The notes below the pieces were generated by a model that made no database searches, was not told the origin of the DNA, and was given only the letters and a program-made list of their open reading frames with translations. Below are positions 1-64,000 of a DNA stretch of 64,000 nt, one piece after another. The DNA comes from an uncultured virus (IMG/VR IMGVR_UViG_2927661242_000003) (lineage: Duplodnaviria > Heunggongvirae > Uroviricota > Caudoviricetes). The stretch lies in IMG/VR virus record IMGVR_UViG_2927661242_000003. One strand, given 5' to 3'. Numbering within the stretch: position 1 is the first letter of the stretch; every line of letters begins with the position of its first letter. Position numbers and translations under genes: made by a program.

Positions 1-269
1 AACTTCTCCAGTAGTTCTCATTCCGAGCGTACATGCTCATTTTTCAAACAAAGCCGTGCGCATTCGGCAATCCTGAAACGGCCAAATAAGGCGAACTTCA
101 TATAAATCCCCAAGTACCCGAGGCCATAAGCCAATGTCCTGCATCGCTGATGCGATAGCACTTTTACTGGCTGTCACTGGCCGTCACCTTGTCACTCCTC
201 CCTTCCACCTGGATGCAACCCAACCCGGCCGGCTCCAGTGGAGCCGGAGAGTTGATCGACAACCTGCTC

Positions 270-788
270 TCAGGGCTGCAGCAACATCTCCGTAGTGCTG
301 CGCAGCACAGCCTGGGATTCGCGCACCCACCGCTGCAACGCCTTCAATTGCTCGGCATTGGCGTGGCATTCGCTGTAGTTGTCGACGACGCTGGCGGCGA
401 CGGTAGAGAGTGCAAGGCCCGAGGCGGCGCCATCAGTGACGCTGGGGCCTCCGGCCACGGGCAGGTTGGCGGCGCCGGCGTCGTGCACCCGGACAAAACC
501 AGCAGGCACAACGCAGGCTCTATCAGCCGCTTTCGAGACATAGACAGGAACCTCCTTGGTGATGGTGGCGCCCGTCTGATAGACCTTGACGATACGGTCG
601 ACGTACTCGACCACCACCTTTTCCCTGACCGTGCCCAGGGCCCGGCCTTGTTCAAAGGATTGTTTGAGACGAGCCTCATCGAGGCGTTGGTTGTTACTGC
701 GCTCACTGCCGGCACCGCTGACGTAGCCGAGTGCATAAAGCAACCCGGCCGCCACAGCGATGGCCAGCCAGCCACGGATATTCATCAA
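270..788 (-). CDS. Rz-like inner-membrane spanin
   Basis: N-terminal TM helix followed by a helical periplasmic region; directly downstream of the endolysin. Confidence 0.8.
   Translation of the reverse strand: MMNIRGWLAIAVAAGLLYALGYVSGAGSERSNNQRLDEARLKQSFEQGRALGTVREKVVVEYVDRIVKVYQTGATITKEVPVYVSKAADRACVVPAGFVRVHDAGAANLPVAGGPSVTDGAASGLALSTVAASVVDNYSECHANAEQLKALQRWVRESQAVLRSTTEMLLQP
344..541 (-). CDS. Rz1-like outer-membrane spanin lipoprotein nested in Rz
   Basis: Alternative frame reads MSRKRLIEPALCLLVLSGC, a lipobox, followed by a Pro-rich 46-aa tail. Confidence 0.75.
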   Translation of the reverse strand: MSRKRLIEPALCLLVLSGCTTPAPPTCPWPEAPASLMAPPRALHSLPSPPASSTTTANATPMPSN

Positions 789-837
789 GCCCTCCTGAGG
801 CGGGCAGGAAATGAATCACCCAGCCTGCCAAAAAAAC

Positions 838-880
838 CTGTAGCCGCTGCCGCAGGCTGCGAAAAGGTCCGCAGGACCTT
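838..880. repeat. REP-like palindromic element
   Basis: GTAGCCGCTGCCGCAGGCTGC plus hairpin AAGGTCCGCAGGACCTT in the endolysin-Rz gap; GTAG start is typical of Pseudomonas REPs. Confidence 0.5.
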
Positions 881-893
881 CAGACGGCAGCCC

Positions 894-1457
894 TCACACC
901 ACCGGCAAACACAGCACCGCCCGCGCCCTGGCCCAGAGTTGCAGGCGCTCCTGCAAGCCATTCAGGCCACCATTGATCCGCCGGGTAATGCTGTTGAACT
1001 CATCGCGGTCAGCCAGCGCATTGAGCCCACCGCGCTCCCAGAACCAGGCCGCCGACTCGGCGGCCCATTGCGGCTGCTCCAGCAGCTGCGGCAACTCCAG
1101 CAGACGCTCATCGCCAAACAGCCCGAGGCTGCACTGGCGATAGTTGCTGCGCCCGGTGATCTGGATCAGCCCACGCCCGCGATACCGCTGACCGTCGCCG
1201 TCGGCCTCTGGGGTGTTGCCCAGGCGTGCGGCGAGAGAGCCCGTGTCGTACTTGCTCAGGTATTGATCACTGCCCAATTCGCGTACGTATTGCAGCTGCC
1301 CGGATTCGTGTCCGATCTGAGCAAGAAAAGCCGCCTGGCGCTTCGGCGTATCGATCTGCCGCTTGGCCATGGCGGTGTTGAGTGGAGAAACAAAAACGCC
1401 CGCTTGGCGGCGGGCGTTAGGCATGATTTGCAGCAGTTGTTCTTCGGTTATTGGCAT
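894..1457 (-). CDS. Glycoside hydrolase family 19 endolysin (tailocin lytic enzyme)
   Basis: AAFLAQIGHESG, YRGRGLIQITG and ITRRINGG motifs. Confidence 0.93.
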   Translation of the reverse strand: MPITEEQLLQIMPNARRQAGVFVSPLNTAMAKRQIDTPKRQAAFLAQIGHESGQLQYVRELGSDQYLSKYDTGSLAARLGNTPEADGDGQRYRGRGLIQITGRSNYRQCSLGLFGDERLLELPQLLEQPQWAAESAAWFWERGGLNALADRDEFNSITRRINGGLNGLQERLQLWARARAVLCLPVV

Positions 1458-1481
1458 GGTCAGTGTTTGCAGGTCGGATAA

Positions 1482-1510
1482 GAAAACGCCCCGGCGGTAC
1501 GGGGCGTTTA
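1482..1510 (-). terminator. Intrinsic terminator after the fibre chaperone
   Basis: AAACGCCCCG/CGGGGCGTTT stem; near-identical copy at 20941-20969. Confidence 0.7.
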
Positions 1511-1885
1511 TTCAGTTTGTTCAGTAACCCAGGATGGCGCGACAGGGCGGTACTGAGAGTCGGGGAAGTGCGGCGATTGCGGCCAGTCACGCAAGGCCTG
1601 CATGTACACAAGCAGTTGCTTGAACTGTGCACTGGCAAGCGTTGTAGGTACTTCGATCTCCAACTGATCGCGGTGCCGCTCACGCAACCACCTCACCGAA
1701 TCCAGTGCTGAATCACGCCAGACACGCTCTCCTACCGATACAGGTGACGGCGCCGTCGCACTTTCTATGTGGAGCCGAACTTCCTCTTCGGACATCGGGA
1801 TCAACTGGCTGGATATGAAATGCGCGGGGGCATCGTCATCGTAAGCATGGACACGGTTTGTCTCGGGATTATGAAAATACTTCAT
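1508..1885 (-). CDS. Tail fibre assembly chaperone (Mu-like module)
   Basis: C-terminal WRD...RHRDQ...YMQALRDWPQ motif; ATG overlaps the fibre stop codon. Confidence 0.85.
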   Translation of the reverse strand: MKYFHNPETNRVHAYDDDAPAHFISSQLIPMSEEEVRLHIESATAPSPVSVGERVWRDSALDSVRWLRERHRDQLEIEVPTTLASAQFKQLLVYMQALRDWPQSPHFPDSQYRPVAPSWVTEQTE

Positions 1886-2979
1886 GCACGTAACTCCGAC
1901 CAAACTGGATTGACTGGACTACCAAAAGTTACTGAGTAAGTTGCTCCGACCGGCACCACGAACGATGCGTGATAGGCAGAAGTTGCCACGGCCACACCAC
2001 CGCAAGTTGCAGTAACCGCACCGGTCGTAATAGATGCCTGAACTTGAATCGGGCGCCCCGTAGTATTGGTGTAGACAGTGCCTGAAACGCGACTGGCCGT
2101 AACATTCTGCCAGGCCTGTCCATCACCCAAGCCCCGAGGTCGGGTCTCTAACGCTGAAACGTTCGCAGCCAGACCGGAAATGTCGATATTCCCCTGGTTG
2201 ATGGGAGCGTTCCAGGCCTTAATGCACCACATAACCGCCAGGTTGCGAGGGCGGGTTTCAATTCCGCCTGTTGGATTGGTTTTTAGATTTTCGTCGTCGG
2301 TGACTCCATTTCCAGTATCACCATAAACCCAAGAATCAAACACATTTCCAGCACTCGAGCTGTCCTTCACTGAGTGTGTATGACTCTTGAACTCATCGGC
2401 CTGCCAGCTGCCTACCGCCCGCCCAGCATCCACCCCCCGCCCATGATCCCAACCCCGCAAAAACTCGCCTCGCGACTCAGGCAAGCGGAAGTTACCCGCC
2501 CCCTCACCCCCGGTATTGAACATAGTCCCCAGATAAGCCGCCAGATCCGGATAGGTCGCAGCACTCTGCACACTGCCATCCACCTCCAGGAATCCGGCCG
2601 GCACCGTGCCCTTGGGAAACGGCACCATCGCCCCCACCGGCAAGGCCGACATGTTCTTCAACAGCGCCTCGATCTCCGCCTTGGTATAGGTCACCGACTT
2701 GGTATAGGCATCGGTGATCCCGTAATCGGCCAGGGTGGTGCGGATCTTCTCCGGTGGGATCGAATCACGCACGATCGCCTTGATCGCCGCCAGCAACTGG
2801 TCATGCTCGGCCTCGGCCGGCTCTTCCCCTCCTGCACGAATCACGTTGAGCAATTCGTCGGTCACTGCATTACCCCAATCGGAAGAAATCATTGAGCCGA
2901 CTTGGCCCGTGACGGGGTTCTCATCGACAAACTTTCCGTTCAACAGCCCTACGCTGGGAACACTTTTCGGATAGTCCAC
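1882..2979 (-). CDS. Tail fibre protein (Mu-like module) with collar domain
   Basis: MDYPKSVPSVGL N-terminus; collar motifs PVGAMVPF, FRLPESRGEFLRGWDHGRGVD and ETRPRNLA; lower-GC variable C-terminus. Confidence 0.9.
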   Translation of the reverse strand: MDYPKSVPSVGLLNGKFVDENPVTGQVGSMISSDWGNAVTDELLNVIRAGGEEPAEAEHDQLLAAIKAIVRDSIPPEKIRTTLADYGITDAYTKSVTYTKAEIEALLKNMSALPVGAMVPFPKGTVPAGFLEVDGSVQSAATYPDLAAYLGTMFNTGGEGAGNFRLPESRGEFLRGWDHGRGVDAGRAVGSWQADEFKSHTHSVKDSSSAGNVFDSWVYGDTGNGVTDDENLKTNPTGGIETRPRNLAVMWCIKAWNAPINQGNIDISGLAANVSALETRPRGLGDGQAWQNVTASRVSGTVYTNTTGRPIQVQASITTGAVTATCGGVAVATSAYHASFVVPVGATYSVTFGSPVNPVWSELRA

Positions 2980-2994
2980 GTATTCCTGTCCTCT

Positions 2995-3594
2995 CTAGTC
3001 ATAGTTGATGTACACCTGTGTATGAGCCGGCGTACTGCGATGGACAAGGCACTCCAGGGCGCTGCCCGGGTTCATGCCAAAACGTTCGCCCCAATAGCTG
3101 GCGCCGAAGCGCCGGCCCAGTTGCAGGCGGCCGCCGGTATTGAGGGTCCACATGAAGTTCGCCCGCCAGGTGCCGAAATGCGCGTGACCAAAGCGTGAGC
3201 GGCCCATGCGCGGGGTACTCAGCTCAGTGACGCTGGCATTGGGATAGCCCTGGCTGCGGGCGATTTCGACGAAGTAGGCGGCGCGCTGGCTGCCCACTGC
3301 CAACAGACGCCGGCGCACGGCCAGGCGCCGGTCTTCGAACAGCGGGGTCAGCCCCAGGCAGGGGTCGGGCAGGTCCATGACCTTTTCCCAATCCGCCACC
3401 AGTTCGCTGACGCTGGCCGGGTCCATTTCGTTTTGCAGGTCCACGGCCCGGGCGTCGATGCGCGCCAGCTCCTGGGAGATGCCCTGCAACACCCGTTCAA
3501 GCTCCGGCACCCGTTCCGGGTCCCAGGCCGGGCCGCTGGGCAGCAGGCTGCGCAGCTGGCCCTGGTACTGGGTGGCGCTTCTTATTGCAGCCAT
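2995..3594 (-). CDS. Baseplate protein, Mu gp48/YmfQ-like
   Basis: LLPSGPAW and LECLVHRSTPAHT motifs; located between the J-like gene and the fibre. Confidence 0.85.
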   Translation of the reverse strand: MAAIRSATQYQGQLRSLLPSGPAWDPERVPELERVLQGISQELARIDARAVDLQNEMDPASVSELVADWEKVMDLPDPCLGLTPLFEDRRLAVRRRLLAVGSQRAAYFVEIARSQGYPNASVTELSTPRMGRSRFGHAHFGTWRANFMWTLNTGGRLQLGRRFGASYWGERFGMNPGSALECLVHRSTPAHTQVYINYD

Positions 3595-4622
3595 TGGCAA
3601 CCTCCGAATACCAGCAACTGATTATTCGCCGCCGGCACATCGGCCAAGGGCGCCAACAGTTGGTGATCCTGCTCGCCGGTGGCGCTGCTGATGGCTTCGC
3701 GGATATGGCTGAGCAACAGGGTCTGGCCCAGGCCGGCCTCGCGGCTGTGTAGGTCGCGCAACTGGCTCTCGACGGCGGCGCGCACCGCGCTGGTGTCGGG
3801 GGTCAGGCGCAACGTGTAGGTCACCGGCAGCATCACCGGGGCCAGCACATGCACCTCGGCGGTGACCGGGCGCAGCGGCTCGATATAGGCCTGGACCTGC
3901 GCCAGTTGCTCGGCGTTGGGAATCGGCTGCAGGTCGTCGTCACGCATGACGAACAAGCCCACGGTGCCCGGCCCCAGGTAATTGCGCCGGCACCAGGCAC
4001 GGGTGATGCCCGGGCACTCCATGGCCCAGGTTTCGTAGTCGTCCGCCGAGCCGCCATGGGGAATGATCCGATAGGAACGGATCACCCGCGAGCGCAGGGA
4101 TTCGAGGCTTTCCCGGGCCACGCCACCGCTCAGGCCCGGGGCCAGGACGGTGAACGAGTTGCTGATGCCCTGCACCGGCTGCACCGCGGTCAGCTCCAGG
4201 CCGGCATCGGCATTGCCCAGGGTACCGCCGTCGACGGCCTGGATCGTGGTGCTGTTGAGGCCTGCGCTGGTGGTGCGCGCGGCGGTCACTGTGTAGCTGC
4301 GACCGTCGCTGCTTTGCAACAGGATGCCGAGATCCAGCACGGCACCGGCTGCCGCGGTGAAACTGACGCTGCCACTGGCCGCCTGGGCGGTCTTGCGCGG
4401 CTGGTTCAGGCGCAGCGCGGCGATGCGCTCCAGGGTCGACTCATCGGCCTTGTCCGGAAGGATCTGCTCGGCGATCCAATCCAGGTAGCCATACAGGCCA
4501 AAGGCGGCGCCGCTCAGGGTGCGGGCCAGCACTTGGGCATCGGACTGGCGCAGCGAATCGCTGGCCAGGTCGCTTTGGGTGCGCTGAATCAGCACCGGCA
4601 GCGAAGGGGTTTCAAACGGCAT
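3582..4622 (-). CDS. Baseplate J-like protein, Mu gp47-like
   Basis: PHGGSADDYETWA motif; synteny. Confidence 0.9.
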   Translation of the reverse strand: MPFETPSLPVLIQRTQSDLASDSLRQSDAQVLARTLSGAAFGLYGYLDWIAEQILPDKADESTLERIAALRLNQPRKTAQAASGSVSFTAAAGAVLDLGILLQSSDGRSYTVTAARTTSAGLNSTTIQAVDGGTLGNADAGLELTAVQPVQGISNSFTVLAPGLSGGVARESLESLRSRVIRSYRIIPHGGSADDYETWAMECPGITRAWCRRNYLGPGTVGLFVMRDDDLQPIPNAEQLAQVQAYIEPLRPVTAEVHVLAPVMLPVTYTLRLTPDTSAVRAAVESQLRDLHSREAGLGQTLLLSHIREAISSATGEQDHQLLAPLADVPAANNQLLVFGGCQWLQ

Positions 4623-5010
4623 AGGTCACCTGCCAACTGTGAATGGGGTTGAGGTCCAGACGTTCGCCGTCGGCCAGGATCAGCACCGTGCGCAGGTTCA
4701 GGCGCTGGGCATCGAGGCGTTCGCTGAGGATCTCGACAGCGTTGCAATGACCATCGTCGATCAGCCACTGCAGGGCCTCGCGGGCATAGAACTCGGCATC
4801 GAGCTGGGTCTGCCGGCTCAGCTTGACCCGGCGCAACAGCCACAGCCGCGAGCCGATACGGTCGTCGGCCACGCTGGGAAAACTGTCGCCCCACCAGCCG
4901 TAGCGCTGGTCGTCATCCAGGGCGTCGTCATCGGCGGCGCGGCGCCAGGTGAACAGGCTGATTTCCACAGCCCGGGTCAGGGCGTTCTTCAGGTCATAAG
5001 TGGCGAACAT
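4612..5010 (-). CDS. Baseplate protein, Mu gp46-like
   Basis: SLFTWRRA, GWWGD, GSRLWLL and EALQWLIDDG motifs. Confidence 0.9.
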   Translation of the reverse strand: MFATYDLKNALTRAVEISLFTWRRAADDDALDDDQRYGWWGDSFPSVADDRIGSRLWLLRRVKLSRQTQLDAEFYAREALQWLIDDGHCNAVEILSERLDAQRLNLRTVLILADGERLDLNPIHSWQVTYAV

Positions 5011-5012
5011 GC

Positions 5013-5519
5013 TTAACCTCCCACCGGCGCGCCGGTCTGCCCCGGGCCGGGTTGCACGCCGCTGTGGACGTGGTTGATCTGGCTGATGCCGGCGGCGACC
5101 TGATCGCCCTGGGAGACGATCTTGCCGCTCATGCTCAGGGTCGGGCTGTCGATGATGACGCCGCTGCTGGCGCGGATATTCAAGGTGGCGGTGTCGATGT
5201 CGATGACCCGCCCGCGCTTGAAGTGAATCTTGTCGCCCTCGTCGGTGTAGATCGCCACTTCACCGGCGGCCAGGGCCTTGAGGCGATAGCGCCGGTCGGC
5301 CACCACCAGCACCACTCCATGGGAGCGATCGCCGCCGAGGAAGGTGGCGATGCCCTCGGCGCCGGCCAGGGGGTTGCTGGTAAAACCGTAAGGCTCGAAA
5401 TGCTCCATGTCGTCGTTGACCTCGCCGGCGGTGAGGCGCATTTGCAGCGATTGCAATTTGTTGGCCGAATGGGCGAGCACCACGGTGCCCCGCGCCAACA
5501 GGCGTGTCAGTAGGCTCAT
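5013..5519 (-). CDS. Baseplate spike, Mu gp45-like
   Basis: EPYGFTS motif; C-terminal HVHSGV iron-binding tip; start refined to MSLLTRL. Confidence 0.9.
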   Translation of the reverse strand: MSLLTRLLARGTVVLAHSANKLQSLQMRLTAGEVNDDMEHFEPYGFTSNPLAGAEGIATFLGGDRSHGVVLVVADRRYRLKALAAGEVAIYTDEGDKIHFKRGRVIDIDTATLNIRASSGVIIDSPTLSMSGKIVSQGDQVAAGISQINHVHSGVQPGPGQTGAPVGG

Positions 5520-5541
5520 GCTGGGTTCCTTGGGGGGAGAA

Positions 5542-5609
5542 GAGCCGGCTTGCCGGCGAACAGGGATTGCGCGGTTTCGTGCCGGGTGCCTTCGCCGGCC
5601 AGCCGGCTC
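5542..5609. repeat. Degenerate REP doublet (REPIN-like inverted pair)
   Basis: GAGCCGGCTTGCCGGCGAA ... TTCGCCGGCCAGCCGGCTC inverted repeat in an intergenic gap. Confidence 0.65.
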
Positions 5610-5628
5610 CTGCGGTTGGGCGCAGGTT

Positions 5629-6669
5629 TCAGTTTTTTTCGGGTGTCGGGTTGGCATCGAAGGTCTGCGGCGGCGCCACCTGCAAGGTGGTGATGGAGCC
5701 CTGGTCGGACAGCGACCAGGTGACCTTGGAGATCAGCATGTCCTGGTCGAAACCCAGCACCGGGTCGATGACCCGCACCAACGTGTTGTGTCGCCACAAA
5801 TCACCATTGCTCTGGCGCCAGCCCTGCACCTGATAGGTGGTGGTCAGCGCCTTGCCGGTGCGGGTGCCGCACTCCCAGTCAGCCCGCTGCTGAGCCAGTT
5901 CCGCACTCAGTTGCGCCGCCTCGTTGATCACCGTCACCCGTTTGCGCGAAGCCCGGGCATCGCTGGCCTGGCCGGACACCTCGCAGACCGCGACACCGCT
6001 GCTCTGGTCGCTGCCCTTGTGCTGGCCGATCACCCGGTACTCGGAAAACACCGCGGAAAAATCCATCGCTGCATTGGCCGAAAGAATGTTCTTGCCCAGC
6101 TCCAGGGCATCGCTGGCGCGCCCGCCGCTGCCCGGTGCCGCCAGCAGCAGGTAGCCGTCGGCGTCATCGGTGGAGAACACCCGGTACAAGGTCAACAAGC
6201 GGTCGATGGAGGCAAACACCGTCTCCCCCGGCACGATGCTGTGGGTGTGCAACTTGCTGGTGGGTGCAATCTCGCTGCGCACTCCCACCCCGTAAGAGCC
6301 GGCCAGGGCGCGGACGATGCTCAGCACATCCTGCTGGCGCCACTGGCTCGGCCGGTTGATGGCCGCGCAATCCACCAGATCCTGGGTCAGGGAGCTGCCC
6401 TGGATGCTCAGGCTGATCTGCCTGCCGTCATAACTGACCGGCGCCTTGTAGACATGCCCGGTGAGCACCAGGTCGCAGCCGATGCGCACCTGGCAGCGAG
6501 CGCCCGGGCGGATCCGCACCTGCCCATCCTGCCCCGGCCATTGCCAGGTGATGTTGAGGCTGAAGGTGCGGAACTGGCGCTCCAGGTCTGCCGTGATCTC
6601 CACGCTTTTCCAGCCGCTGTAGTCCAGCCCGTCCACCGTCAGGGTGACGATATTTGCCAGTTCGTCCAT
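5629..6669 (-). CDS. Baseplate hub protein, Mu gp44 (gpP)-like
   Basis: YSGWKSVEI, DLVDC and GWRQSNGDLWRHN motifs; synteny. Confidence 0.88.
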   Translation of the reverse strand: MDELANIVTLTVDGLDYSGWKSVEITADLERQFRTFSLNITWQWPGQDGQVRIRPGARCQVRIGCDLVLTGHVYKAPVSYDGRQISLSIQGSSLTQDLVDCAAINRPSQWRQQDVLSIVRALAGSYGVGVRSEIAPTSKLHTHSIVPGETVFASIDRLLTLYRVFSTDDADGYLLLAAPGSGGRASDALELGKNILSANAAMDFSAVFSEYRVIGQHKGSDQSSGVAVCEVSGQASDARASRKRVTVINEAAQLSAELAQQRADWECGTRTGKALTTTYQVQGWRQSNGDLWRHNTLVRVIDPVLGFDQDMLISKVTWSLSDQGSITTLQVAPPQTFDANPTPEKN

Positions 6670-6672
6670 GGG

Positions 6673-7917
6673 TCACTCCCGCGCAATCTGCAGATCGGCC
6701 GGCGGCAGGAAGCCCGGATGGGCCACCCGGTTGCGCTGTACCACTTCACCGACCCGCGTCGCATCGGCAAACCGCTCATAAGCCAGGACCAGCGCCGGCA
6801 TGCTGCTTTTGGGGCTGAGACTGACCAGCCGCACCCCCGATGAAGCCACTGCATTGAGGTGGCCCTGCAATTGCTGGCGCAGGGTGTTGAGCGCCTGGTA
6901 ATGCATCGGGTCGGCCTTGAGCGCGGCTTGCCAGATCACTTCGTTGAGCTGGTCACGCAGGGCCAGTACATCGTCGGCCACCGGCACCTCCAGGCGCTGC
7001 ACCGGCTGGCTGGCCTGCTGCGCCAGGGGCGGCGTGCTCTTGAGCTTGACCACCGGGGTGGCCACCGGCAAGGCCGACACCAACCGGGCGATCTGCACCA
7101 GCAACGCATCCTGGACCAGGTTCGCTACCGCCTCGGCCGCCGCGGTGGTGTCCTTGCCGGTGGTCAGCTTGGGCGCATCGATGCGCCTGGCCGCCTCCAC
7201 CTGCTGGGAAATATCGGCGAGCATCTGCCGATAGCCGGTGCGGGCAAAATCCTTGAGTCCGCGTACATCCTCCAGCAACCCCTTGAACTCCGTGCTCAGC
7301 TCCTTGGGTATTTCCTTGACCGCCTTGACCAGGGTGTTGAGGTCGCCATACAACTCGATCAGCGGCTTGAACTCGTGTTCGATGACCGCGTGCACCTCGG
7401 TCAATCCCTTGCGCAGCGCATCCACGCCGATCCGCGCCTGCTTGATCAGGTTGGTGGCGAACTCGAACCGCAGCACCGCCGAGCCCAGCAAGGTATCGCT
7501 GGCCACCAGCACCTGCTGCTGGGTGTTGACCACCGCCGAAGGAAAGCGCAGCGGCTGGTCCGGGTAGAACTTCAGGCTGAAGGTCACCAGGCCACCATCC
7601 TGGCGGCTCTGGGTCATCTCGCACTCGCCGACCTTGACCTGCATCCGTCCAAGCCACGGATGCACCAGCTCGCCGCTGCCCTCCTCCAGGGCCTTGAGCA
7701 GCCTGTCGCGCTGCTCCAGGCAATCGGCGCCGACGATGAAGGCCGTCAGGTCGTGGATTTTCGCCTGCTGTCCCAGCCCCTCGAAGAAGGGCTGGTCACG
7801 CTGCGGGTACTCGTGCAACTGGCCTTTCTGCCCCACCGGGGTTTTCGCCTGGTCGACCCAGAACGGCACGCCGCGAAAGGATGCGGGCAACAAACGATCA
7901 CGCCAGTTATCCGCCAT
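6673..7917 (-). CDS. DNA circularisation protein, Mu gpN-like
   Basis: WRDRLLPASFRGVPF, HEYPQRD, LVHPWLG and C-terminal HPGFLP motifs. Confidence 0.9.
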   Translation of the reverse strand: MADNWRDRLLPASFRGVPFWVDQAKTPVGQKGQLHEYPQRDQPFFEGLGQQAKIHDLTAFIVGADCLEQRDRLLKALEEGSGELVHPWLGRMQVKVGECEMTQSRQDGGLVTFSLKFYPDQPLRFPSAVVNTQQQVLVASDTLLGSAVLRFEFATNLIKQARIGVDALRKGLTEVHAVIEHEFKPLIELYGDLNTLVKAVKEIPKELSTEFKGLLEDVRGLKDFARTGYRQMLADISQQVEAARRIDAPKLTTGKDTTAAAEAVANLVQDALLVQIARLVSALPVATPVVKLKSTPPLAQQASQPVQRLEVPVADDVLALRDQLNEVIWQAALKADPMHYQALNTLRQQLQGHLNAVASSGVRLVSLSPKSSMPALVLAYERFADATRVGEVVQRNRVAHPGFLPPADLQIARE

Positions 7918-9628
7918 TGGAACCTCCTAGGGAAAGTGAGCGATAGCCCAGGGTCGAAGCCACGTTCAGGCCTGGTTGATTGGTCTTGGCCTGTTCGGCA
8001 CGCAGGCCCGCCGGAGCGTTTTCGAAACGCAGGGTCAACCCGCCTTCGAGTTGCGTGCGGTTGTTGGCGGCGTTCTGCTGGATCAGAGCACTGGAGTTCT
8101 GGGTCAGCGAGCTGCCCTGGGTTGCGGCAAAGGGTGATGCCAGCCCGCCTTTACCCTCGGCGTTGATCTGCTTTTGCGCCTCGGTAAAGCCTTCGACCTT
8201 GCCGTTGACAGTGGCAATCAACCCTCCGAAGCCGCCCTCGAACAGCTCCTTGATCGGCACCATCAGCGCTTGAAGCTGGCTCCACAGCCCGGAAAACCAA
8301 TCGGCGATGGGCGCCCAGTTGCTCATGATCAGCTCCATCGGCGACCAGTCGAACAGGGCCTCGATGGCCTTCCTGATCGAGTCGATACCCGGTTGCAGCT
8401 CGGCCCAGATCGAACTGAAAAAGCCCGTAACCGCGCCCCAGTTGTTGTAAAGAACCACCAGCGGAGAGAAATCGAATAGCGTTTGCAGGACTTTCTTGAT
8501 CGCATCGATACCCGGTTGCAGCGCCGCCCAGATCGAGCTGAAGAAGCTGCTGACAGCCCCCCAGTTGTTGTAAAGCAACACGGACGGAGAAAAGTCGAAC
8601 AGCGTCTGGAACACCGTTTTGATCGCCTGGATGCCCGTTTGCAACGCTCCCCAGATCGACGCGAAGAAGCCGGTGACCGCGCCCCAGCTCTTGTTGATCA
8701 TGTCCATCGGCACCCAGTCGAACAGGCCTTTTAGAAAGGCCATCGCCGGTACCGTCAAGGCCTTGAGCGACTCCCAGATGGATGCGAACAGGCCCGTCAA
8801 CCCAGCCCAGTTATCGATGATCAGTCCCAGAGGTGACCAGGAGAACACTTCTTTGAGGAAGCCAACGACCGAAGCCGTCATCGCCTTGATACTTTCCCAG
8901 AGCCCGGCAAAGAACACCGTGATCGCGCCCCAGTTGCCGATCAGCATGCCCAGAGGCGTCCAACTGAACAGAGTTTTCAGCCCCTCCAGCGCCTGCGCTG
9001 CAAGATTCTTTGCGCCCTCCCAGAGGCTGACGAAAAAGGCCGAGATCGGCGTCCAGTTGGCAATGATCACCCCGGCTGCCAGAGCAATGCCCATGGCAAT
9101 CAACATCACCGGGTTGGCCTTGGCCACCGTGCCCATCAGGTCAATCACCTGGGTCGCCCCGGTCACGGCGGTTTGCATCGCCGAGAAGGCAATGGCGCCC
9201 ATCGCCAGCCCCTCAACCAGCTTCGGGTTGTCATCGAGCAGTGTTGCCACGCTGTTGAGCATGGGTTCCAGACCGACCACCAGCGCCCCCACTGCCGGCG
9301 CCAGTGCAGTATCAATGGCCGAGGACACCTTGGCCATCGACTGACTGAATACATTCATGCCTTTGGCCGCATCAGCCGGCGCGCTGGAGTCGGCGACTTC
9401 GGCCAGCTTGCCCTTGAACGCATCGCAGGCCTTGATCCCGTCCAGAAACGGGGTGATCAGGCTGCCGCCCTTGAACAGCCCGCTGATATCCAGCTTGCCC
9501 AGCCCGGTCTGCTCAAGGTTTTTCTTGAACGAGTCGACCTTGCCTTGAAGGGCGACGAGTTTGGGTGACAGTTGGTCTATGCCGGTCAACAGCACCGACT
9601 TCTTCTCTACGGTTTGTGTGTCTGCCAT
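7907..9628 (-). CDS. Tape measure protein (Mu-like module, ~573 aa)
   Basis: Seven ~40-aa Trp/Phe repeats (NWG.V..FF..IW); position after the chaperone. Confidence 0.88.
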   Translation of the reverse strand: MADTQTVEKKSVLLTGIDQLSPKLVALQGKVDSFKKNLEQTGLGKLDISGLFKGGSLITPFLDGIKACDAFKGKLAEVADSSAPADAAKGMNVFSQSMAKVSSAIDTALAPAVGALVVGLEPMLNSVATLLDDNPKLVEGLAMGAIAFSAMQTAVTGATQVIDLMGTVAKANPVMLIAMGIALAAGVIIANWTPISAFFVSLWEGAKNLAAQALEGLKTLFSWTPLGMLIGNWGAITVFFAGLWESIKAMTASVVGFLKEVFSWSPLGLIIDNWAGLTGLFASIWESLKALTVPAMAFLKGLFDWVPMDMINKSWGAVTGFFASIWGALQTGIQAIKTVFQTLFDFSPSVLLYNNWGAVSSFFSSIWAALQPGIDAIKKVLQTLFDFSPLVVLYNNWGAVTGFFSSIWAELQPGIDSIRKAIEALFDWSPMELIMSNWAPIADWFSGLWSQLQALMVPIKELFEGGFGGLIATVNGKVEGFTEAQKQINAEGKGGLASPFAATQGSSLTQNSSALIQQNAANNRTQLEGGLTLRFENAPAGLRAEQAKTNQPGLNVASTLGYRSLSLGGSNGG

Positions 9629-9758
9629 CACTGCACCTGCTGCATCGCATTGATCCGTTGCGCGTGCTCCAGGGATTCGCGGAGCACATCCAGTGGCCTG
9701 GCCATCATCTGTTCGGGGTCAACCTTCCAGAACCAGGCCAGGTCATAGGCGACAGCGA

Positions 9759-10055
9759 TCAGGTCGGCGATGGCTGCGATGCCGCACTCATGAAAAAACT
9801 CGCCACCGCCCAGCTCAAGGCGTTGAGGTCCACCAGGTCGAGCTGGTTCACCGAGGACGGTGGAATGCCGGCGCAGACCGCGATGTATTTGGCCGCGACG
9901 TCCATGTCGAGGCTGACTTCTTCGCTCTTGTCGATCTTGTACGGCAGCGCCTTGATCGCTCGCACTTCCTGCACCGTCGGGCGGCGCAGGCTGAGTTCGG
10001 CCAGCGGCTCGCCGTGGGCCTCGATGGGCACCTGCAGCTTCACCGTGTTGCTCAT
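9759..10055 (-). CDS. Tail assembly chaperone, Mu gp41-like (with -1 frameshift extension to 9628)
   Basis: LRRPTVQEVR motif; T TTT TTC slippery heptamer at 9792-9798. Confidence 0.85.
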   Translation of the reverse strand: MSNTVKLQVPIEAHGEPLAELSLRRPTVQEVRAIKALPYKIDKSEEVSLDMDVAAKYIAVCAGIPPSSVNQLDLVDLNALSWAVASFFMSAASQPSPT

Positions 10056-10399
10056 TGCCAGGTCCCCTTCTGCCCTTCGAAGTTCAGCTCGATGCTGGCG
10101 TCGTCGCCCTTGGCAATAGGCTCGTCCACCAGGTAGGCACCGGCCAGTACGTAGACCTTGCCGTTGGCGAACTCGCAGGTGACGGTCATGTCGACGCCTT
10201 CGATCAGTTGCTTGAGCGGAAAGTCCGGGGTGTGCAGCGCGGTGACTTTGAACGACGGCGTGAGGTCGGTTTCCTTGTAGAAGCCCGGAACCACGGTTTC
10301 CCGCTTGACGGCCATCAGTGGTGCTTCGCAGCCGCCGCTGATGGTCAGTTGAGCGCCGTCCACTTTGACGTAGCAGGTGCCCGCGATCAGTTGACCCAT
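10052..10399 (-). CDS. Tail tube protein, Mu gpM-like
   Basis: IAGTCYVKVDG N-terminus, 115 aa, follows the sheath. Confidence 0.88.
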   Translation of the reverse strand: MGQLIAGTCYVKVDGAQLTISGGCEAPLMAVKRETVVPGFYKETDLTPSFKVTALHTPDFPLKQLIEGVDMTVTCEFANGKVYVLAGAYLVDEPIAKGDDASIELNFEGQKGTWQ

Positions 10400-10411
10400 G
10401 TTGTTTCTCCC

Positions 10412-10445
10412 AAAAAATAAGCCCGCTCAAGGCGGGCTGAAAAAG
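10412..10445 (-). terminator. Hairpin/terminator between sheath and tube
   Basis: AGCCCGC-TCAAG-GCGGGCT stem followed by a T-run on the minus strand. Confidence 0.55.
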
Positions 10446-10465
10446 CGCAGCGATGCAGGTCCGGC

Positions 10466-11962
10466 TCAGGCCGCCGCGTCGTACTGCAGGCGAAATTGGT
10501 TGAGCAGCGCGAACACTCGCAGGCCGTTGATGTAGTCCGGCGGGAACAGCACGTTGACCCGGCTCGGGTCCTGCACATCGCGCTCGACGATCAGGTGCTC
10601 GGCGAACAGCTCGGCGTTCTCCACATGGCCCTCCAGCTCCAGCTTGGCGTACTGGGCAATCAGCTCACCGCGAATGGTGCTCGGGGTGACGATCGGCTGG
10701 CCGGCGCCGAAACGAGTGCCGTCGGCAGCCAGCTTGTGGCGCCCGTATTTGCTGGTGATCACGCTTTGCAGGCGGCGCACGATGAACGCCGACTGGTGCA
10801 TGGTTTCGCTGTCCAGGTAGGAGTTGTCGGCCTGGCCGTAGGCGTTCTTCTGGTAGGTGGTGATCGCCCGCTGAATACGCATGTAGCCGCCTTCGTAGTA
10901 GGCGGTGGCGATGCCGTAGCTCAGCAGCGACTGGCGCTCGGTGAGGGTGAAGCGCTCGCTGGCCGGCGCCGGGTCGACGCCCGGCAGGCTGCCGCTCTGG
11001 GTCGGGCGGCTGGCATCGGCGGAGATGAACACCGAAGTCCGCGCCGCCAGGGCGGCGGCCTGGACCCACACCGGTTGCGGCACGCCGCCTTCCAGGGCCT
11101 GGATGGTGATGTGCTGGTCGTTGCGTGCCTGGCCGGCCGCCACCAGGGTGCCGACGGTGCCGCGCTTGGCGCTGTAGACATGGCCGAACAGCTGCTTGGC
11201 CCAGGACCAGCGGCCGGTGTTGTCGTCCATCACCGTTTGCCAGGCATTCAAGCTGGCGGTATCGGTCCAGGGCATGCAGATGAACTCGAACGGCTCGTCG
11301 CCCAGGGCGGCCAGCGCCGCGACCTGATCCGGCACACCGGTGCCACCGGCCATCTTGCCCAGCACCAGGGTCAGGCCCGCCGGGGTCTCTTCGCCATCGC
11401 TCTTGCCCAGGCGATTGAGTTGCAGGCTGATGTCGTTGCCGCTGTCGCCGGTCCACTTGGCGTTCAGGGTCACAGTGCCCTCGGCCGCGGTGGCGGTCAC
11501 CGGCAGATCTACTGCAGCGTTGACCTTCAAGGCCAGGGCGCTGGCCGCTTGTGCGGCACTGGCGCCGCTGACAATGGAGGCTTGCACCCGCACCCCACCG
11601 ACGTACAGATTGAGCAGGCCGGCGGCGCCGGCGCTACCGCTGATCTTCAGCTCGGCCTTGGCCACGCTGCCCTCGGTGCTGTGCAGCGGCAGGCACCAGA
11701 TCTCGCCCACCGGGTCGGTCTTGCGCCAGGTTTCGTACATCGAAGCGAGCATCGAACCTTGCCCGCCGATGCTCTTGGCCAGGGCCACGCTGGACACCAG
11801 CACCAGCTTGCCGAGGTCATCGCCGGCCTGGTTGTCGTTGACCTGGGCGACGATCAGACGGCGCATGGCCGAGGACGCGCTATTGGCCGCCGAATTGTCC
11901 ATCTCGGCGTAGAACAGCGGCACACGGATGTCCGTCGGGATATTGCTGAAACCGATCGCCAT
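10466..11962 (-). CDS. Tail sheath protein, Mu gpL-like
   Basis: IRVPLFYAEMDNS, RAITTYQKNAYG and YLDSET motifs. Confidence 0.93.
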   Translation of the reverse strand: MAIGFSNIPTDIRVPLFYAEMDNSAANSASSAMRRLIVAQVNDNQAGDDLGKLVLVSSVALAKSIGGQGSMLASMYETWRKTDPVGEIWCLPLHSTEGSVAKAELKISGSAGAAGLLNLYVGGVRVQASIVSGASAAQAASALALKVNAAVDLPVTATAAEGTVTLNAKWTGDSGNDISLQLNRLGKSDGEETPAGLTLVLGKMAGGTGVPDQVAALAALGDEPFEFICMPWTDTASLNAWQTVMDDNTGRWSWAKQLFGHVYSAKRGTVGTLVAAGQARNDQHITIQALEGGVPQPVWVQAAALAARTSVFISADASRPTQSGSLPGVDPAPASERFTLTERQSLLSYGIATAYYEGGYMRIQRAITTYQKNAYGQADNSYLDSETMHQSAFIVRRLQSVITSKYGRHKLAADGTRFGAGQPIVTPSTIRGELIAQYAKLELEGHVENAELFAEHLIVERDVQDPSRVNVLFPPDYINGLRVFALLNQFRLQYDAAA

Positions 11963-12144
11963 TATTTGGCTCCTTGAGATTTCGCCGCTTTCACGGCTTT
12001 GCTAGTGATATCGCCATCGGCCAGACGCCGGCGCCACCAGGCGCTGTCCGACACTTCACGGCCGGAAGCGGGCAGCAGATCGCCTGCTTCCGGGTCCGGT
12101 ACGGCGCGGCCGGCAACCGGCAGCACGGTGATGCGTTTGCTCAT
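11962..12144 (-). CDS. DUF2635 / Mu gp38-like small tail protein
   Basis: GRAVPDP...WWRRRLADGD motif; immediately before the sheath. Confidence 0.85.
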   Translation of the reverse strand: MSKRITVLPVAGRAVPDPEAGDLLPASGREVSDSAWWRRRLADGDITSKAVKAAKSQGAK

Positions 12145-12722
12145 TGCTTCAGCTCTCCTGAAAAAGTCAGCTCCAGGCGCCCGTCGGGCCCTGGGCGTTG
12201 CAGATTGGGGTCCGCCGGATCGATGGCATCGACCCGCACCGTGACCCCGGTCAAGGACGGCAAGCCGTCGAGTTCACGCTCATGCCAGGTTTCCGCCGGC
12301 TGACTGGGCAGATTGCGGCCCAGCTGGAACTCGGCGAAGAAGCGCAGGCGGTAGAGCAGGCGGGTGGCGTCGAGCGACACCAGTTCACCGCCGTCGTATT
12401 GGATCGGGTTGTACTCGGCGCCGGGTTTGAAACCGACCAGGGCACGCCAGAGTTCGGCGCGCAGGTCGTGGAGCTGGTCGAGGGCTTGTTGTGGGTTGCT
12501 GGCGTCGAGGAGCAAGGCGACTTCGAAGCGGTCGCGGATGATCTGGCGGTGGGCGTTCTGGGCCGTATTGGCGGTGGCCAGATCGTTCAGCGGAGCGACG
12601 TAGGCGGCGGGAACAGCGGGCGAAGTGCTGCTCAGGGTGTCGAGGTTGACGCCAACAATGATGCGCTCAGCAAGGCTGGGACACTGGGTTTGCAACTGAG
12701 TGAGAACAGCGGTGAGTTTCAT
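12141..12722 (-). CDS. Tail terminator/completion protein (Mu-like module)
   Basis: LRAELWRALVG and PIQYDGG motifs; first gene of the module; start refined to MKLTAVL. Confidence 0.7.
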   Translation of the reverse strand: MKLTAVLTQLQTQCPSLAERIIVGVNLDTLSSTSPAVPAAYVAPLNDLATANTAQNAHRQIIRDRFEVALLLDASNPQQALDQLHDLRAELWRALVGFKPGAEYNPIQYDGGELVSLDATRLLYRLRFFAEFQLGRNLPSQPAETWHERELDGLPSLTGVTVRVDAIDPADPNLQRPGPDGRLELTFSGELKQ

Positions 12723-12774
12723 AGAGAGGCTCCTGGTTTTCGGTGCATGCAAGCTCGATGGACACCGGCCAGGG

Positions 12775-13926
12775 TCACTCCAGCCCGGCAGGCAGCAACG
12801 CCTGACCGCCTTTGAGACCAGCCTGAACCGCCGTCCAGAACTCGGCATTTTCATAGCCCATGGCCCAGATACTGGTACCACCCAGCCCCAGCTTGGCGAC
12901 CAACGCAGCCTTGGTCCTGATGCTCTTGGCATCGTCGTACCAGAGCACCGGTTGTGCCCGCTCCTGGGTCCATTCCACGCCATCGGCGAAGCTCTGCACT
13001 GGGCCCCAGGTGGCGTAAGGCGTGGCCGAAGCGGCGTCCAGATGGGTAGCGGCGCGATGCTCGGTAATCACTTCCTGGTAAGCCGACCAGTGCACCCGAT
13101 TGCCAATGCTGTAGTCCTGACCGTAAGCCGGGAGCCCCGCCAGGACCTTGCTCGGCGCGACTCGCGACACGGCGTAGCTGAGCAGCGCCTGCTGCCAGTC
13201 GGCGCCCGACTCGGGGCCGGGCCAGACTTCATCGTGGAAGCCGCCGCTGCTCCAGCCCGGCCCGACCTGGTCGTAGGTCATGACCTGGAAGTAATCCACG
13301 GCCGCGCCCAGGGCCTTGTAGTCGTAGCCTTGGAGGTACTCGGGCTCGCGGTCGCTGGATTTGGGCGGGATGCTGATGATCAGCTTCTTGTTGCTGGCAT
13401 GCAGGGCGTTGCCCAGGGCTTTGACATAGGCGGAAAAGGCCTTGGCATTCCTCGGTTCGACCTTTTCGAAGTCCAGGTTGATGCCGGCAAAACCGCCCTC
13501 CTTGGCCAGCGTCACCAGTTGCTTGATGCTGCCGGCACTCAAGGTTTTGTCGTTGACGATGGAGTGGGAAATCGCCGGGTCGAAATCACCAATGCCTTCG
13601 TTGTAGTCGGAGACGGTCGGATACAGCGGCAGGGACTTGGACTGGGCGAAGCGGATGATGTTTTCGGTGGTTTCGTTCATCCCCTCCTGATGTAACTGGC
13701 CGGTGACCGTCAGCCCGTAAGTACTGCCCAGACCGACGGCAGATAGGTTGCGGTAGAACGCTTGCAGATTGCTGTAGGACGCTTCGACCTGACCGTCGGT
13801 GTAGGCCAGAACAAAGGGCTCGGCATGGGCTGCGGTTGCCAGCAACAGGGTGCAGCCCGCGATCAATCCCTGAAAAAAATGCCGGATGCCTCGCTTCGAG
13901 GCCGGGCTGCTGATGCCTGGATTCAT
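12775..13926 (-). CDS. Secreted glycoside hydrolase family 18 (chitinase/YaaH-SleL-like)
   Basis: Signal peptide ending AHA; FAGINLDFE catalytic motif, VMTYD and GLGGTSIWAMG; GGAG RBS before ATG 13926. Confidence 0.88.
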   Translation of the reverse strand: MNPGISSPASKRGIRHFFQGLIAGCTLLLATAAHAEPFVLAYTDGQVEASYSNLQAFYRNLSAVGLGSTYGLTVTGQLHQEGMNETTENIIRFAQSKSLPLYPTVSDYNEGIGDFDPAISHSIVNDKTLSAGSIKQLVTLAKEGGFAGINLDFEKVEPRNAKAFSAYVKALGNALHASNKKLIISIPPKSSDREPEYLQGYDYKALGAAVDYFQVMTYDQVGPGWSSGGFHDEVWPGPESGADWQQALLSYAVSRVAPSKVLAGLPAYGQDYSIGNRVHWSAYQEVITEHRAATHLDAASATPYATWGPVQSFADGVEWTQERAQPVLWYDDAKSIRTKAALVAKLGLGGTSIWAMGYENAEFWTAVQAGLKGGQALLPAGLE

Positions 13927-14032
13927 GAATACTCCTGCGGGTTTTCCGCGTGGGTTGAAAGGGAGTGAATGCTGGATCGGAGACGATCCGAATGAGCAGT
14001 TCGCGAGAATGCTCGCGGCGCCGTTGAAGGGT

Positions 14033-15076
14033 TTAAAGCTGCACCACCCTGAGTGGTTTTTTGGCGGTGTTTTTCTTGGCCTTGGCCTTGGCTTTGCCTT
14101 GCTTGCCGCCGTTGCATTCGACCGTGGTGCTCCACCCGGACGGGTTGAACATCTGCTCCACCGAGTCCACCAGGTACTCGCCATCCAGACCGGGCTTGAA
14201 GCCCTGGGCATTGATCAGGCGCTCGGCGAACAGGTCGGTGCGCCCCGGCATCTCCAGACGGACGTTGGCGTTGCTGCGGTTGAAGGCGGCCAAACGGGCC
14301 TTGGCCGCCTGCTCGGCGGCGGACTTGTTGGGGTACAGGTGCCGATCGGTATGCACTGCCGGTACGCTGTCCGGTGAGTCGCTGTTGCCCAGGTCGATCA
14401 CCCTGAGCGTGCCGCTCTTCTTGTCCTGATGCCGGGTCTGCACCGCCTTGTGGGTGCTGCTGTCACTCAGGCGGAACTGATAGCGGCTAACGTCGCCACG
14501 GCTGAGGGTGACCACGCCCAGGGCCTTGCCGCTGGCACTCAACCCGGCCTGACGAGGCAGCACCAGCAACTTGCCTTCGGCCACCTTGGCGGTGCAGTCG
14601 TACTGCCGGGCCAGGCGGGTGATGAAGTTGAAGTCGGACTCGTTGAGCTGGTCGATCCGCAGCACCTTGGTGGTGACGGGGCAGATGGGCGTCCAGCCGT
14701 TGCGGGCCGCCAGGTCGCGGACAATCTGCGCCAACGCCACGTTCTCCCAACTGCCGCTGCGGGTGGTCTTGCCGCTGCCGCGCATGTCGCTGGCCTTGCC
14801 GCGGATCTCGATCGAATCCGGCGGCCCGCTCACCACCACTTCATCCACCGTGTAGCGCCCCAGCCGGGTCAGTGTCTGGCCGGCGTAGCCGAGGAATATT
14901 TCAATGCTGGCGCCACGACTGGGCAGCGCAACCGCCGAGTCGCGGTCATCAATACGCAGTTCAAACTCGTCCGACTCCATTCCCGGTTTATCCGAGGTTC
15001 GCAGCGTCAGCAGCCGGTCGTTGATCTGCGCCGTAATATCCCGGCCATCGGCCAGGATGCGAAAGACTGGGGTCAT
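14033..15076 (-). CDS. Phage late control D / baseplate hub (P2 gpD-like)
   Basis: DITAQINDRLL and IDQLNESDFNFITRLA motifs. Confidence 0.92.
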   Translation of the reverse strand: MTPVFRILADGRDITAQINDRLLTLRTSDKPGMESDEFELRIDDRDSAVALPSRGASIEIFLGYAGQTLTRLGRYTVDEVVVSGPPDSIEIRGKASDMRGSGKTTRSGSWENVALAQIVRDLAARNGWTPICPVTTKVLRIDQLNESDFNFITRLARQYDCTAKVAEGKLLVLPRQAGLSASGKALGVVTLSRGDVSRYQFRLSDSSTHKAVQTRHQDKKSGTLRVIDLGNSDSPDSVPAVHTDRHLYPNKSAAEQAAKARLAAFNRSNANVRLEMPGRTDLFAERLINAQGFKPGLDGEYLVDSVEQMFNPSGWSTTVECNGGKQGKAKAKAKKNTAKKPLRVVQL

Positions 15077-15137
15077 GCTCCGTGCTCCAGAAAATGAAGA
15101 CCCCGTACACGACGGGGTCTGTTGATTGGATGCAAGG

Positions 15138-15344
15138 TCAGTCCCATAGCTGAACCATCGCCTCGGCCCGAATCGGCAGATCCGGCAACAGGATCAGTAC
15201 CCCGGCCCGAAAGGGTTGTGGCTCATCGGCCAGGCCCTGGTTGGCATCCAGCACCGCCTCGACACAGCCGTTGAGGTGGCCGTAATACTGGTAACACAAG
15301 GTATCGAGCAGATCCCCGTCAGACGTTCTGCAAGTCGTCGCCAT
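15138..15344 (-). CDS. Tail protein X (P2 gpX-like)
   Basis: GDLLDTLC...YYG...VLDANQGLA...LWD. Confidence 0.9.
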   Translation of the reverse strand: MATTCRTSDGDLLDTLCYQYYGHLNGCVEAVLDANQGLADEPQPFRAGVLILLPDLPIRAEAMVQLWD

Positions 15345-16164
15345 AGCTTACGAACTCCAATGAAAAACCTTGTTTGCGCGGGATACCGCCGGCCAGCAGG
15401 TGGCTCTGATCTTCCTCGATGCTAGTCAGGCACCAGGTGCCCAGCACTTCGCCGTAGCCGGTGGTCAGGCTCAGCGGCTGCAAGCGCCGCCCTATGCTGC
15501 GCAAGGTCTGCAACTGCCCCAGGCCGCCCTTGAACCCGGGAAACACCGTGCCTTTGAGAGAGATCCGCTCTTCACCCTGGCCCACCGCCTGCTGGGCGAC
15601 ACTGCGGCTCAGGCGCTCCTGACCGGCCCAGCGGAATCCGCTCTGCCGGCGCAGCTCCTCGAAGGCTGCGGTATCGACGTTGAAGTAGTAAGGCTGGGCG
15701 CCCGCCCCGAGCGGTTGCAGGATCAACAGGTGCGCGAAGGGCTTCACCGCCTCGGCCGCCGGAGTGGTCTGTTCGGCAAATGCGGCGGTCGGGAAGATGT
15801 TGCCCAGGGAAGGACTGATCTGCCCGCCGATCCGATTGATTGCCGCGCCGGCCTTGGCCACCTGTTCCTGCAGGGCGCCAAGACGCTGCTGCATCTGCCC
15901 GGCCACGGTCACTGCCTGGCTGTACTTGGCCGCGACTTCCCCCACCACCGACTGCGCCGCACCGATACTGCGCATCGTGCGTTGCAGTTTGGCGCCCAGC
16001 TCCGGCCCGACAACGGGCAGGCTTTCAAGCTCCAGGGCGGCGCCGCTGATGTCGCTGATGGCACCGTTCATGGGCCCGAGCATTTCATCAGCACTGCGCC
16101 GCCCCGCTTCCGCTGCCGCCACCAGGGAACCCAGCCCCGATTGCAGCTGCTCCATGTAAGCCAT
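15319..16164 (-). CDS. Tail protein, P2 gpU-like
   Basis: FRWAGQERL, ISLKGTVFP, GYGEVLGTW and PRKQGFSLEF motifs. Confidence 0.88.
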   Translation of the reverse strand: MAYMEQLQSGLGSLVAAAEAGRRSADEMLGPMNGAISDISGAALELESLPVVGPELGAKLQRTMRSIGAAQSVVGEVAAKYSQAVTVAGQMQQRLGALQEQVAKAGAAINRIGGQISPSLGNIFPTAAFAEQTTPAAEAVKPFAHLLILQPLGAGAQPYYFNVDTAAFEELRRQSGFRWAGQERLSRSVAQQAVGQGEERISLKGTVFPGFKGGLGQLQTLRSIGRRLQPLSLTTGYGEVLGTWCLTSIEEDQSHLLAGGIPRKQGFSLEFVSYGDDLQNV

Positions 16165-16173
16165 GCGATCTCC

Positions 16174-18720
16174 TTAAACGTGTGCGGCGTCGAACAGCTG
16201 GCGAGCGGCAGCCTGGCGGCTGAACTCGTCGAACTGCCAGCGCAGGTGGGGTTCCAGTTCCCGGGCCAGTTGCGCGGGGTCGCGCACATCACCCTGGACC
16301 GAGATCGACAAGTAGGGCGCGAAGCTGAACTGCTGCTCGATGACTGGAGGTACCTGGGGTTTGAGCGACTCCGGCGCGGTGATCGTGGCCGGCGCCGCAG
16401 CAGACGACGATGGGCTGAGCATCGAGCGCGCCGCCTGCCCCATCAGCGGGGGCGTCTGGCCTTTCTGGAAGGATTTGGCGATATCGCCCATGACCGGCGG
16501 GATGTTCTGTCCAGCGTTGCGCATCATCAGTGGACCGGCGGCGGGCAAGTGCTTGAGCGACTCGTCGGAGCCGAACAGCTTTTTACCCAAGGCGCCACCG
16601 GCGGCCGAACCGCCCCAGGCACCCAGGGCGCCGCCCACCAGCCCGCCAATCACCGTGCCGATCACCGGCACCACGGAGCCAATGGCCGCCCCTGCTGCTG
16701 CACCCGCGGCGGCGCCAGCAAGATTGCCCGCCGCCTCGCCGTAGCCTTCGGCTTTTTCATCCTGGGTCTGGGCATTCAGGTAAGTGTCCGCCACCTGGAA
16801 GCCTGCACCGAGCACCGAAAGGATCGCACCGCCCTTGAGCAAGGGCGCGACTCCCTTGGCCAGGGAACCGGCGCCTTTCATTACGGCACCAGAGGTGGCA
16901 GCCCCTCTGGCCACTCTCTCCAGGCCGCTGGGCGTCAAAGGGCTCTTGAAGCCTTTGCTGCCCATGCCCCTCGAACGAGGCTCGCGCCTGGGCGTCTTGC
17001 GCCCGCCACGGCCCTTGCGGCGTTTTTTGTCCGGGCCGCAATCGAGCATGGGCGCACAACAGTCGATACCGCTCGCAGTGCCACCAGAGGAGCGCTTCGC
17101 CATTTTGCGGCCAACCTGCAGTGAACCTCGAGCGACATTCAGCAGGCCCTTGCCAATGGTGTAGACAGCCATCAGCTTTTTCACCGCGACATAAGTGGCG
17201 CCCAGGGCAGTCACCCCCAGTACCAATGAGGGTGCCTTCTCCGCCAGTTCGGTCAGCTTGCCGACCACCAGCGTGATGCTTTGGGCCACCAGATCCGTGG
17301 CCGGTTGCAGGGCCTTCCCCACGGCAAGCATGCCACCGTCGACCGCCTGCGCGGTTTCCTTCCACAGCTGGGCGGAGGCTTGCCGACGCTCGGCCAGGTT
17401 CTTGTCGATAACCCCCGAAGCACTCAACGAGTCCTTCTTCAGTTGCTCGTATTGCTGCCGGCCCTGGGTGTGAGCCAGCAAGGCCGCCTTGATCTGCATA
17501 TCGGTGAACAGGTCACCGGTACGCAGGGACTCTTCCAGAGCCTCGAGCATGGACTTGGCCTTCGCCGGATCGGTTTCCTTGCTGATCTGCGCCTGGGCCT
17601 CGGCCATCTTCGCGGCCTTGGCCGGGTCGATGGCCCTGACATAGCGCATGGCCAGGGCAAAGCTCGCCTCCAGGCTCGACATACCCTTCTGGATACCGGT
17701 GTTCAGCGACGCCTGATAATCAATGCCGGCATCTTCGTAAGCCTTGACCGCCTCACTGGAACCGATTTTCTCGATCCAGTTCTGCAGTTGACCGGCGGCC
17801 TGATCAGCACCGCCCGCGGTGTTCATCTGCACTTGCAGCATCGAGCCCAGCTGGCTCACCGCATCCATGCCGGTGAGCCCCTCCCCGCTCGCGCTCTCGA
17901 GCAGCGCCGGGAGCAAGCGCGCCATGTCGGCAGCCTCGAAGTTGCCCGCCTGCCCCTGCAGGGCGATGGCCTCCAGGGCCTGCTCCATGACCTTGGGGTC
18001 GCTGATCCCGGCCTTCAGCTCAAGGGCCCGCATCAGGTTCGACGTATCTTCGATACCCGCGCCCTGCCCCACCGCGAACCTGGCCGCAAGCCCCGCGTAA
18101 CCTTGCGCCTTGTCCAGCGACATGCCCTTGGCAGTCATCTGCCCCACCAGAGCCGCCACCTCGTTGCGGGCCATTCCCGTATTCCGTGAAGTCTGAACGA
18201 CGCTGCGGCTCAGCTGCGCTTCCTGAGGTTGATTGGCCACACCGGCCTTGATAGCGATGTCACGGATCAGCGCCTGATAGTCGGCATTGATCTTGACCGG
18301 AATGGCCAGCTTGCCGACCCCGTCCTTGGCCAAGCCATACGCCGCCTTGAAGTCGGCCTTGCCCTGGTCGATCTGCTGGTGCCCCCGGGCCTGCAGAGCG
18401 GAGCCCCGGGCCACCTTACCCAGCGCCTGATATTCCTGACGCAGTTTATGTACCTGCACACCTTGCTGGCGCAGGCCATCACGGCTCTGTTCCAACCGGC
18501 GCAACAGCCCGGCGGCAGAAGCAGCACCGGTGTCATGGGCCTTTTTCCATTCATCCTGCAGGCGCAGGGTCTGGCCAATGGTCTTTTCCAGTACCCTGGC
18601 CTTGCTGCCCTGCTGCTCCAGTTGCTTGATCCGGCCTTCCACCGTCTTGAAGGCGGCGTCCCACGTCGAACTGAGGGCGGTACCCACCACCACCAGCCCT
18701 GATTCCAGCTTGTTCGCCAT
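16174..18720 (-). CDS. Tape measure protein (P2-like tailocin module, ~848 aa)
   Basis: Ala/Gly-rich helical protein with a GNFEAADMAR core; homologous to 36943-39507. Confidence 0.9.
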   Translation of the reverse strand: MANKLESGLVVVGTALSSTWDAAFKTVEGRIKQLEQQGSKARVLEKTIGQTLRLQDEWKKAHDTGAASAAGLLRRLEQSRDGLRQQGVQVHKLRQEYQALGKVARGSALQARGHQQIDQGKADFKAAYGLAKDGVGKLAIPVKINADYQALIRDIAIKAGVANQPQEAQLSRSVVQTSRNTGMARNEVAALVGQMTAKGMSLDKAQGYAGLAARFAVGQGAGIEDTSNLMRALELKAGISDPKVMEQALEAIALQGQAGNFEAADMARLLPALLESASGEGLTGMDAVSQLGSMLQVQMNTAGGADQAAGQLQNWIEKIGSSEAVKAYEDAGIDYQASLNTGIQKGMSSLEASFALAMRYVRAIDPAKAAKMAEAQAQISKETDPAKAKSMLEALEESLRTGDLFTDMQIKAALLAHTQGRQQYEQLKKDSLSASGVIDKNLAERRQASAQLWKETAQAVDGGMLAVGKALQPATDLVAQSITLVVGKLTELAEKAPSLVLGVTALGATYVAVKKLMAVYTIGKGLLNVARGSLQVGRKMAKRSSGGTASGIDCCAPMLDCGPDKKRRKGRGGRKTPRREPRSRGMGSKGFKSPLTPSGLERVARGAATSGAVMKGAGSLAKGVAPLLKGGAILSVLGAGFQVADTYLNAQTQDEKAEGYGEAAGNLAGAAAGAAAGAAIGSVVPVIGTVIGGLVGGALGAWGGSAAGGALGKKLFGSDESLKHLPAAGPLMMRNAGQNIPPVMGDIAKSFQKGQTPPLMGQAARSMLSPSSSAAAPATITAPESLKPQVPPVIEQQFSFAPYLSISVQGDVRDPAQLARELEPHLRWQFDEFSRQAAARQLFDAAHV

Positions 18721-18749
18721 CTGCTTCTCCTGCTCCTTGGGTGACGGGC

Positions 18750-18866
18750 TCAATCCGTGAGCCACCAGACCATGTCGGAAAACCTCATGGTCATGATTTC
18801 CTCGGCGGCGAAATGCAGCTCGCTGGCGAGCCGCTTCGCCGCCATCTTCATCACCGCAGGGTCAAA
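18750..18866 (-). CDS. GpE'-like C-terminal extension of the tail chaperone (probably frameshift-translated)
   Basis: FDPAVMKMAAKRLASELHFAAEEIMTMRFSDMVWWLTD, in the +1 frame after CTT TGA C; conserved at 39537-39653. Confidence 0.65.
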   Translation of the reverse strand, partial: FDPAVMKMAAKRLASELHFAAEEIMTMRFSDMVWWLTD

Positions 18867-19167
18867 GCTCGTCGTCTTGCACCAGGCGAAAATAGCCGGC
18901 CTGCAGGCGCTGATAGTCCTTGAGCGCCATGCCCTCCAGATCCTTGGCACTGATTTGCGCCAGGCTGGCAAACAGCATCAGTTCGCGCTGTTCATCATCG
19001 CCGGCAGCCCCGGAGTTGGCCGCACGCACATCACGCACGGTGGGGGCGCGCAAGGTGACCTTGTCGCAGACCACGCCATTCATCTCCACCGGTTTGCTCA
19101 GCGCCAGCACCACGCTGTCGCTGCTCAGGGTCATCCAGGACGGGGTCTTGTCGATTGCTTGAGACAT
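18862..19167 (-). CDS. Tail assembly chaperone (gpE/gp41 family)
   Basis: TLRAPTVRD and DYQRLQAGY motifs; between tube and TMP. Confidence 0.88.
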   Translation of the reverse strand: MSQAIDKTPSWMTLSSDSVVLALSKPVEMNGVVCDKVTLRAPTVRDVRAANSGAAGDDEQRELMLFASLAQISAKDLEGMALKDYQRLQAGYFRLVQDDEL

Positions 19168-19176
19168 GTTTTTTCC

Positions 19177-19686
19177 TTACAGGCCCAGGGCAGAACGTTG
19201 CGCGGCCAGTTGGTCGACGCCGTTGATCACGCGCTTCATGCCCAGGGCATCGATCTCGTAGATCAAGCGACCATCGACTTCCAGCTTGTAGTAGGTCAGG
19301 GCCACGTTGTGCTTGACCTCGGCCTTGTCGCCGGATTTCCAATCGCCCATGTCGACTTCCTTGAGCAAGCCGCGCAGGGTCACGATCACCGGCGTGACCT
19401 TGCCCTTGAGGCCCTTGAAGGCTCCACGGAACACGCCGTTGAAACCGCTGCCATCGGCCAGGCCGAACATCTTCAGCGACTCGCGGCGCACACCGGTGGT
19501 GGTGAAGCCGGCTTCCTGCTTCTCCATGCCCATGTCCAGCTCGACGGGCACATCCATGCCGCCGACCCGATGTTCCTCGGTCTTGAGGGTCAACTTGGGC
19601 AGGGTCAGGCTCGGCACGTCGCCTTGAAAGCTGATGCCATCGACGAACAGGTTCATGTTCGCCAGGGTTTCGGGAATCATTGCCAT
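19177..19686 (-). CDS. Tail tube protein (P2 FII-like)
   Basis: NLFVDG, LPKL, GGMD and YYKLEVDG motifs. Confidence 0.93.
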   Translation of the reverse strand: MAMIPETLANMNLFVDGISFQGDVPSLTLPKLTLKTEEHRVGGMDVPVELDMGMEKQEAGFTTTGVRRESLKMFGLADGSGFNGVFRGAFKGLKGKVTPVIVTLRGLLKEVDMGDWKSGDKAEVKHNVALTYYKLEVDGRLIYEIDALGMKRVINGVDQLAAQRSALGL

Positions 19687-19698
19687 TGCTGCTGCTCC

Positions 19699-20865
19699 TT
19701 AAGCGGTGTGTTCGAGGACTTCGGTCAGCCACTGGTTGGTGACCTCGACGCGGAAGTTGGGGTTTTCGGCCGGTGGCACGTCGGTGAAGCGGATGTTCCA
19801 GTACACCTTGCCCTGCTCCAGCTGGCTGGCGGTGTTGAGTTCGGTGTCGGCGTAGACCTCGAAGTTGATGATCGCGCCCTGGTTCTTCAGATCACGCATG
19901 AACGCCTGCAGGCCCTCGGTGACGTCCTTGACGTAGGTCGCGGTGATCGAGCGGTCCACTGCCCATTTGTGGCCGTAGAGGATCGCGTCCATGACGATGT
20001 CCATGGTCCGTACCCGGGTGACAAAGGCCCACTTCGGATCGCTGGAGAGCGTGCGGTTGCCCCACAGGCGGAAACCTTCATCACGAATGATGGTGGTGAT
20101 GTTGGCGTTGTTCAGCAGGTTGGCGCGGCAGGTTTCATCGCCGTCCAGGAACTCGATGGCACGCGCAGTGCCGGTGATGCCGACAAACTCCTTGTTCGAC
20201 GGCGAGGCCCAGAAGCCGTACTCGTTGTCGGTCCAGGCAAACAGGCCCGCGACCCAGGCCGAAGCCGGCGCATCGACGGTGGCGCTGGCGCCGTTGTCCC
20301 AGTACTGAATGCCCGGGTCGACCATGTAGGCGCGCTTGGCGCCGAAGTGCTTGGCATACGCCATGGCCGCTTCGTCGGTGCTGTTGGGGCCATCGATGAT
20401 CGCCAGGCCACGCAGCTTGTCGGCCAGGGCCACCAGCGCAGTACCGACCGCCTGGGTCGAGCTGTGCTTGGGGGTCACCAGCAATCGCGGCTGGGCGTTG
20501 AAACGGCTCTTGCCATCCAGCAAGGCTTGCAGGCCGGTACGCTTGCCGTCGGCCAGCACCCCGCCGATGATCGCCGAGGTCTGCTCGGCCGCATCCGCCA
20601 CCTTGGCCACGCCGCAAGCGACGATCACCGCCTTGGCCCGCTGGTAGATGGCCTGGCAGGCCTTGGTGATGGCCGCGTCCGGGCCCCAGGCCGCAATGGC
20701 CTCACGCTCATTGGTGATCAGCAGCAGGTCGTTGGCCTTGGCGCTGAAGTCAGGGCCTTCGGTGAAGGTATCCACCAGGCCGATGATCGAAGACGTGGGC
20801 AGCGAGATGGTGCGTGCGCCGGTGTCGACGTTGGTGACAGTAACGCCGTGGAAAAAACCACTCAT
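19699..20865 (-). CDS. Tail sheath protein (P2 FI-like)
   Basis: FFHGVTV, FWASPSN and GFRLWGNRT motifs. Confidence 0.95.
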   Translation of the reverse strand: MSGFFHGVTVTNVDTGARTISLPTSSIIGLVDTFTEGPDFSAKANDLLLITNEREAIAAWGPDAAITKACQAIYQRAKAVIVACGVAKVADAAEQTSAIIGGVLADGKRTGLQALLDGKSRFNAQPRLLVTPKHSSTQAVGTALVALADKLRGLAIIDGPNSTDEAAMAYAKHFGAKRAYMVDPGIQYWDNGASATVDAPASAWVAGLFAWTDNEYGFWASPSNKEFVGITGTARAIEFLDGDETCRANLLNNANITTIIRDEGFRLWGNRTLSSDPKWAFVTRVRTMDIVMDAILYGHKWAVDRSITATYVKDVTEGLQAFMRDLKNQGAIINFEVYADTELNTASQLEQGKVYWNIRFTDVPPAENPNFRVEVTNQWLTEVLEHTA

Positions 20866-20940
20866 GGATAAACTCCAGACATGAAAAAGCCCCGGGTGAA
20901 GGGGGCTCGTAGGGATGATTGATTAGTGGGAAGCGGGAAA

Positions 20941-20969
20941 GAAAACGCCCCGGCGGTGCGGGGCGTTTA
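20941..20969 (-). terminator. Intrinsic terminator after the fibre chaperone
   Basis: Same stem as 1482-1510. Confidence 0.7.
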
Positions 20970-21419
20970 TCGGGTTTGTTCGGCGATCCAGAATGGAGCT
21001 GCGGGGCGGTGTTCGGTTTGTGGAAAGTGTGGAGATTGGGGCCAGTCGCGTAGGGATTGCATGTACATCAGAAGCTCGTTGAACTGCTGCTCCGAAAGAT
21101 TGGTGGATACCTTCATTTCAAGCTGATCGTAATGGCGATCGCGCAGCCAGGTCACCGTCGTCAACTGCGCGGCACGCCAGAGTCGCTCATCGTCTCCAAG
21201 GCTGGAAGGTTCAACCATTGCGTGGAGTGCTTGAGGCAACTCCAAGGCGACAGCTGGAGCTGGGCGCATACTCTCGATGACTTGGGCCAAGGCCACGGCA
21301 TCGATGTCGGGGGTGGTCAGAATCTCCTGGGGTATGTAGTGGTTCAGCGTCACATCGCCCCAGTCGACAAGCATGGTGCCAGCGGTCGCCGACACAGAGA
21401 GAACTTTAAATCCATTCAC
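20967..21419 (-). CDS. Tail fibre assembly chaperone (P2-like tailocin module)
   Basis: C-terminal YMQSLRDWPQSPHFP motif. Confidence 0.82.
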   Translation of the reverse strand: MNGFKVLSVSATAGTMLVDWGDVTLNHYIPQEILTTPDIDAVALAQVIESMRPAPAVALELPQALHAMVEPSSLGDDERLWRAAQLTTVTWLRDRHYDQLEMKVSTNLSEQQFNELLMYMQSLRDWPQSPHFPQTEHRPAAPFWIAEQTR

Positions 21420-22189
21420 AAGATATTCCCCTTTACTCGATCAGGGCTGTTGCCCGCTTCAAAGATCAAGTTGTTGCCATTTTTCTCAATCGAATAACCG
21501 CCAGCACCAGCGGGATTGGACGAGCCGACACCAGGGCTGCCCGGTGCTCCGCCGGCACCACCATTCCACCCGGCGGTGTACCAGCCGCCAGCGCCGCCAG
21601 CATCCAAAGTGCCGGCCGCTGGATAGCCATAGCCGTAAGTCGAGACTTGATACATCCCTCCACCCACGCCACCAGGACGCCCCGCGCCGCCGCCACCGCC
21701 GGTGTGCAGTACGTTGGGCCAATAGGCATCCCCACCGCCCCCGCCGCCACCGAAAATGTACCCGTTACGGTTGTCCAACGTTGCTGGGTAATCCAGAACA
21801 AAGGCTGTAGCGCCTGGCAAAGGGCGAGGAGGATAAGCCCCCGCGCCGCCCGCACCACGGATGTAGTGTTCATTGATGATTTTCAGTGTGGAGCCTGGGG
21901 GAAATACACCCGTTCTCAGTGAGTATCCAGCGCCACCGCCGTAGATCATCGCGCGATTGATAAAGAGATAATTCCGGGCTCTGGCGGGACTGCCCATGAG
22001 CTCAAAAATGCTCGCACCTGCTCGCTCCACCGTGTTGATAAACACAAACGTTCGCCGCCAGACCGTGCGCCACCCACTTTCGGTTTTGATGAACAGTTCC
22101 GCACCCTCTCGCCAGCCGTCTGCAAGCTTTACATAAGGCATGACACCAGGCCGGTAACCGCCATCCAGTTTTACGTGGAAGTTCATCAT
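21416..22189 (-). CDS. Gly-rich fibre-tip adhesin, T-even gp38-like
   Basis: IRGAGGAG, NGYIFGGGGGGG, GGGGGAGRPGGVGG, AGTLDAGG, GGAGGAPG and AGAGGYSI, matching the gp38 glycine-motif order; ATG overlaps the fibre stop. Confidence 0.75.
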   Translation of the reverse strand: MMNFHVKLDGGYRPGVMPYVKLADGWREGAELFIKTESGWRTVWRRTFVFINTVERAGASIFELMGSPARARNYLFINRAMIYGGGAGYSLRTGVFPPGSTLKIINEHYIRGAGGAGAYPPRPLPGATAFVLDYPATLDNRNGYIFGGGGGGGDAYWPNVLHTGGGGGAGRPGGVGGGMYQVSTYGYGYPAAGTLDAGGAGGWYTAGWNGGAGGAPGSPGVGSSNPAGAGGYSIEKNGNNLIFEAGNSPDRVKGNIL

Positions 22190-23412
22190 GGCTCCTCGTA
22201 TTGCAGCCAAAGCGTACCGACCGCCCCCTCAGTGGGTTTAGGGGCATTTGGAGAGTAGATCAGCCGATTCGCCGGTAAAGCATCAGTGATGCCATATCCT
22301 GCAAGCGTGGTCGCTTTGTCTGCTTTTCGCGTCGGGTCAAAGTTGCCAGCATTCCATAGCAAGTTGCCAAAGACGGTGGCGGTCCTGTCGGCAAGACTCA
22401 AAAGAAGCGGTGTTGACGTTTCACCGCCATAACTTGCAAAAACCCTCACGTTGTTATTTAGAACATCCATGCGAGCGTCACAGGTGGGCGTCACCCAGCC
22501 AAACTCCGGCGAGTCGTTATTGTCACTCGACAGCAATACCGATCCCGTCAACCGTCCACCCGTTGTGGGAAGCAAATTGCTGACTGCGCTCGCCAGGTCA
22601 GTTTTTGTTACCCCGTCTGTAATCCCATATCCACCGAGAGTGGTGGCTTTTACTGCTTTGCCGGCAAGCGCATTCGTCACTGTCGTTGAAAAGCCAGGGT
22701 CATCGCCCACTGCGCCAGCCAGCTTTTTTAGTGTGTCGAGTGCAACAGGCGCCGCCGCTACGATGCTCTCCTTTGAAAGCTGTATGGCTGAACTGGTCTC
22801 TGACTTGGTAAATGCATCAGCAATGCCATAACCGGATAGCGTTGTGGGGTTGGTGCCACTGACAACTATGCCTCGCTTATCGATAGTGACTTGCCGATAA
22901 GCGCCGGCAACCTTATCCGCCGGAAGGGCTGCCACCAGGGAATCATCCACATATTGACGAGTCGCCAGCACCACCGCCGGATCAATCTTCAACACGATCT
23001 GCGCAGTGTTGGCGACGATGAAGTTCATGCGGATGACCTGGGTCTTGCCGGTACCCTGGGCCAGCAGGGGCTTGAAGCTCGGTGCGCAGTTGGCCACCGC
23101 CACCAGGTCGCCGTCGGCATCGAGCAGGCCGATTTCACGGATCCAGCGCCCGCCGACATCAGGCGGAATCACCTGTTCGGTGATGATGATGTTGGGGTTG
23201 GCCGGATCAGTACGCACCTGATTGACCGGGGCACGTCGCCATTCGTTGATCAGCTTGGTCTGGGTTCTGTTCGGGATGGGGTCGGTGCCGTTGGCATCGC
23301 CGATCGCCATTTCCTTGAAGGTCCAGGGCGTGCCCAAGGCCGTGGCGTTGGCCTGTTTCGCCTCGCCCACCGCAGTGAGGATGGCGAAGAACTGACTGTT
23401 GGAATCGATCAT
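22186..23412 (-). CDS. Tail fibre protein (P2 gpH-like N-terminus)
   Basis: DUF3751-type FFAILTAVGEAK...WIREIGL...DPAVVLATRQYVD; TTL.GYGI.D repeats. Confidence 0.92.
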   Translation of the reverse strand: MIDSNSQFFAILTAVGEAKQANATALGTPWTFKEMAIGDANGTDPIPNRTQTKLINEWRRAPVNQVRTDPANPNIIITEQVIPPDVGGRWIREIGLLDADGDLVAVANCAPSFKPLLAQGTGKTQVIRMNFIVANTAQIVLKIDPAVVLATRQYVDDSLVAALPADKVAGAYRQVTIDKRGIVVSGTNPTTLSGYGIADAFTKSETSSAIQLSKESIVAAAPVALDTLKKLAGAVGDDPGFSTTVTNALAGKAVKATTLGGYGITDGVTKTDLASAVSNLLPTTGGRLTGSVLLSSDNNDSPEFGWVTPTCDARMDVLNNNVRVFASYGGETSTPLLLSLADRTATVFGNLLWNAGNFDPTRKADKATTLAGYGITDALPANRLIYSPNAPKPTEGAVGTLWLQYEEP

Positions 23413-24014
23413 GAGTACACATCCAGGGTGTCTGTTTCATCAATGCACATGATCTGGCCGTAACGGCCGATCACTTCAATATCGCGAGGGGTCGGGGGGT
23501 AAACGTCGAGTACTTCACCCTGGTCCACATAAGCGCCGTAACCGATGACACCGGAGGTTTCCAGGCTGATGGCAAGGCCCGTCATGTGCCGGCTCACCGG
23601 CCTGGCGTCATCGATCAGCCGGGTCAGTTCCTGGTACATCTGTTCGGTGATGCCGGTATCCAGCACCCCGACTTTCAGGGCAAAGGTGGCTGGCTCGCCT
23701 TCGGGAGCCATCTGCCACCACTCGACCACTTCAATCAGGTAGCCCAGCGGTTCCACCACACGGCGCAAAGCGCCGATGGTGCCCTTGCGGGCATGGATGA
23801 AGAACGAGGCGCGAATGGCATTGCGCTTGACCGTCTCGCTCCAGCGCGGGTCCCAGCGATCCACCGACCAGGCCCAGGCCAGCTGGGGCAGCAGGTGCAC
23901 CGGGCAGGTCGAGGGGTTGTACAGGGTGCGCAACATGGTGGCGGTGTCGCTGCTGTTGGTCGCCTCCAGGGCGCGTTCCAAGAGTGTGCTGTTGCTTGGC
24001 AGCAGGCTGGTCAT
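23409..24014 (-). CDS. Tail/baseplate protein I (P2 gpI-like)
   Basis: LLPSNST.LE, CP..LLPQLAWAWSVDRWD and KGTIGALRR motifs. Confidence 0.93.
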   Translation of the reverse strand: MTSLLPSNSTLLERALEATNSSDTATMLRTLYNPSTCPVHLLPQLAWAWSVDRWDPRWSETVKRNAIRASFFIHARKGTIGALRRVVEPLGYLIEVVEWWQMAPEGEPATFALKVGVLDTGITEQMYQELTRLIDDARPVSRHMTGLAISLETSGVIGYGAYVDQGEVLDVYPPTPRDIEVIGRYGQIMCIDETDTLDVYS

Positions 24015-24015
24015 A

Positions 24016-24897
24016 TCAGCTCCCCAAGGTAACGCTGTAGCCGGTGCAATACGCGGCCTGGGCCTTGCTCGGGACTATGTCCTGCCAACCCCGCAGTTCA
24101 ACCCGGGCCACGCCGGCCACATGCAGCTGGGCATCTATGGCTGAACGCGCCACCTCGATGCCCAGGCGCCGGCGTGGGTTGACCCAGGCGGCCAGCTTGC
24201 GCTCGGCCTCTGCCAGGGCGGCATCGCTTTCCGGGCCCGGCCCTTTCATGTGCAGCACCGCGTCGATGCGATACGGCAGTATCTGGGCGCTGTTCACCGT
24301 GACCCGATCCCCCAGCGGTCGCACGTCCTCGTCATTGAGGGCCGCGGCGACCGTCGCCAGCAGTTCCGGCGCCGCTGCGCCGTCACCTTCCAGGCTCATC
24401 ACCGTAACCGTGACGCAGGCCGGTGACGGGCTTTCGGCCTCGGCGTCCGCCACCCGGGCCGAGGCATTGCGGGCATGCAGGATGTAGCTGTTGCGTGGCC
24501 CGGCGGTGGTCAGGCCTTCATAGGCCAGTTGGACACGCTCGCGCAGTGCGTCGTCGGCTTCCTTGACCTGCGCCACAGGCGGTACCGCTTGCAGGTCACC
24601 GGCCTGGATCACCAGGCGCTGCAGGTTGACGTTGGCGGCCAACTGATCCAGGTCCGTGCCTTGGGCATGGGCCAGCAGCAGCGCCTTGGCCGCATCGTTG
24701 ACCCGGGCCCGCAACAGCATGTCGCCGTAGGCCGACAGCTCCAGTTGCTTGGTGACCGGATCGCTTTCCAGATTGGCCGTCCAGTTGTCGCCCATATAGC
24801 GGCGAAAGGTCGCCAGCTTGCCCTGATACAGCGCTTCAAAATCCAGGGTTTCCAGCACCTGCGGCGCCGGCAGTGCCGATAAATCCAGCATGCTCAT
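24016..24897 (-). CDS. Baseplate J protein (P2 gpJ-like)
   Basis: LDLSALPAP, ESDP and TAGPRNSY motifs. Confidence 0.93.
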   Translation of the reverse strand: MSMLDLSALPAPQVLETLDFEALYQGKLATFRRYMGDNWTANLESDPVTKQLELSAYGDMLLRARVNDAAKALLLAHAQGTDLDQLAANVNLQRLVIQAGDLQAVPPVAQVKEADDALRERVQLAYEGLTTAGPRNSYILHARNASARVADAEAESPSPACVTVTVMSLEGDGAAAPELLATVAAALNDEDVRPLGDRVTVNSAQILPYRIDAVLHMKGPGPESDAALAEAERKLAAWVNPRRRLGIEVARSAIDAQLHVAGVARVELRGWQDIVPSKAQAAYCTGYSVTLGS

Positions 24898-25220
24898 GCC
24901 GTCACCTCCAAAACCGCGTCATTACCCAGGTAGCGGCCCGTCAGTTGGAAACTGACCTGGCCCTCCACCACCGCTACAACCTTTACCCGCTCCAGCTTCA
25001 AGCGGGGCTCCCAGCGCAACAGCGCCCGGGCGACTTCTGCCTGAACCGCGCTTTTCCAGCCACCGGTCACCGGCAAGTCGACATAACGGCGCAGGTTGCT
25101 GCCGTATTCAGGAAGCATCCGCCGGCTGCCCAAGGGCGTGGTCAGGATGTCCTCGATGGACTGCCGCAAATGCTCGATGCCGGACAGCGGCAAGCCGGTA
25201 CGGCGATCCATTCCGATCAT
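24894..25220 (-). CDS. Baseplate gpW/gp25 family protein
   Basis: GMDRRTG, QSIEDILTTPLGSR and WEPR motifs. Confidence 0.92.
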   Translation of the reverse strand: MIGMDRRTGLPLSGIEHLRQSIEDILTTPLGSRRMLPEYGSNLRRYVDLPVTGGWKSAVQAEVARALLRWEPRLKLERVKVVAVVEGQVSFQLTGRYLGNDAVLEVTA

Positions 25221-25224
25221 CGTG

Positions 25225-25428
25225 TTACTCCTGCAACTGAAAGTCCGGGTGCTGCTCCAGGTAGTCTCGGGCGAGGGTGTCGCTGACCGGTACCGATACC
25301 TCGCCCTGGGCCACCGACAGCGCGCGGCCATCCGCCAGGATCAGAATGCGCGAGGTGTAGAGGGTGTCGCGAAAGACCGCAGCGCCACTGTTGGCCGTGC
25401 GGCCGGCCTTTTTTTTCGGGATTGCCAT
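25225..25428 (-). CDS. Small conserved tail-region protein
   Basis: FRDTLYTSR motif shared with 45722-45937. Confidence 0.7.
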   Translation of the reverse strand: MAIPKKKAGRTANSGAAVFRDTLYTSRILILADGRALSVAQGEVSVPVSDTLARDYLEQHPDFQLQE

Positions 25429-25520
25429 GCTTTTCTCCGGGTACAAAAAATCCGCATTCGGCAGATTGATCGGGTTTATCGGGGTTGTAGGTTGGGTGGC
25501 CGGCGTTGATCGCCAAGGCG

Positions 25521-26111
25521 TCACTGCGGTGGAGCGGTTGCTCCGGGGCCGGGCATCACGGCTGGATGGATGTGGGTCGAGCCGACATTCACCCCGTTGT
25601 GCTTCAAGCTCGCACCGTTGATTTGCACCTCGCCATTCAAGGTGATTGCCCCCGTCAGGGTGATGCTGTCGGCGTTGCCGGTAATGCTGCTGTCCGTCAC
25701 CAAGACCGAACTGGTGCCGACCTGAATCGTCACCGTGCCGCTGGGCAGGGAGATGCTGTAGCTCTTGGCCTGCCAGTCGTAGACCAGCGAGCCGCCATCA
25801 TCGAAGCGCCAGACCTCGACGTGCTCGCGGTTATCCGGCTGGGCACCGGCATCGCCATATAGGCCGGGAACGAAGGTGCCCTGCGCCGGCTCGCCACTGG
25901 GGCTGATCAGTACGCCCTGCTCCCCCAGGCTCGGCGCCCGCCAGTGCCGGGCCTTGCCGGCGGCCTGGCTGTGCCAGCGAACCCAGGCGCTGGTCCAGCC
26001 CGCGCCATCGGATACCCGCAGTCTGCCCGCGGCAAGGTCCACGCCGACCACAGCGCAAGGCAGGATCAGGCCAGAAAGCATTCGGTCGTGAGTTGCGGTG
26101 ACGTAATTCAC
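25521..26111 (-). CDS. Baseplate spike gpV
   Basis: WRAPSLGEQ motif and C-terminal HIH; GTG start overlapping the upstream stop gives 196 aa, as in the prophage copy. Confidence 0.9.
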   Translation of the reverse strand: MNYVTATHDRMLSGLILPCAVVGVDLAAGRLRVSDGAGWTSAWVRWHSQAAGKARHWRAPSLGEQGVLISPSGEPAQGTFVPGLYGDAGAQPDNREHVEVWRFDDGGSLVYDWQAKSYSISLPSGTVTIQVGTSSVLVTDSSITGNADSITLTGAITLNGEVQINGASLKHNGVNVGSTHIHPAVMPGPGATAPPQ

Positions 26112-26629
26112 GACATCTGCTCCGGCGCCTGATAGTGCCCCTCGTGACCGGGGCCGGTGTCGGGGCTGAAACCCAATACCAGTGTTCCCGGGGGTTGATC
26201 GGGCCAGGGCCATTGTTCCTGGCCCAGGTAGATGGACTGCTGCCATTGCACGGTCCACTCGGTTTTCGGCGCCGAATCCACGGCCGTGCCGGCTGGTTTG
26301 GCCCACACCGCCTTCGCACTATCGACAGAATCAAGATTCCAGTACTGGCAACGCAGCAGGTCCATGAGCTGCGCTGCCAGAACAACCGCCTGCAAGGAGG
26401 CTTGCGCAAGGCTCGGGTCAACCCGCACCCGGGCCTCGAAGGTCGCCCGCAGGCAACTACGGCCGTCGCCCGGATCAGCTCCCGGGTCCATGCCGGTGAT
26501 TGCAAAGTAGATCGCTGTCTCGGCGGAGCCATCAACGGTCTCGGGAAATGCCTCGACCTTGTGCAGATGCGGCATGGCCGTCTTGATCGTGGACGTGATG
26601 GCCTCGGGTAGCTGCGTCAGTACGCTCAT
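26108..26629 (-). CDS. Tail completion/terminator protein
   Basis: Homologous to 46568-47080 (FEAR, W.V.W, YLG.E.WPWP.QPPG). Confidence 0.75.
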   Translation of the reverse strand: MSVLTQLPEAITSTIKTAMPHLHKVEAFPETVDGSAETAIYFAITGMDPGADPGDGRSCLRATFEARVRVDPSLAQASLQAVVLAAQLMDLLRCQYWNLDSVDSAKAVWAKPAGTAVDSAPKTEWTVQWQQSIYLGQEQWPWPDQPPGTLVLGFSPDTGPGHEGHYQAPEQMS

Positions 26630-26717
26630 TGTCTGCTTCCAGAATCAGGCCGAAGCGGCCCCGGCGGCGAAAGCCCGGGGCGCACGACCGTGTTGAGGGC
26701 GGTAGCCGCCCGGTGAG

Positions 26718-27068
26718 TCAAGGCTGGTCCGAATGGGAATCCCGGGAAGGCGGTTCGCATACCCCGATGCGCTTGGCCGCCCAGCGCTCATAAAGGCCGA
26801 TGGCGACGTCGGCGCCGGCCATGGCGGTCAGGCAACCGAAGGCGCAGGCGGTCCAGATCGACACGCCGGCGGCATACAGCAGCATGATCGCCGAGACCCC
26901 ACAGACCACGCAGGCCCCGGAGCGCAGCGCCAGGCGCCGCAGCAGCGACCAGCCACGGGCGCCCTCCTTGTCGGCGCGCCACATTTCGCCGGAAACGCCA
27001 CCGACCAGGGCCAGGACGATGACCAGCCAGATCGGCATGTCCAGCAACGCTTGTTGCTCGTTTGTCAT
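26718..27068 (-). CDS. Holin (pyocin R2_PP-type)
   Basis: Three hydrophobic segments, GGVSGEMWRADK motif; first gene after prtR. Confidence 0.9.
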   Translation of the reverse strand: MTNEQQALLDMPIWLVIVLALVGGVSGEMWRADKEGARGWSLLRRLALRSGACVVCGVSAIMLLYAAGVSIWTACAFGCLTAMAGADVAIGLYERWAAKRIGVCEPPSRDSHSDQP

Positions 27069-27180
27069 TCACGTCTCCCGTGCGGATTGAGGCCAGCGAA
27101 ATGGCCGGTTGATAGAAGGCTGATAACGATGTTTCAAAGGGTCCCTGTCTGTTGGTGGCCCACGTTAGGCAGGCATTCCA

Positions 27181-27204
27181 AAAAGCCCGGTCGCCCGGGC
27201 TTTT
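27181..27204 (-). terminator. Intrinsic terminator inside the holin leader
   Basis: AAAAGCCCGG-TCGC-CCGGGCTTTT hairpin with T-run. Confidence 0.7.
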
Positions 27205-27427
27205 CAGTAATGCAAACCTTGGTCTTTCGGCACTACTGGTGCGGTACGGACCCATTCAAATTGTTCCTCCGACCGCGACCCTGTCCGCCGGATAACTGCT
27301 TCTGGTGCTTTACGCTGCACACCCGGGCCAGTTGCCAACCCTCTGAACCGTCGAGGCCGGTTCATCGCTGCCTTTGCTTTGCCACTAAAGAGCGTCTTTG
27401 CAGCCGCTGTTGCGCGGCTTGAGGCTC

Positions 27428-27512
27428 ATATTATGCATTCATGCATATGCAGTCAATGCGTAAATGCATTTATTTATGCACAGGATTTGCTGGAATGCAT
27501 GGAAGGCGCATA
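27428..27512 (-). promoter_or_regulatory. Candidate tailocin promoter overlapped by TGCAT-rich operator cluster
   Basis: TTGACT (27451-27456), 17 bp, TAATAT (27428-27433) on the minus strand; several ATGCAT/TGCA boxes. Confidence 0.6.
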
Positions 27513-27540
27513 AACAAAGGGCTGGGGATTTTTCGCGGGC

Positions 27541-27569
27541 AAAAAAAAGCCCGCTCAAGGGCGGGCTTT
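27541..27569 (-). terminator. Terminator of prtR
   Basis: AAAGCCCGC/GCGGGCTTT stem with an 8-T tail on the minus strand. Confidence 0.8.
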
Positions 27570-27585
27570 GTTCAAGAGGGCTGGC

Positions 27586-28323
27586 TTAGCGAGCGTACAT
27601 GCCCCACCAGAAGACGTGACCGAGGATGCTGATCTGCTCTTCCTGGATCTCCTGGAAGCTGTAGTCCTCATCCGGGTGTTCATCGCGGTTGAAGCTGCGC
27701 AGGCGGATCCCTGTAGGTAGGCGATACAGCTGCTTCACCCGCAATTGGCCGTTGTGGTTGATCGCGTAGAGGTCGCCATCAACGATGTCGCCAATTGCGC
27801 ATTTGCCGGCATTGACGCCCACCGTGGCGCCGTCCCGCAGCACCGGCAACATGCTGTTGCCACGCACCGTGACGCACTTGGCCTGGTCGAACTGCACGCC
27901 GTTGTGCCGCAGGCTGCGCTTGCCGAAGCGCAGGCTGGCGCGCTCGCTTTCCTCGATGACGAATCTTCCTGATCCAGCAGCCAATTCAACCTCACGCAGA
28001 AAAGGAACCGACACCTCGTCGTCATCGACAGGGGTATCGTCGTCCCACAGGCTTATGTCCTTGAGTTCCGAATGAATCTCGTCACGGGGGGCAGCAGCCC
28101 GGGCAGGCGCGATATCCACGCGCCCACGCAACTGGTCGGTGCTCACCTGGAAGTATTCGGCGATCCGCGAGATGTGCTTATCCGAAGGATCGACGATCTT
28201 CCCGCTGAGAATCCGCGAGAGGGTGGATTGAGGCACACCGGTGCGACGGTGAAGCTCCGTGGGGGAGATTCCGTCACGATCCAGCAGCTCTCTTAAGACA
28301 GTAGAAACGTTGCGTATTTGCAT
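27586..28323 (-). CDS. prtR: PrtR-like XRE HTH + S24 autopeptidase regulator
   Basis: HTH with VPQSTLSRIL; VRGNSM catalytic Ser and VKQL Lys; located between mutS and the holin. Confidence 0.9.
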   Translation of the reverse strand: MQIRNVSTVLRELLDRDGISPTELHRRTGVPQSTLSRILSGKIVDPSDKHISRIAEYFQVSTDQLRGRVDIAPARAAAPRDEIHSELKDISLWDDDTPVDDDEVSVPFLREVELAAGSGRFVIEESERASLRFGKRSLRHNGVQFDQAKCVTVRGNSMLPVLRDGATVGVNAGKCAIGDIVDGDLYAINHNGQLRVKQLYRLPTGIRLRSFNRDEHPDEDYSFQEIQEEQISILGHVFWWGMYAR

Positions 28324-28330
28324 AGAACGC

Positions 28331-28390
28331 ATATTGCTTGATCTTTTGCGCAATGACAAATGCTGATTTGCATATATGTAATGCATTTAC
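28331..28390 (-). promoter_or_regulatory. Candidate prtR promoter and second TGCAT cluster
   Basis: TTGTCA (28354-28359), 17 bp, CAATAT (28331-28336), 7 nt before the ATG. Confidence 0.5.
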
Positions 28391-28518
28391 CGGACAACCA
28401 CAGGAGCGCCTTGGTGCCTGCGAGGCCGGGGCACCCATGGTAACCTTGCCGCCATCTGCAAAAAGCCGAGCCCAGCGCTCCTTTGCTTCACCCATTCAAC
28501 GAATCCGCCTGAATACCA

Positions 28519-28575
28519 ATGAGTAAAAATACCTCCGATCTGTCCTCCCACACGCCGATTGTGCTCGGGTATTAA
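28519..28575 (+). pseudogene. mutS: 5' fragment of mutS interrupted after codon 13 (MSKNTSDLSSHTP|IVLGY*)
   Basis: SDLSSHTP matches the Pseudomonas MutS N-terminus, which continues MMQQY; divergent from prtR, where mutS normally lies. Confidence 0.8.
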
Positions 28576-28698
28576 CGCAAAAAAGCCCTACAGCCCCGTG
28601 TAAAAAGGGCTATAGGGCTTTTTCGACGCAGCTGGATATATGGTTGCTTGGCATTAAATGGCATTGATTGGCGTACAGATTGCCCCATTTTTGCCCCA
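28549..28698. other. Putative prophage attachment junction
   Basis: Core near CACACGCCGAT; inverted repeat 28579-28623; 10-bp-spaced TGGCATT/TGGCGTA repeats and TTGCCCCA x2, resembling integrase arm-type sites. Confidence 0.6.
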
Positions 28699-28706
28699 CG
28701 ACATCC

Positions 28707-29987
28707 TCAATTGCAGGATACCTTCCAAAGCTGATCAAGCTTTGTCGTGTAACTCTGGCTCATCATCTCCCGCCGCATCCCCCAATCGGGGTTTGTAGGG
28801 ACGCTGGCAGCACGGAGTGTGCCCCTCCCCCAGCGACTGTTGATCTGGTCCAGAACCTTCATAACCTTGTCGGTTTCCGACGGTTGCGCCACTGCGAAGA
28901 GATCGCCGGTGTACTCGCCTGGTTGGCATAAATTCAACAACATGACCTCGGCCTTACTGTATTTGAAACCCGGCCTGAAAACGCGGTCCAGCGCTTCCAC
29001 AGCCATTTTCGTCATTAGCCGGACGTCGTTGGTTGGATACGGCAGCTCTACCAGGACACCGTTTGCATACTTGGCTTCCTCGGGGTTAAACATGCCCGTG
29101 CGAATGCTGACGCGGATTTTCTTACACAATGAGTTCTGAGCCCGTAGTTTTTCCGAGGCTCTCATCATGTAAGTGGCAACCGCCTCCTTGATAGGAGCCA
29201 ACTCGGTTAGCCGCCTCCCAAACATCCGGCTACAGCAGATCTCCTGTTTCGGCGGATCTGGCTCGTCCAGTTCCAGGCACGGCGTGCCCGCCAGTTCCCG
29301 GGCCGTCTTCTCGATCACGACACTGAAGTTCTTGCGCAAAGTCCACGGATCGGCCTTGGCCAGGTCCATAGCAGACTTGATTCCCATCCCGTCCAGATGC
29401 GCCTTCATCCGCCGGCCGATACCCCACACCTCGGCGACATCAGTGTTTCGCAACACCCAATCTCGCTTCACGTGATCGGTAATATCTACAACGCCCCCAG
29501 TGTGCGTTTGTAGACGCTTGGCAGTGTGGTTTGCCAGCTTGGCGAGCGTCTTTGTAGACGCGATCCCTACACCAACCGGAATGCCTGTACAGCGCAGCAC
29601 CTGGGCCCGGATCTGCCGGCCGAACTGCTCAAGACTATTGATCCCCGTAAGATCAGCGAAGGCCTCATCGATGCTGTAGACCTCGACCGCCGGCACCATC
29701 GACTCGATCAACGTCATCACTCGCTCACTCATGTCACCATAAAGCGCGTAGTTCGATGAGAACGGAACGATGCCGTTCTGCCTCAGCTTGTGCTTGATCT
29801 GAAAATACGGCTCTCCCATTTTGATGAAGGGCTTTGCGTCGTAGCTGCGCGCAATGACACAACCGTCGTTATTGCTCAGAACAACAATCGGCACCTTTGC
29901 CAGATCAGGGCGAAACACTCGCTCGCAACTGGCATAGAAGCTATTGCAGTCAATCAGGGCAAACACCGGCTCATTGTGTTTAGACAT
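28707..29987 (-). CDS. umuC: DNA polymerase V catalytic subunit UmuC/RulB
   Basis: ALIDCNSFYASCERVFRPDL, SSNYALYGDMS and YSIDEAF motifs. Confidence 0.96.
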   Translation of the reverse strand: MSKHNEPVFALIDCNSFYASCERVFRPDLAKVPIVVLSNNDGCVIARSYDAKPFIKMGEPYFQIKHKLRQNGIVPFSSNYALYGDMSERVMTLIESMVPAVEVYSIDEAFADLTGINSLEQFGRQIRAQVLRCTGIPVGVGIASTKTLAKLANHTAKRLQTHTGGVVDITDHVKRDWVLRNTDVAEVWGIGRRMKAHLDGMGIKSAMDLAKADPWTLRKNFSVVIEKTARELAGTPCLELDEPDPPKQEICCSRMFGRRLTELAPIKEAVATYMMRASEKLRAQNSLCKKIRVSIRTGMFNPEEAKYANGVLVELPYPTNDVRLMTKMAVEALDRVFRPGFKYSKAEVMLLNLCQPGEYTGDLFAVAQPSETDKVMKVLDQINSRWGRGTLRAASVPTNPDWGMRREMMSQSYTTKLDQLWKVSCN

Positions 29988-30405
29988 GGCTGCGTACAGT
30001 GCCAGTGATCACGCCCCAGATTGACAGCTCATCACCCTCAAGGATGTAGCGGGCTGGGTACTTGGGGTTTTCCGAAAGCAAGACCACCTCCGACCCACGC
30101 TTGCACAGTCGCTTGCATACCGGGTCGTTGTTCAGCAACGCCACCACAATGTGGCCATGGGCAGGTTCTATCGAGCGGTCAACAACCGCCAGGTCGCCTT
30201 CGAAAATGCCTGCGCCCTGCATACTCTCCCCGGTGATGGAGATCAGGTAAACGTGCGGTGCACGAATATTCAGGATCTCATCAAGTGAGATATGTGCCTC
30301 GATGTGATCCGCTGCAGGAGAAGGAAAACCAGCGGGCACCTGGAATAGACAAAGGGGCAGCTTGAGGCCGCCTTCGGAAGCAGGACCTAAAATGACATAA
30401 CTCAT
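29980..30405 (-). CDS. umuD: UmuD/RulA
   Basis: VPAGFPSPAAD cleavage site, GESM Ser and CKRL Lys; start refined to MSYVILG. Confidence 0.93.
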   Translation of the reverse strand: MSYVILGPASEGGLKLPLCLFQVPAGFPSPAADHIEAHISLDEILNIRAPHVYLISITGESMQGAGIFEGDLAVVDRSIEPAHGHIVVALLNNDPVCKRLCKRGSEVVLLSENPKYPARYILEGDELSIWGVITGTVRSHV

Positions 30406-30424
30406 GACGCACGACTTCTTATAA

Positions 30425-30440
30425 CTGTACGAATATACAG
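30425..30440. promoter_or_regulatory. LexA (SOS) box
   Basis: CTGTACGAATATACAG fits CTG-N10-CAG; lies between umuD and the SRAP remnant. Confidence 0.9.
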
Positions 30441-30502
30441 TTAACTTGGGGAACACCTTGCGGTCAATTTTGCATAGGAAATATCTGATAGGCGGGCGAA
30501 CT

Positions 30503-30705
30503 ATGTGCGGACGACTTTCGCAATACAGCGACTTCACGACTTCGTCGCAACTCTCAGCATGCCCGAGGCCCTAATTAATAAAGTCGGTGATCAGCCTCTG
30601 GGGCGCTACAAAGCAGCGCCGACAATGCAACTCGCCCTCTGCCTCATCACCGCCGACACGTCACACGTTGACGCTGTGCGGTGGCGGCCGCACTGGGCTA
30701 CCGAT
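30503..30705 (+). pseudogene. SOS-response-associated peptidase (SRAP/HMCES) remnant
   Basis: MCGRLSQYS start, then a frameshift to HDFVATLSMPEAL...RY.AAPT...WRPHWA; truncated. Confidence 0.8.
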
Positions 30706-30864
30706 AATCGAGGACGGCCAGCCCCTTGGCCAACTGGGCGTGGATCAACTGCAGATTGGGTGCCTGAGTGATCGCCAGCAGGGCGACGGTGGCCGCGTCT
30801 TGTAGGGTAGCCGGAGACAGGTAGTCGCCCCGGACGCAGGGCTCGGCGTTACCGTAACGGGCGC

Positions 30865-31182
30865 TCATGGCTGAAGAGCCCGAGCTTGAGCCATGAAGTG
30901 CTGAGCTTGATCGGCAGCTAAAGCGCCGTCCTTAACGAACTGTGCCAGCCACTCCTGCAACTTGGGCAGGCTGTTTTCAGAGCGTTTCGCCAATTGACTG
31001 CCCAGGGCCAACACCATGCCGCGAAGCTGCAGCTCATTGCGGATACAGGCCTTTCGATAGTCGATTGCGCCCATGATACCTTGGGTAATGGCCGCTTCGG
31101 CCGGGTGATTGCGATGCATGTCGGCCAATCGCTGGCTAAGGAAGCGGGCTTCAAAATCTGGATCAATGCCATCGCCGTTCAT
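30865..31182 (-). CDS. Hypothetical protein (105 aa)
   Basis: AAAGGA RBS; helical, protein-like composition. Confidence 0.6.
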   Translation of the reverse strand: MNGDGIDPDFEARFLSQRLADMHRNHPAEAAITQGIMGAIDYRKACIRNELQLRGMVLALGSQLAKRSENSLPKLQEWLAQFVKDGALAADQAQHFMAQARALQP

Positions 31183-31280
31183 GATCGGAGTCCTTTCGAG
31201 TGACGGGCCGGCACCGCGTAAAACCAACCCCCCGGGTGTATGGGTGTCCAGTCTAGGGGGGCGTGGAAACCGGGGTCCAC

Positions 31281-31321
31281 AAAAAAGGCCCCCGCACCTG
31301 GCTTAGGTGGAGGGCCTATTT
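31281..31321 (-). terminator. Probable terminator
   Basis: AGGCCC..CACCT/AGGTG..GGGCCT stem with T-run on the minus strand. Confidence 0.55.
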
Positions 31322-31353
31322 GACATAGCACACGTTATTCGTAGCGCGGCGGC

Positions 31354-31596
31354 CTATTCGGCTGCGCTGGCCTGCTCGAGCGCTGCGTGCACTGCAACGG
31401 ACAGACGGAACAATGCCTGATGGTACCGCTTTTCTTCGCTAGCCATTTCAGCTCGAAAATGGCGGATCTTTTCAGCGTTCCGGGGTTGTTCATTCTGTAG
31501 ATAAGCAATCTCATTGTTCGCGGCCCTCATCGCCTGAATCGCTGCCTGTACGGCGTCACTGGCGGGCTGGAGCAGGGCGGTGTCGATCATCGGCAT
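31354..31596 (-). CDS. Hypothetical coiled-coil protein (80 aa)
   Basis: AAAGGAAAGG RBS; helical composition. Confidence 0.6.
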   Translation of the reverse strand: MPMIDTALLQPASDAVQAAIQAMRAANNEIAYLQNEQPRNAEKIRHFRAEMASEEKRYHQALFRLSVAVHAALEQASAAE

Positions 31597-31655
31597 AGCG
31601 GGGGTTCCTTTCCTTTGGGATTAAGTCGTTACGGGTAACGCGGGCCGGCACCGGC

Positions 31656-31898
31656 TCACTCACGGCCGGCGGTTTCCCACGACAGCGGCTCACCTTCGCA
31701 CTCACCGAGCGGACCGGCCAAGGTGTAATCAGCTCCAGGGCGAGTATCCACCTGATACGGCGGGCAGGCCCAGCTCCACGCCTGATCCCAGTTTTCCCCC
31801 GGCTGGGCGCCGGCCTGGACCTGGGCGTCCGTCAGCGGCGGCAGCTTTTCGAACTCCAGCCTTTTCGTGTCGAGCATCGGCATGAGGGCCTTGCTCAC
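31656..31898 (-). CDS. Hypothetical protein or gene remnant
   Basis: ORF only; same orientation as its neighbours. Confidence 0.35.
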   Translation of the reverse strand: MSKALMPMLDTKRLEFEKLPPLTDAQVQAGAQPGENWDQAWSWACPPYQVDTRPGADYTLAGPLGECEGEPLSWETAGRE

Positions 31899-32369
31899 TT
31901 AAGGTTGGAGGCACCGGCTTGGGCGAACCAGGGGCGCAGGTGGGGGACTTTAAATCTGCGCATCACTTTGAAAATGGGCTCTAGAGCCGTGACGGAATCG
32001 AGCACTTTAAAGCCGACCAAATTTGTTCTTTTTTTGCCCTTCAAAAAAAAAACTCACAGCACGGCGAGAAGCGCTGCGCGCATGTAACCCCTTATTTAGC
32101 AAGGCTTCAACGCCTGAGCCCAAACATCATGGGTAAGTTCAATCGTATCAACATGCCATGACGCGATCGCTAGTTATATTTTCTGGTAATATTGGCGAGT
32201 CGCTCAGATTTCTGAGATGACGTACGGCTTGCCGACTGAACAAAACAGGAAGCAGGCCGGGGAGTGTTCCACCGAATGAATCGGTAGACGCTCTGACCAT
32301 CCATTAACGAGGAAATCGTAATGAAAACATCACCTTATTCTTTAATTTTCCCAGGGGGGAACAGCCCAA

Positions 32370-32750
32370 ATGGCAACACGCGACAGCAACACCCACGACA
32401 CCCCATCTAAGATTCGCGAAGTACGGTTCTACCCGGATAAGGCGGGCAAGAAAGAAATGCAAGAAGTACCTGTCAAGGTGCGGAATGTATTCCTGACAAA
32501 CCTCAACTTACTCATGGTAGGCGAAGAGCCGGCGTGTGCGTTTGGTACATTGAGTTCTTTGGGCCACGGCATCTACGAACTCAAGATCAACGGCTCACCA
32601 GCTTGGCGCTGCATCTACTACACCGGCTTACCAGGGCAGATTGTAGTGCTGCATACCTGCAAAAAAACTACGAACGGAGTGGATCGACAGCTCTCGAACG
32701 TGGTCGAGAAGCGTTTAGCCGCCTTGAGGTCTGAACTCAAGACAGGCTAA
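32370..32750 (+). CDS. RelE/HigB-superfamily (Gp49-like) toxin
   Basis: LGHGIYELKI...WRCIYY...IVVLHTCKKTT pattern. Confidence 0.78.
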   Translation: MATRDSNTHDTPSKIREVRFYPDKAGKKEMQEVPVKVRNVFLTNLNLLMVGEEPACAFGTLSSLGHGIYELKINGSPAWRCIYYTGLPGQIVVLHTCKKTTNGVDRQLSNVVEKRLAALRSELKTG

Positions 32751-32769
32751 TCGTGGAGAAAGCGGTGCT

Positions 32770-33081
32770 TTAGAGCATCGCTTTTTTTAGGTTCATCACC
32801 AACGGCTGCGCTTTGTTTTCAGGGTCAAAGTCAGCGTCCAGCTTGTAGCCAATTCGGACCAGCATTTGCAGCAGCGCATCAATCGAGAACTTATCCAAGT
32901 AGCCTTTGAACAGGTTGCTCATGCGCGGTTTGGTCACGTTCAGGTGCTGGGCGGCCGTAGCCTGATTCCAGCCTTTCTGGCGGATCAAGGTAATAAGCAC
33001 CATGAAAAGCTGCGTCTTCAGGTGCTGCAGGTTGTATTCCACAGGGTCATCTGTGAACAGTTCGAATAGGTTCTGGCTCAT
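32770..33081 (-). CDS. XRE-family HTH antitoxin-like protein (HigA-like)
   Basis: LIRQKGWNQATAAQHLNVTKPRMSNLFKG...KFSIDAL pattern; GGAGG RBS. Confidence 0.82.
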   Translation of the reverse strand: MSQNLFELFTDDPVEYNLQHLKTQLFMVLITLIRQKGWNQATAAQHLNVTKPRMSNLFKGYLDKFSIDALLQMLVRIGYKLDADFDPENKAQPLVMNLKKAML

Positions 33082-33336
33082 GGTAGTCCTCCGATAGTCA
33101 ATGGAGGGAAACTCTCAGTATGTTTCGCTTGAGTGCGGATCGTAGAGAAAGCATGCAAATCAGTTTCACGACTTTTTGCAGCTTAACGACTGTTAACGAC
33201 GTACGGCCAATACTATTATCTTTTCTGGTAACACTGCAATAGTTGTTATGCCAAAATTCTTGCAGAAAAAAGCGTCAAAAAACTATTCTGATTCTGAGCT
33301 TGGCTGCCCGAGGCTCTAGCCGGGGCTTGGGCCTGC

Positions 33337-33612
33337 TCATTTGCTTAATCGTTTAAGCGCTTTCCTTAGGCTCTGACGGTGACGAAGCCCGCCTATTCCG
33401 GACGGTCGGTCAGAGCGCCACTGCCGACATTGAACAGAATACAGCACGTCTGCAACCTCCAGCAGGGCCAGCTCGGTGACGCGGATACCGGTCGTGTGTG
33501 CGAGCCAAAGCGACATCACGTCGCGCTCTGGTAGTCGGCCAGTTGCGGATGCAACGTGAATAAGGTGTCTGAATTGTCCAGGGCGTAGCGAAGTGGCAAG
33601 GCGGGGAGTCAT
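33337..33612 (-). pseudogene. Truncated tyrosine recombinase
   Basis: ERD...LWLAHTTGIRVTELALLEVADV box I is present; the H-x-x-R and Tyr boxes are absent. Confidence 0.75.
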
Positions 33613-33710
33613 ATGGGCTCTCTGTAAGGATTGCGCGGGAATCGCAATGAATCTATAGAGAGTGGCCAGCGGGTCTCCTGAATTGCTTACAGGCAAGCCC
33701 GCTGTAGAGT

Positions 33711-34226
33711 TCACGGAAAATTCTCGCGTACGTACGTCTGACATGCCCGCAAAGCGATCAATCCTTGGTCACCGTCTCCGGCGATGGCGACAATTCGTTG
33801 AGCAGCCGCTGGGTCAAGTTCGGCTCGCGCTCTTCCATGAACCACGCCGCAGGTGCTGGCGGTCGCTGACACCCCACCGCTACCACCCGAGGCGGCGGTG
33901 TTGAGAAGGACTGACAGCCGCAGGTCAGCAGTAGCAAGCCGATCACGCAGGCGAGCCTGGTTCGTTTGTGCATCGCGCAATTCCTTGTAGTGGGTTTCGT
34001 CATTCGCCTGCAGGCGGTCCTCCAGCGCCCGGCGGGCGTCCTGCTGGGTTTCCTGCCAGTTGATCACTGCCGTAGCGGCCTGCTCGCGATCAGTGCCGTA
34101 CGCCTCGGCCTGGGCAGCCAGATCCTTGCCGTAGGCGTTGGCCTGCCACGTCCAGGCGCCCCAGCCGCCCAGGGCGAGCCCCAGCACCAGGGCCAGAACC
34201 GGCAACAACCATCCCGGGGCCTTCAA
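33711..34226 (-). CDS. Rz inner-membrane spanin
   Basis: N-terminal TM, coiled coil, RLSV and GDQGLIALRACQ motifs. Confidence 0.88.
   Translation of the reverse strand: MKAPGWLLPVLALVLGLALGGWGAWTWQANAYGKDLAAQAEAYGTDREQAATAVINWQETQQDARRALEDRLQANDETHYKELRDAQTNQARLRDRLATADLRLSVLLNTAASGGSGGVSATASTCGVVHGRARAELDPAAAQRIVAIAGDGDQGLIALRACQTYVRENFP
33758..33973 (-). CDS. Rz1 outer-membrane spanin nested in Rz
   Basis: MHKRTRLACVIGLLLLTCGC lipoprotein signal; Pro-rich, with PAAWFM. Confidence 0.8.
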   Translation of the reverse strand: MHKRTRLACVIGLLLLTCGCQSFSTPPPRVVAVGCQRPPAPAAWFMEEREPNLTQRLLNELSPSPETVTKD

Positions 34227-34774
34227 GGCAGCACCTTCAATGCACGCTGATACAGCGCCTCACGATCCGACAGGCCGTTGGTCCCGCCGTTAATGCGCTT
34301 GGTGATGGTGAGAAAGTCGCTCTTATCGGCAAGGCTGTTCAGGCCCGCACGCTGCCAGAACCAACCCGCCGACAGCGCGGCATAGACCGGGGTTTCCAGC
34401 AGCTCCGGGGTGTTGAGCAATCGAGCATCGCCAAACAGCGCCTCGCTGCAGGCTTCATAGTTGGCCCGCCCAGTGACCTGGATGAGCCCCCTGCCCCGGT
34501 ACTTCTGGCCGTCGCCATCCGCTTCGGGGGTGTTACCCAGGCGCTTGGCCAGGGTGCCGGTGTCGTACTTGCTCAGGTACTGATTGCTGCCCAGTTCGCG
34601 CACATACAGGAGCTGGCCTGACTCGTGGCCGATCTGCGCGATGAACGCAGCCATGCGCAGGCGGGTGATGATTGCGTACTTGCTCATGGCGGCGTTGAGA
34701 GCTGGAACAAAAACGCCGGCTTTAGCGCCGGCGTTGGGGAGGATCTGCAGCAGCTGCTGCGCGGTAATGGTCAT
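34223..34774 (-). CDS. GH19 endolysin
   Basis: AQIGHESG and YRGRGLIQVTG motifs; paralogue of 894-1457. Confidence 0.93.
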   Translation of the reverse strand: MTITAQQLLQILPNAGAKAGVFVPALNAAMSKYAIITRLRMAAFIAQIGHESGQLLYVRELGSNQYLSKYDTGTLAKRLGNTPEADGDGQKYRGRGLIQVTGRANYEACSEALFGDARLLNTPELLETPVYAALSAGWFWQRAGLNSLADKSDFLTITKRINGGTNGLSDREALYQRALKVLP

Positions 34775-34801
34775 ACGTGATTTCTCCAGTGGTGATGGGG
34801 T

Positions 34802-35845
34802 TTAGAGCTGCTCGACCCTGAGCGGCTTGGTTGCTTTCTTTTTCTTGCCCTTGGCTTTTGCTTTGCCCCTCTTGCCGCCGTTGCACTCGACCGTGGTGCT
34901 CCACCCAGACTGGGTGAACACCTGCTCGACCGAGTCCACCAGGTACTCACCATCTAGGCCGACCTTGAAGCCTTGGACATTGATCATGCGCTCAGCGAAT
35001 AGATCGGTTCGGCCAGGCATCTCCAGGCGCACGCCGGCGGTGCTGCGGTTGAATGCAGCCAACCGCGCCTTGGCGGCCTGCTCGGCAGCGGACTTGTTCG
35101 GATAGATATGTCGGTCGGTGTGCACCGGCGGCAGGCCGTCCGGCGAGTCCTCGTTGCTCAGGTCGACGACCCGCAGCTTTCCGCTCTTCTTGTCCTGGTG
35201 CTTGGTTTGCACCGCCTTGTGGGTGCTCTTGTCACCCAGGCGGAACTGATAGCGGCTCACATCGCGGCGGGTGATGGTGACGGTGCCAAAGGCTTTGCCG
35301 CTCGCGCTCTGCCCGGCCTGCCGAGGTAGCACCAGCAGCTTGCCGTCGGCCACCTTGGCTGTGCAGTCGTACTGCTTGGCCAGGCGGGTGATGAAGTTGA
35401 AGTCGGATTCGTTGAGCTGGTCGACCCGGGGCACCTTGGTGGTCACCGTGCACACTGGCTGCCAGCCGTTGCGGGTAGCCACATCGCGCGCGATCTGCTG
35501 CAGCGGGACGTCTTCCCAGCTACCGCTGCGGGTGGTCTTGCCACTGCCACGCATGTCGCTGGCCTTGCCCCGGATCTCGATAGAATCAGGCGGCCCCGTC
35601 ACCACGACCTCGTCCACCATGTAGCGCCCAAGGCGGGTCAGTGACTGGCCGGCGTAGCCCATGAACACCTCGATGCTCGCGCCCCGGCTGGGCAGCGCCA
35701 CCGCACCGTCGCGGTCGTCGATGCGCAGCTCAAACTCGTCCGACTCCATGCCGGGCTTGTCCGAGGTGCGCAGGGTCAACAGCCGGTCATTGATCAGTGC
35801 GGTGATGTTCTTGCCGTCTGCAACGATTCGGAACTCAGGTTTCAT
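34802..35845 (-). CDS. Phage late control D protein
   Basis: Paralogue of 14033-15076, same length. Confidence 0.92.
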   Translation of the reverse strand: MKPEFRIVADGKNITALINDRLLTLRTSDKPGMESDEFELRIDDRDGAVALPSRGASIEVFMGYAGQSLTRLGRYMVDEVVVTGPPDSIEIRGKASDMRGSGKTTRSGSWEDVPLQQIARDVATRNGWQPVCTVTTKVPRVDQLNESDFNFITRLAKQYDCTAKVADGKLLVLPRQAGQSASGKAFGTVTITRRDVSRYQFRLGDKSTHKAVQTKHQDKKSGKLRVVDLSNEDSPDGLPPVHTDRHIYPNKSAAEQAAKARLAAFNRSTAGVRLEMPGRTDLFAERMINVQGFKVGLDGEYLVDSVEQVFTQSGWSTTVECNGGKRGKAKAKGKKKKATKPLRVEQL

Positions 35846-35906
35846 TGCTCATGCTCCAGAAATGGAAAACCCCGCACATGGCGGGGCCTGTAGGTGACTC
35901 TGACAA

Positions 35907-36113
35907 TCAATCCCAGAGCAGCACAGAGGAATCGGCCTGGCTCGGCAGATCCGGCAGTACGATCAGCAGCCCAGCCCGGAACGGCTGGGGCTCATCGGCC
36001 AGCCCCTGGTTGGCATCCAGTACCGCTTCGACACTGCCATTCAGGTGCCCGTAGTACTGGTGGCACAAGGTGTCGAGCAGATCCCCGTCAGACGTTCTGC
36101 ATGTCGTCGCCAT
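35907..36113 (-). CDS. Tail protein X
   Basis: Paralogue of 15138-15344. Confidence 0.9.
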   Translation of the reverse strand: MATTCRTSDGDLLDTLCHQYYGHLNGSVEAVLDANQGLADEPQPFRAGLLIVLPDLPSQADSSVLLWD

Positions 36114-36933
36114 AGCTCACAAACTCCATTGAAAAGCCCTGCTTACGCGGGATGCCCCCGGCCAGCAGATGGCTCTGTTCTTCCTCAAGGCTGGTCAGGC
36201 ACCAGGTGCCCAGCACCTCGCCATAGCCCGTGGTCAGGCTCAGCGGCTGCAGGCGCCGCCCGATGCTGCGCAGCTTTTGCAACTGACCCAGCCCACCCTT
36301 GAACCCAGGAAACACCGCGCCCTTGAGGGTAATTTTGTCGTCGCCCTGCCCCACCGCCTGCTGCGCGATGCTGCGGGTTAGGCGTTCCTGACCAGCCCAG
36401 CGGAACCCGGTCTGACGCCGCAGCTCTTCAAAGGCAGCGGTGTCGAGGTTGAAGTAAAAGGCTGCACCGGCAGCCCGGAACGGCTGAATGATCAGCAGGT
36501 GCGGGAACGGCTTCACCGCCTCGGCGGCCGGAGTACCCAGGCCGCCGAACGATCCGGTCGAGAAAATGTTGCCCAGGGATGGGCTGATCTGCCCGCCGAT
36601 CCGGTTGATAGCGGCGCCGGCCTTAGCGGTCTGCTCCTGCAACGTACCGAGCCGCAGCTGGATCTGCCCCGCCGCCGACACGGCCTGGCTGTACTTGGCC
36701 GCCACCTCACCGACCACAGACTGCGCGGCGGTGATGCCGCGCAAGGTCCGCTGCAGCTTGGCGCCTATCTCAGGCCCCACAAACGGGATGTTCTCCAGCT
36801 CCGAGGCAGCACCGGTAATCTCGCTGATGGCTCCGTTCAACGGGGTCAGCATGCCATCCGCACTGCTGCGGCCCGCCTCCCCCGCCTCGACCAGGGACTG
36901 GAACCCTGACTGCAGTTGTTCCATGTACGCCAT
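36088..36933 (-). CDS. Tail protein gpU-like
   Basis: Paralogue of 15319-16164. Confidence 0.88.
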   Translation of the reverse strand: MAYMEQLQSGFQSLVEAGEAGRSSADGMLTPLNGAISEITGAASELENIPFVGPEIGAKLQRTLRGITAAQSVVGEVAAKYSQAVSAAGQIQLRLGTLQEQTAKAGAAINRIGGQISPSLGNIFSTGSFGGLGTPAAEAVKPFPHLLIIQPFRAAGAAFYFNLDTAAFEELRRQTGFRWAGQERLTRSIAQQAVGQGDDKITLKGAVFPGFKGGLGQLQKLRSIGRRLQPLSLTTGYGEVLGTWCLTSLEEEQSHLLAGGIPRKQGFSMEFVSYGDDMQNV

Positions 36934-36942
36934 GGCACCTCC

Positions 36943-39507
36943 TTAAACGTGTGGTTCGTCCGACAGCTGACGAGCCGCAGCCTGGCGGCTGTACTCGTCG
37001 AACATCCGGCGCATATAAGGCTCAACCTCCCGGGCCACCTGAGCCGGGTCTTTAACGTCCCCCTGCACCGTGACCTGCAGGCTCGGCGAGAAAGCAAATT
37101 GCTGGTCGACCTTGGGCACCTGCTTCGCAGGTTCGGGCGCCTTGAGCATTGCCGGCACAGCAGCCGACGGTGAGGCGGTCCCCATGGAGCGCACCACCTG
37201 ACCCATCATCGGAGGCGTCTGCCCGGTCTTGAACGATTTCGCGATGTCCCCCAGGACCGGCGGGATGTCCTTCCCGGCATTGGCCAGCATCAACGGGCCC
37301 GCTGCGGGCATTCGCTTGAGCGACTCATCAGAGCCGAACATCGACTTGCCAGCAAAAGAGCCCAGGGCATCACCTCCCAGGTAACCGACAGTGCCCCCGA
37401 TGGCAGCACCGATAGCGCCCCCGATGGCAGTGCCAAGCCCTGGAACGACAGAGCCAATGGCCGCACCGGCAGCCAACCCCATTTTTGTCCCGACCAAAGC
37501 ACCCGCCAGCCCCCCAGCCGCGCCGCCATAGCCCTCTGCTTTCTCGTCCTTGGTTTTGGCATTCTGATAGGTGTCTGCAGCCTTGATGCCGGCACCCAGC
37601 ACAGACAGGAAGGCCCCGCCTTTGACCACCGGTGCCAGCCCCTTGAACAGGGAACCTGCACCTTTTAAGGCTGCCGAGCCTAAACCCACCGCACCCTTTG
37701 CAACGGTCCCCACACCGCCCCGGCTAAAGACACTCCTGAGCGCCCGCCCGACACTACCAAGTCGGCCGCGCCCCGCCCTTCCTGCACGGGAGCCCCTGCC
37801 ACCTTTGCCTCCCTTCTTGTCCTTACCACCATCGACGTCGTAGTCGCCACCACCCAGTCCACCTGCGTTGGTGACAAACACCCGCTGGATCACGTTCGGG
37901 TTACCCATCAACGAGCCCCGGGCGACATTGAGCAGGCCCTTGCCGATCTTGAAGGCGGACACCACGCTCTTAAGCGCGACCAGCCCTGCGCCCAGGGCGG
38001 TGATCCCCATCACCAGGGGCGGGGCTTTCTCCGCCAGCCCAGTCAGTGACCTGGCCACCGTGGTGATGTGCTTGGCTACCGCATCTGTTGCCGGCCGCAG
38101 AGCGTCCCCCACGGCCCGCATGCCGTCGTTCATCGCGTGAGCTGTTTCGGCCCACAGTTGCGAGGAGGTCTCGCGGCGCTCTGCCAGGTTCTTGTCGAGA
38201 ATGCCACTGGCGCTCAGGGAGTCTTTCTTGAGCTGCTCGTACAGCTCCCGGTTCTGCGAGTACGCCGTCAGTGCCGCCTTGACTTGCATGTCGGAGAACA
38301 GGTCACCGGTGCGCAAGGACTGCTCCAGAGCGTTCAGCATGGCCTTGGCTTTGGCCGGATCCGCCTCCTTGCTGATCTTCGCCTGGGCCTCGGCCATCTT
38401 CGCGGCCTTGGCCGGGTCGGTGGCCTTGATGTACCGCATGGCCAGCTCAAAGCTCGACTCCAAGGTCGACATACCTTTCTGAACACCGGTACTCAGCGAG
38501 GCCTGGTAATCAATACCGGCATCCTTGTACGCCTTGACCACTTCCCCGGAACCGATTTTCTCCATCCAGTTTTTCAGGTTGTTGGCTGCCTCATCGGAGC
38601 CACCGGCAGTCTTCATCTGCACCTGCAGCATCGAGCCCAACTGACTCACCGCATCCATACCGGTGATTTCCATCTTGCCCATGCCCGCCAGCAGCTGCGG
38701 AAACCAGCGCGCCATGTCGGACGCCTCAAAGCTGCCCGCCTGACCCTGCATCGCGATGGCTTCCAGGGCCTTCTCCATGACCTTCGGGTCGCTGATCTTG
38801 GCGTTCTGCTCCAGCGCCTGGATCATTTTGGCGGTGTCCTCACCACCCGAGCCCTGGCCCACGGCGAACTTGGCCGCCACCGGCGCATAGGACAGCGCCT
38901 TGTCCAGCTCCATCCCCGCACCAACCAACTGATTCACCAGCTCGGCCACGTCGTTGCGGCCCATTCCAGTGTCTTGCGAGGTCTGAATGATGGTGCGGTT
39001 CAACTGGGCTTCTTGTGGCTTGTTCGCCACGTCGGCCTTGATTGCGATGTCGCGAATGATCGCCTGATAATCCGCGCTGATCTTGGTCGGAATGGCTACC
39101 GCCCCGACGCCGGCCACGGCCTGGCCAATGCTGGACTTTAGACCCTCCTTGCCCTGCTGGATTTGCTGGTGCCCCTTGAGCTGCAGATCCGCACCCCGGG
39201 CCACTCGACCGAGCGCCTGATATTCCTGGCGCAGCTTGTTGACCTGGATCCCTTGCTTCTGCAGGGCACTCAGATTGCCCTCTAGCTTGCGCAGCAATCT
39301 ATCCGCCGAGGCGGCACCGGTTTCATGGGCCTTCCTCCACTCGTCACGAAGACGCATGGTTTCGCCGATGGTGCTCTTCAGCACCTTGGCCTTGTTGCCT
39401 TGTTCCTCCAGCTTCTTGATCCGGCCCTCAACCGTCTTGAAGGCGGCCCCTACCGTCGAACTGACGGCGCCACCGATCACCAGCCCTAACGCGATATTCC
39501 GTGCCAT
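36943..39507 (-). CDS. Tape measure protein (~854 aa)
   Basis: GSFEASDMAR core; synteny. Confidence 0.92.
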   Translation of the reverse strand: MARNIALGLVIGGAVSSTVGAAFKTVEGRIKKLEEQGNKAKVLKSTIGETMRLRDEWRKAHETGAASADRLLRKLEGNLSALQKQGIQVNKLRQEYQALGRVARGADLQLKGHQQIQQGKEGLKSSIGQAVAGVGAVAIPTKISADYQAIIRDIAIKADVANKPQEAQLNRTIIQTSQDTGMGRNDVAELVNQLVGAGMELDKALSYAPVAAKFAVGQGSGGEDTAKMIQALEQNAKISDPKVMEKALEAIAMQGQAGSFEASDMARWFPQLLAGMGKMEITGMDAVSQLGSMLQVQMKTAGGSDEAANNLKNWMEKIGSGEVVKAYKDAGIDYQASLSTGVQKGMSTLESSFELAMRYIKATDPAKAAKMAEAQAKISKEADPAKAKAMLNALEQSLRTGDLFSDMQVKAALTAYSQNRELYEQLKKDSLSASGILDKNLAERRETSSQLWAETAHAMNDGMRAVGDALRPATDAVAKHITTVARSLTGLAEKAPPLVMGITALGAGLVALKSVVSAFKIGKGLLNVARGSLMGNPNVIQRVFVTNAGGLGGGDYDVDGGKDKKGGKGGRGSRAGRAGRGRLGSVGRALRSVFSRGGVGTVAKGAVGLGSAALKGAGSLFKGLAPVVKGGAFLSVLGAGIKAADTYQNAKTKDEKAEGYGGAAGGLAGALVGTKMGLAAGAAIGSVVPGLGTAIGGAIGAAIGGTVGYLGGDALGSFAGKSMFGSDESLKRMPAAGPLMLANAGKDIPPVLGDIAKSFKTGQTPPMMGQVVRSMGTASPSAAVPAMLKAPEPAKQVPKVDQQFAFSPSLQVTVQGDVKDPAQVAREVEPYMRRMFDEYSRQAAARQLSDEPHV

Positions 39508-39536
39508 ACGATCCACCTACGCCCGAGTTGATGGGC

Positions 39537-39653
39537 TCAGTCCGTGAGCCACCAGACCATGTCGGAAAACCTCATGGTCATGATTTCCTCGGCGGAGAAA
39601 TGCAGCTCGCACGCGAGCCGCTTCGCCGCCATCTTCATCACCGCCGGGTCAAA
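39537..39653 (-). CDS. GpE'-like extension (probably frameshift-translated)
   Basis: FDPAVMKMAAKRLACELHFSAEEIMTMRFSDMVWWLTD in the +1 frame after CTT TGA C. Confidence 0.65.
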   Translation of the reverse strand, partial: FDPAVMKMAAKRLACELHFSAEEIMTMRFSDMVWWLTD

Positions 39654-39954
39654 GTTCGTCGTCTTGCACCAGGCGAAAATAGCCGGCCTGCAGGCGCTGG
39701 TAATCCTTGAGGGTCATGCCCTCCAGATCCTTGGCGCCGACCTCGGCCAGGCTGGAGAACAGCATGAGTTCGCGCTGTTCGTCGTCACTGCCGGCGGCAG
39801 TGTTGGCGGCGCGCACATCGCGCACGGTCGGTGCGCGCAGGGTGACCTTGTCGCAGACAACGCCATTCATCTCCACCGCCTTGGTGAGGGTCACGACCAC
39901 GCTCTCGGCGCTCAGGGTCATCCAGGCCGGTGTCTTTTTCGCTACTTGAGTCAT
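39649..39954 (-). CDS. Tail assembly chaperone
   Basis: Paralogue of 18862-19167. Confidence 0.88.
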   Translation of the reverse strand: MTQVAKKTPAWMTLSAESVVVTLTKAVEMNGVVCDKVTLRAPTVRDVRAANTAAGSDDEQRELMLFSSLAEVGAKDLEGMTLKDYQRLQAGYFRLVQDDEL

Positions 39955-39965
39955 TGCTGTTTTCC

Positions 39966-40475
39966 TTACAGGCCAAGGGCCGAACGTTGCGCGGCGAGCT
40001 GGTCGACGCCGTTGATCACGCGCTTCATGCCCAGCGCATCGATCTCGTAGATGAGGCGGCCGTCGACTTCGAGCTTGTAGTAGGTCAACGCCACGTTGTG
40101 TTTGATCTCGGCCTTGTCGCCGGCCTTCCAGTCGCCCATGTCGACCTCCTTGAGCATGCCGCGCAGGGTGACGATCACCGGGGTGACCTTGCCCTTCAGG
40201 CCCTTGAAGGCACCCCGGAACACGCCGTTGAAAGCGGTGCCGTCGGCCAGACCGAAGAGTTTCAACGACTCGCGCCGCACGCCAGTGGTGGTAAAGCCGG
40301 CCTCTTGTTTTTCCATGCCCATGTCCAGCTCCACCGGCAGATCCATTCCGCCGGCCCGGTGCTCCTCGGTCTTGAGCGTGAGCTTGGGCAGGGTCAGGCT
40401 CGGGACGTCGCCCTGGAAGCTAATGCCATCGGCGAACAGGTTCATGTTCGCCAGGGTTTCGGGAATCATTGCCAT
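39966..40475 (-). CDS. Tail tube protein
   Basis: Near-identical to 19177-19686. Confidence 0.93.
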   Translation of the reverse strand: MAMIPETLANMNLFADGISFQGDVPSLTLPKLTLKTEEHRAGGMDLPVELDMGMEKQEAGFTTTGVRRESLKLFGLADGTAFNGVFRGAFKGLKGKVTPVIVTLRGMLKEVDMGDWKAGDKAEIKHNVALTYYKLEVDGRLIYEIDALGMKRVINGVDQLAAQRSALGL

Positions 40476-40487
40476 TGCTGCGGCTCC

Positions 40488-41654
40488 TTAGGCGGCGGAA
40501 TCGAGGACTTCGGTCAGCCACTGATTGGTGACCTCGACGCGGAAGTTGGGGTTTTCGGCGGGCGGTACGTCGGTAAAGCGGATGTTCCAGTACACCTTGC
40601 CCTGCTCCAGCTGGCTGGCGGTGTTGAGCTCAGTGTCCGCGTAGACCTCAAAATTGATGATCGCGCCCTGGTTCTTCAGATCACGCATGAAGGCCTGCAG
40701 GCCCTCGGTCACATCCTTGACATAGGTCGCAGTGATCGAGCGGTCCACCGCCCATTTGTGGCCGAAGAGGATCGCGTCCATGACGATGTCCATGGTTCGC
40801 ACTCGCGTGACAAACGCCCACTTCGGATCGCTCGACAACGTGCGGTTGCCCCACAGCCGAAAGCCCGCATCACGAATGATCGTGGTGATGTTGGCGTTGT
40901 TCAGCAGGTTGGCCCGGCAAGTCTCATCCCCATCCAGAAACTCAATGGGCCGAGTGGTGCCGGTGAGGCCGACAAACTCCTTGTTCGACGGTGAAGCCCA
41001 GAAGCCATACTCGTTGTCGGTCCAGGCGAACAAGCCCGCGGCCCAGGCCGAGGCCGGCGCATCAACGGTCGCGCTCTCTCCGGTGTCCCAGTACTGAATC
41101 CCAGGGTCAACCAGATAGGCCCGCTTGGCGCCGAAGTTTTTCGCGTACTCCATGGCCGCCTCGTCGGTGGTGTTGGGGCCGTCGAGGATGGCCAGGCCAC
41201 GCAGCTTGTCGGCCAGTGTAACCATGGCTGTACCGACCGCCTGGGTCGAGCTGTGCTTGGGGGTGACCAGCAAACGCGGCTGGGCGTTGAAACGGCTCTT
41301 GCCGTCGAGCAGCGCTTGCAGGCCGGTACGCTTGCCGCTGGCCAGCACCCCACCGATGATCGCCGAGGTCTGCTGCGCGGCGTCCTGAACCTTGGTCACA
41401 CCGCATGCAACGATCACCGCCTTGGCGCGCTGGTAGATAGCCTTGCAGGCCTTGGTGATGGCCGCATCCGGGCCCCAGGCCGCGATGGCCTCGCGCTCGT
41501 TGGTGATCAGCAACAAGTCGTTGGCCTTGGCACTGAAGTCGGGGCCTTCGGTGAAAGTGTCCACCAGGCCGATGATCGAGGACGACGGCAGCGAGATAGT
41601 GCGCGCGCCGGTGTCCACGTTGGTGACGGTGACGCCGTGAAAAAAACCACTCAT
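40488..41654 (-). CDS. Tail sheath protein
   Basis: Near-identical to 19699-20865. Confidence 0.95.
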   Translation of the reverse strand: MSGFFHGVTVTNVDTGARTISLPSSSIIGLVDTFTEGPDFSAKANDLLLITNEREAIAAWGPDAAITKACKAIYQRAKAVIVACGVTKVQDAAQQTSAIIGGVLASGKRTGLQALLDGKSRFNAQPRLLVTPKHSSTQAVGTAMVTLADKLRGLAILDGPNTTDEAAMEYAKNFGAKRAYLVDPGIQYWDTGESATVDAPASAWAAGLFAWTDNEYGFWASPSNKEFVGLTGTTRPIEFLDGDETCRANLLNNANITTIIRDAGFRLWGNRTLSSDPKWAFVTRVRTMDIVMDAILFGHKWAVDRSITATYVKDVTEGLQAFMRDLKNQGAIINFEVYADTELNTASQLEQGKVYWNIRFTDVPPAENPNFRVEVTNQWLTEVLDSAA

Positions 41655-41753
41655 GGATAAGCTCCAGACATAAAAAAGCCCCGCATGAGCGAGGCTGTGG
41701 GAGGAACGGGCGCCGTAGCGCGGGAAAGAAAACGCCCCGTCAATGCCGGGTGT

Positions 41754-42137
41754 TTACTCAGATTGCTCGGCAATCCAATCCGGGGGCAGTGGCCGATGGT
41801 CGACGGCCGGAAATTCAGCCCCGGCCGGCCAATCGCGCAAGGCGCGGATGTAGGACAAAAGCTCGGCGTATTGCTGGGCCGTTATGGTGGTTTCAATGGC
41901 CAATTCGACCTCATCACGATGTCGATCACGTACCCAGGTCACCCGGACAATCTCCGCATCACGCCAGGCACGCTCGGCGGTATCAGGGTCGACCGTTCGC
42001 ATGGACTGGAGAGCCAGGAAATTCAGGTACCGAGCGTCGTCATCAGCAACCGCAACAATGTCCGTCCAATAGCTTTTGTCGGGCTCAGCCTCGAAGGCAA
42101 AACGAACAATCCCATCAATCACTTGAAGGTGCTTCAT
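41754..42137 (-). CDS. Tail fibre assembly chaperone
   Basis: ERAWRD...RHRDE...YIRALRDWP motif. Confidence 0.82.
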   Translation of the reverse strand: MKHLQVIDGIVRFAFEAEPDKSYWTDIVAVADDDARYLNFLALQSMRTVDPDTAERAWRDAEIVRVTWVRDRHRDEVELAIETTITAQQYAELLSYIRALRDWPAGAEFPAVDHRPLPPDWIAEQSE

Positions 42138-43825
42138 ATGAAATAACCTGTGATGAAAGCGTTAAATATTGGCGTACCCGAGGCCGCGTTACTTGCCGAC
42201 ACCCACCAAGTCTGCGGCGTAATGATGGCTAGGTTTGAAAATGCGGACGTGTACAAGCCGCCTCCAGTGCTAACCGTTGCGGTTTGCCGCGCAAGCCCAA
42301 AGCCGGTAGCGGCGGAATAGATATCCATCGAGACGGTGCCGACACCTGAGCTCCCCAAGCCCATCAGCCCGTTTGCGCGCACGGCGTTAAGGGGAACCGC
42401 ACCTGCTAAAGGAATAGGGGCAGAGGTAATTGCCGCCGCCCCGTTAAGGATTTGCCTCGCGCCTACCGTGACCATTCGATCTTCAACGAAACAAACATCG
42501 AAGTTGCCGGCGCCACCGGTCGGCACGACGGTTAACAAAGCGGACGCTGTGAAGCCGGGGGGAGCGTTAGCGCCACCGTAAAGCACTGGGGCAACCGCAG
42601 CCGTAGCATTCACGGCCATCAGGCTGCGCTCATTCGTGTTCGGGCTATACAGCGCATACAAAGCGACATATCCATTCACTGGCGATGCGCCGACATCCAT
42701 CGCCCCCAGCCCCTTGACCGCCGACGCGAGATTGACCACCTGACTGAACGCTTTGAGCCGATAGGACTTGCCGGCAGCGTCTTGCAGCAATACCTCATCA
42801 GCGATAAAGGTGGCATTGGCCGAAGCCTGTGGCACATTCATGCGCCCTCTTGAGGCGCCCGCCATTGGCCCCATCGCCTCGATTTCAGCCTTTGTGTAGG
42901 CGTCTTTTATGCCGGAGGCAGCCAGTGTTTCCGGGTTCGTTCCCGCAATAGCACGACCGAGCTTATCCACGGTCAAGCTACGGTAGGTCCCAGCGACGAT
43001 ACCCGTACGCCCTGCTACCACCTCAAAGCTCAGTGCAGTAGTGCCCAGCACAATCGGCCCATCCGTCGAGAGCAGCCAGAGGGAATCAGCGCCTGCTGTA
43101 CCCTGCTCCACCGCAACGAGCAGCCCTGGAGTGACCTTGGCGCTGCTGTCTGCATCGGCGGCCCGCTTCCAGATCTCGCCTGTGAGGTAAATTCCATTGT
43201 CTTTCGAATGGACCTGGTCCTTCACCAGCACCCGCGAACCCAAAGGCACCGGAATCCCGTCAATCGTCGGGGTCCCCGCCAGCTGAATCGGACCCGTGGT
43301 CGCCACCAGCACCGACGCCTTGGCGTCCTGTCGGTTGACCGCATCGACAATCGAGTCATCGACATATTGCCGGGTGGCCAGCACCACGGCCGGGTCGATT
43401 TTCAGCACCACGCTGGCCGCACTGGACACGATGAAGTTCATGCGCACGACCTGGGTTCGGCCGGAGCCCTGGGACATCAGCGGTTTATAACTCGGGGCAC
43501 AGTTCGCCACCGCGACCAAAGCGCCGTCAGCGTCATACAGGCCAATCTCACGAATCCACCAGCCCCCCTCGTCGGCCGGGATGATCTGCTCGGCGACAAT
43601 GATATTCGGGTTTGCCGGGTCTACCGACAGCTTGTTCAATGGCCGGCGCCGGCGCTCGTTGATCAGTCGAGTTTGCGCCCGGTCGGGGATTGGGTCGGTG
43701 CCGTTGGCATCCCCCACCCCCATCTCTGTGAGCTTCCAGGGTATGCCCAAGGCGTCGGCGTTGGCCTGCTTGGCCTCACCAGCCGCCGTAAGAATTGCGA
43801 AGAACTGACTGTTCGGGTCAATCAT
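42134..43825 (-). CDS. Tail fibre protein (prophage)
   Basis: DUF3751 N-terminus; TIDG..RVLVKDQ..NGIY..WKRAADAD domain; distinct C-terminus. Confidence 0.9.
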   Translation of the reverse strand: MIDPNSQFFAILTAAGEAKQANADALGIPWKLTEMGVGDANGTDPIPDRAQTRLINERRRRPLNKLSVDPANPNIIVAEQIIPADEGGWWIREIGLYDADGALVAVANCAPSYKPLMSQGSGRTQVVRMNFIVSSAASVVLKIDPAVVLATRQYVDDSIVDAVNRQDAKASVLVATTGPIQLAGTPTIDGIPVPLGSRVLVKDQVHSKDNGIYLTGEIWKRAADADSSAKVTPGLLVAVEQGTAGADSLWLLSTDGPIVLGTTALSFEVVAGRTGIVAGTYRSLTVDKLGRAIAGTNPETLAASGIKDAYTKAEIEAMGPMAGASRGRMNVPQASANATFIADEVLLQDAAGKSYRLKAFSQVVNLASAVKGLGAMDVGASPVNGYVALYALYSPNTNERSLMAVNATAAVAPVLYGGANAPPGFTASALLTVVPTGGAGNFDVCFVEDRMVTVGARQILNGAAAITSAPIPLAGAVPLNAVRANGLMGLGSSGVGTVSMDIYSAATGFGLARQTATVSTGGGLYTSAFSNLAIITPQTWWVSASNAASGTPIFNAFITGYFI

Positions 43826-44511
43826 GGGTAGGTGTCCAGGTAGTCGATTGAATGTTCATGCCCAGGGGCGCCGATGTAGCAAGTCAGGGCAATGGCCCCA
43901 ACGGCAGGCGGATAAACGTCGACGCTGTCGGTTGAGTCCTCGCGGCCGGTGTTGCCGAGGATGCCGATCGTGACGATGTCGCGTAGCACGGGCGGATACA
44001 CGTCGATTTCGTCGCCGAGGCTCAGCGCCACACCGAGATTCAGTGCGCCCTTGGTTTCAAGGCTGATCGCCAGGCCGGTCAGGTGCCTGGTGACCGGCTT
44101 GGCATCGTCGATCAGGCGTTCCAGCTCGCGATACATCTCCTCAGTGATCCCGGTTTCGAGAACACCGACCTTCAGGGCGAAGGTCCCGGGCACGCCCTGA
44201 GGCACGGTGTTGAACCACTCGATGATCTCGATCAGGTAACCCAAGGGCTCCACCACCCGCCGCAGCGCACCGATGGTGCCCTTGCGTGCATGGATGAAAA
44301 ACGAGGCTTTGATGGCGCTGCGCTTGACCGGCTCCGACCAGTTCGGGTCCCAGCGGTCCACCGACCAGGCCCACGCCAACTGTGAGAGCAGGTGCGCCGG
44401 ACAGGTGTCGGGGTTGTAAAGCGTGCGCAGGATACTGGCCGTGTCCTGGGTGTTGACCGCCTCCAGGCCGCGCTCCAGCGCCGTGCTGTTGATGGGGAGT
44501 AGGCTCGGCAT
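43822..44511 (-). CDS. Tail protein I
   Basis: LAWAWSVDRWD and KGTIGALRR motifs; start refined to MPSLLP. Confidence 0.92.
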   Translation of the reverse strand: MPSLLPINSTALERGLEAVNTQDTASILRTLYNPDTCPAHLLSQLAWAWSVDRWDPNWSEPVKRSAIKASFFIHARKGTIGALRRVVEPLGYLIEIIEWFNTVPQGVPGTFALKVGVLETGITEEMYRELERLIDDAKPVTRHLTGLAISLETKGALNLGVALSLGDEIDVYPPVLRDIVTIGILGNTGREDSTDSVDVYPPAVGAIALTCYIGAPGHEHSIDYLDTYP

Positions 44512-44512
44512 G

Positions 44513-45394
44513 TCAGGTCCCCAGCTTGATGCTGTAGCCCGTGCAATACGCCGCTTGGGCTTGGGTCGGGGCCAGGTCCTGCCAACCCAGCAATTCCACC
44601 CGGGCCACACCTGCGACATGCAATTGCGCATCGATAGCCGAACGGGCGACCTCGACGCCCAATCGCTTGCGCGGGTTCATCCAGGCTTTGAACCTGCGTT
44701 CTGCCTCCACCAGCGCGGCATCACTTTCCGGGCCTGGGCCTTTCATGTGCAACACCGCATCCACGCGGTAGCGCAACACCTGGGCACTCTGCACAGTGAC
44801 CCGATCCGCCACCGGCCGCACGTCGTCATCATTGACGGCCCGGGCAACAGCAGCGAGCAGTTCAGGTCCAGCGGTGCCGTCGCCCTCCAGGCTCAGCACC
44901 GACACGGTGACGCAGGCCGGGGCCGGGCTTTCTGCCGATGCATCCGCCACCAGCGCCGAGGCACTGCGGGCGTGTAGGATGTAGCTGTTGCGCGGCCCGG
45001 CGGTGGTCAGCCCCTCGTAAGCCAGCTGGACGCGCTCGCGCAAGGCGTCGTCGGACTCCTTGACCTCCTCCAGCGGCGGCACAGCGAGGGGATCTCCGGG
45101 CTGGATCACCAACCGGGCCAACTTTACGTTGGCCGCCAGGTGATCCAAATCAGAGCCCTTGGCGTGGGCCAGTAGCAACGCCTTGGCCGCGTCGTTGATC
45201 CGCGCCCGCATCTGCATGTCGCCATACGCCACCAGCTCCAGTTGCTTGACGACCGGGTCACTCTCGAGCGCGGCGCTCCAATTCTCCCCCATCGCCAGGC
45301 GGAACAGCGCCAGCTTGCGCTGGTACAACTCTTCATAGTCCAGGGGCTCCAGCACCTGCGGCGCCGGCAGGGCCGACAAGTCCAGTATGCTCAT
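44513..45394 (-). CDS. Baseplate J protein
   Basis: Paralogue of 24016-24897. Confidence 0.93.
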   Translation of the reverse strand: MSILDLSALPAPQVLEPLDYEELYQRKLALFRLAMGENWSAALESDPVVKQLELVAYGDMQMRARINDAAKALLLAHAKGSDLDHLAANVKLARLVIQPGDPLAVPPLEEVKESDDALRERVQLAYEGLTTAGPRNSYILHARSASALVADASAESPAPACVTVSVLSLEGDGTAGPELLAAVARAVNDDDVRPVADRVTVQSAQVLRYRVDAVLHMKGPGPESDAALVEAERRFKAWMNPRKRLGVEVARSAIDAQLHVAGVARVELLGWQDLAPTQAQAAYCTGYSIKLGT

Positions 45395-45717
45395 GCCGTC
45401 ACCTCCAACACTGCGCTATCCCCCAGATACTGGCCGATCAGTTGAAAGCTGATCTGGCCACCCACTACCGCCACCACCTGCACACGTTCCAGCTTCAAGC
45501 GCGGCTCCCAGCGCAACAGCGCCCGGGCCACCTCGGCCTGGACGGCGCTTTTCCAGCCGCCGGTGACGGGCAAGTCGACGTAGCGGCGCAGGTCGCTGCC
45601 GTACTCCGGACGCATCCGCCGGCTGCCCAGCGGCGTGGTCAGGATGTCCTCGATGGACTGCCGCACATGCTCAAGGCCCGACAGCGGCTGGCCCGTTCGG
45701 CGATCCATTCCGATCAT
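45391..45717 (-). CDS. Baseplate gpW/gp25 protein
   Basis: Paralogue of 24894-25220. Confidence 0.92.
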   Translation of the reverse strand: MIGMDRRTGQPLSGLEHVRQSIEDILTTPLGSRRMRPEYGSDLRRYVDLPVTGGWKSAVQAEVARALLRWEPRLKLERVQVVAVVGGQISFQLIGQYLGDSAVLEVTA

Positions 45718-45721
45718 CGCG

Positions 45722-45937
45722 TCACCCCTGCGGCTGTAAATCCGAGTGCGATCGCAGGTAGTCCAGCGCCACCTGGTCACCCACCTCGGCCGTTACCTGG
45801 CCCTGCTTCACCGGCAGTTGACGGCCGTCCGGTAGGATCAGCACGCGGGAGGTATAGAGGGTGTCGCGGAACACCGAAGCGCCGGGCGCTGCCGGCTCCC
45901 CGCCGGTTTGCTCGGCGGGTTTCTTGGTAGTGATCAT
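45722..45937 (-). CDS. Small conserved tail-region protein
   Basis: FRDTLYTSR motif. Confidence 0.7.
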   Translation of the reverse strand: MITTKKPAEQTGGEPAAPGASVFRDTLYTSRVLILPDGRQLPVKQGQVTAEVGDQVALDYLRSHSDLQPQG

Positions 45938-45980
45938 GTTTGCTCCAGGCGAAAAAAAACCCGCTGCTGCGGGCTTCTGG

Positions 45981-46571
45981 TTATTGAGGCATCGCGGTCG
46001 ATCCACCGCCGGGCAGCACGCCCGAATGGGTATGAGTCGAACCGACGTTGACCCCATTGTGTTTCAGGCTTGCGCCGTTGATTTGTACGTCACCGTTCAA
46101 GGTGATTTGCCCGGTCAAGGTGATGGTGTCGGCCTTGCCGGTGATCGCGCTATTGGTGATCACCGCCGAGCTGCCGCCGACCTGAATGGTCACCATGCCG
46201 CTGGGTAGGTTGATGCTGTAACTCTTGGCCTGCCAGTCGTAGACCAGCGAGCCGCCATCGTCAAAGCGCCAGACTTCGACGTGGTCGCGGTTGTCTGGCT
46301 GGGCTCCAGCGTTGCCATACAGCCCCGGGACGAAGGTGCCCTGGGCCGGCTCACCACTGGGGCTGATCAAAGCGCCCTGCTCGCCCAGGCTCGGCGCCCG
46401 CCAGTGCCGGGCCTTACCGGCGGCCTGGCTGTGCCAGCGCACCCAGGCGCTGGTCCAGCCGGCACCGTCGGACACGCGCACCATGCCGGCAGCCAGGTCG
46501 ACCGCAACCACGCTACAAGGAATGATCAGGCCCGCCAGCATTCGGTCATGCTGCGCACTGACATAACTCAT
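45981..46571 (-). CDS. Baseplate spike gpV
   Basis: WRAPSLGEQ motif and HTHSGV tip. Confidence 0.92.
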   Translation of the reverse strand: MSYVSAQHDRMLAGLIIPCSVVAVDLAAGMVRVSDGAGWTSAWVRWHSQAAGKARHWRAPSLGEQGALISPSGEPAQGTFVPGLYGNAGAQPDNRDHVEVWRFDDGGSLVYDWQAKSYSINLPSGMVTIQVGGSSAVITNSAITGKADTITLTGQITLNGDVQINGASLKHNGVNVGSTHTHSGVLPGGGSTAMPQ

Positions 46572-47080
46572 GTCAGTTCCTCGGGCCGGACGTTGCCGAC
46601 ACCTTCGCCGAGGTTGAACACCAGTGTTCCGGGCGGCTGGTTGGGCCATGGCCATTCCTCAAGGCCGAGGTACAAGACATGGATCCACTCCACCGCCCAC
46701 ACCGCCATGGTGTCCAGCTCGGGGCGCGTCCAGTCCCGGCCAGCCCGCACAAACTCGGCAGGCTCCACCTCCACGCCCCAGGTTTGCAAGCGCAGCAGCA
46801 CTGCCAACTGAGCCGCACCAAACGCGGCTTGCTGCTCGCAGTCTTCCTGCTCGGCCGCGACGATAACCCGCGCCTCGAAACGGGCCTGCACAGCGGTTTG
46901 GCCGGTTAGCTGATCCAGAGCGGGCTCAAACTCCACCAGCTCAATGACCACGGCCGGCAAGGCCACTTCTTGGAGCATGTGCGGCATCGTACCGACATAC
47001 TGCAGGTCGGGAATGGCGTCCTTGATGTGTTGCTCGATGGCGCCATACAACTGGCCAAGACTGAAGGGTTCGTCAGACAC
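46568..47080 (-). CDS. Tail completion/terminator protein
   Basis: Position; homologous to 26108-26629. Confidence 0.75.
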   Translation of the reverse strand: MSDEPFSLGQLYGAIEQHIKDAIPDLQYVGTMPHMLQEVALPAVVIELVEFEPALDQLTGQTAVQARFEARVIVAAEQEDCEQQAAFGAAQLAVLLRLQTWGVEVEPAEFVRAGRDWTRPELDTMAVWAVEWIHVLYLGLEEWPWPNQPPGTLVFNLGEGVGNVRPEELT

Positions 47081-47732
47081 GGTTACTCCCTCGCAGGTAC
47101 TTCTGCAGTTCGTAGTTCAGTTCCTGCTCCAGGATCACCAGCAGGCGTTCATCCGCACGTTTCACCCACTCGTTGAAGCTCGGGCGCACGTCATCGAGCG
47201 ACACTTTGGCTTTGGCCAGGGGGAAGCGATTGTCCTGCTCAGACACCCAGCCCGCCCCCGAGCCGAGGCCCGAGATATCGCTTTCGGGGTAGTCCCTCGC
47301 GTTGAAGTGCTTGCTACTGGTCCGAATCCAGATATCGGCCTTGCCGCCATAGACGCGCTTGAAGAACGCACCTTGATAACGCCGCCCCGCCACCGATACA
47401 CCGGTTCGATTCTGGCGGGCCCGACCGATCCGGCTCGACTCAATCGGGTTGATGCCGAACCACAGGCGCCCCTGCCCGTTGCCGTTGACCGAGTACGCCC
47501 GCAGGCGTTGGCGAACAGCGCCGACCACGATCCGTTCCTTGGCGCTGACCGCCCGGGCGATATGGGTTCGCAGCCAACCCAAGGTCTTGTTGATCGCTCG
47601 CCGCTGGGCGGCCGCAGCGGCCTTGGGCACCAGGGCCGCGAAGTCCTGGAACGCCCGCAGATCGGCGGCCGACGATTGCAAGGTGATCATCCCGTGCTGG
47701 GAAGCCACCCGAGCATAGCTACCGACGTTCAT
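47073..47732 (-). CDS. Minor tail protein, gpZ-like
   Basis: Basic; RRAINKTLGWL and LWFGINP motifs; position. Confidence 0.7.
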   Translation of the reverse strand: MNVGSYARVASQHGMITLQSSAADLRAFQDFAALVPKAAAAAQRRAINKTLGWLRTHIARAVSAKERIVVGAVRQRLRAYSVNGNGQGRLWFGINPIESSRIGRARQNRTGVSVAGRRYQGAFFKRVYGGKADIWIRTSSKHFNARDYPESDISGLGSGAGWVSEQDNRFPLAKAKVSLDDVRPSFNEWVKRADERLLVILEQELNYELQKYLRGSNRV

Positions 47733-48049
47733 GGTTTCGCCCTCAGAATCAGCGCCACCCAACCGGCCTGAGCCGGGTCGACGCGCACCAGGTCATAGTT
47801 GCCGCCACCATCTTGGGCCGGCAGATCAATCGACACCTGCCGGCCAGAGGTGATACCCACGGCATCGCTGACACGGATCTCAAAACGTGGCTCACGCAAC
47901 CCGGTGTTGATTTGCCCCAGCTTCGGCCGTAACCAGGGCGCGGCAAGAAATCCGGGCACCGGCTGGGCTATGCCCTCGATCACCGCTTCATCACCGAGAA
48001 CGTCCAGCAGCCGTGCATCCATCATTGACACGCGGTCGCGAAAGGACAT
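47729..48049 (-). CDS. Head-tail joining protein
   Basis: MSFRD..., C-terminal GWVALIL; position after the capsid gene. Confidence 0.65.
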   Translation of the reverse strand: MSFRDRVSMMDARLLDVLGDEAVIEGIAQPVPGFLAAPWLRPKLGQINTGLREPRFEIRVSDAVGITSGRQVSIDLPAQDGGGNYDLVRVDPAQAGWVALILRAKP

Positions 48050-48051
48050 GA

Positions 48052-48228
48052 TCAATCGTCCCCTGGCTGCTCGGCGTCCAGCTTCCCGCGCTTGGCGATC
48101 TTGCCTTCTTCCAGCAACAGATCCCGAACCTCGGTGTTGGGCGGGTCGTAGACGTCGCCCTTCTTGACGATCTGGCTGCCATCCTGAATGCAACCGTCCA
48201 CCACCACGTATTCAACTTTCGCGGCCAT
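48052..48228 (-). CDS. Small head-associated protein
   Basis: 58-aa ORF tightly packed after the capsid gene. Confidence 0.55.
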   Translation of the reverse strand: MAAKVEYVVVDGCIQDGSQIVKKGDVYDPPNTEVRDLLLEEGKIAKRGKLDAEQPGDD

Positions 48229-48229
48229 G

Positions 48230-49264
48230 TCACACCACCTTTGCGTAGATAAAGGCGTTCGGCTCCAACAGGCCGGCCAGGGGTGCACTCTGAAGTTTCA
48301 GCCAGCGCCGGCTCGGCTCCTGGGTCACCCAGCTTTTCGGGAAACGAGCAGCCTCGACCAGACCACTCTCGATGGCATCGAGGTCCTGAATTGCGCCGTA
48401 CAGCATCGCGTTTCGGGTGCCAGTAGAACCCAGGATCAACCCGCCGGCAGGAATCATTGGCGATTCACCATCGCCCTCATCCTCAAGAAACCACTCGTTG
48501 TAGACATACAAGTCCACGCCTGGATCGTTCAGGTAGCCCAAGTAGGTCACGCCATCAGGCAGCAGTTCGGGCTTGATCATCCCCATGTCGACCCGACGGC
48601 TGTTGAGCTGATCGAGAACCGTTTTATTGCTTTGGAAGGCGTCCTGCGCTTCGGCACTCAGTACCGCCACGCTCGCTGTGCGACCAGAGTCCTTGGCCAC
48701 CAGGCGTTGCCACTGGCGAAGGTTGCCAATGGGGTCGGAAGCCGAGGCGTTCCAGCGGCCTTGCCCGAGGGTAATCTTGTGGCTGTCCTCCATCTGAAAA
48801 TCGATGGTGTCATCCACTCCCTCTCCAATGACGCGGACCTTGCCGGTGGTCAGCGCCTGCGCGCACATCCACTCCTCGCGACGGACGATCTGCTCGTCAA
48901 GATCCCGAAGGTCCCGCCCCAGTTGCTCGCCCGCCCGCTCCAAGGGAGTGCGAGTAGAGAATGGGTTCTCACCGGCCGCACGTTTGAGGATCAGGTCAGC
49001 ATTGGTTGGCAACTTGGGCTGGATGTACGGCGGCTCGTAGGTGTTCGATACAAAGCCCTTACGGGAAGCAACGCTACCCGGAAGCGAAGGATGAACAAAC
49101 GGCGCCATCCTGCGCTGGCCCTTGACGATATCGATCGTCACCGTTTTGGTGCCGAAGGTCTGCGGAACCGAACCATTGAAGAAGGTGTTCATCAGAAAGC
49201 GACGCGGCGGCGTAATCTGCTCGACCGCTTCCAGCATGGTCAGGGTGTCGAAAATGTCAGTCAT
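48230..49264 (-). CDS. Major capsid protein (lambda gpE family)
   Basis: FLMNTFF, MAPFV, REEWMCAQAL and QSAPL motifs. Confidence 0.92.
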   Translation of the reverse strand: MTDIFDTLTMLEAVEQITPPRRFLMNTFFNGSVPQTFGTKTVTIDIVKGQRRMAPFVHPSLPGSVASRKGFVSNTYEPPYIQPKLPTNADLILKRAAGENPFSTRTPLERAGEQLGRDLRDLDEQIVRREEWMCAQALTTGKVRVIGEGVDDTIDFQMEDSHKITLGQGRWNASASDPIGNLRQWQRLVAKDSGRTASVAVLSAEAQDAFQSNKTVLDQLNSRRVDMGMIKPELLPDGVTYLGYLNDPGVDLYVYNEWFLEDEGDGESPMIPAGGLILGSTGTRNAMLYGAIQDLDAIESGLVEAARFPKSWVTQEPSRRWLKLQSAPLAGLLEPNAFIYAKVV

Positions 49265-49275
49265 GATGGCTCCGG

Positions 49276-49626
49276 TCAGCGAATGAAAATGCACAGGGGA
49301 CGCAGGGCAGCCTTGGCATCAGCCAAGGTCAGGCCTTCGCCCAGGATGAGTTGCTTGCCCAGCACCTGCCCGGTCAAGCGGATGGGAGCGCCCTTGGCGC
49401 CCTCGGTGGTGTCCACGTCTTGATCGAGGATGGCCACTGGGGTTTTCGAGCCATCCTCAGCAGCAGCCTTGCACAGCACATATTCCTTGGAGGCCGCCAC
49501 CTGGCCCAGCACCGCGCCGGCCAGCAGCTTTTGGCCAACAGCGATCACCCCGGCCTCGACAACAATGGGGAAGTCGCCAGCCGTGATCTGGCGGGGTGTG
49601 TAAGTGTCGCGTTTAGGGTTAGTCAT
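49276..49626 (-). CDS. Head decoration protein (gpD-like)
   Basis: GAVLG and DGSKTPVAIL motifs; between protease and capsid. Confidence 0.85.
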   Translation of the reverse strand: MTNPKRDTYTPRQITAGDFPIVVEAGVIAVGQKLLAGAVLGQVAASKEYVLCKAAAEDGSKTPVAILDQDVDTTEGAKGAPIRLTGQVLGKQLILGEGLTLADAKAALRPLCIFIR

Positions 49627-49634
49627 GGGATCTC

Positions 49635-50858
49635 CTAACGGCGCGAGGCGCCAACAACGATTGCGCTAACAGCCGCCTTACGCTCGGCCTCTTTGCTGTC
49701 GCCGGCCGGGGTGGTGCCGGACACGCCCTGGGCATCGCTCTTGATACCCTGAAGCGAAATGCCCCGGTCCTGGGCCGCCTTGAACAGCACCAGGGCGGTG
49801 GCCTCGACCGTGCTGCCGTTATCGATGGCGGCTTCGATCTCCGTTTCGAAGCCTTTGCTGGCCAGGGCGTTGATGCCCTTGATGCGCTCGCGCTCGACCG
49901 TCGCGGCCTCGGTGCGAATCGCGCCCAGGTCCGGCTGGGAGGCCTGGGCAATTTCGATGGTGGCGGGGTCGGTGCCGGCTGCCAGAGCTGTGCGCAGCTC
50001 AGCCGTAGTCGTGACGGTGGTCATGGTGTGTATCCTTGGGTTGGTGGTGATGGCCGGCTTGGCCAGTTCGGTGATCAGTGCTTCCAGCGAGCCCACGCGA
50101 TGGGCCAGGCCGTGCTGGACGGCGTCGGCACCGACGCGCAACCCGCCGTGATCGCCCATCTCGGGGACCGTCTCAGCGGCAACGCCCAGGTTGCGGGCAA
50201 CCTTGCCCACAAACACCTCGCCCAGGGCGTCGATGGTTTCGCCGATCTTGGCCCGGCCCTCTTCGGTGGCCAGGTCTGGGCGCTTGTTCGGGGCGTTGCG
50301 GCTGACGATCTGGTATCGCTTGCGCCCGGTGGCGTTCTCACCCTCCACCACGGCCTCGACCACAACACCGATGCTGCCGGCAAGGCTGGCCTCGTCGATC
50401 ACGATTTCGCTGGCCGCCGAAGCGATCCAATAGCCCGCACTGGCGCCCGTGCCGCCGATGTACGAAACGATCCGCTTACGGTCGCGGCCGGCGTAGATCA
50501 GCTCGGCCAGCTCGTTGATGCCAGATGCCACGCCGCCCGGGCTGTCGATGTTCAGGACAATGGCCTTGATCTTGGGGTCATCCAGCGCCTGCTGAATGTC
50601 CGTGGCCAGCACCTGGGTACTGGTCGCCCCGCTGATTTCGGTAAAGAGATTGGCGTAGCGAAAGATCGGCCCCACCACCGGCACCACGGCCACACCGTTG
50701 CGCACGGTGACCTGGCGGGTGTTCTCCAGCCGTTCGCCGCGCTTGGCTTCCAGGGCCATCGGATCGCCCAGCCGGTCGGATATGGCCAGCAGGTTATCCA
50801 GGGCAGCAGGCAGCATCAGCCAGGGCTGCGAGGCAGCCAGCTCGAATGCTCGCGACAT
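49635..50858 (-). CDS. S49 capsid maturation protease/scaffold (gpC-like)
   Basis: IDSPGG, ASAGYWIAS and GSIGV motifs. Confidence 0.92.
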   Translation of the reverse strand: MSRAFELAASQPWLMLPAALDNLLAISDRLGDPMALEAKRGERLENTRQVTVRNGVAVVPVVGPIFRYANLFTEISGATSTQVLATDIQQALDDPKIKAIVLNIDSPGGVASGINELAELIYAGRDRKRIVSYIGGTGASAGYWIASAASEIVIDEASLAGSIGVVVEAVVEGENATGRKRYQIVSRNAPNKRPDLATEEGRAKIGETIDALGEVFVGKVARNLGVAAETVPEMGDHGGLRVGADAVQHGLAHRVGSLEALITELAKPAITTNPRIHTMTTVTTTAELRTALAAGTDPATIEIAQASQPDLGAIRTEAATVERERIKGINALASKGFETEIEAAIDNGSTVEATALVLFKAAQDRGISLQGIKSDAQGVSGTTPAGDSKEAERKAAVSAIVVGASRR

Positions 50859-50860
50859 GG

Positions 50861-52474
50861 TTAATCCTCTTTGGGTTCAGGGTCAGGCGCGTTTTCCAGC
50901 CCACCTTTGGGCAGCGCTTGCAGGTTGTTTTTGCGCCGCTGCTCGACTTCGCGCACGCGCTGGCGGAACACCTGTTGCCAGGGCTCGCCAGTCATGGCCG
51001 CGGTTTCCAAGGTTTCGTTGCTCACACCGATCTCGATTCGCTTGCCGGCGGCGTTGGCCTCTTTCAACTCGTCGATGGCGCCTCGGGCTGGGCCGATCCA
51101 TAGCGCCTGGCAATACGCCTTGCGCTTGGCTGGGTCGCTGTAGCCAGGCAGATCGATCAGCCCTCGGGCCACCGCTTCATCGATCACCAGTTCACGGCTG
51201 GGCTGGCAGAAGTCACAGGCCAGCCACCAGCGCCGCAAGCTGTAGAAGCGCCACGCCTGGAGCATCGCGGCCCGGGCGGCGCTGTAGCTGCTGCTGTAGT
51301 GCAACAGCAACTCCTCTAGGGGCAGCTCCAGGGCGGCGCCGATCTCCTTCACCACGGCCGAGAAGAACGGATCGAACTGAGCGTTTGGCCGGCCTGGGTT
51401 GGCCACCACCGGTTCTTCACCCACTCCGAGATCCACGACGGCGCCTTCACCCAGGCTCAACTCACCGTCCGAAGTGTTGTCGCCCCCGGGCTGTTCATCG
51501 GACAAGGCCGTCATCGGCAGATTGCTCGTTGGGAACTCGGAGCTTTTCTTGATGAACACGGTGAACATTGCCGAAATCACCGCCGCCATCAGCTCGGCAC
51601 TGCTGTAGCGCTCCAGCTTCTGCAACGGCTCCAGCACCGGGGCCAGGTAGGGCATGCCGCGCTTCTGGCCGGGCCGCTCCTTGTCCGCGAGGACGTGCAG
51701 CACTCGGCGGCGTCCGGTCACAGCACCGAAGGCGGTCAACCGCTCCCAAGCCAGAGTGCGCCCGGCCAGGTGTTCGCCGGGATAGCCGGTGCAGACGTGG
51801 TAAGCAATCGGTGCACCCAGGCCGTCGAACTCGACGCCGTCGACCAGGTCGACCCGATCCAGCCCGCCGTTCGGGTTGCTCACCCGGTCGGCCTCGATCA
51901 GTTGTAGCCGGGTGCTGAACACACAGCCGGCGCGCTCCTGGTCCGGGCTGGCCACCAGTACATCCCCCGCCACCAACGACGACACCAGCACCAGGGCCTG
52001 GAGCTGGTAGTGGTTCAAGGTGGCCTCGGCATCACACTCGCGAGGGTCATCGGCGTACAACGACCAGACCCGATCCAGCTCGCCGTTGAGCGCGTCGCCC
52101 TGCTCCTCGGTCAAGCCCAGCGCTTCGTGGTCGACCTGGGCCCGACACACCAACCCGGTGCCCACCACGTTGGTGCGCAGCCGGGTGATGGCTGCCCGGG
52201 CGATCAGGTGATTGCGCATCGCATCGCGAGAGCGCGCCACCAGCATGCGCCGCTCGCCCTGGTTGAAGTCACGGCGAGGACTACCCAAACCAGGTATCCA
52301 ACTGGCCATGCTGCGCAGCATCCGCGAGGCGCCACGCCAGCGCGTTTCAACACCACCGCCGCCGCCCTGGGCGACGATCTGCCCGCCGTCAACCGAAGCT
52401 CGGGCCACCTTAATGGCCTCGTGCATCAGTTGCTCGGCCGGTGCCTCTCGGCTACGGAATGGCCACATGATCAA
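50861..52474 (-). CDS. Portal protein (lambda family)
   Basis: ARSRDAMRN, ERPGQKRG and SYSAARA motifs. Confidence 0.93.
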   Translation of the reverse strand: MIMWPFRSREAPAEQLMHEAIKVARASVDGGQIVAQGGGGGVETRWRGASRMLRSMASWIPGLGSPRRDFNQGERRMLVARSRDAMRNHLIARAAITRLRTNVVGTGLVCRAQVDHEALGLTEEQGDALNGELDRVWSLYADDPRECDAEATLNHYQLQALVLVSSLVAGDVLVASPDQERAGCVFSTRLQLIEADRVSNPNGGLDRVDLVDGVEFDGLGAPIAYHVCTGYPGEHLAGRTLAWERLTAFGAVTGRRRVLHVLADKERPGQKRGMPYLAPVLEPLQKLERYSSAELMAAVISAMFTVFIKKSSEFPTSNLPMTALSDEQPGGDNTSDGELSLGEGAVVDLGVGEEPVVANPGRPNAQFDPFFSAVVKEIGAALELPLEELLLHYSSSYSAARAAMLQAWRFYSLRRWWLACDFCQPSRELVIDEAVARGLIDLPGYSDPAKRKAYCQALWIGPARGAIDELKEANAAGKRIEIGVSNETLETAAMTGEPWQQVFRQRVREVEQRRKNNLQALPKGGLENAPDPEPKED

Positions 52475-52686
52475 ATCCCCATGTAGGAAACGCGACTACG
52501 GCCACGCCCCTGGAGCGCGGCCTGCTCGGCGGCGACATCAGCGACGTACTGTCTTTCCAGCAGCCGCAAGCTGTTGAGTTCGGCCAGCTGGATCTCACGA
52601 TCAGCCCGGCGCAGGCGCTGGCCTGTTTGCAGGACAGCCGAGATCGCCGCCCTGACTTCCACCAGGCGTTGTTGTGCATCAGTCAT
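52471..52686 (-). CDS. Head completion protein gpW-like
   Basis: 71 aa between terminase and portal. Confidence 0.75.
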   Translation of the reverse strand: MTDAQQRLVEVRAAISAVLQTGQRLRRADREIQLAELNSLRLLERQYVADVAAEQAALQGRGRSRVSYMGI

Positions 52687-52701
52687 GTTGAACCTCAGTG
52701 G

Positions 52702-54708
52702 TTAGCCGACTCGGCTCCGGGTGCCCCTGCCGCGGCTCACTGCGCGGCGCGGAACCGGGGCTACCGCCTGCTCGGTGGTAAAGAGGGTGGGTTGGAGCAG
52801 CTGCTGCTCCAGTTGGTCCCATTCGTTGTCGCGCAGCAGGTGCGTCTTCAGGCTTCGGGCCGCGTGCAGCGCGTACACCTCACAGTCCAGCGCTTCGTTG
52901 CGCCGGCCGGCCTTCTTCTGCCAGACCATCTTGCTGGGCTGGCGGGGATGTGGGGCCAGCACCTCGTTGGTGACCTGCTCGTAATAGTCCGCGCGGATCT
53001 CGCTGTACCAATGCATCCGGCCGGGCCCGTTGCCGGTGAGCCGCATCCGGCCATCGATCAGCGTCTTGGCCTTGTGCGTGCCAACGATGAACACCCGCAG
53101 CCCGTACTTGGCGGCCTTGGTGTTGTCCTGGGTGGTGTCTGCGGACTGCGCCGGCTTGGTGAAGATCTCCCGGTCCCGGCTGTCGATGGACGCGCCCTTG
53201 ATCGCCATGATGTTGAAGCGCTGCCGGTCCCGCACGTAGGTGTACACCGCATCACTGGTGTTGCCGTCCGAGCTGTCGAGGCTCACCGCCGACACCGCGA
53301 TCTGGGCGCCGCCATCCACCGGAATCGGTGTAGCAATGATCTTGTCTAGTTCGGACCAAACTGAGTCATGCGGGTCTATCGGGTTGCCCGGAAGCTCACC
53401 CCAGTACAACCGCCACGACTCCTCCCCCCTGCCCCAGCCCACGATCACCAGGGCCAGGCGGTCGCCCTGGACGTCCACACCCACCGTCACCAGTAGCACG
53501 CCCCTGGGCGCGGTCAGTTCGGCGTAGGGCTCGGCGCGCTTCTCCAGGTCGTCGGTCTTGGGCGCGTTGCCCTTGTACTCGTAGCTTTCACCCATCGAGC
53601 TGTTGGTGAAGGCGATCATAGGGCCAATGTTGCCGTTCGAGGCGGCATGCTCGGCCTGCAGCTTCTTCTCCATCAGGACTTCGAAGCGTGAGCCGTGGAA
53701 AGTGGCATACAGCTCGTTGATAATGTAACCCGCGATCCCGCGAAACTCGGTAGTCGCTTCCCAGCGGCCGTGCTTGAGGTTCGCGTTCTTCTGGTGGTCA
53801 TCCCAGATGGCGCTGCAATGCGGGCAGACATAGAACGCCGTTTCGGGGCGGCGCTTGCCATAGACCTCATGGAAATAGTGCGGATCTTCATCGCAGTGCA
53901 GATGTTCGAAGCTCAGGGCGTGGGCCTGCCCGCATTCGTGACACGGCACCAGGCCGATACGCTTGTCCGACAGCTCCAGCTCAGCATCGATTGCCGACAG
54001 CCCCTTGATGGTCGGGGTGCCGCCGATGATGATCTTGGAGCGGCGGAAGGTCTTCAAACGCTCCTTGGCCAACTTGATGCTGTCCCCCTGCCCCCTCAAG
54101 TTGAGGTTGCAATCGTCGGGCTCCTCCACCGCCACCCGAGGCACCGGCGTCGACTTCACGCTGGCCGGGCTGTTGGACCCGACCATTTTCAGGAAACCAC
54201 CGGGAAAGCGCTTGAAGTCCTGGCGCTGCTGCAGCTTGCGGCTGCGCAGGTCGACCTTCTTTCGCAGCCGTGGGGTTGCCTCGATCATTGGTTCCAGCTT
54301 CTCGGCCACATACTGCTTGGCGGCTTCGGCCTTGGGAAATAGGATCAGGATCGGCGAAGGGTCTAGGTCGATCCACTTGCCGATGGCATTACCCATCACC
54401 CCCGAGGTCCAGGCAACCTGGGCCGACTTGCGACCGACGATCTCGACCACGTTCGGATCGTCCAGCGCTTCAAGCGGGCCGCCTGGCCAGATCAGGTGGG
54501 GCGTCTTGTCAAAGCGGTACTTACCCGGGGTTGCGGACTCCTCCGGAGCCAGCCAACGGAACCGGTCGGCCCACTCGATAACGCTCATGCGTGGCGGCGG
54601 GGCCCACTTGCGACAGGCCCGGCGCATGCCCTTAATCGCCGTTTTCTTCAGCGCCTTCCGCGTCGTCTGGCTGGTCAAGATCCCCATCGAGATCGCCATC
54701 GTCCTCAT
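52702..54708 (-). CDS. Terminase large subunit (lambda gpA family); true start may be slightly downstream
   Basis: KSAQVAWT, GTPTIKG, GVDVQ and RNEALDC motifs. Confidence 0.93.
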   Translation of the reverse strand: MRTMAISMGILTSQTTRKALKKTAIKGMRRACRKWAPPPRMSVIEWADRFRWLAPEESATPGKYRFDKTPHLIWPGGPLEALDDPNVVEIVGRKSAQVAWTSGVMGNAIGKWIDLDPSPILILFPKAEAAKQYVAEKLEPMIEATPRLRKKVDLRSRKLQQRQDFKRFPGGFLKMVGSNSPASVKSTPVPRVAVEEPDDCNLNLRGQGDSIKLAKERLKTFRRSKIIIGGTPTIKGLSAIDAELELSDKRIGLVPCHECGQAHALSFEHLHCDEDPHYFHEVYGKRRPETAFYVCPHCSAIWDDHQKNANLKHGRWEATTEFRGIAGYIINELYATFHGSRFEVLMEKKLQAEHAASNGNIGPMIAFTNSSMGESYEYKGNAPKTDDLEKRAEPYAELTAPRGVLLVTVGVDVQGDRLALVIVGWGRGEESWRLYWGELPGNPIDPHDSVWSELDKIIATPIPVDGGAQIAVSAVSLDSSDGNTSDAVYTYVRDRQRFNIMAIKGASIDSRDREIFTKPAQSADTTQDNTKAAKYGLRVFIVGTHKAKTLIDGRMRLTGNGPGRMHWYSEIRADYYEQVTNEVLAPHPRQPSKMVWQKKAGRRNEALDCEVYALHAARSLKTHLLRDNEWDQLEQQLLQPTLFTTEQAVAPVPRRAVSRGRGTRSRVG

Positions 54709-55153
54709 AGGCGGACAACCTCCTCAGTATCAGTTCGATGGGCTCACGAACCAGTTGATCGTCCACCTCGACGCCGTAGCGAGCGGACAAGGTGGCCGCC
54801 AGTTCATCAGGAAAGGTGTTGAGCAGTTCGATCTTGGCAGCGGTGATTACCGCTTCGAAGCGCTGGACGATCTCGGCTTCAATCACGACCTCGCCCAGGT
54901 CCTTGGCCAGCGCCAGCTCCTCGCGGTCGCCGCGTATCCTGTCGAGCCGGTCACGGGTGGATTCCTTCTTGCCATTCAAGGCCGCTTGGCGCATCAGCCA
55001 CTCGATCACCGCCTGGGTGTCGTACTGGTTCTCGTTGCCGCGCCCTACCCCGAACTCGATAACCGGCATACCTTCGTTCTGCCACCGACTCAGGGTGCGT
55101 TCATCACGACCGACGATCTCGGCGAGTTCCAGTTTGCTGACTGTCTTGCCCAT
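54632..55153 (-). CDS. Terminase small subunit (Nu1-like)
   Basis: wHTH VSKLELAEIVG..RTLSRWQ..GMP..YDT..VIEW. Confidence 0.9.
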   Translation of the reverse strand: MGKTVSKLELAEIVGRDERTLSRWQNEGMPVIEFGVGRGNENQYDTQAVIEWLMRQAALNGKKESTRDRLDRIRGDREELALAKDLGEVVIEAEIVQRFEAVITAAKIELLNTFPDELAATLSARYGVEVDDQLVREPIELILRRLSAYEDDGDLDGDLDQPDDAEGAEENGD

Positions 55154-55302
55154 TGCTAAGTCCTTGAAAAGACGGACATCCCTGCACCAATCTCAGCTGC
55201 AGGGAAACCGCGAGTTCGCTAACCCGTGTAGGGGCCGGCCCCGGGGGAGGACCCAAAAATCTGGAAATCCGGCCCAGCCCGCCAGGGCCTCGCCCCTACC
55301 AT

Positions 55303-55644
55303 TCAGGCCGTCCCGCCGCTGGGTGGCTGCTCCGAGACGCCGATCCGCTTCGCCGCCCACCGCTCGTACAGGCCAATTGCAACATCCGCCCCGGCCATCG
55401 CCGTCAGGCAGCCGAAGGCGCCCGCCGTCCAAATCGACACACCGGCGCCGATCAGAAGCATCATTGCTGCCATACCGCAGACGATGCAGGCACCGGACCG
55501 CAGCGCGAGACGACGCACCAGGGCCCAACCTCGCGCCCCTTCCTTGTCTGCTCGCCACATCTCCCCGGAAACCCCGCCCACCAGGGAAAGAACGATCACC
55601 AACCAGATCGGCATCTCTGCCAGCGCTTGTTGCTCATTAGTCAT
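55303..55644 (-). CDS. Holin
   Basis: Paralogue of 26718-27068. Confidence 0.9.
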   Translation of the reverse strand: MTNEQQALAEMPIWLVIVLSLVGGVSGEMWRADKEGARGWALVRRLALRSGACIVCGMAAMMLLIGAGVSIWTAGAFGCLTAMAGADVAIGLYERWAAKRIGVSEQPPSGGTA

Positions 55645-55679
55645 GTTGTGCCTCGAATGATTGAGCGCGGCAGACGCCG

Positions 55680-55715
55680 AAAAAAGAAAACCCCGCCAGG
55701 GAAGGCAGGGTTTTC
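55680..55715 (-). terminator. Terminator upstream of the holin (late leader)
   Basis: GAAAACCC.GCC/GGC.GGGTTTTC stem plus T-run on the minus strand. Confidence 0.65.
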
Positions 55716-55906
55716 AGTGTCCTGGCTTGCGCCAAGGCGGGGTGCACAGCACGTGCTCGGTGAGCGCCAAGGCGCAAATTGCATATCGTGGGGACTTTTT
55801 ACCCCTCTCCGGAAAAACCGAAAAGGGGTCATTTTCGGTTGTTCAACTCCACGCAACTTTGACGCAACTTTGGCTCACCTTTGAGGTAAACCACCCCGAC
55901 GAACGG

Positions 55907-56389
55907 TCAGCAGGCTTGCCGGCGTTTCACCGTCGAAACCCGGGTCAGATCCGTTTCAGCATGCCCACTGCGGCGAGTGATACCGCGTGTCGTAGCGCTG
56001 CGCACGGTGAGAATGAGCTGCACCTGCTGATGCAGCCGATGAACCCAGTTTCGGTAGGTCCGATCAGCATCCTCAGATAGCCCCAGCAGCGCCAACTGAG
56101 CGCGAACAGTCAGGGGCCTTTCCGGCAGGTAACGGTTGTACGCCAGCTTGGCCAACTGGGCGCCCTTCTCTGATTGGCGCTCAAGTTGTGCAAGCGCCGC
56201 TGCAACTTCGCAGGCAATGTGATCCATACCGGCACCACCACCAGGCAAGCGAGGCCCCGGCGTGCCACGGGGAGCGCTGCCACCCCACTCCATGATCGTC
56301 GCCATTGGGCTGCCCAGCCCGCCGCCTTCACCAAGCCGGCAGCACTGGTGGCCCCAATGCTTCATCAGTTCTTCGATTTCCTCAATCAT
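55907..56389 (-). CDS. Putative late regulator/antiterminator (PA0613-like, Q position)
   Basis: IEELMKHWG...SPMATIMEW.G..PRGT; C-terminal RTYRNWVHRLH HTH-like segment; between replication and late genes. Confidence 0.6.
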   Translation of the reverse strand: MIEEIEELMKHWGHQCCRLGEGGGLGSPMATIMEWGGSAPRGTPGPRLPGGGAGMDHIACEVAAALAQLERQSEKGAQLAKLAYNRYLPERPLTVRAQLALLGLSEDADRTYRNWVHRLHQQVQLILTVRSATTRGITRRSGHAETDLTRVSTVKRRQAC

Positions 56390-56410
56390 CGCGCCATCCC
56401 CCTGGAAATC

Positions 56411-56706
56411 GAACCCGACACAAAAAACGCCATACCCAACACAAACCCAACACAAATAAATCCCTTTAAAATCAATATCTTTATCAACTTTGAGTTAGGT
56501 GTGTTGGGTGTGTTGGGTTTATCGGTCCTCGCATGAGAAGGAATTCCAGCGCCACGTTCACCAACAAAGAACGTCACGCATGCGCGCATGCGAAGCAAAA
56601 CCCAACACACCCAACACACAGCCCGCAAACCCGCGAAATTGAAGGGCAAAACCTGTGTTGGGTTTGCAATATCGACCCGACACACAACCAACACACCCGA
56701 CACACA
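56411..56706. repeat. Iteron cluster ACCC(A/G)ACACA, putative replication origin
   Basis: About 11 copies in direct and inverted orientation around an AT-rich stretch (56455-56495), just after the primase-helicase. Confidence 0.75.
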
Positions 56707-56717
56707 TTCAGACGCAG

Positions 56718-59414
56718 TCATGTTGCTGGCCCCTTTACATGGTCCCAGTTGTCCACGTTCCAGCCCGCCAACCGCGCCTTGGCCCGCCAGTTCTCCACCT
56801 GCTTGCCCAGCTCGGCCGCTTTCATTGATGGGGGTGGGGAAGCATTCGGATCGACAGGAAAGAAGAACGCACCAAACCGCCGGTTGTTGCCATCGGTCCA
56901 GGGGATTGCCCGCGTCTTATCCACCTCGGAACTGATGAACAGCGAGAACTTGGTCTGGCTCATCACATGTTCCTTGTTGCGCTGACACCACTCAAGGAAC
57001 AGCGAATAGAGGTCTGTGGACAGGCACGGCCCCCAAAGGCCGTGCCCCAGCTCGCTGTACTTCCATAGGTGCAGGAAGGTTTGCCAGCCGGCCCGACTCA
57101 AGGCCACCAGGCGCTCCCGGGCCTCAGTTGACGGTGGTCGCGTGCGTTGGTTGAAGTCGCCCAAGTCAATCGACAGAAGCCAGCCATACAGCGCGGCAAC
57201 GCCGCCCTGCTCAAGCTCGCGCCCGATTGCCTTCTGCCGCTCCACCGGCAGGGTTTCCATGGGCCACATGACCAGCATCCGGCGGTCGCTCTCGCTGATC
57301 GGCCAGGGCAAGATCTCGTTGCTCAGGAACACCGCGTTCATGTGGTTGGCTTCTTCCCAGCCGTTGATGAACTTGGATTCCATCCGGACGGTCTTGCCGG
57401 TGATCAGGTGCTTGATCTTGCCCACCTGGTTGTACCGCTGATCACGGCTCACCACCTCTTCAAACACCGCCCACAGCTTGCGGCTCTGCCAAGCGTTGAA
57501 GTTGCTTTCCAGCTGGGTCTGCCCCACGGTCGCTGCGTACTGTCCGTAAAGCATGCCCAGGGCATCGGCGAACAGCAGGCTTTTGCCCGACCCTTCCATG
57601 ATCGAATGCATCAACACGGCGGTGTCCATCTTGGCGCCCAGGTGCTGTAGCGGGTACGCCAACCAGCGTGTCAGCCACTGGGCCGCCGCTTCGTCGTGGT
57701 TGCACAGAAACGAGATCAGCCAACGCAAGTTGGCACAGGCGGCATCATCCCTGACGGGCTCCAGCGGCAGGCCATCAAAGGTGTTGATGTACACCGCCGG
57801 GTCCTTGGTCATGGTCGGGTCGAACACGATGTGCTCAACGTCCACCGTGCGCCGCTCGCTGCTGTTCAGCCACAGTGGATAGGTATCGCCAAGGGCCATC
57901 TTTACCGCGCCCTCGGCTATGCGCCGTTTTTTCTCCCGGTCCCAGACATCCTTGGTCCCGTCGATGTACACATAGCGGTCAGTCGGCGACATGCCGAAGG
58001 CATCACCCTTCTTACCGGCCATGCGCCGCGCCTGCTCGATGTCGCTGACATGATCGGCGGAGATAAGCCGCTTCGCGGTGTTGTCCAGCCACTCCTTGGC
58101 GATAGGCTTGCTCACTCGCGCTTCAAATGCCGACTTCTTCATCGCCCGCGCTTGGTCGCAGTCCCACACATGCGTGGTGCCCTCGATCAGAGCAAACCGC
58201 CGCAGCACTTGATCGACCGTCAACGCCTCCCCCGCGCCCCCCATAGGAGCCGGAGCGGCCTCGCTGGCTGCGATGTCGCCACCCTGGCTCGGCCCGCTCA
58301 TGTCATCAGAAGGGGGCGGGGGAAGGTCCCGGGGATCTGGGCGTGACGAATGCTGCATGCCGAGCATGCGCGCCGCCTCTTTCACCGCCCGAGACTGGTC
58401 GCCGTTGTGTTCCAGCAGGCAATAGACCTCAAACGCATCATTCTGGTGACCGTTGGCAAGCGGATCAGCGCCGTGGTGCGAGTACACTTTATGATCCTTG
58501 ACCGTGATGCCCGGCATGCCGGTACTGCTTTGTGCGTACAGCCACTTGCTGCCGCGCTTGATGTAGCCGTGGGCCCGCAGCAGCTCCTCGACGTCGTGAC
58601 AGCGGTTGAATTCATCAATCACCGAGGGCTTGTCGCCTTTGGGCGCCGGGCGCTTGAGCGCTTTGCCCGGGTCCTTCTTAGGCTTCGGCGCCCACGGGCA
58701 GGCCGCCTCGGCATCCCGCTTGAAGATGTCCCAGTTGTTCCAGATCGAAAGCAGCTCACCCGGCAGCACCGGCAGCCCTTCGGCCGCATTGGGCGCTTTC
58801 CGCCAGAAATAAGGCTTACCCGTGCCGGGATGAATCGACGGGGGCAACACGTCCTGCACCAGGCCGGCGCGCAGCTCCAGCACCGTGAAGCGCTGATACA
58901 GTTGCGCCTCGGCCTTCGCGGCGGCCTCCCCGGCCAAATCTCCGGATGCCTTGGCCGCCCTGGCCTGGGCCGTCAATCGCTTGTAGATCGACCCGTCCGG
59001 GTCATTTTCATTCGGCCACGAAAGCGAATGTCGGGTCAGCCCAACGCCATCCGGTACCTGGAACATCACCCGGAAGCGCGCCGGGTTACCGACCACAGTC
59101 GGAAACACCAGCGCCATTGCATCCAGGTCGATGCCTAACAGGTCGTAAAGTACGTGGCGGGTCCATTGCACATCATCGACATCGAGCGAGCAGGCCCGAC
59201 TTGGGCCCAGGACTACGCCGAGATTGTGCGCAGGATTCTTCTGCCAGAACGCATCGGCTTTGGCAGCGTCTGTGAAGTAGCCGCCGGGCTTGTTCCACCC
59301 CAGGCCCTTGGGGCCTTTCTCTCCGGGCTCGATGGGTACCAGGGACAGACCGAAGTCTTCGATGTAGCGCCGCGCCCACTCGGCGGTGGGCGCTCCATTG
59401 GCCTGATCAATCAT
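56718..59414 (-). CDS. Bifunctional primase-polymerase / SF3 helicase (DUF5906-type)
   Basis: N-terminal Prim-Pol (KGP, NLG, LDVD, LPPSIHP); Walker A EGSGKS and Walker B VFEE. Confidence 0.9.
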   Translation of the reverse strand: MIDQANGAPTAEWARRYIEDFGLSLVPIEPGEKGPKGLGWNKPGGYFTDAAKADAFWQKNPAHNLGVVLGPSRACSLDVDDVQWTRHVLYDLLGIDLDAMALVFPTVVGNPARFRVMFQVPDGVGLTRHSLSWPNENDPDGSIYKRLTAQARAAKASGDLAGEAAAKAEAQLYQRFTVLELRAGLVQDVLPPSIHPGTGKPYFWRKAPNAAEGLPVLPGELLSIWNNWDIFKRDAEAACPWAPKPKKDPGKALKRPAPKGDKPSVIDEFNRCHDVEELLRAHGYIKRGSKWLYAQSSTGMPGITVKDHKVYSHHGADPLANGHQNDAFEVYCLLEHNGDQSRAVKEAARMLGMQHSSRPDPRDLPPPPSDDMSGPSQGGDIAASEAAPAPMGGAGEALTVDQVLRRFALIEGTTHVWDCDQARAMKKSAFEARVSKPIAKEWLDNTAKRLISADHVSDIEQARRMAGKKGDAFGMSPTDRYVYIDGTKDVWDREKKRRIAEGAVKMALGDTYPLWLNSSERRTVDVEHIVFDPTMTKDPAVYINTFDGLPLEPVRDDAACANLRWLISFLCNHDEAAAQWLTRWLAYPLQHLGAKMDTAVLMHSIMEGSGKSLLFADALGMLYGQYAATVGQTQLESNFNAWQSRKLWAVFEEVVSRDQRYNQVGKIKHLITGKTVRMESKFINGWEEANHMNAVFLSNEILPWPISESDRRMLVMWPMETLPVERQKAIGRELEQGGVAALYGWLLSIDLGDFNQRTRPPSTEARERLVALSRAGWQTFLHLWKYSELGHGLWGPCLSTDLYSLFLEWCQRNKEHVMSQTKFSLFISSEVDKTRAIPWTDGNNRRFGAFFFPVDPNASPPPSMKAAELGKQVENWRAKARLAGWNVDNWDHVKGPAT

Positions 59415-59617
59415 CCGTTCCGCTCCCGCCACCCCTGACAAAGAATGCAGGTTTCGCACCCTTCAATCGCCTGCTGGCGGAGCAGCGGAATCGGTTCGCC
59501 GCAGTCCTCGCAGAACTGGGCACTGACCCGGTTCGACGGAAACACTCGATTGCGGTGGATGGCAACGTCCAACAGATACTGTGCCTGATCATTTGCCCGG
59601 TCGATGTCATCAGCCAT
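59411..59617 (-). CDS. TraR/DksA C4 zinc-finger protein (PtrB-like)
   Basis: MADDIDRA...CEDCGEPIP..R...CILCQ. Confidence 0.9.
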   Translation of the reverse strand: MADDIDRANDQAQYLLDVAIHRNRVFPSNRVSAQFCEDCGEPIPLLRQQAIEGCETCILCQGWRERNG

Positions 59618-60098
59618 GGTCGTGCCCTTCCATAGCTGCGCGGGCACCTGCCATGATCCCGAGTACAGCTCGGATCACATCGACGCCATGTTTATCCAGG
59701 GTCGCCACTTCGTGCGGCTCCCAGATGCTGTCAGCTGCCCCGGCGTGCATGCTCGAAACGAACTCACCGGTTTCCGCGAGCAACTTGCCGACGGCCTTAA
59801 GCGCATCACCTGTAGCAGGCACCGGAACTGGCTTGTACCAAACCACCCCTGCCGGACGCATCAGCGCATCGAGCAAAAGCGGGTACTGAGTGAGCCTGAT
59901 GACCTCTTCAAGGTCATCAGGGGTCAGCCAGCGGCGTTCCTCATTGAATTTCAGCTTCTTCTGCAGCTCGTCGTACTCCATGACCATGTCATGGGCCAGC
60001 GAGGTGATTCCGCCGTGATAGTCGCGCCCGGCACGATAAAGTGCCTCACGCAGAGAAAGGACCGGACCCGCGTCCGGCAACAGATCTGTGCGACTCAT
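59610..60098 (-). CDS. Phage regulatory CII-family protein
   Basis: YHGGITSLA...LQKKL...E.GE...AADSIWEPHE pattern; downstream of cro. Confidence 0.75.
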   Translation of the reverse strand: MSRTDLLPDAGPVLSLREALYRAGRDYHGGITSLAHDMVMEYDELQKKLKFNEERRWLTPDDLEEVIRLTQYPLLLDALMRPAGVVWYKPVPVPATGDALKAVGKLLAETGEFVSSMHAGAADSIWEPHEVATLDKHGVDVIRAVLGIMAGARAAMEGHDHG

Positions 60099-60165
60099 AA
60101 CCGTAAATGCCCCTGTTACGGTGTAGCCAGACGTTAGGGCGCGCCCTATCATCCAACCCACGACC

Positions 60166-60414
60166 GGTGTGCTGTGCGAATCGTGCTGTGCAGCACGGCT
60201 CATCGTTCCAGTCGATCCGGGGAATTCTTGTGGTGAGAGGCCCCGGACCGACGCCTATGCGGCGACTTGCATGTACCTCGTGTAAGTCGCTGCAGCCGGC
60301 CTGGTGTTTCTTTGGTGAGAGGTTCCAGGCCGGTGTTTCAAGTGGCGGCATGTATGTGCTGGTGCTGCCACCGCTGGACCGGGGGATTCTTGTGGTGAGA
60401 GGCCCCGGACCAGC
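60166..60414 (+). ncRNA. Putative structured RNA array: three TGGTGAGAGG hairpins alternating with variable hairpins
   Basis: Motif at 60231, 60313 and 60393 (80-82 nt period); stems need G-U pairs that work only on the + strand. Confidence 0.55.
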
Positions 60415-60419
60415 ACCCT

Positions 60420-60650
60420 TTATGCCGCAGCCCTTGAGCCGCGCAAGTACGCCCAATCAATATCCGGGCGAAGCTCCTCACAGGTGACTGCGCCCTGTGT
60501 CTCTCGCTCTATGTTCACAGCAAGACCACCATTTGCTCGCCGATTGCGATAGGCGACCTGCTTAAGCTGACCCGCCGTGGTCTGGCAACGACTGGCCAAG
60601 CTATCCAACTCTGCTTTCTCGAGACCTTTTATGTATGAATGCAAGCTCAT
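60420..60650 (-). CDS. Cro/YdaS-like regulator
   Basis: LAVNIERETQGAVTCEELRPDIDWAYL; GGAGGTG RBS; divergent from cI. Confidence 0.88.
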   Translation of the reverse strand: MSLHSYIKGLEKAELDSLASRCQTTAGQLKQVAYRNRRANGGLAVNIERETQGAVTCEELRPDIDWAYLRGSRAAA

Positions 60651-60674
60651 AGGCACCTCCGTTTCGCAAAAGAC

Positions 60675-60740
60675 TAGCAGCCGCTAACGGCATTAACAAT
60701 AGCTGCGCGCAATTTACAAAACGCTAAACGAAATTAAGAT
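60675..60740. promoter_or_regulatory. cro/cI operator-promoter region
   Basis: TAGC-N4-GCTA at 60675-60686; TTTACA/TAAGAT promoter-like boxes before cI. Confidence 0.6.
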
Positions 60741-60746
60741 GCTTGG

Positions 60747-61397
60747 ATGAATATCAGCCAGCTACGAATTGACGCTCTGCGAAAGCTTATTGGCGACCTG
60801 AAAACCAAAGAGTTTGCAGACCGCTATAACCTCGACGCGTCCTACATCTCCCAGCTTTTGAATGGTCATCGCCCATTGGGTGATAAAGCAGCCAAAAATC
60901 TTGAAGAAAAGATTGGCCTGCCTGGTGGAACACTCTTGATGCCCGCGCACTCAGCCCAGGACGGCATGGCGCTTGGCATTGAGCCAGGTCCTAATTTAAC
61001 GACACGTTTCCGGCGGGCGCCCATTCAAGGACAAGCCCAAGTGAAACCGGACGGATCGTGGGATGAGCTGACACCAACGGGTGGCTGGATCGATGTACCT
61101 ACTTCGGACCCAAGTGTTTACTCAGTGCGCATCAAGGGCGATGCGCTGGCACCAGCCATCAGAAATGGTTGGATTGTGTGGTGCGAGCCCCGCCACGTCT
61201 TAGTACCTGGCGAATACGTGCTGGTATCAAAGACTAGCGGCGAGCAAATGATTAAGGAGTTGCTGTATTCGAATGACGAAGAAGTCAGCCTAATGTCAGT
61301 TAACGACACCTATGGGAGGGTCACCATCCCACGAACGGAGATCGAAAAAATCCACTATGTCGGAGGCATCATGCCACCGAGCCAGATTCAAGCCTGA
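60747..61397 (+). CDS. CI-like repressor (HTH + S24 domain)
   Basis: ASYISQLLNGHRPLGDKAAKNLE HTH; S24-like C-terminal domain (IKGDAL, IKEL). Confidence 0.88.
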   Translation: MNISQLRIDALRKLIGDLKTKEFADRYNLDASYISQLLNGHRPLGDKAAKNLEEKIGLPGGTLLMPAHSAQDGMALGIEPGPNLTTRFRRAPIQGQAQVKPDGSWDELTPTGGWIDVPTSDPSVYSVRIKGDALAPAIRNGWIVWCEPRHVLVPGEYVLVSKTSGEQMIKELLYSNDEEVSLMSVNDTYGRVTIPRTEIEKIHYVGGIMPPSQIQA

Positions 61398-61416
61398 TCA
61401 AAGATCAGCAAACAAG

Positions 61417-61442
61417 AAACCGCTCTCAGAGCGGTTTTTTTT
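61417..61442 (+). terminator. cI terminator
   Basis: AAACCGCTCT/AGAGCGGTTT stem followed by a T8 run. Confidence 0.8.
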
Positions 61443-61461
61443 GCATTACGTAAAAATAATA

Positions 61462-61498
61462 TAGCCACAGCTATTGTTAATTCTGTTAGCCGTTGCTA
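61462..61498. promoter_or_regulatory. Two TAGC-N4-GCTA operators before the rightward early operon
   Basis: 61462-61473 and 61487-61498; same palindrome as 60675-60686. Confidence 0.7.
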
Positions 61499-61535
61499 AC
61501 TTTGCCTCGTACACCTCTCACCAAGAGTACGAGAT

Positions 61536-61721
61536 ATGCAAACCACTACACAGCACAGACTCGCCCGCTGCCCGGTGTACCTCCACCCAGCAGCCTGCAC
61601 CAGCCCCGAAGCCATCGACAAGATCCAGCGCCAGACCGGCCTGCTGGTGATCGCCACAACCCGCCGCACTGCCGCCGCCAAACCGGTAGACCTCGGCCCG
61701 TTCGGGGGTGACGCAGCATGA
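61536..61721 (+). CDS. Small early protein (61 aa)
   Basis: VYLHPAAC...IQRQTGL motif; ends with DAA and overlaps the next ATG. Confidence 0.65.
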   Translation: MQTTTQHRLARCPVYLHPAACTSPEAIDKIQRQTGLLVIATTRRTAAAKPVDLGPFGGDAA

Positions 61722-62293
61722 AACCATTGCTGATCGGCCTTGCCGGCCCGGCTCGCTCGGGTAAATCCACTACCGCTGACCACCTGGTGCGCAACCACCT
61801 GCTGGAGCACTACGCCTTCGCCAACCCGCTGCGCTCCGGGCTCATGGAGATCTTCAACCTCGACCCGGACGACTTCGAAGGCGAGCGCAAAGAGCAGCCC
61901 CTGGACTGGCTTGGCCGGTCCCCGCGTGAACTGATGCAGTCGATGGGCACCGAGTGGGCCCGCCAGCTGGTGCACCCGGACGTCTGGGTAAAGATCGCTG
62001 AGCAGAACCTCAACTACCTACAAAACTCGCTGTCGAGCGTGGTCGGCTTCGTCGTCAGCGACGTCCGCTTCGAGAACGAAGCCGAATTCATCCGCCAGCG
62101 AGGCGGCACGATCCTCCACATAAGCCGCCCCGATGCTCCTGCAGTGAACCCACACGCCAGCGAGGCAGGCATCCACGTCAAGCAGCCAGACCTGATCGTT
62201 CGCAATACCAGCGATCGAGAGCATTTGCGGTGCCTGATCGACGACTGCGTGCGGGTCATCCGGCGCCGCAACCTGGACAAGACCGCAGCCTGA
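61718..62293 (+). CDS. Deoxynucleoside monophosphate kinase
   Basis: IGLAGPARSGKST, FANPL, PRELMQSMGTEW, SDVRFENE and HASE motifs. Confidence 0.92.
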   Translation: MKPLLIGLAGPARSGKSTTADHLVRNHLLEHYAFANPLRSGLMEIFNLDPDDFEGERKEQPLDWLGRSPRELMQSMGTEWARQLVHPDVWVKIAEQNLNYLQNSLSSVVGFVVSDVRFENEAEFIRQRGGTILHISRPDAPAVNPHASEAGIHVKQPDLIVRNTSDREHLRCLIDDCVRVIRRRNLDKTAA

Positions 62294-62303
62294 GGACACG
62301 GCC

Positions 62304-62579
62304 ATGAACCGCACCCTTGACGAAACAGCGGCGCTGCTGGGGCTCAAACCCCGCGCCTTCCGCGCAAAGCTCCGGGAACTGCGTGTGCTGGCAAAGGACG
62401 GGACCCTGGCCAGCCACCACCGCGACCAGGGCCACCTGTACTCCGACCCGCGCTCTGTGCAGATCGGCAAGTCCGGGCAGTACAAGCACTACGCCGTGGT
62501 GATGGTCACCGAAAGCGGCGTGCAGTACTTGGCCAAGAAACTGGGCATCACCATCGCGAACAAGGAAGCCGCAGCATGA
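62304..62579 (+). CDS. Antirepressor KilAC/ANT-domain protein
   Basis: AALLGLKPRAFRAKLRE...VMVTESGVQYLAKKL pattern. Confidence 0.72.
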   Translation: MNRTLDETAALLGLKPRAFRAKLRELRVLAKDGTLASHHRDQGHLYSDPRSVQIGKSGQYKHYAVVMVTESGVQYLAKKLGITIANKEAAA

Positions 62580-62959
62580 AGACCAACTACTTCAACGCCT
62601 ACACCCAAGCCCTCGGCGCCCTGGCCCTGATCCCGATCTACCTGACCAGCCCCGGCACTGTGAGCAAGGCCACCCTGATTGGCACCGCCAACGAGGCCAC
62701 GCTGGCCCTGGCGAGCATGCCCGCCTGTGCGGTCGAGTTGGCGGAGGTTTATCGGTGCGTCAGCAGCGTGATCCAACCCGGCCAGATTGCCTACGTCACC
62801 CCGACCAATGTCCCCGAGACGCCCTTCGGGGCCGTCGTGGCGGATGAGCGCGGCCTGATCTGCGCCGCCGCCCGAGGCGCCAGCAAAGAGGGGCTGGCGG
62901 AACTGATCCGCCTCAAGCTGCAGCCCGCCGAAGTGGGGGCCGGGGAGGCAAGCACATGA
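62576..62959 (+). CDS. Hypothetical early protein
   Basis: Translationally coupled at both ends. Confidence 0.6.
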   Translation: MKTNYFNAYTQALGALALIPIYLTSPGTVSKATLIGTANEATLALASMPACAVELAEVYRCVSSVIQPGQIAYVTPTNVPETPFGAVVADERGLICAAARGASKEGLAELIRLKLQPAEVGAGEAST

Positions 62960-63198
62960 GCGACACCCTCGACCAACTGAGGCGCCAGTTCGCCACGCCC
63001 TGCCCCACCCTGGCAGCGGTGCGGGAGCAGTATTTCGCGCACATCCGCACTGACCGGCATCTGCTCAGCGAAATCAAAAAGGGCCGGGTGAAGCTGATCG
63101 TGACGCGCCTTCACGGGTCTGCACGCGCCAAACCCGTGGTTTATCTGCACAACCTGGCCGCCTACCTCGACGCCCAAGCGGAGAAAGCGGCGGCCTGA
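62956..63198 (+). CDS. PrtN-family (pyocin activator-like) DNA-binding protein
   Basis: TLDQL...L..VREQYFAH...S.RAK..VYLHNLAAYLD pattern. Confidence 0.75.
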   Translation: MSDTLDQLRRQFATPCPTLAAVREQYFAHIRTDRHLLSEIKKGRVKLIVTRLHGSARAKPVVYLHNLAAYLDAQAEKAAA

Positions 63199-63248
63199 CA
63201 ACGGTGGCCCCTGCCGTCCAGGGGCGAACATCCAGTGAGACACAGCAC

Positions 63249-63599
63249 ATGAAACCAACCGACACCGCCGAATTCATCGGCGAACTCAACGCCGGAGTCT
63301 TCGCCAGCCAGATCGGCCACGCGCTTTCAGAAGTCGCAGCAGGCGTGGTCGACCACGGCAAGGTCGGCACCGTGACCATCACCTTCACCTTGAGCCAGAT
63401 CGCATCCAGCCATCAGGTAACCGTCAACCACAAGCTGGCCTACAAGGTGCCAACCAAGCGCGGCAGCCGCAGCGAGGACACCACCCTCGACACGCCGATG
63501 CATGTCAACGAAGGCGGGCGCCTGACCCTGTTCGCCGAGGCCCCAGGCCCTGGGCAGTTGTTCGACCGGAACGACGCACCGATTCACGCCAAGTCCTAA
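63249..63599 (+). CDS. YfdP-like prophage protein
   Basis: FIGELNAGVF...VPTKRG..SEDTT..TPMHV..GG.LT pattern; precedes the YfdQ-like gene. Confidence 0.75.
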   Translation: MKPTDTAEFIGELNAGVFASQIGHALSEVAAGVVDHGKVGTVTITFTLSQIASSHQVTVNHKLAYKVPTKRGSRSEDTTLDTPMHVNEGGRLTLFAEAPGPGQLFDRNDAPIHAKS

Positions 63600-63640
63600 A
63601 CCACCCTGCTCCAAACCTCTCACCACAAGGAACAGATCCA

Positions 63641-64000
63641 ATGGAAGCCAAAGCAATTCAACTGCTCCAAGACACCGCCATCCTGGCCCACGCCAAGCGC
63701 CTGGACACGCACACCCCAACCCTGGTGCTGCCGTCCGACCAGAAGATACACAGCATCGAAAAGTTCCAGCCTCTGCGCAGCCGCTTCCGCGGTGAGCTGG
63801 TCACCCACTCGCTGCACGACTTCGGCAACTACGTGCAACACCACAGCTCCGAAGCTGCAGCCGCCGGTTTCGTTGACGCCGAACAGATGCGCTGCACCGT
63901 GTACTTCAATCTGGGTGACATTACAGCCCCCGGTCACGGCGACTTCACCGCAACGCTGAACCTGCGCAAGACCGCCGGGTTTCAGGCCCTGGAACGCGCC
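63641..64000 (+). CDS. DUF2303/YfdQ-like protein (partial)
   Basis: MEAKAIQ...RSRFRG...SL.DF..Y...FNLG...PGH.D; open to the window end. Confidence 0.78.
   Translation, partial: MEAKAIQLLQDTAILAHAKRLDTHTPTLVLPSDQKIHSIEKFQPLRSRFRGELVTHSLHDFGNYVQHHSSEAAAAGFVDAEQMRCTVYFNLGDITAPGHGDFTATLNLRKTAGFQALERA

Follow-up and report, generated by a model that had tools for sequence, protein, structure and literature searches.

Introduction

Silencing antisense RNAs of temperate phages are known from a few enterobacterial models (P1/P7 c4, P4 CI, P22 sar and lambda OOP). The c4 RNA is cut out of the transcript of the very operon that it targets, sar is encoded opposite its own target, and OOP covers the 3′ end of cII; we know of no described trans sites for OOP in the other early operon. 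The CI RNA of P4, a phage that has no protein repressor, is an immunity factor processed from the transcript that it controls; it pairs with a short site that the early transcript carries twice, and causes premature termination. Of relevance to the arrangement described below, lambda has its nutR site in the cro–cII interval and its nutL site where the other early operon begins.

The action of c4, sar and OOP is outlined in a 2025 review (PMC12197685). In P1 and P7, loop-borne antisense stretches of c4 pair with short sites around a ribosome-binding site located farther on in that DNA strand and so block production of early/antirepressor-operon proteins, with a few base differences setting heteroimmunity between the two phages; sar pairs with the ant mRNA and blocks antirepressor synthesis; and OOP, a short RNA with its own promoter and terminator, is antisense to the cII message and lowers cII via RNase III. 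The table of phage RNAs in that review lists one from a Pseudomonas phage, which is a virulent phage (PMC12197685).

Here, we describe a locus between the cro-like gene and cII of a lambdoid Pseudomonas prophage, contained in a 64-kb stretch of DNA (the whole stretch analyzed, referred to hereafter as the window), which we are highly confident is a structured non-coding RNA gene of ~265 nt (60160–60425, + strand). By analogy, we consider this RNA likely to work like P1/P7 c4, P22 sar and lambda OOP but not to be a member of those families, given that it has no Rfam match, its own promoter and terminator, both cis and proposed trans partners, hairpin-loop targets, and repeated seeds. Like c4, it has two seeds, with target sites that flank a start codon on the same DNA strand, a KilAC-domain gene in its target operon, and matched loop variants. 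Unlike c4, it has its own promoter and terminator and its candidate targets lie in another transcription unit (separated from it by cI, by a terminator hairpin and by the second promoter region); it is also perfectly cis-antisense to the cro–cII transcript, the sites that it is proposed to target are themselves loops of hairpins, and it has one to three copies of the seed hairpin. The likeness to OOP is one of features only (a dedicated promoter, an intrinsic terminator, and complementarity to the cII message), and this RNA, unlike OOP, covers the cro–cII leader. It departs from sar in that its proposed main targets share its strand at distances of 1.1 to 3.2 kb, and from P4 in that this prophage has a CI/S24 repressor. 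With nutL/nutR it shares the placement of one element after cro and another where the second early operon begins, as well as the combination of a hairpin and a linear motif; unlike at nut sites, the stems are selected on the antisense strand and no boxA-like word is adjacent.

Results and Discussion

Organization of the immunity region

The immunity region of the window is that of a lambdoid Pseudomonas prophage. Genes on the − strand run from a cro-like HTH gene, across the RNA array, to cII and then to a TraR-type zinc finger gene and primase; on the + strand, cI is followed by an early operon encoding a 61-aa ORF, a dNMP kinase, a KilAC-domain protein (reported in the initial annotation, and recovered here by its domain match), a PrtN/excisionase-like protein, and DUF2303. 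The elements that bear on what follows are:

59610–60089, − strand: cII, PF06892 (CP76 family), with a 5′ leader that is the strand opposite the RNA promoter
60420–60656, − strand: cro-like HTH gene, PF15943 family, phrog_35 repressor
60713–60740, + strand: promoter-like site of the cI-like repressor, from a consensus scan
60747–61397, + strand: cI-like repressor, HTH plus S24 peptidase
61417–61437, + strand: terminator hairpin 3′ of the cI-like gene
61468–61502, + strand: operator and promoter region serving the rightward early operon, with −35 TTGTTA (61474–61479) and −10 TAACTT (61497–61502) inferred
62304–62579, + strand: KilAC-domain protein, 91 aa, third gene of the operon (E 2.8e-7)

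The rightward operon hexamers TTGTTA/TAACTT were read by eye, the consensus scan having made no call there. A 31-nt inverted repeat (87%) relates 60675–60705, upstream of cro, to 61468–61498, upstream of the rightward operon; since this repeat joins them, the two early operons appear to resemble a PR/PL pair under common operators. The first ORF of the operon (ATG 61536, 61 aa in the window) belongs to a conserved family of 53–68 aa, phrog_13491, with no Pfam match and no named function by PHROG or protein atlas (in the latter it falls into unnamed clusters only, under 0.9), and its AlphaFold model (mean pLDDT 63.4) is of too low quality to search for similar folds. Positions 60050–61550 of the window have no match in the nearest genome and virus record (G001, G002).

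A predicted RNA gene antisense to the cro–cII spacer

The RNA gene is antisense to the spacer between cro and cII, its promoter being situated in the cII leader and pointing to cro. A blind consensus scan of 59900–61600 (3 sites called vs 0.8 expected) includes TAGCCA-17-TATCAT among its calls, from which transcription is predicted to start at about 60159–60161. The features of the gene, all on the + strand, are:

60124–60152, + strand: sigma-70-like RNA promoter, −35 TAGCCA (60124–60129), 17-nt spacer, −10 TATCAT (60147–60152)
60160–60425, + strand: predicted non-coding RNA, with a 5′ single-stranded GUGCUGUG seed, six hairpins, and a U-rich tail
60169–60176 and 60183–60190, + strand: two copies of GTGCTGTG, complementary to CACAGCAC, the former single-stranded, the latter in a small 5′ hairpin
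60211–60252, + strand: motif hairpin 1, loop holding UUGUGGUGAGAGG, motif at 60231–60240 (covariance model R1, 25.9 bits)
60258–60294, + strand: spacer hairpin without the motif, 14-nt arms, 86% complementary, present in the minimum-energy fold
60295–60334, + strand: motif hairpin 2, loop UCUUUGGUGAGAGGU, motif at 60313–60322 (R1, 26 bits)
60342–60371, + strand: spacer hairpin, predicted fold
60373–60425, + strand: motif hairpin 3 (60373–60414, motif at 60393–60402; R1, 58 bits) and U-rich tail

The initial annotation had described three GC-clamped motif hairpins at 80–82-nt spacing that alternate with variable hairpins. We observe exactly this: three 33-nt repeat units (60217–60249, 60299–60331, and 60379–60411, spaced by 82 and 80 nt) each carry TGGTGAGAGG in the loop of a GC-clamped hairpin, and the intervening elements (60258–60294, 60342–60371, and the 5′ hairpin) fold as had been described. 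The RNA has two kinds of antisense seed, the GGUGAGAG type in hairpin loops and GUGCUGUG near the 5′ end. Motif hairpin 3 and its U-rich tail, which overlap the cro stop codon region, are likely the intrinsic terminator of the RNA; the tail is present in the window and plainer in relatives.

Sequence change in the stems informs on which strand is the functional one. The initial annotation had remarked that several stems need G–U pairs, favoring a + strand RNA, and the relatives considerably strengthen this point. Across 38 distinct relatives, 97.4% of the 456 stem cells of the terminal hairpin pair, 8 of its 12 pairs are compensatory (both sides change), and none of 500 shuffles reaches its covariation score; the + strand stems hold 46 G–U vs 0 A–C cells, such that pairing on the − strand falls to only 87.3%. 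When the 53 distinct array hairpins are read in the cII-sense orientation, A–C cells outnumber G–U cells (35 vs 8), and 49 of the 53 fold better as + strand RNA. Within the window itself, the predicted fold is ~30 kcal/mol better for the + strand (−143.5 kcal/mol, z −6.9) than for the − strand (−113.1 kcal/mol, z −4.4), and R1, a covariance model built from the terminal hairpin, scores 58, 26, and 25.9 bits on the + strand vs one 15-bit stem-only match on the − strand. Taken with the promoter, the terminator and the RNA-library contigs (below), the stem changes and fold leave us in little doubt that the array is a + strand RNA antisense to cro–cII.

Relatives were collected via CII, giving 55 CII-bearing viral contigs; the RNA gene is directly upstream of cII in 54 of these, the 55th being cut off at this point. 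The RNA promoter is kept in 54 of the 55 relatives, with constant hexamers and a constant distance to the cII start, while the sequence of the spacer varies (its length is 17 nt, or 18 in one relative). Motif hairpins number one in 16, two in 29, and three in 9 of the 54 loci. The periodic array is hence a lineage-specific expansion of a common form that has one or two motif hairpins, and in the window this modular RNA, whose length ranges over about 80–270 nt, has its longest form. Of the trans-acting, multi-unit antisense array proposed in the initial annotation, the RNA strand and the matched targets stand, and the array form is not general.

Comparison with Rfam, which the initial annotation had suggested, places the RNA in no described family: cmscan of 58000–64000 against Rfam 15 (both strands, E ≤ 10) returns 9 weak matches, all far below gathering scores, and none of them, C4-type models included, overlaps 60160–60425.

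Candidate target sites at early gene starts

The 10-mer CCTCTCACCA occurs exactly five times on the two strands of the 64-kb window. Three copies are on the − strand, all in the array (60231, 60313, and 60393); the other two are on the + strand, at 61514–61523 and 63616–63625, shortly before ATG 61536 and ATG 63641, both of which begin ORFs, in agreement with the initial annotation, which had found the complement of the array motif at just these two places outside the array. Allowing up to one mismatch gives 8 matches vs 4.64 expected, and it is therefore the exact, clustered copies that stand out. The second motif of that annotation, TGTGCTG, which had been held to complement early-gene starts, is contained in the complement of the 8-mer CACAGCAC; this has 10 exact matches in the 64-kb window vs 3.67 expected, and four local sites are in register with such a role (60169–60176 and 60183–60190 on the − strand, 61549–61556 and 63241–63248 on the + strand). 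All five exact 10-mers and the four local 8-mers are oriented for pairing between a + strand RNA and + strand gene-start mRNA; because the RNA is + strand, its GGUGAGAG loops and 5′ word GUGCUGUG are complementary to + strand mRNA. The candidate targets are:

61506–61556, + strand: candidate target 1, hairpin 61506–61533 with loop ACCUCUCACCAAGA (61513–61526), ATG 61536, and CACAGCAC at 61549–61556
63241–63251, + strand: candidate target 2, CACAGCAC abutting ATG 63249 of a 116-aa ORF (phrog_204)
63606–63643, + strand: candidate target 3, weak hairpin 63606–63635 with CCUCUCACCACAAG (63616–63629) in its loop and 3′ arm

The predicted 5′ end of the early mRNA coincides with, or adjoins, the target 1 hairpin. 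Its loop is best matched by that of motif hairpin 2, with a 12-nt exact complement at 61513–61524; the ATG follows 3 nt past the stem, and CACAGCAC comes 11 nt further, within codons 5–7. At target 3, CCUCUCACCACAAG is a 14-nt exact complement of the loops of motif hairpins 1 and 3, and the site overlaps the AAGGAA Shine–Dalgarno sequence of the DUF2303 gene (ATG 63641); in another complete phage, a similar site lies ahead of the DUF2303 homologue. Many relatives present a further variant ahead of the gene that follows the PrtN-like gene, in which a motif hairpin is succeeded by GGAG-CACAGCAC-ATG, placing CACAGCAC between Shine–Dalgarno sequence and start codon (the product of this second-site gene has 173 aa and a hydrophobic N-terminus, and had no PHROG match). 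Retention of CACAGCAC both within codons and before an ATG marks it as a nucleotide-level signal.

Complementarity length in one genome is not evidence alone, as the 64 kb contain many chance complements of 9–13 nt to GC-rich stems, and the 14 nt at 63616 are the longest by a narrow margin. A motif pair at 892–917 was taken as chance, lying without a hairpin at the end of an unrelated chromosomal ORF. RNAduplex, applied to the whole RNA against 95-nt targets, ignores intramolecular structure and returned long, meaningless duplexes; counts of exact runs were used instead.

The target hairpins, unlike those of the array, lack the surplus of G–U cells that selection acting on the mRNA strand should leave. 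In 46 distinct first-gene target hairpins, read in sense, non-Watson–Crick cells comprise 19 A–C vs 2 G–U (about 12 of the 19 stemming from one inherited loop-adjacent position), and the second-site target hairpins are balanced in A–C/G–U by eye. The target stem may be unimportant, deliberately weak, or an inverted copy of the RNA hairpin by descent.

Loop and target remain matched across relatives

The co-variation of array and target motifs that the initial annotation had put forward as a test of its proposal is borne out in the relatives. For 50 distinct RNA/target pairs (L001 being left out, as the search pattern took the wrong ORF), the longest exact complement to the RNA in the 75 nt around the ATG of the first ORF has a median of 11 nt, vs a median of 6 nt and a 95th percentile of 9 nt for random 75-nt windows from the same loci; in 44 of the 50 pairs, the match is equalled by at most 5% of random windows, and in 49 there is a complement of at least 7 nt on both the upstream and the downstream side of the ATG. 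The layout of target 1 is found in 49 of 50 distinct relatives, and layout and RNA promoter are kept together in all 12 genome loci inspected. Different phages have different loops, and for at least six variants the target matches that of the RNA:

Common C form: CUCUCACC, RNA and target matched
U form: relatives L016 and L079, RNA and target matched
G form: relative L017 and, separately, L033 and L051, where it affects only one hairpin class and its own target
LPPA56: one base missing in RNA and target alike
pAN: GGUGAGUGGG with CCCACUCACC
PG1: quite different loop, still a 12-nt exact match

The surrounding stems, promoters, and cro genes differ between these phages, which argues that the match between loop and target is kept by selection and is not the product of recent copying. 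Co-variation is imperfect in one relative (L055), where the distal target differs by one base from the loops of hairpins 1 and 3.

RNA-library contigs over the array

Contigs assembled from RNA libraries of an organism with a near-identical prophage cover the array. In two single-end studies these are short and separate (60176–60418 and 60193–60357), with limits that fit the predicted start (about 60160) and terminator (60414 plus tail), and cI has its own contigs apart from them (60732/60755–61392); in two paired-end studies, one contig spans 59847–61510. Such contigs carry no strand, no ends and a rough level only, and would on their own be compatible with DNA carry-over; the word depth in the same runs (7095 and 3363 for the array contigs vs 13 and 8 for cI) is a pointer, not a measurement. 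The parts of 58500–64000 devoid of contigs are cro and cII (runs X9 and X11), the end of the primase gene, and most of the rightward operon, and we do not count these gaps as evidence of silence.

Alternative explanations for the matched hairpins

Matched loop variants are predicted equally by RNA–RNA pairing and by one protein that reads the hairpins of both early mRNAs. The initial annotation had offered as its alternative a nut-like protein-binding site read in sense in both early transcripts. In such a scheme, the CUCUCACC hairpins would be nut- or put-like sites for a phage or host factor that modifies RNA polymerase or translation, the antisense transcript being secondary or acting to mask the sites. 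Much of the layout suits this: the positions mirror those of lambda nutR/nutL, all five exact motif copies are in hairpin loops and in operon-sense orientation, one cognate protein would likewise give variants that match within a phage, and a small conserved first ORF follows the first site, where lambda has N. That ORF, however, has neither a Pfam match nor a confident fold, and an N-like protein was not recognized there by Pfam or PHROG. Selection in the array stems falls on the opposite strand (46 G–U vs 0 A–C cells; 97.4% vs 87.3% paired), a conserved promoter and terminator frame that antisense strand, no match to the 12-letter boxA consensus within 3 mismatches is present in sense beside the five hairpins, and the placement of the second motif on start codons suits occlusion better than antitermination. 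We consequently regard sense-strand protein sites as improbable, the positions being compatible with them and the strand signal not.

An RNA that acts purely in cis has somewhat better prospects, though we consider it unlikely as a full account. Here, an OOP-like RNA or a convergent promoter would tune cII and the replication genes via RNase III cleavage or transcriptional interference, and the loops of the other operon would be leftovers of an inverted duplication behind both promoter regions. The perfect complementarity of the RNA to the cro–cII spacer, a promoter that faces PR, the 31-nt inverted repeat joining the two promoter regions, and an A–C excess in the target stems that fits inverted copies of RNA hairpins are all as this would predict. 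Leftovers should nonetheless drift, yet at least six loop versions are matched amid unrelated stems, promoters, and cro genes; the 8-mer is matched too, at the start codons of two or three genes, and the targets before DUF2303 are conserved despite being far from the duplicated segment. The RNA might alternatively be a moron sRNA of the prophage, directed mainly at mRNAs of the host or at incoming foreign phages, with the sites in the phage itself incidental. RNA-library contigs over the RNA in lysogen cultures are consistent with such a function, and E. coli prophage sRNAs that limit other phages have been described (PMC12803456); the conserved partners that we find, in contrast, lie in the phage itself, making this an outside chance as the principal role. 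It is compatible with a c4/sar-like RNA and not exclusive of it.

A model for RNA action at both early operons

We favor a c4/sar-like antisense RNA that would have two sites of action, the cro–cII transcript in cis and the second early operon in trans, a reading that we judge probable from sequence comparison; trans pairing with the second operon, taken by itself, is likewise somewhat favored by the matched sequences. An immunity-type role is a tentative assignment that we hold with less than even confidence. Transcription of the RNA would start at the promoter within the cII leader and stop at the last GC-rich hairpin and U-rich tail. In cis, the RNA is fully complementary to the cro–cII spacer of the PR-type transcript, and cleavage of the duplex, collision with the convergent promoter, or interference with read-through could lessen expression of cII and the replication genes. 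In trans, a loop seed may dock loop-to-loop onto the 5′-terminal hairpin of the mRNA from the divergent early operon, with the 5′ seed pairing to CACAGCAC, which lies either shortly ahead of the first reading frame or a few codons inside it; the two seeds would then clamp the ribosome-binding site from either side and block translation. The second and third gene starts of the window (63241–63251 and 63606–63643) would be addressed likewise. Sequence comparison establishes the gene, its strand, its conservation and the matched complementarity; by inference, pairing of this kind would take place in vivo, repress translation and contribute to maintenance or superinfection immunity, the RNA acting as a second layer beside the CI repressor and the variable loop base(s) perhaps setting specificity.

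A more far-reaching version of the same model is speculative, and we think it slightly less likely than an immunity role as such. The RNA might be a second determinant of immunity that is independent of protein and readable as a loop code, a single abundant transcript silencing both early operons of its own phage type, one in cis and the other in trans through loop–loop contacts. The C, U, G, deletion, pAN, and PG1 loops could then, equally speculatively, represent RNA heteroimmunity groups that cut across the cI/cro types, with which the module recombines freely; in the same doubtful vein, extra hairpins (one, two, or three per RNA) would add target genes.

The RNA suggests a brake on phage gene expression beside the protein repressor. 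Its design is clean (a promoter is followed by one to three hairpins that bear seeds, the last of which is also the terminator), and natural compensatory variants exist. If the proposed trans action is true, it would explain why, across cI/cro types, the module is accompanied by cII and by the gene that opens the other operon, would predict RNA-level cross-immunity between prophages, and would provide a compact, re-programmable loop–loop repressor for Pseudomonas.

Distribution of the RNA gene

In the openly accessible literature searched, PMC7326022, PMC12197685, PMC9936078, and PMC11846083 included, we find no description of this RNA. The RNA is nevertheless frequent: of 151 species genomes sampled from the genus, 16 have an R1 match, as do 3 of 151 genomes sampled across the family, in 3 of 21 genera. 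The RNA gene is also present in isolated phages of P. aeruginosa and Stutzerimonas, namely Meadow, Lodos, LPPA56, KT1, PG1, and pAN, and a target-type hairpin is present in phage SC_9. Annotators have called spurious ORFs over the RNA region, for example in phage LPPA56.

Exchange of the RNA–cII module and insertion of cargo

Comparison of the relatives (CII-bearing viral contigs and phages) reveals that the antisense RNA and cII travel together downstream of at least three Cro-like genes of visibly different kinds (loci L003–L057, where the Cro-like gene is found ~300 nt upstream from the terminator of the RNA), namely a YdaS-type and two other HTH types, as distinguished by eye from their N-termini; the RNA–cII module has thus been recombined with different immunity types. 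The spacer between the RNA and cro can itself accept cargo, since one extra gene is genuinely inserted there in phage LPPA56 (L001, 3245–3611), for which the published annotation shows a pair of small genes in this interval, both labelled “hypothetical protein”.

Candidate target sites and the gene that follows the second site

The stems of the target hairpin (61506–61533) and its homologous sites, taken over 46 distinct relatives and read on the mRNA strand, contain 19 A-C mismatches vs two G-U pairs. In other relatives (L086, 1510–3020), the second target site lies upstream of a gene for a 173-aa protein whose N-terminus is hydrophobic and which contains a long helical region, without a PHROG match; a DNA cytosine methyltransferase gene comes next.

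Candidate regulatory sites around cI, cII, and the primase gene

Further candidate elements in the window are as follows.

60675–60705 / 61468–61498: arms of an inverted repeat (31 nt, 87%)
60713–60747: stretch up to the cI ATG with a promoter-like site, TTTACA-16-TAAGAT
60089–60120 (−): conserved palindrome upstream of the cII start, ACCGTAAA...TTTACGG
60061–60078 (−): terminator-like hairpin with U-rich tail
56431–56706: clustered 9–11-nt direct repeats, ACCCAACAC and relatives

The inverted repeat encloses cI between its arms and probably holds shared operators of both divergent early promoters; a TTAGC-N4-GCTAA palindrome can be read by eye inside it. The promoter-like site ends 7 nt short of the cI ATG (60747) and the RNA-library contigs that cover cI start at 60732 and 60755, so that the message for the repressor may lack a leader, like the one made from lambda PRM.

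The palindrome at the cII start also occurs in relatives, one of which carries a double change that keeps it intact (ACCGTTAA...TTAACGG, L062/L066). It could form an RNA hairpin presenting the cII ribosome-binding site, and could equally be a protein site, positioned just upstream of the antisense promoter. The loop of the palindrome contains purine-rich, Shine–Dalgarno-like bases. The terminator-like hairpin falls within the first cII codons, and may be a chance occurrence or an attenuator.

The direct repeats adjoin the primase gene, just past the gene end (56718), and a 24-nt unit occurs six times in their clusters. In appearance the repeats resemble iterons, and a replication origin could lie here.
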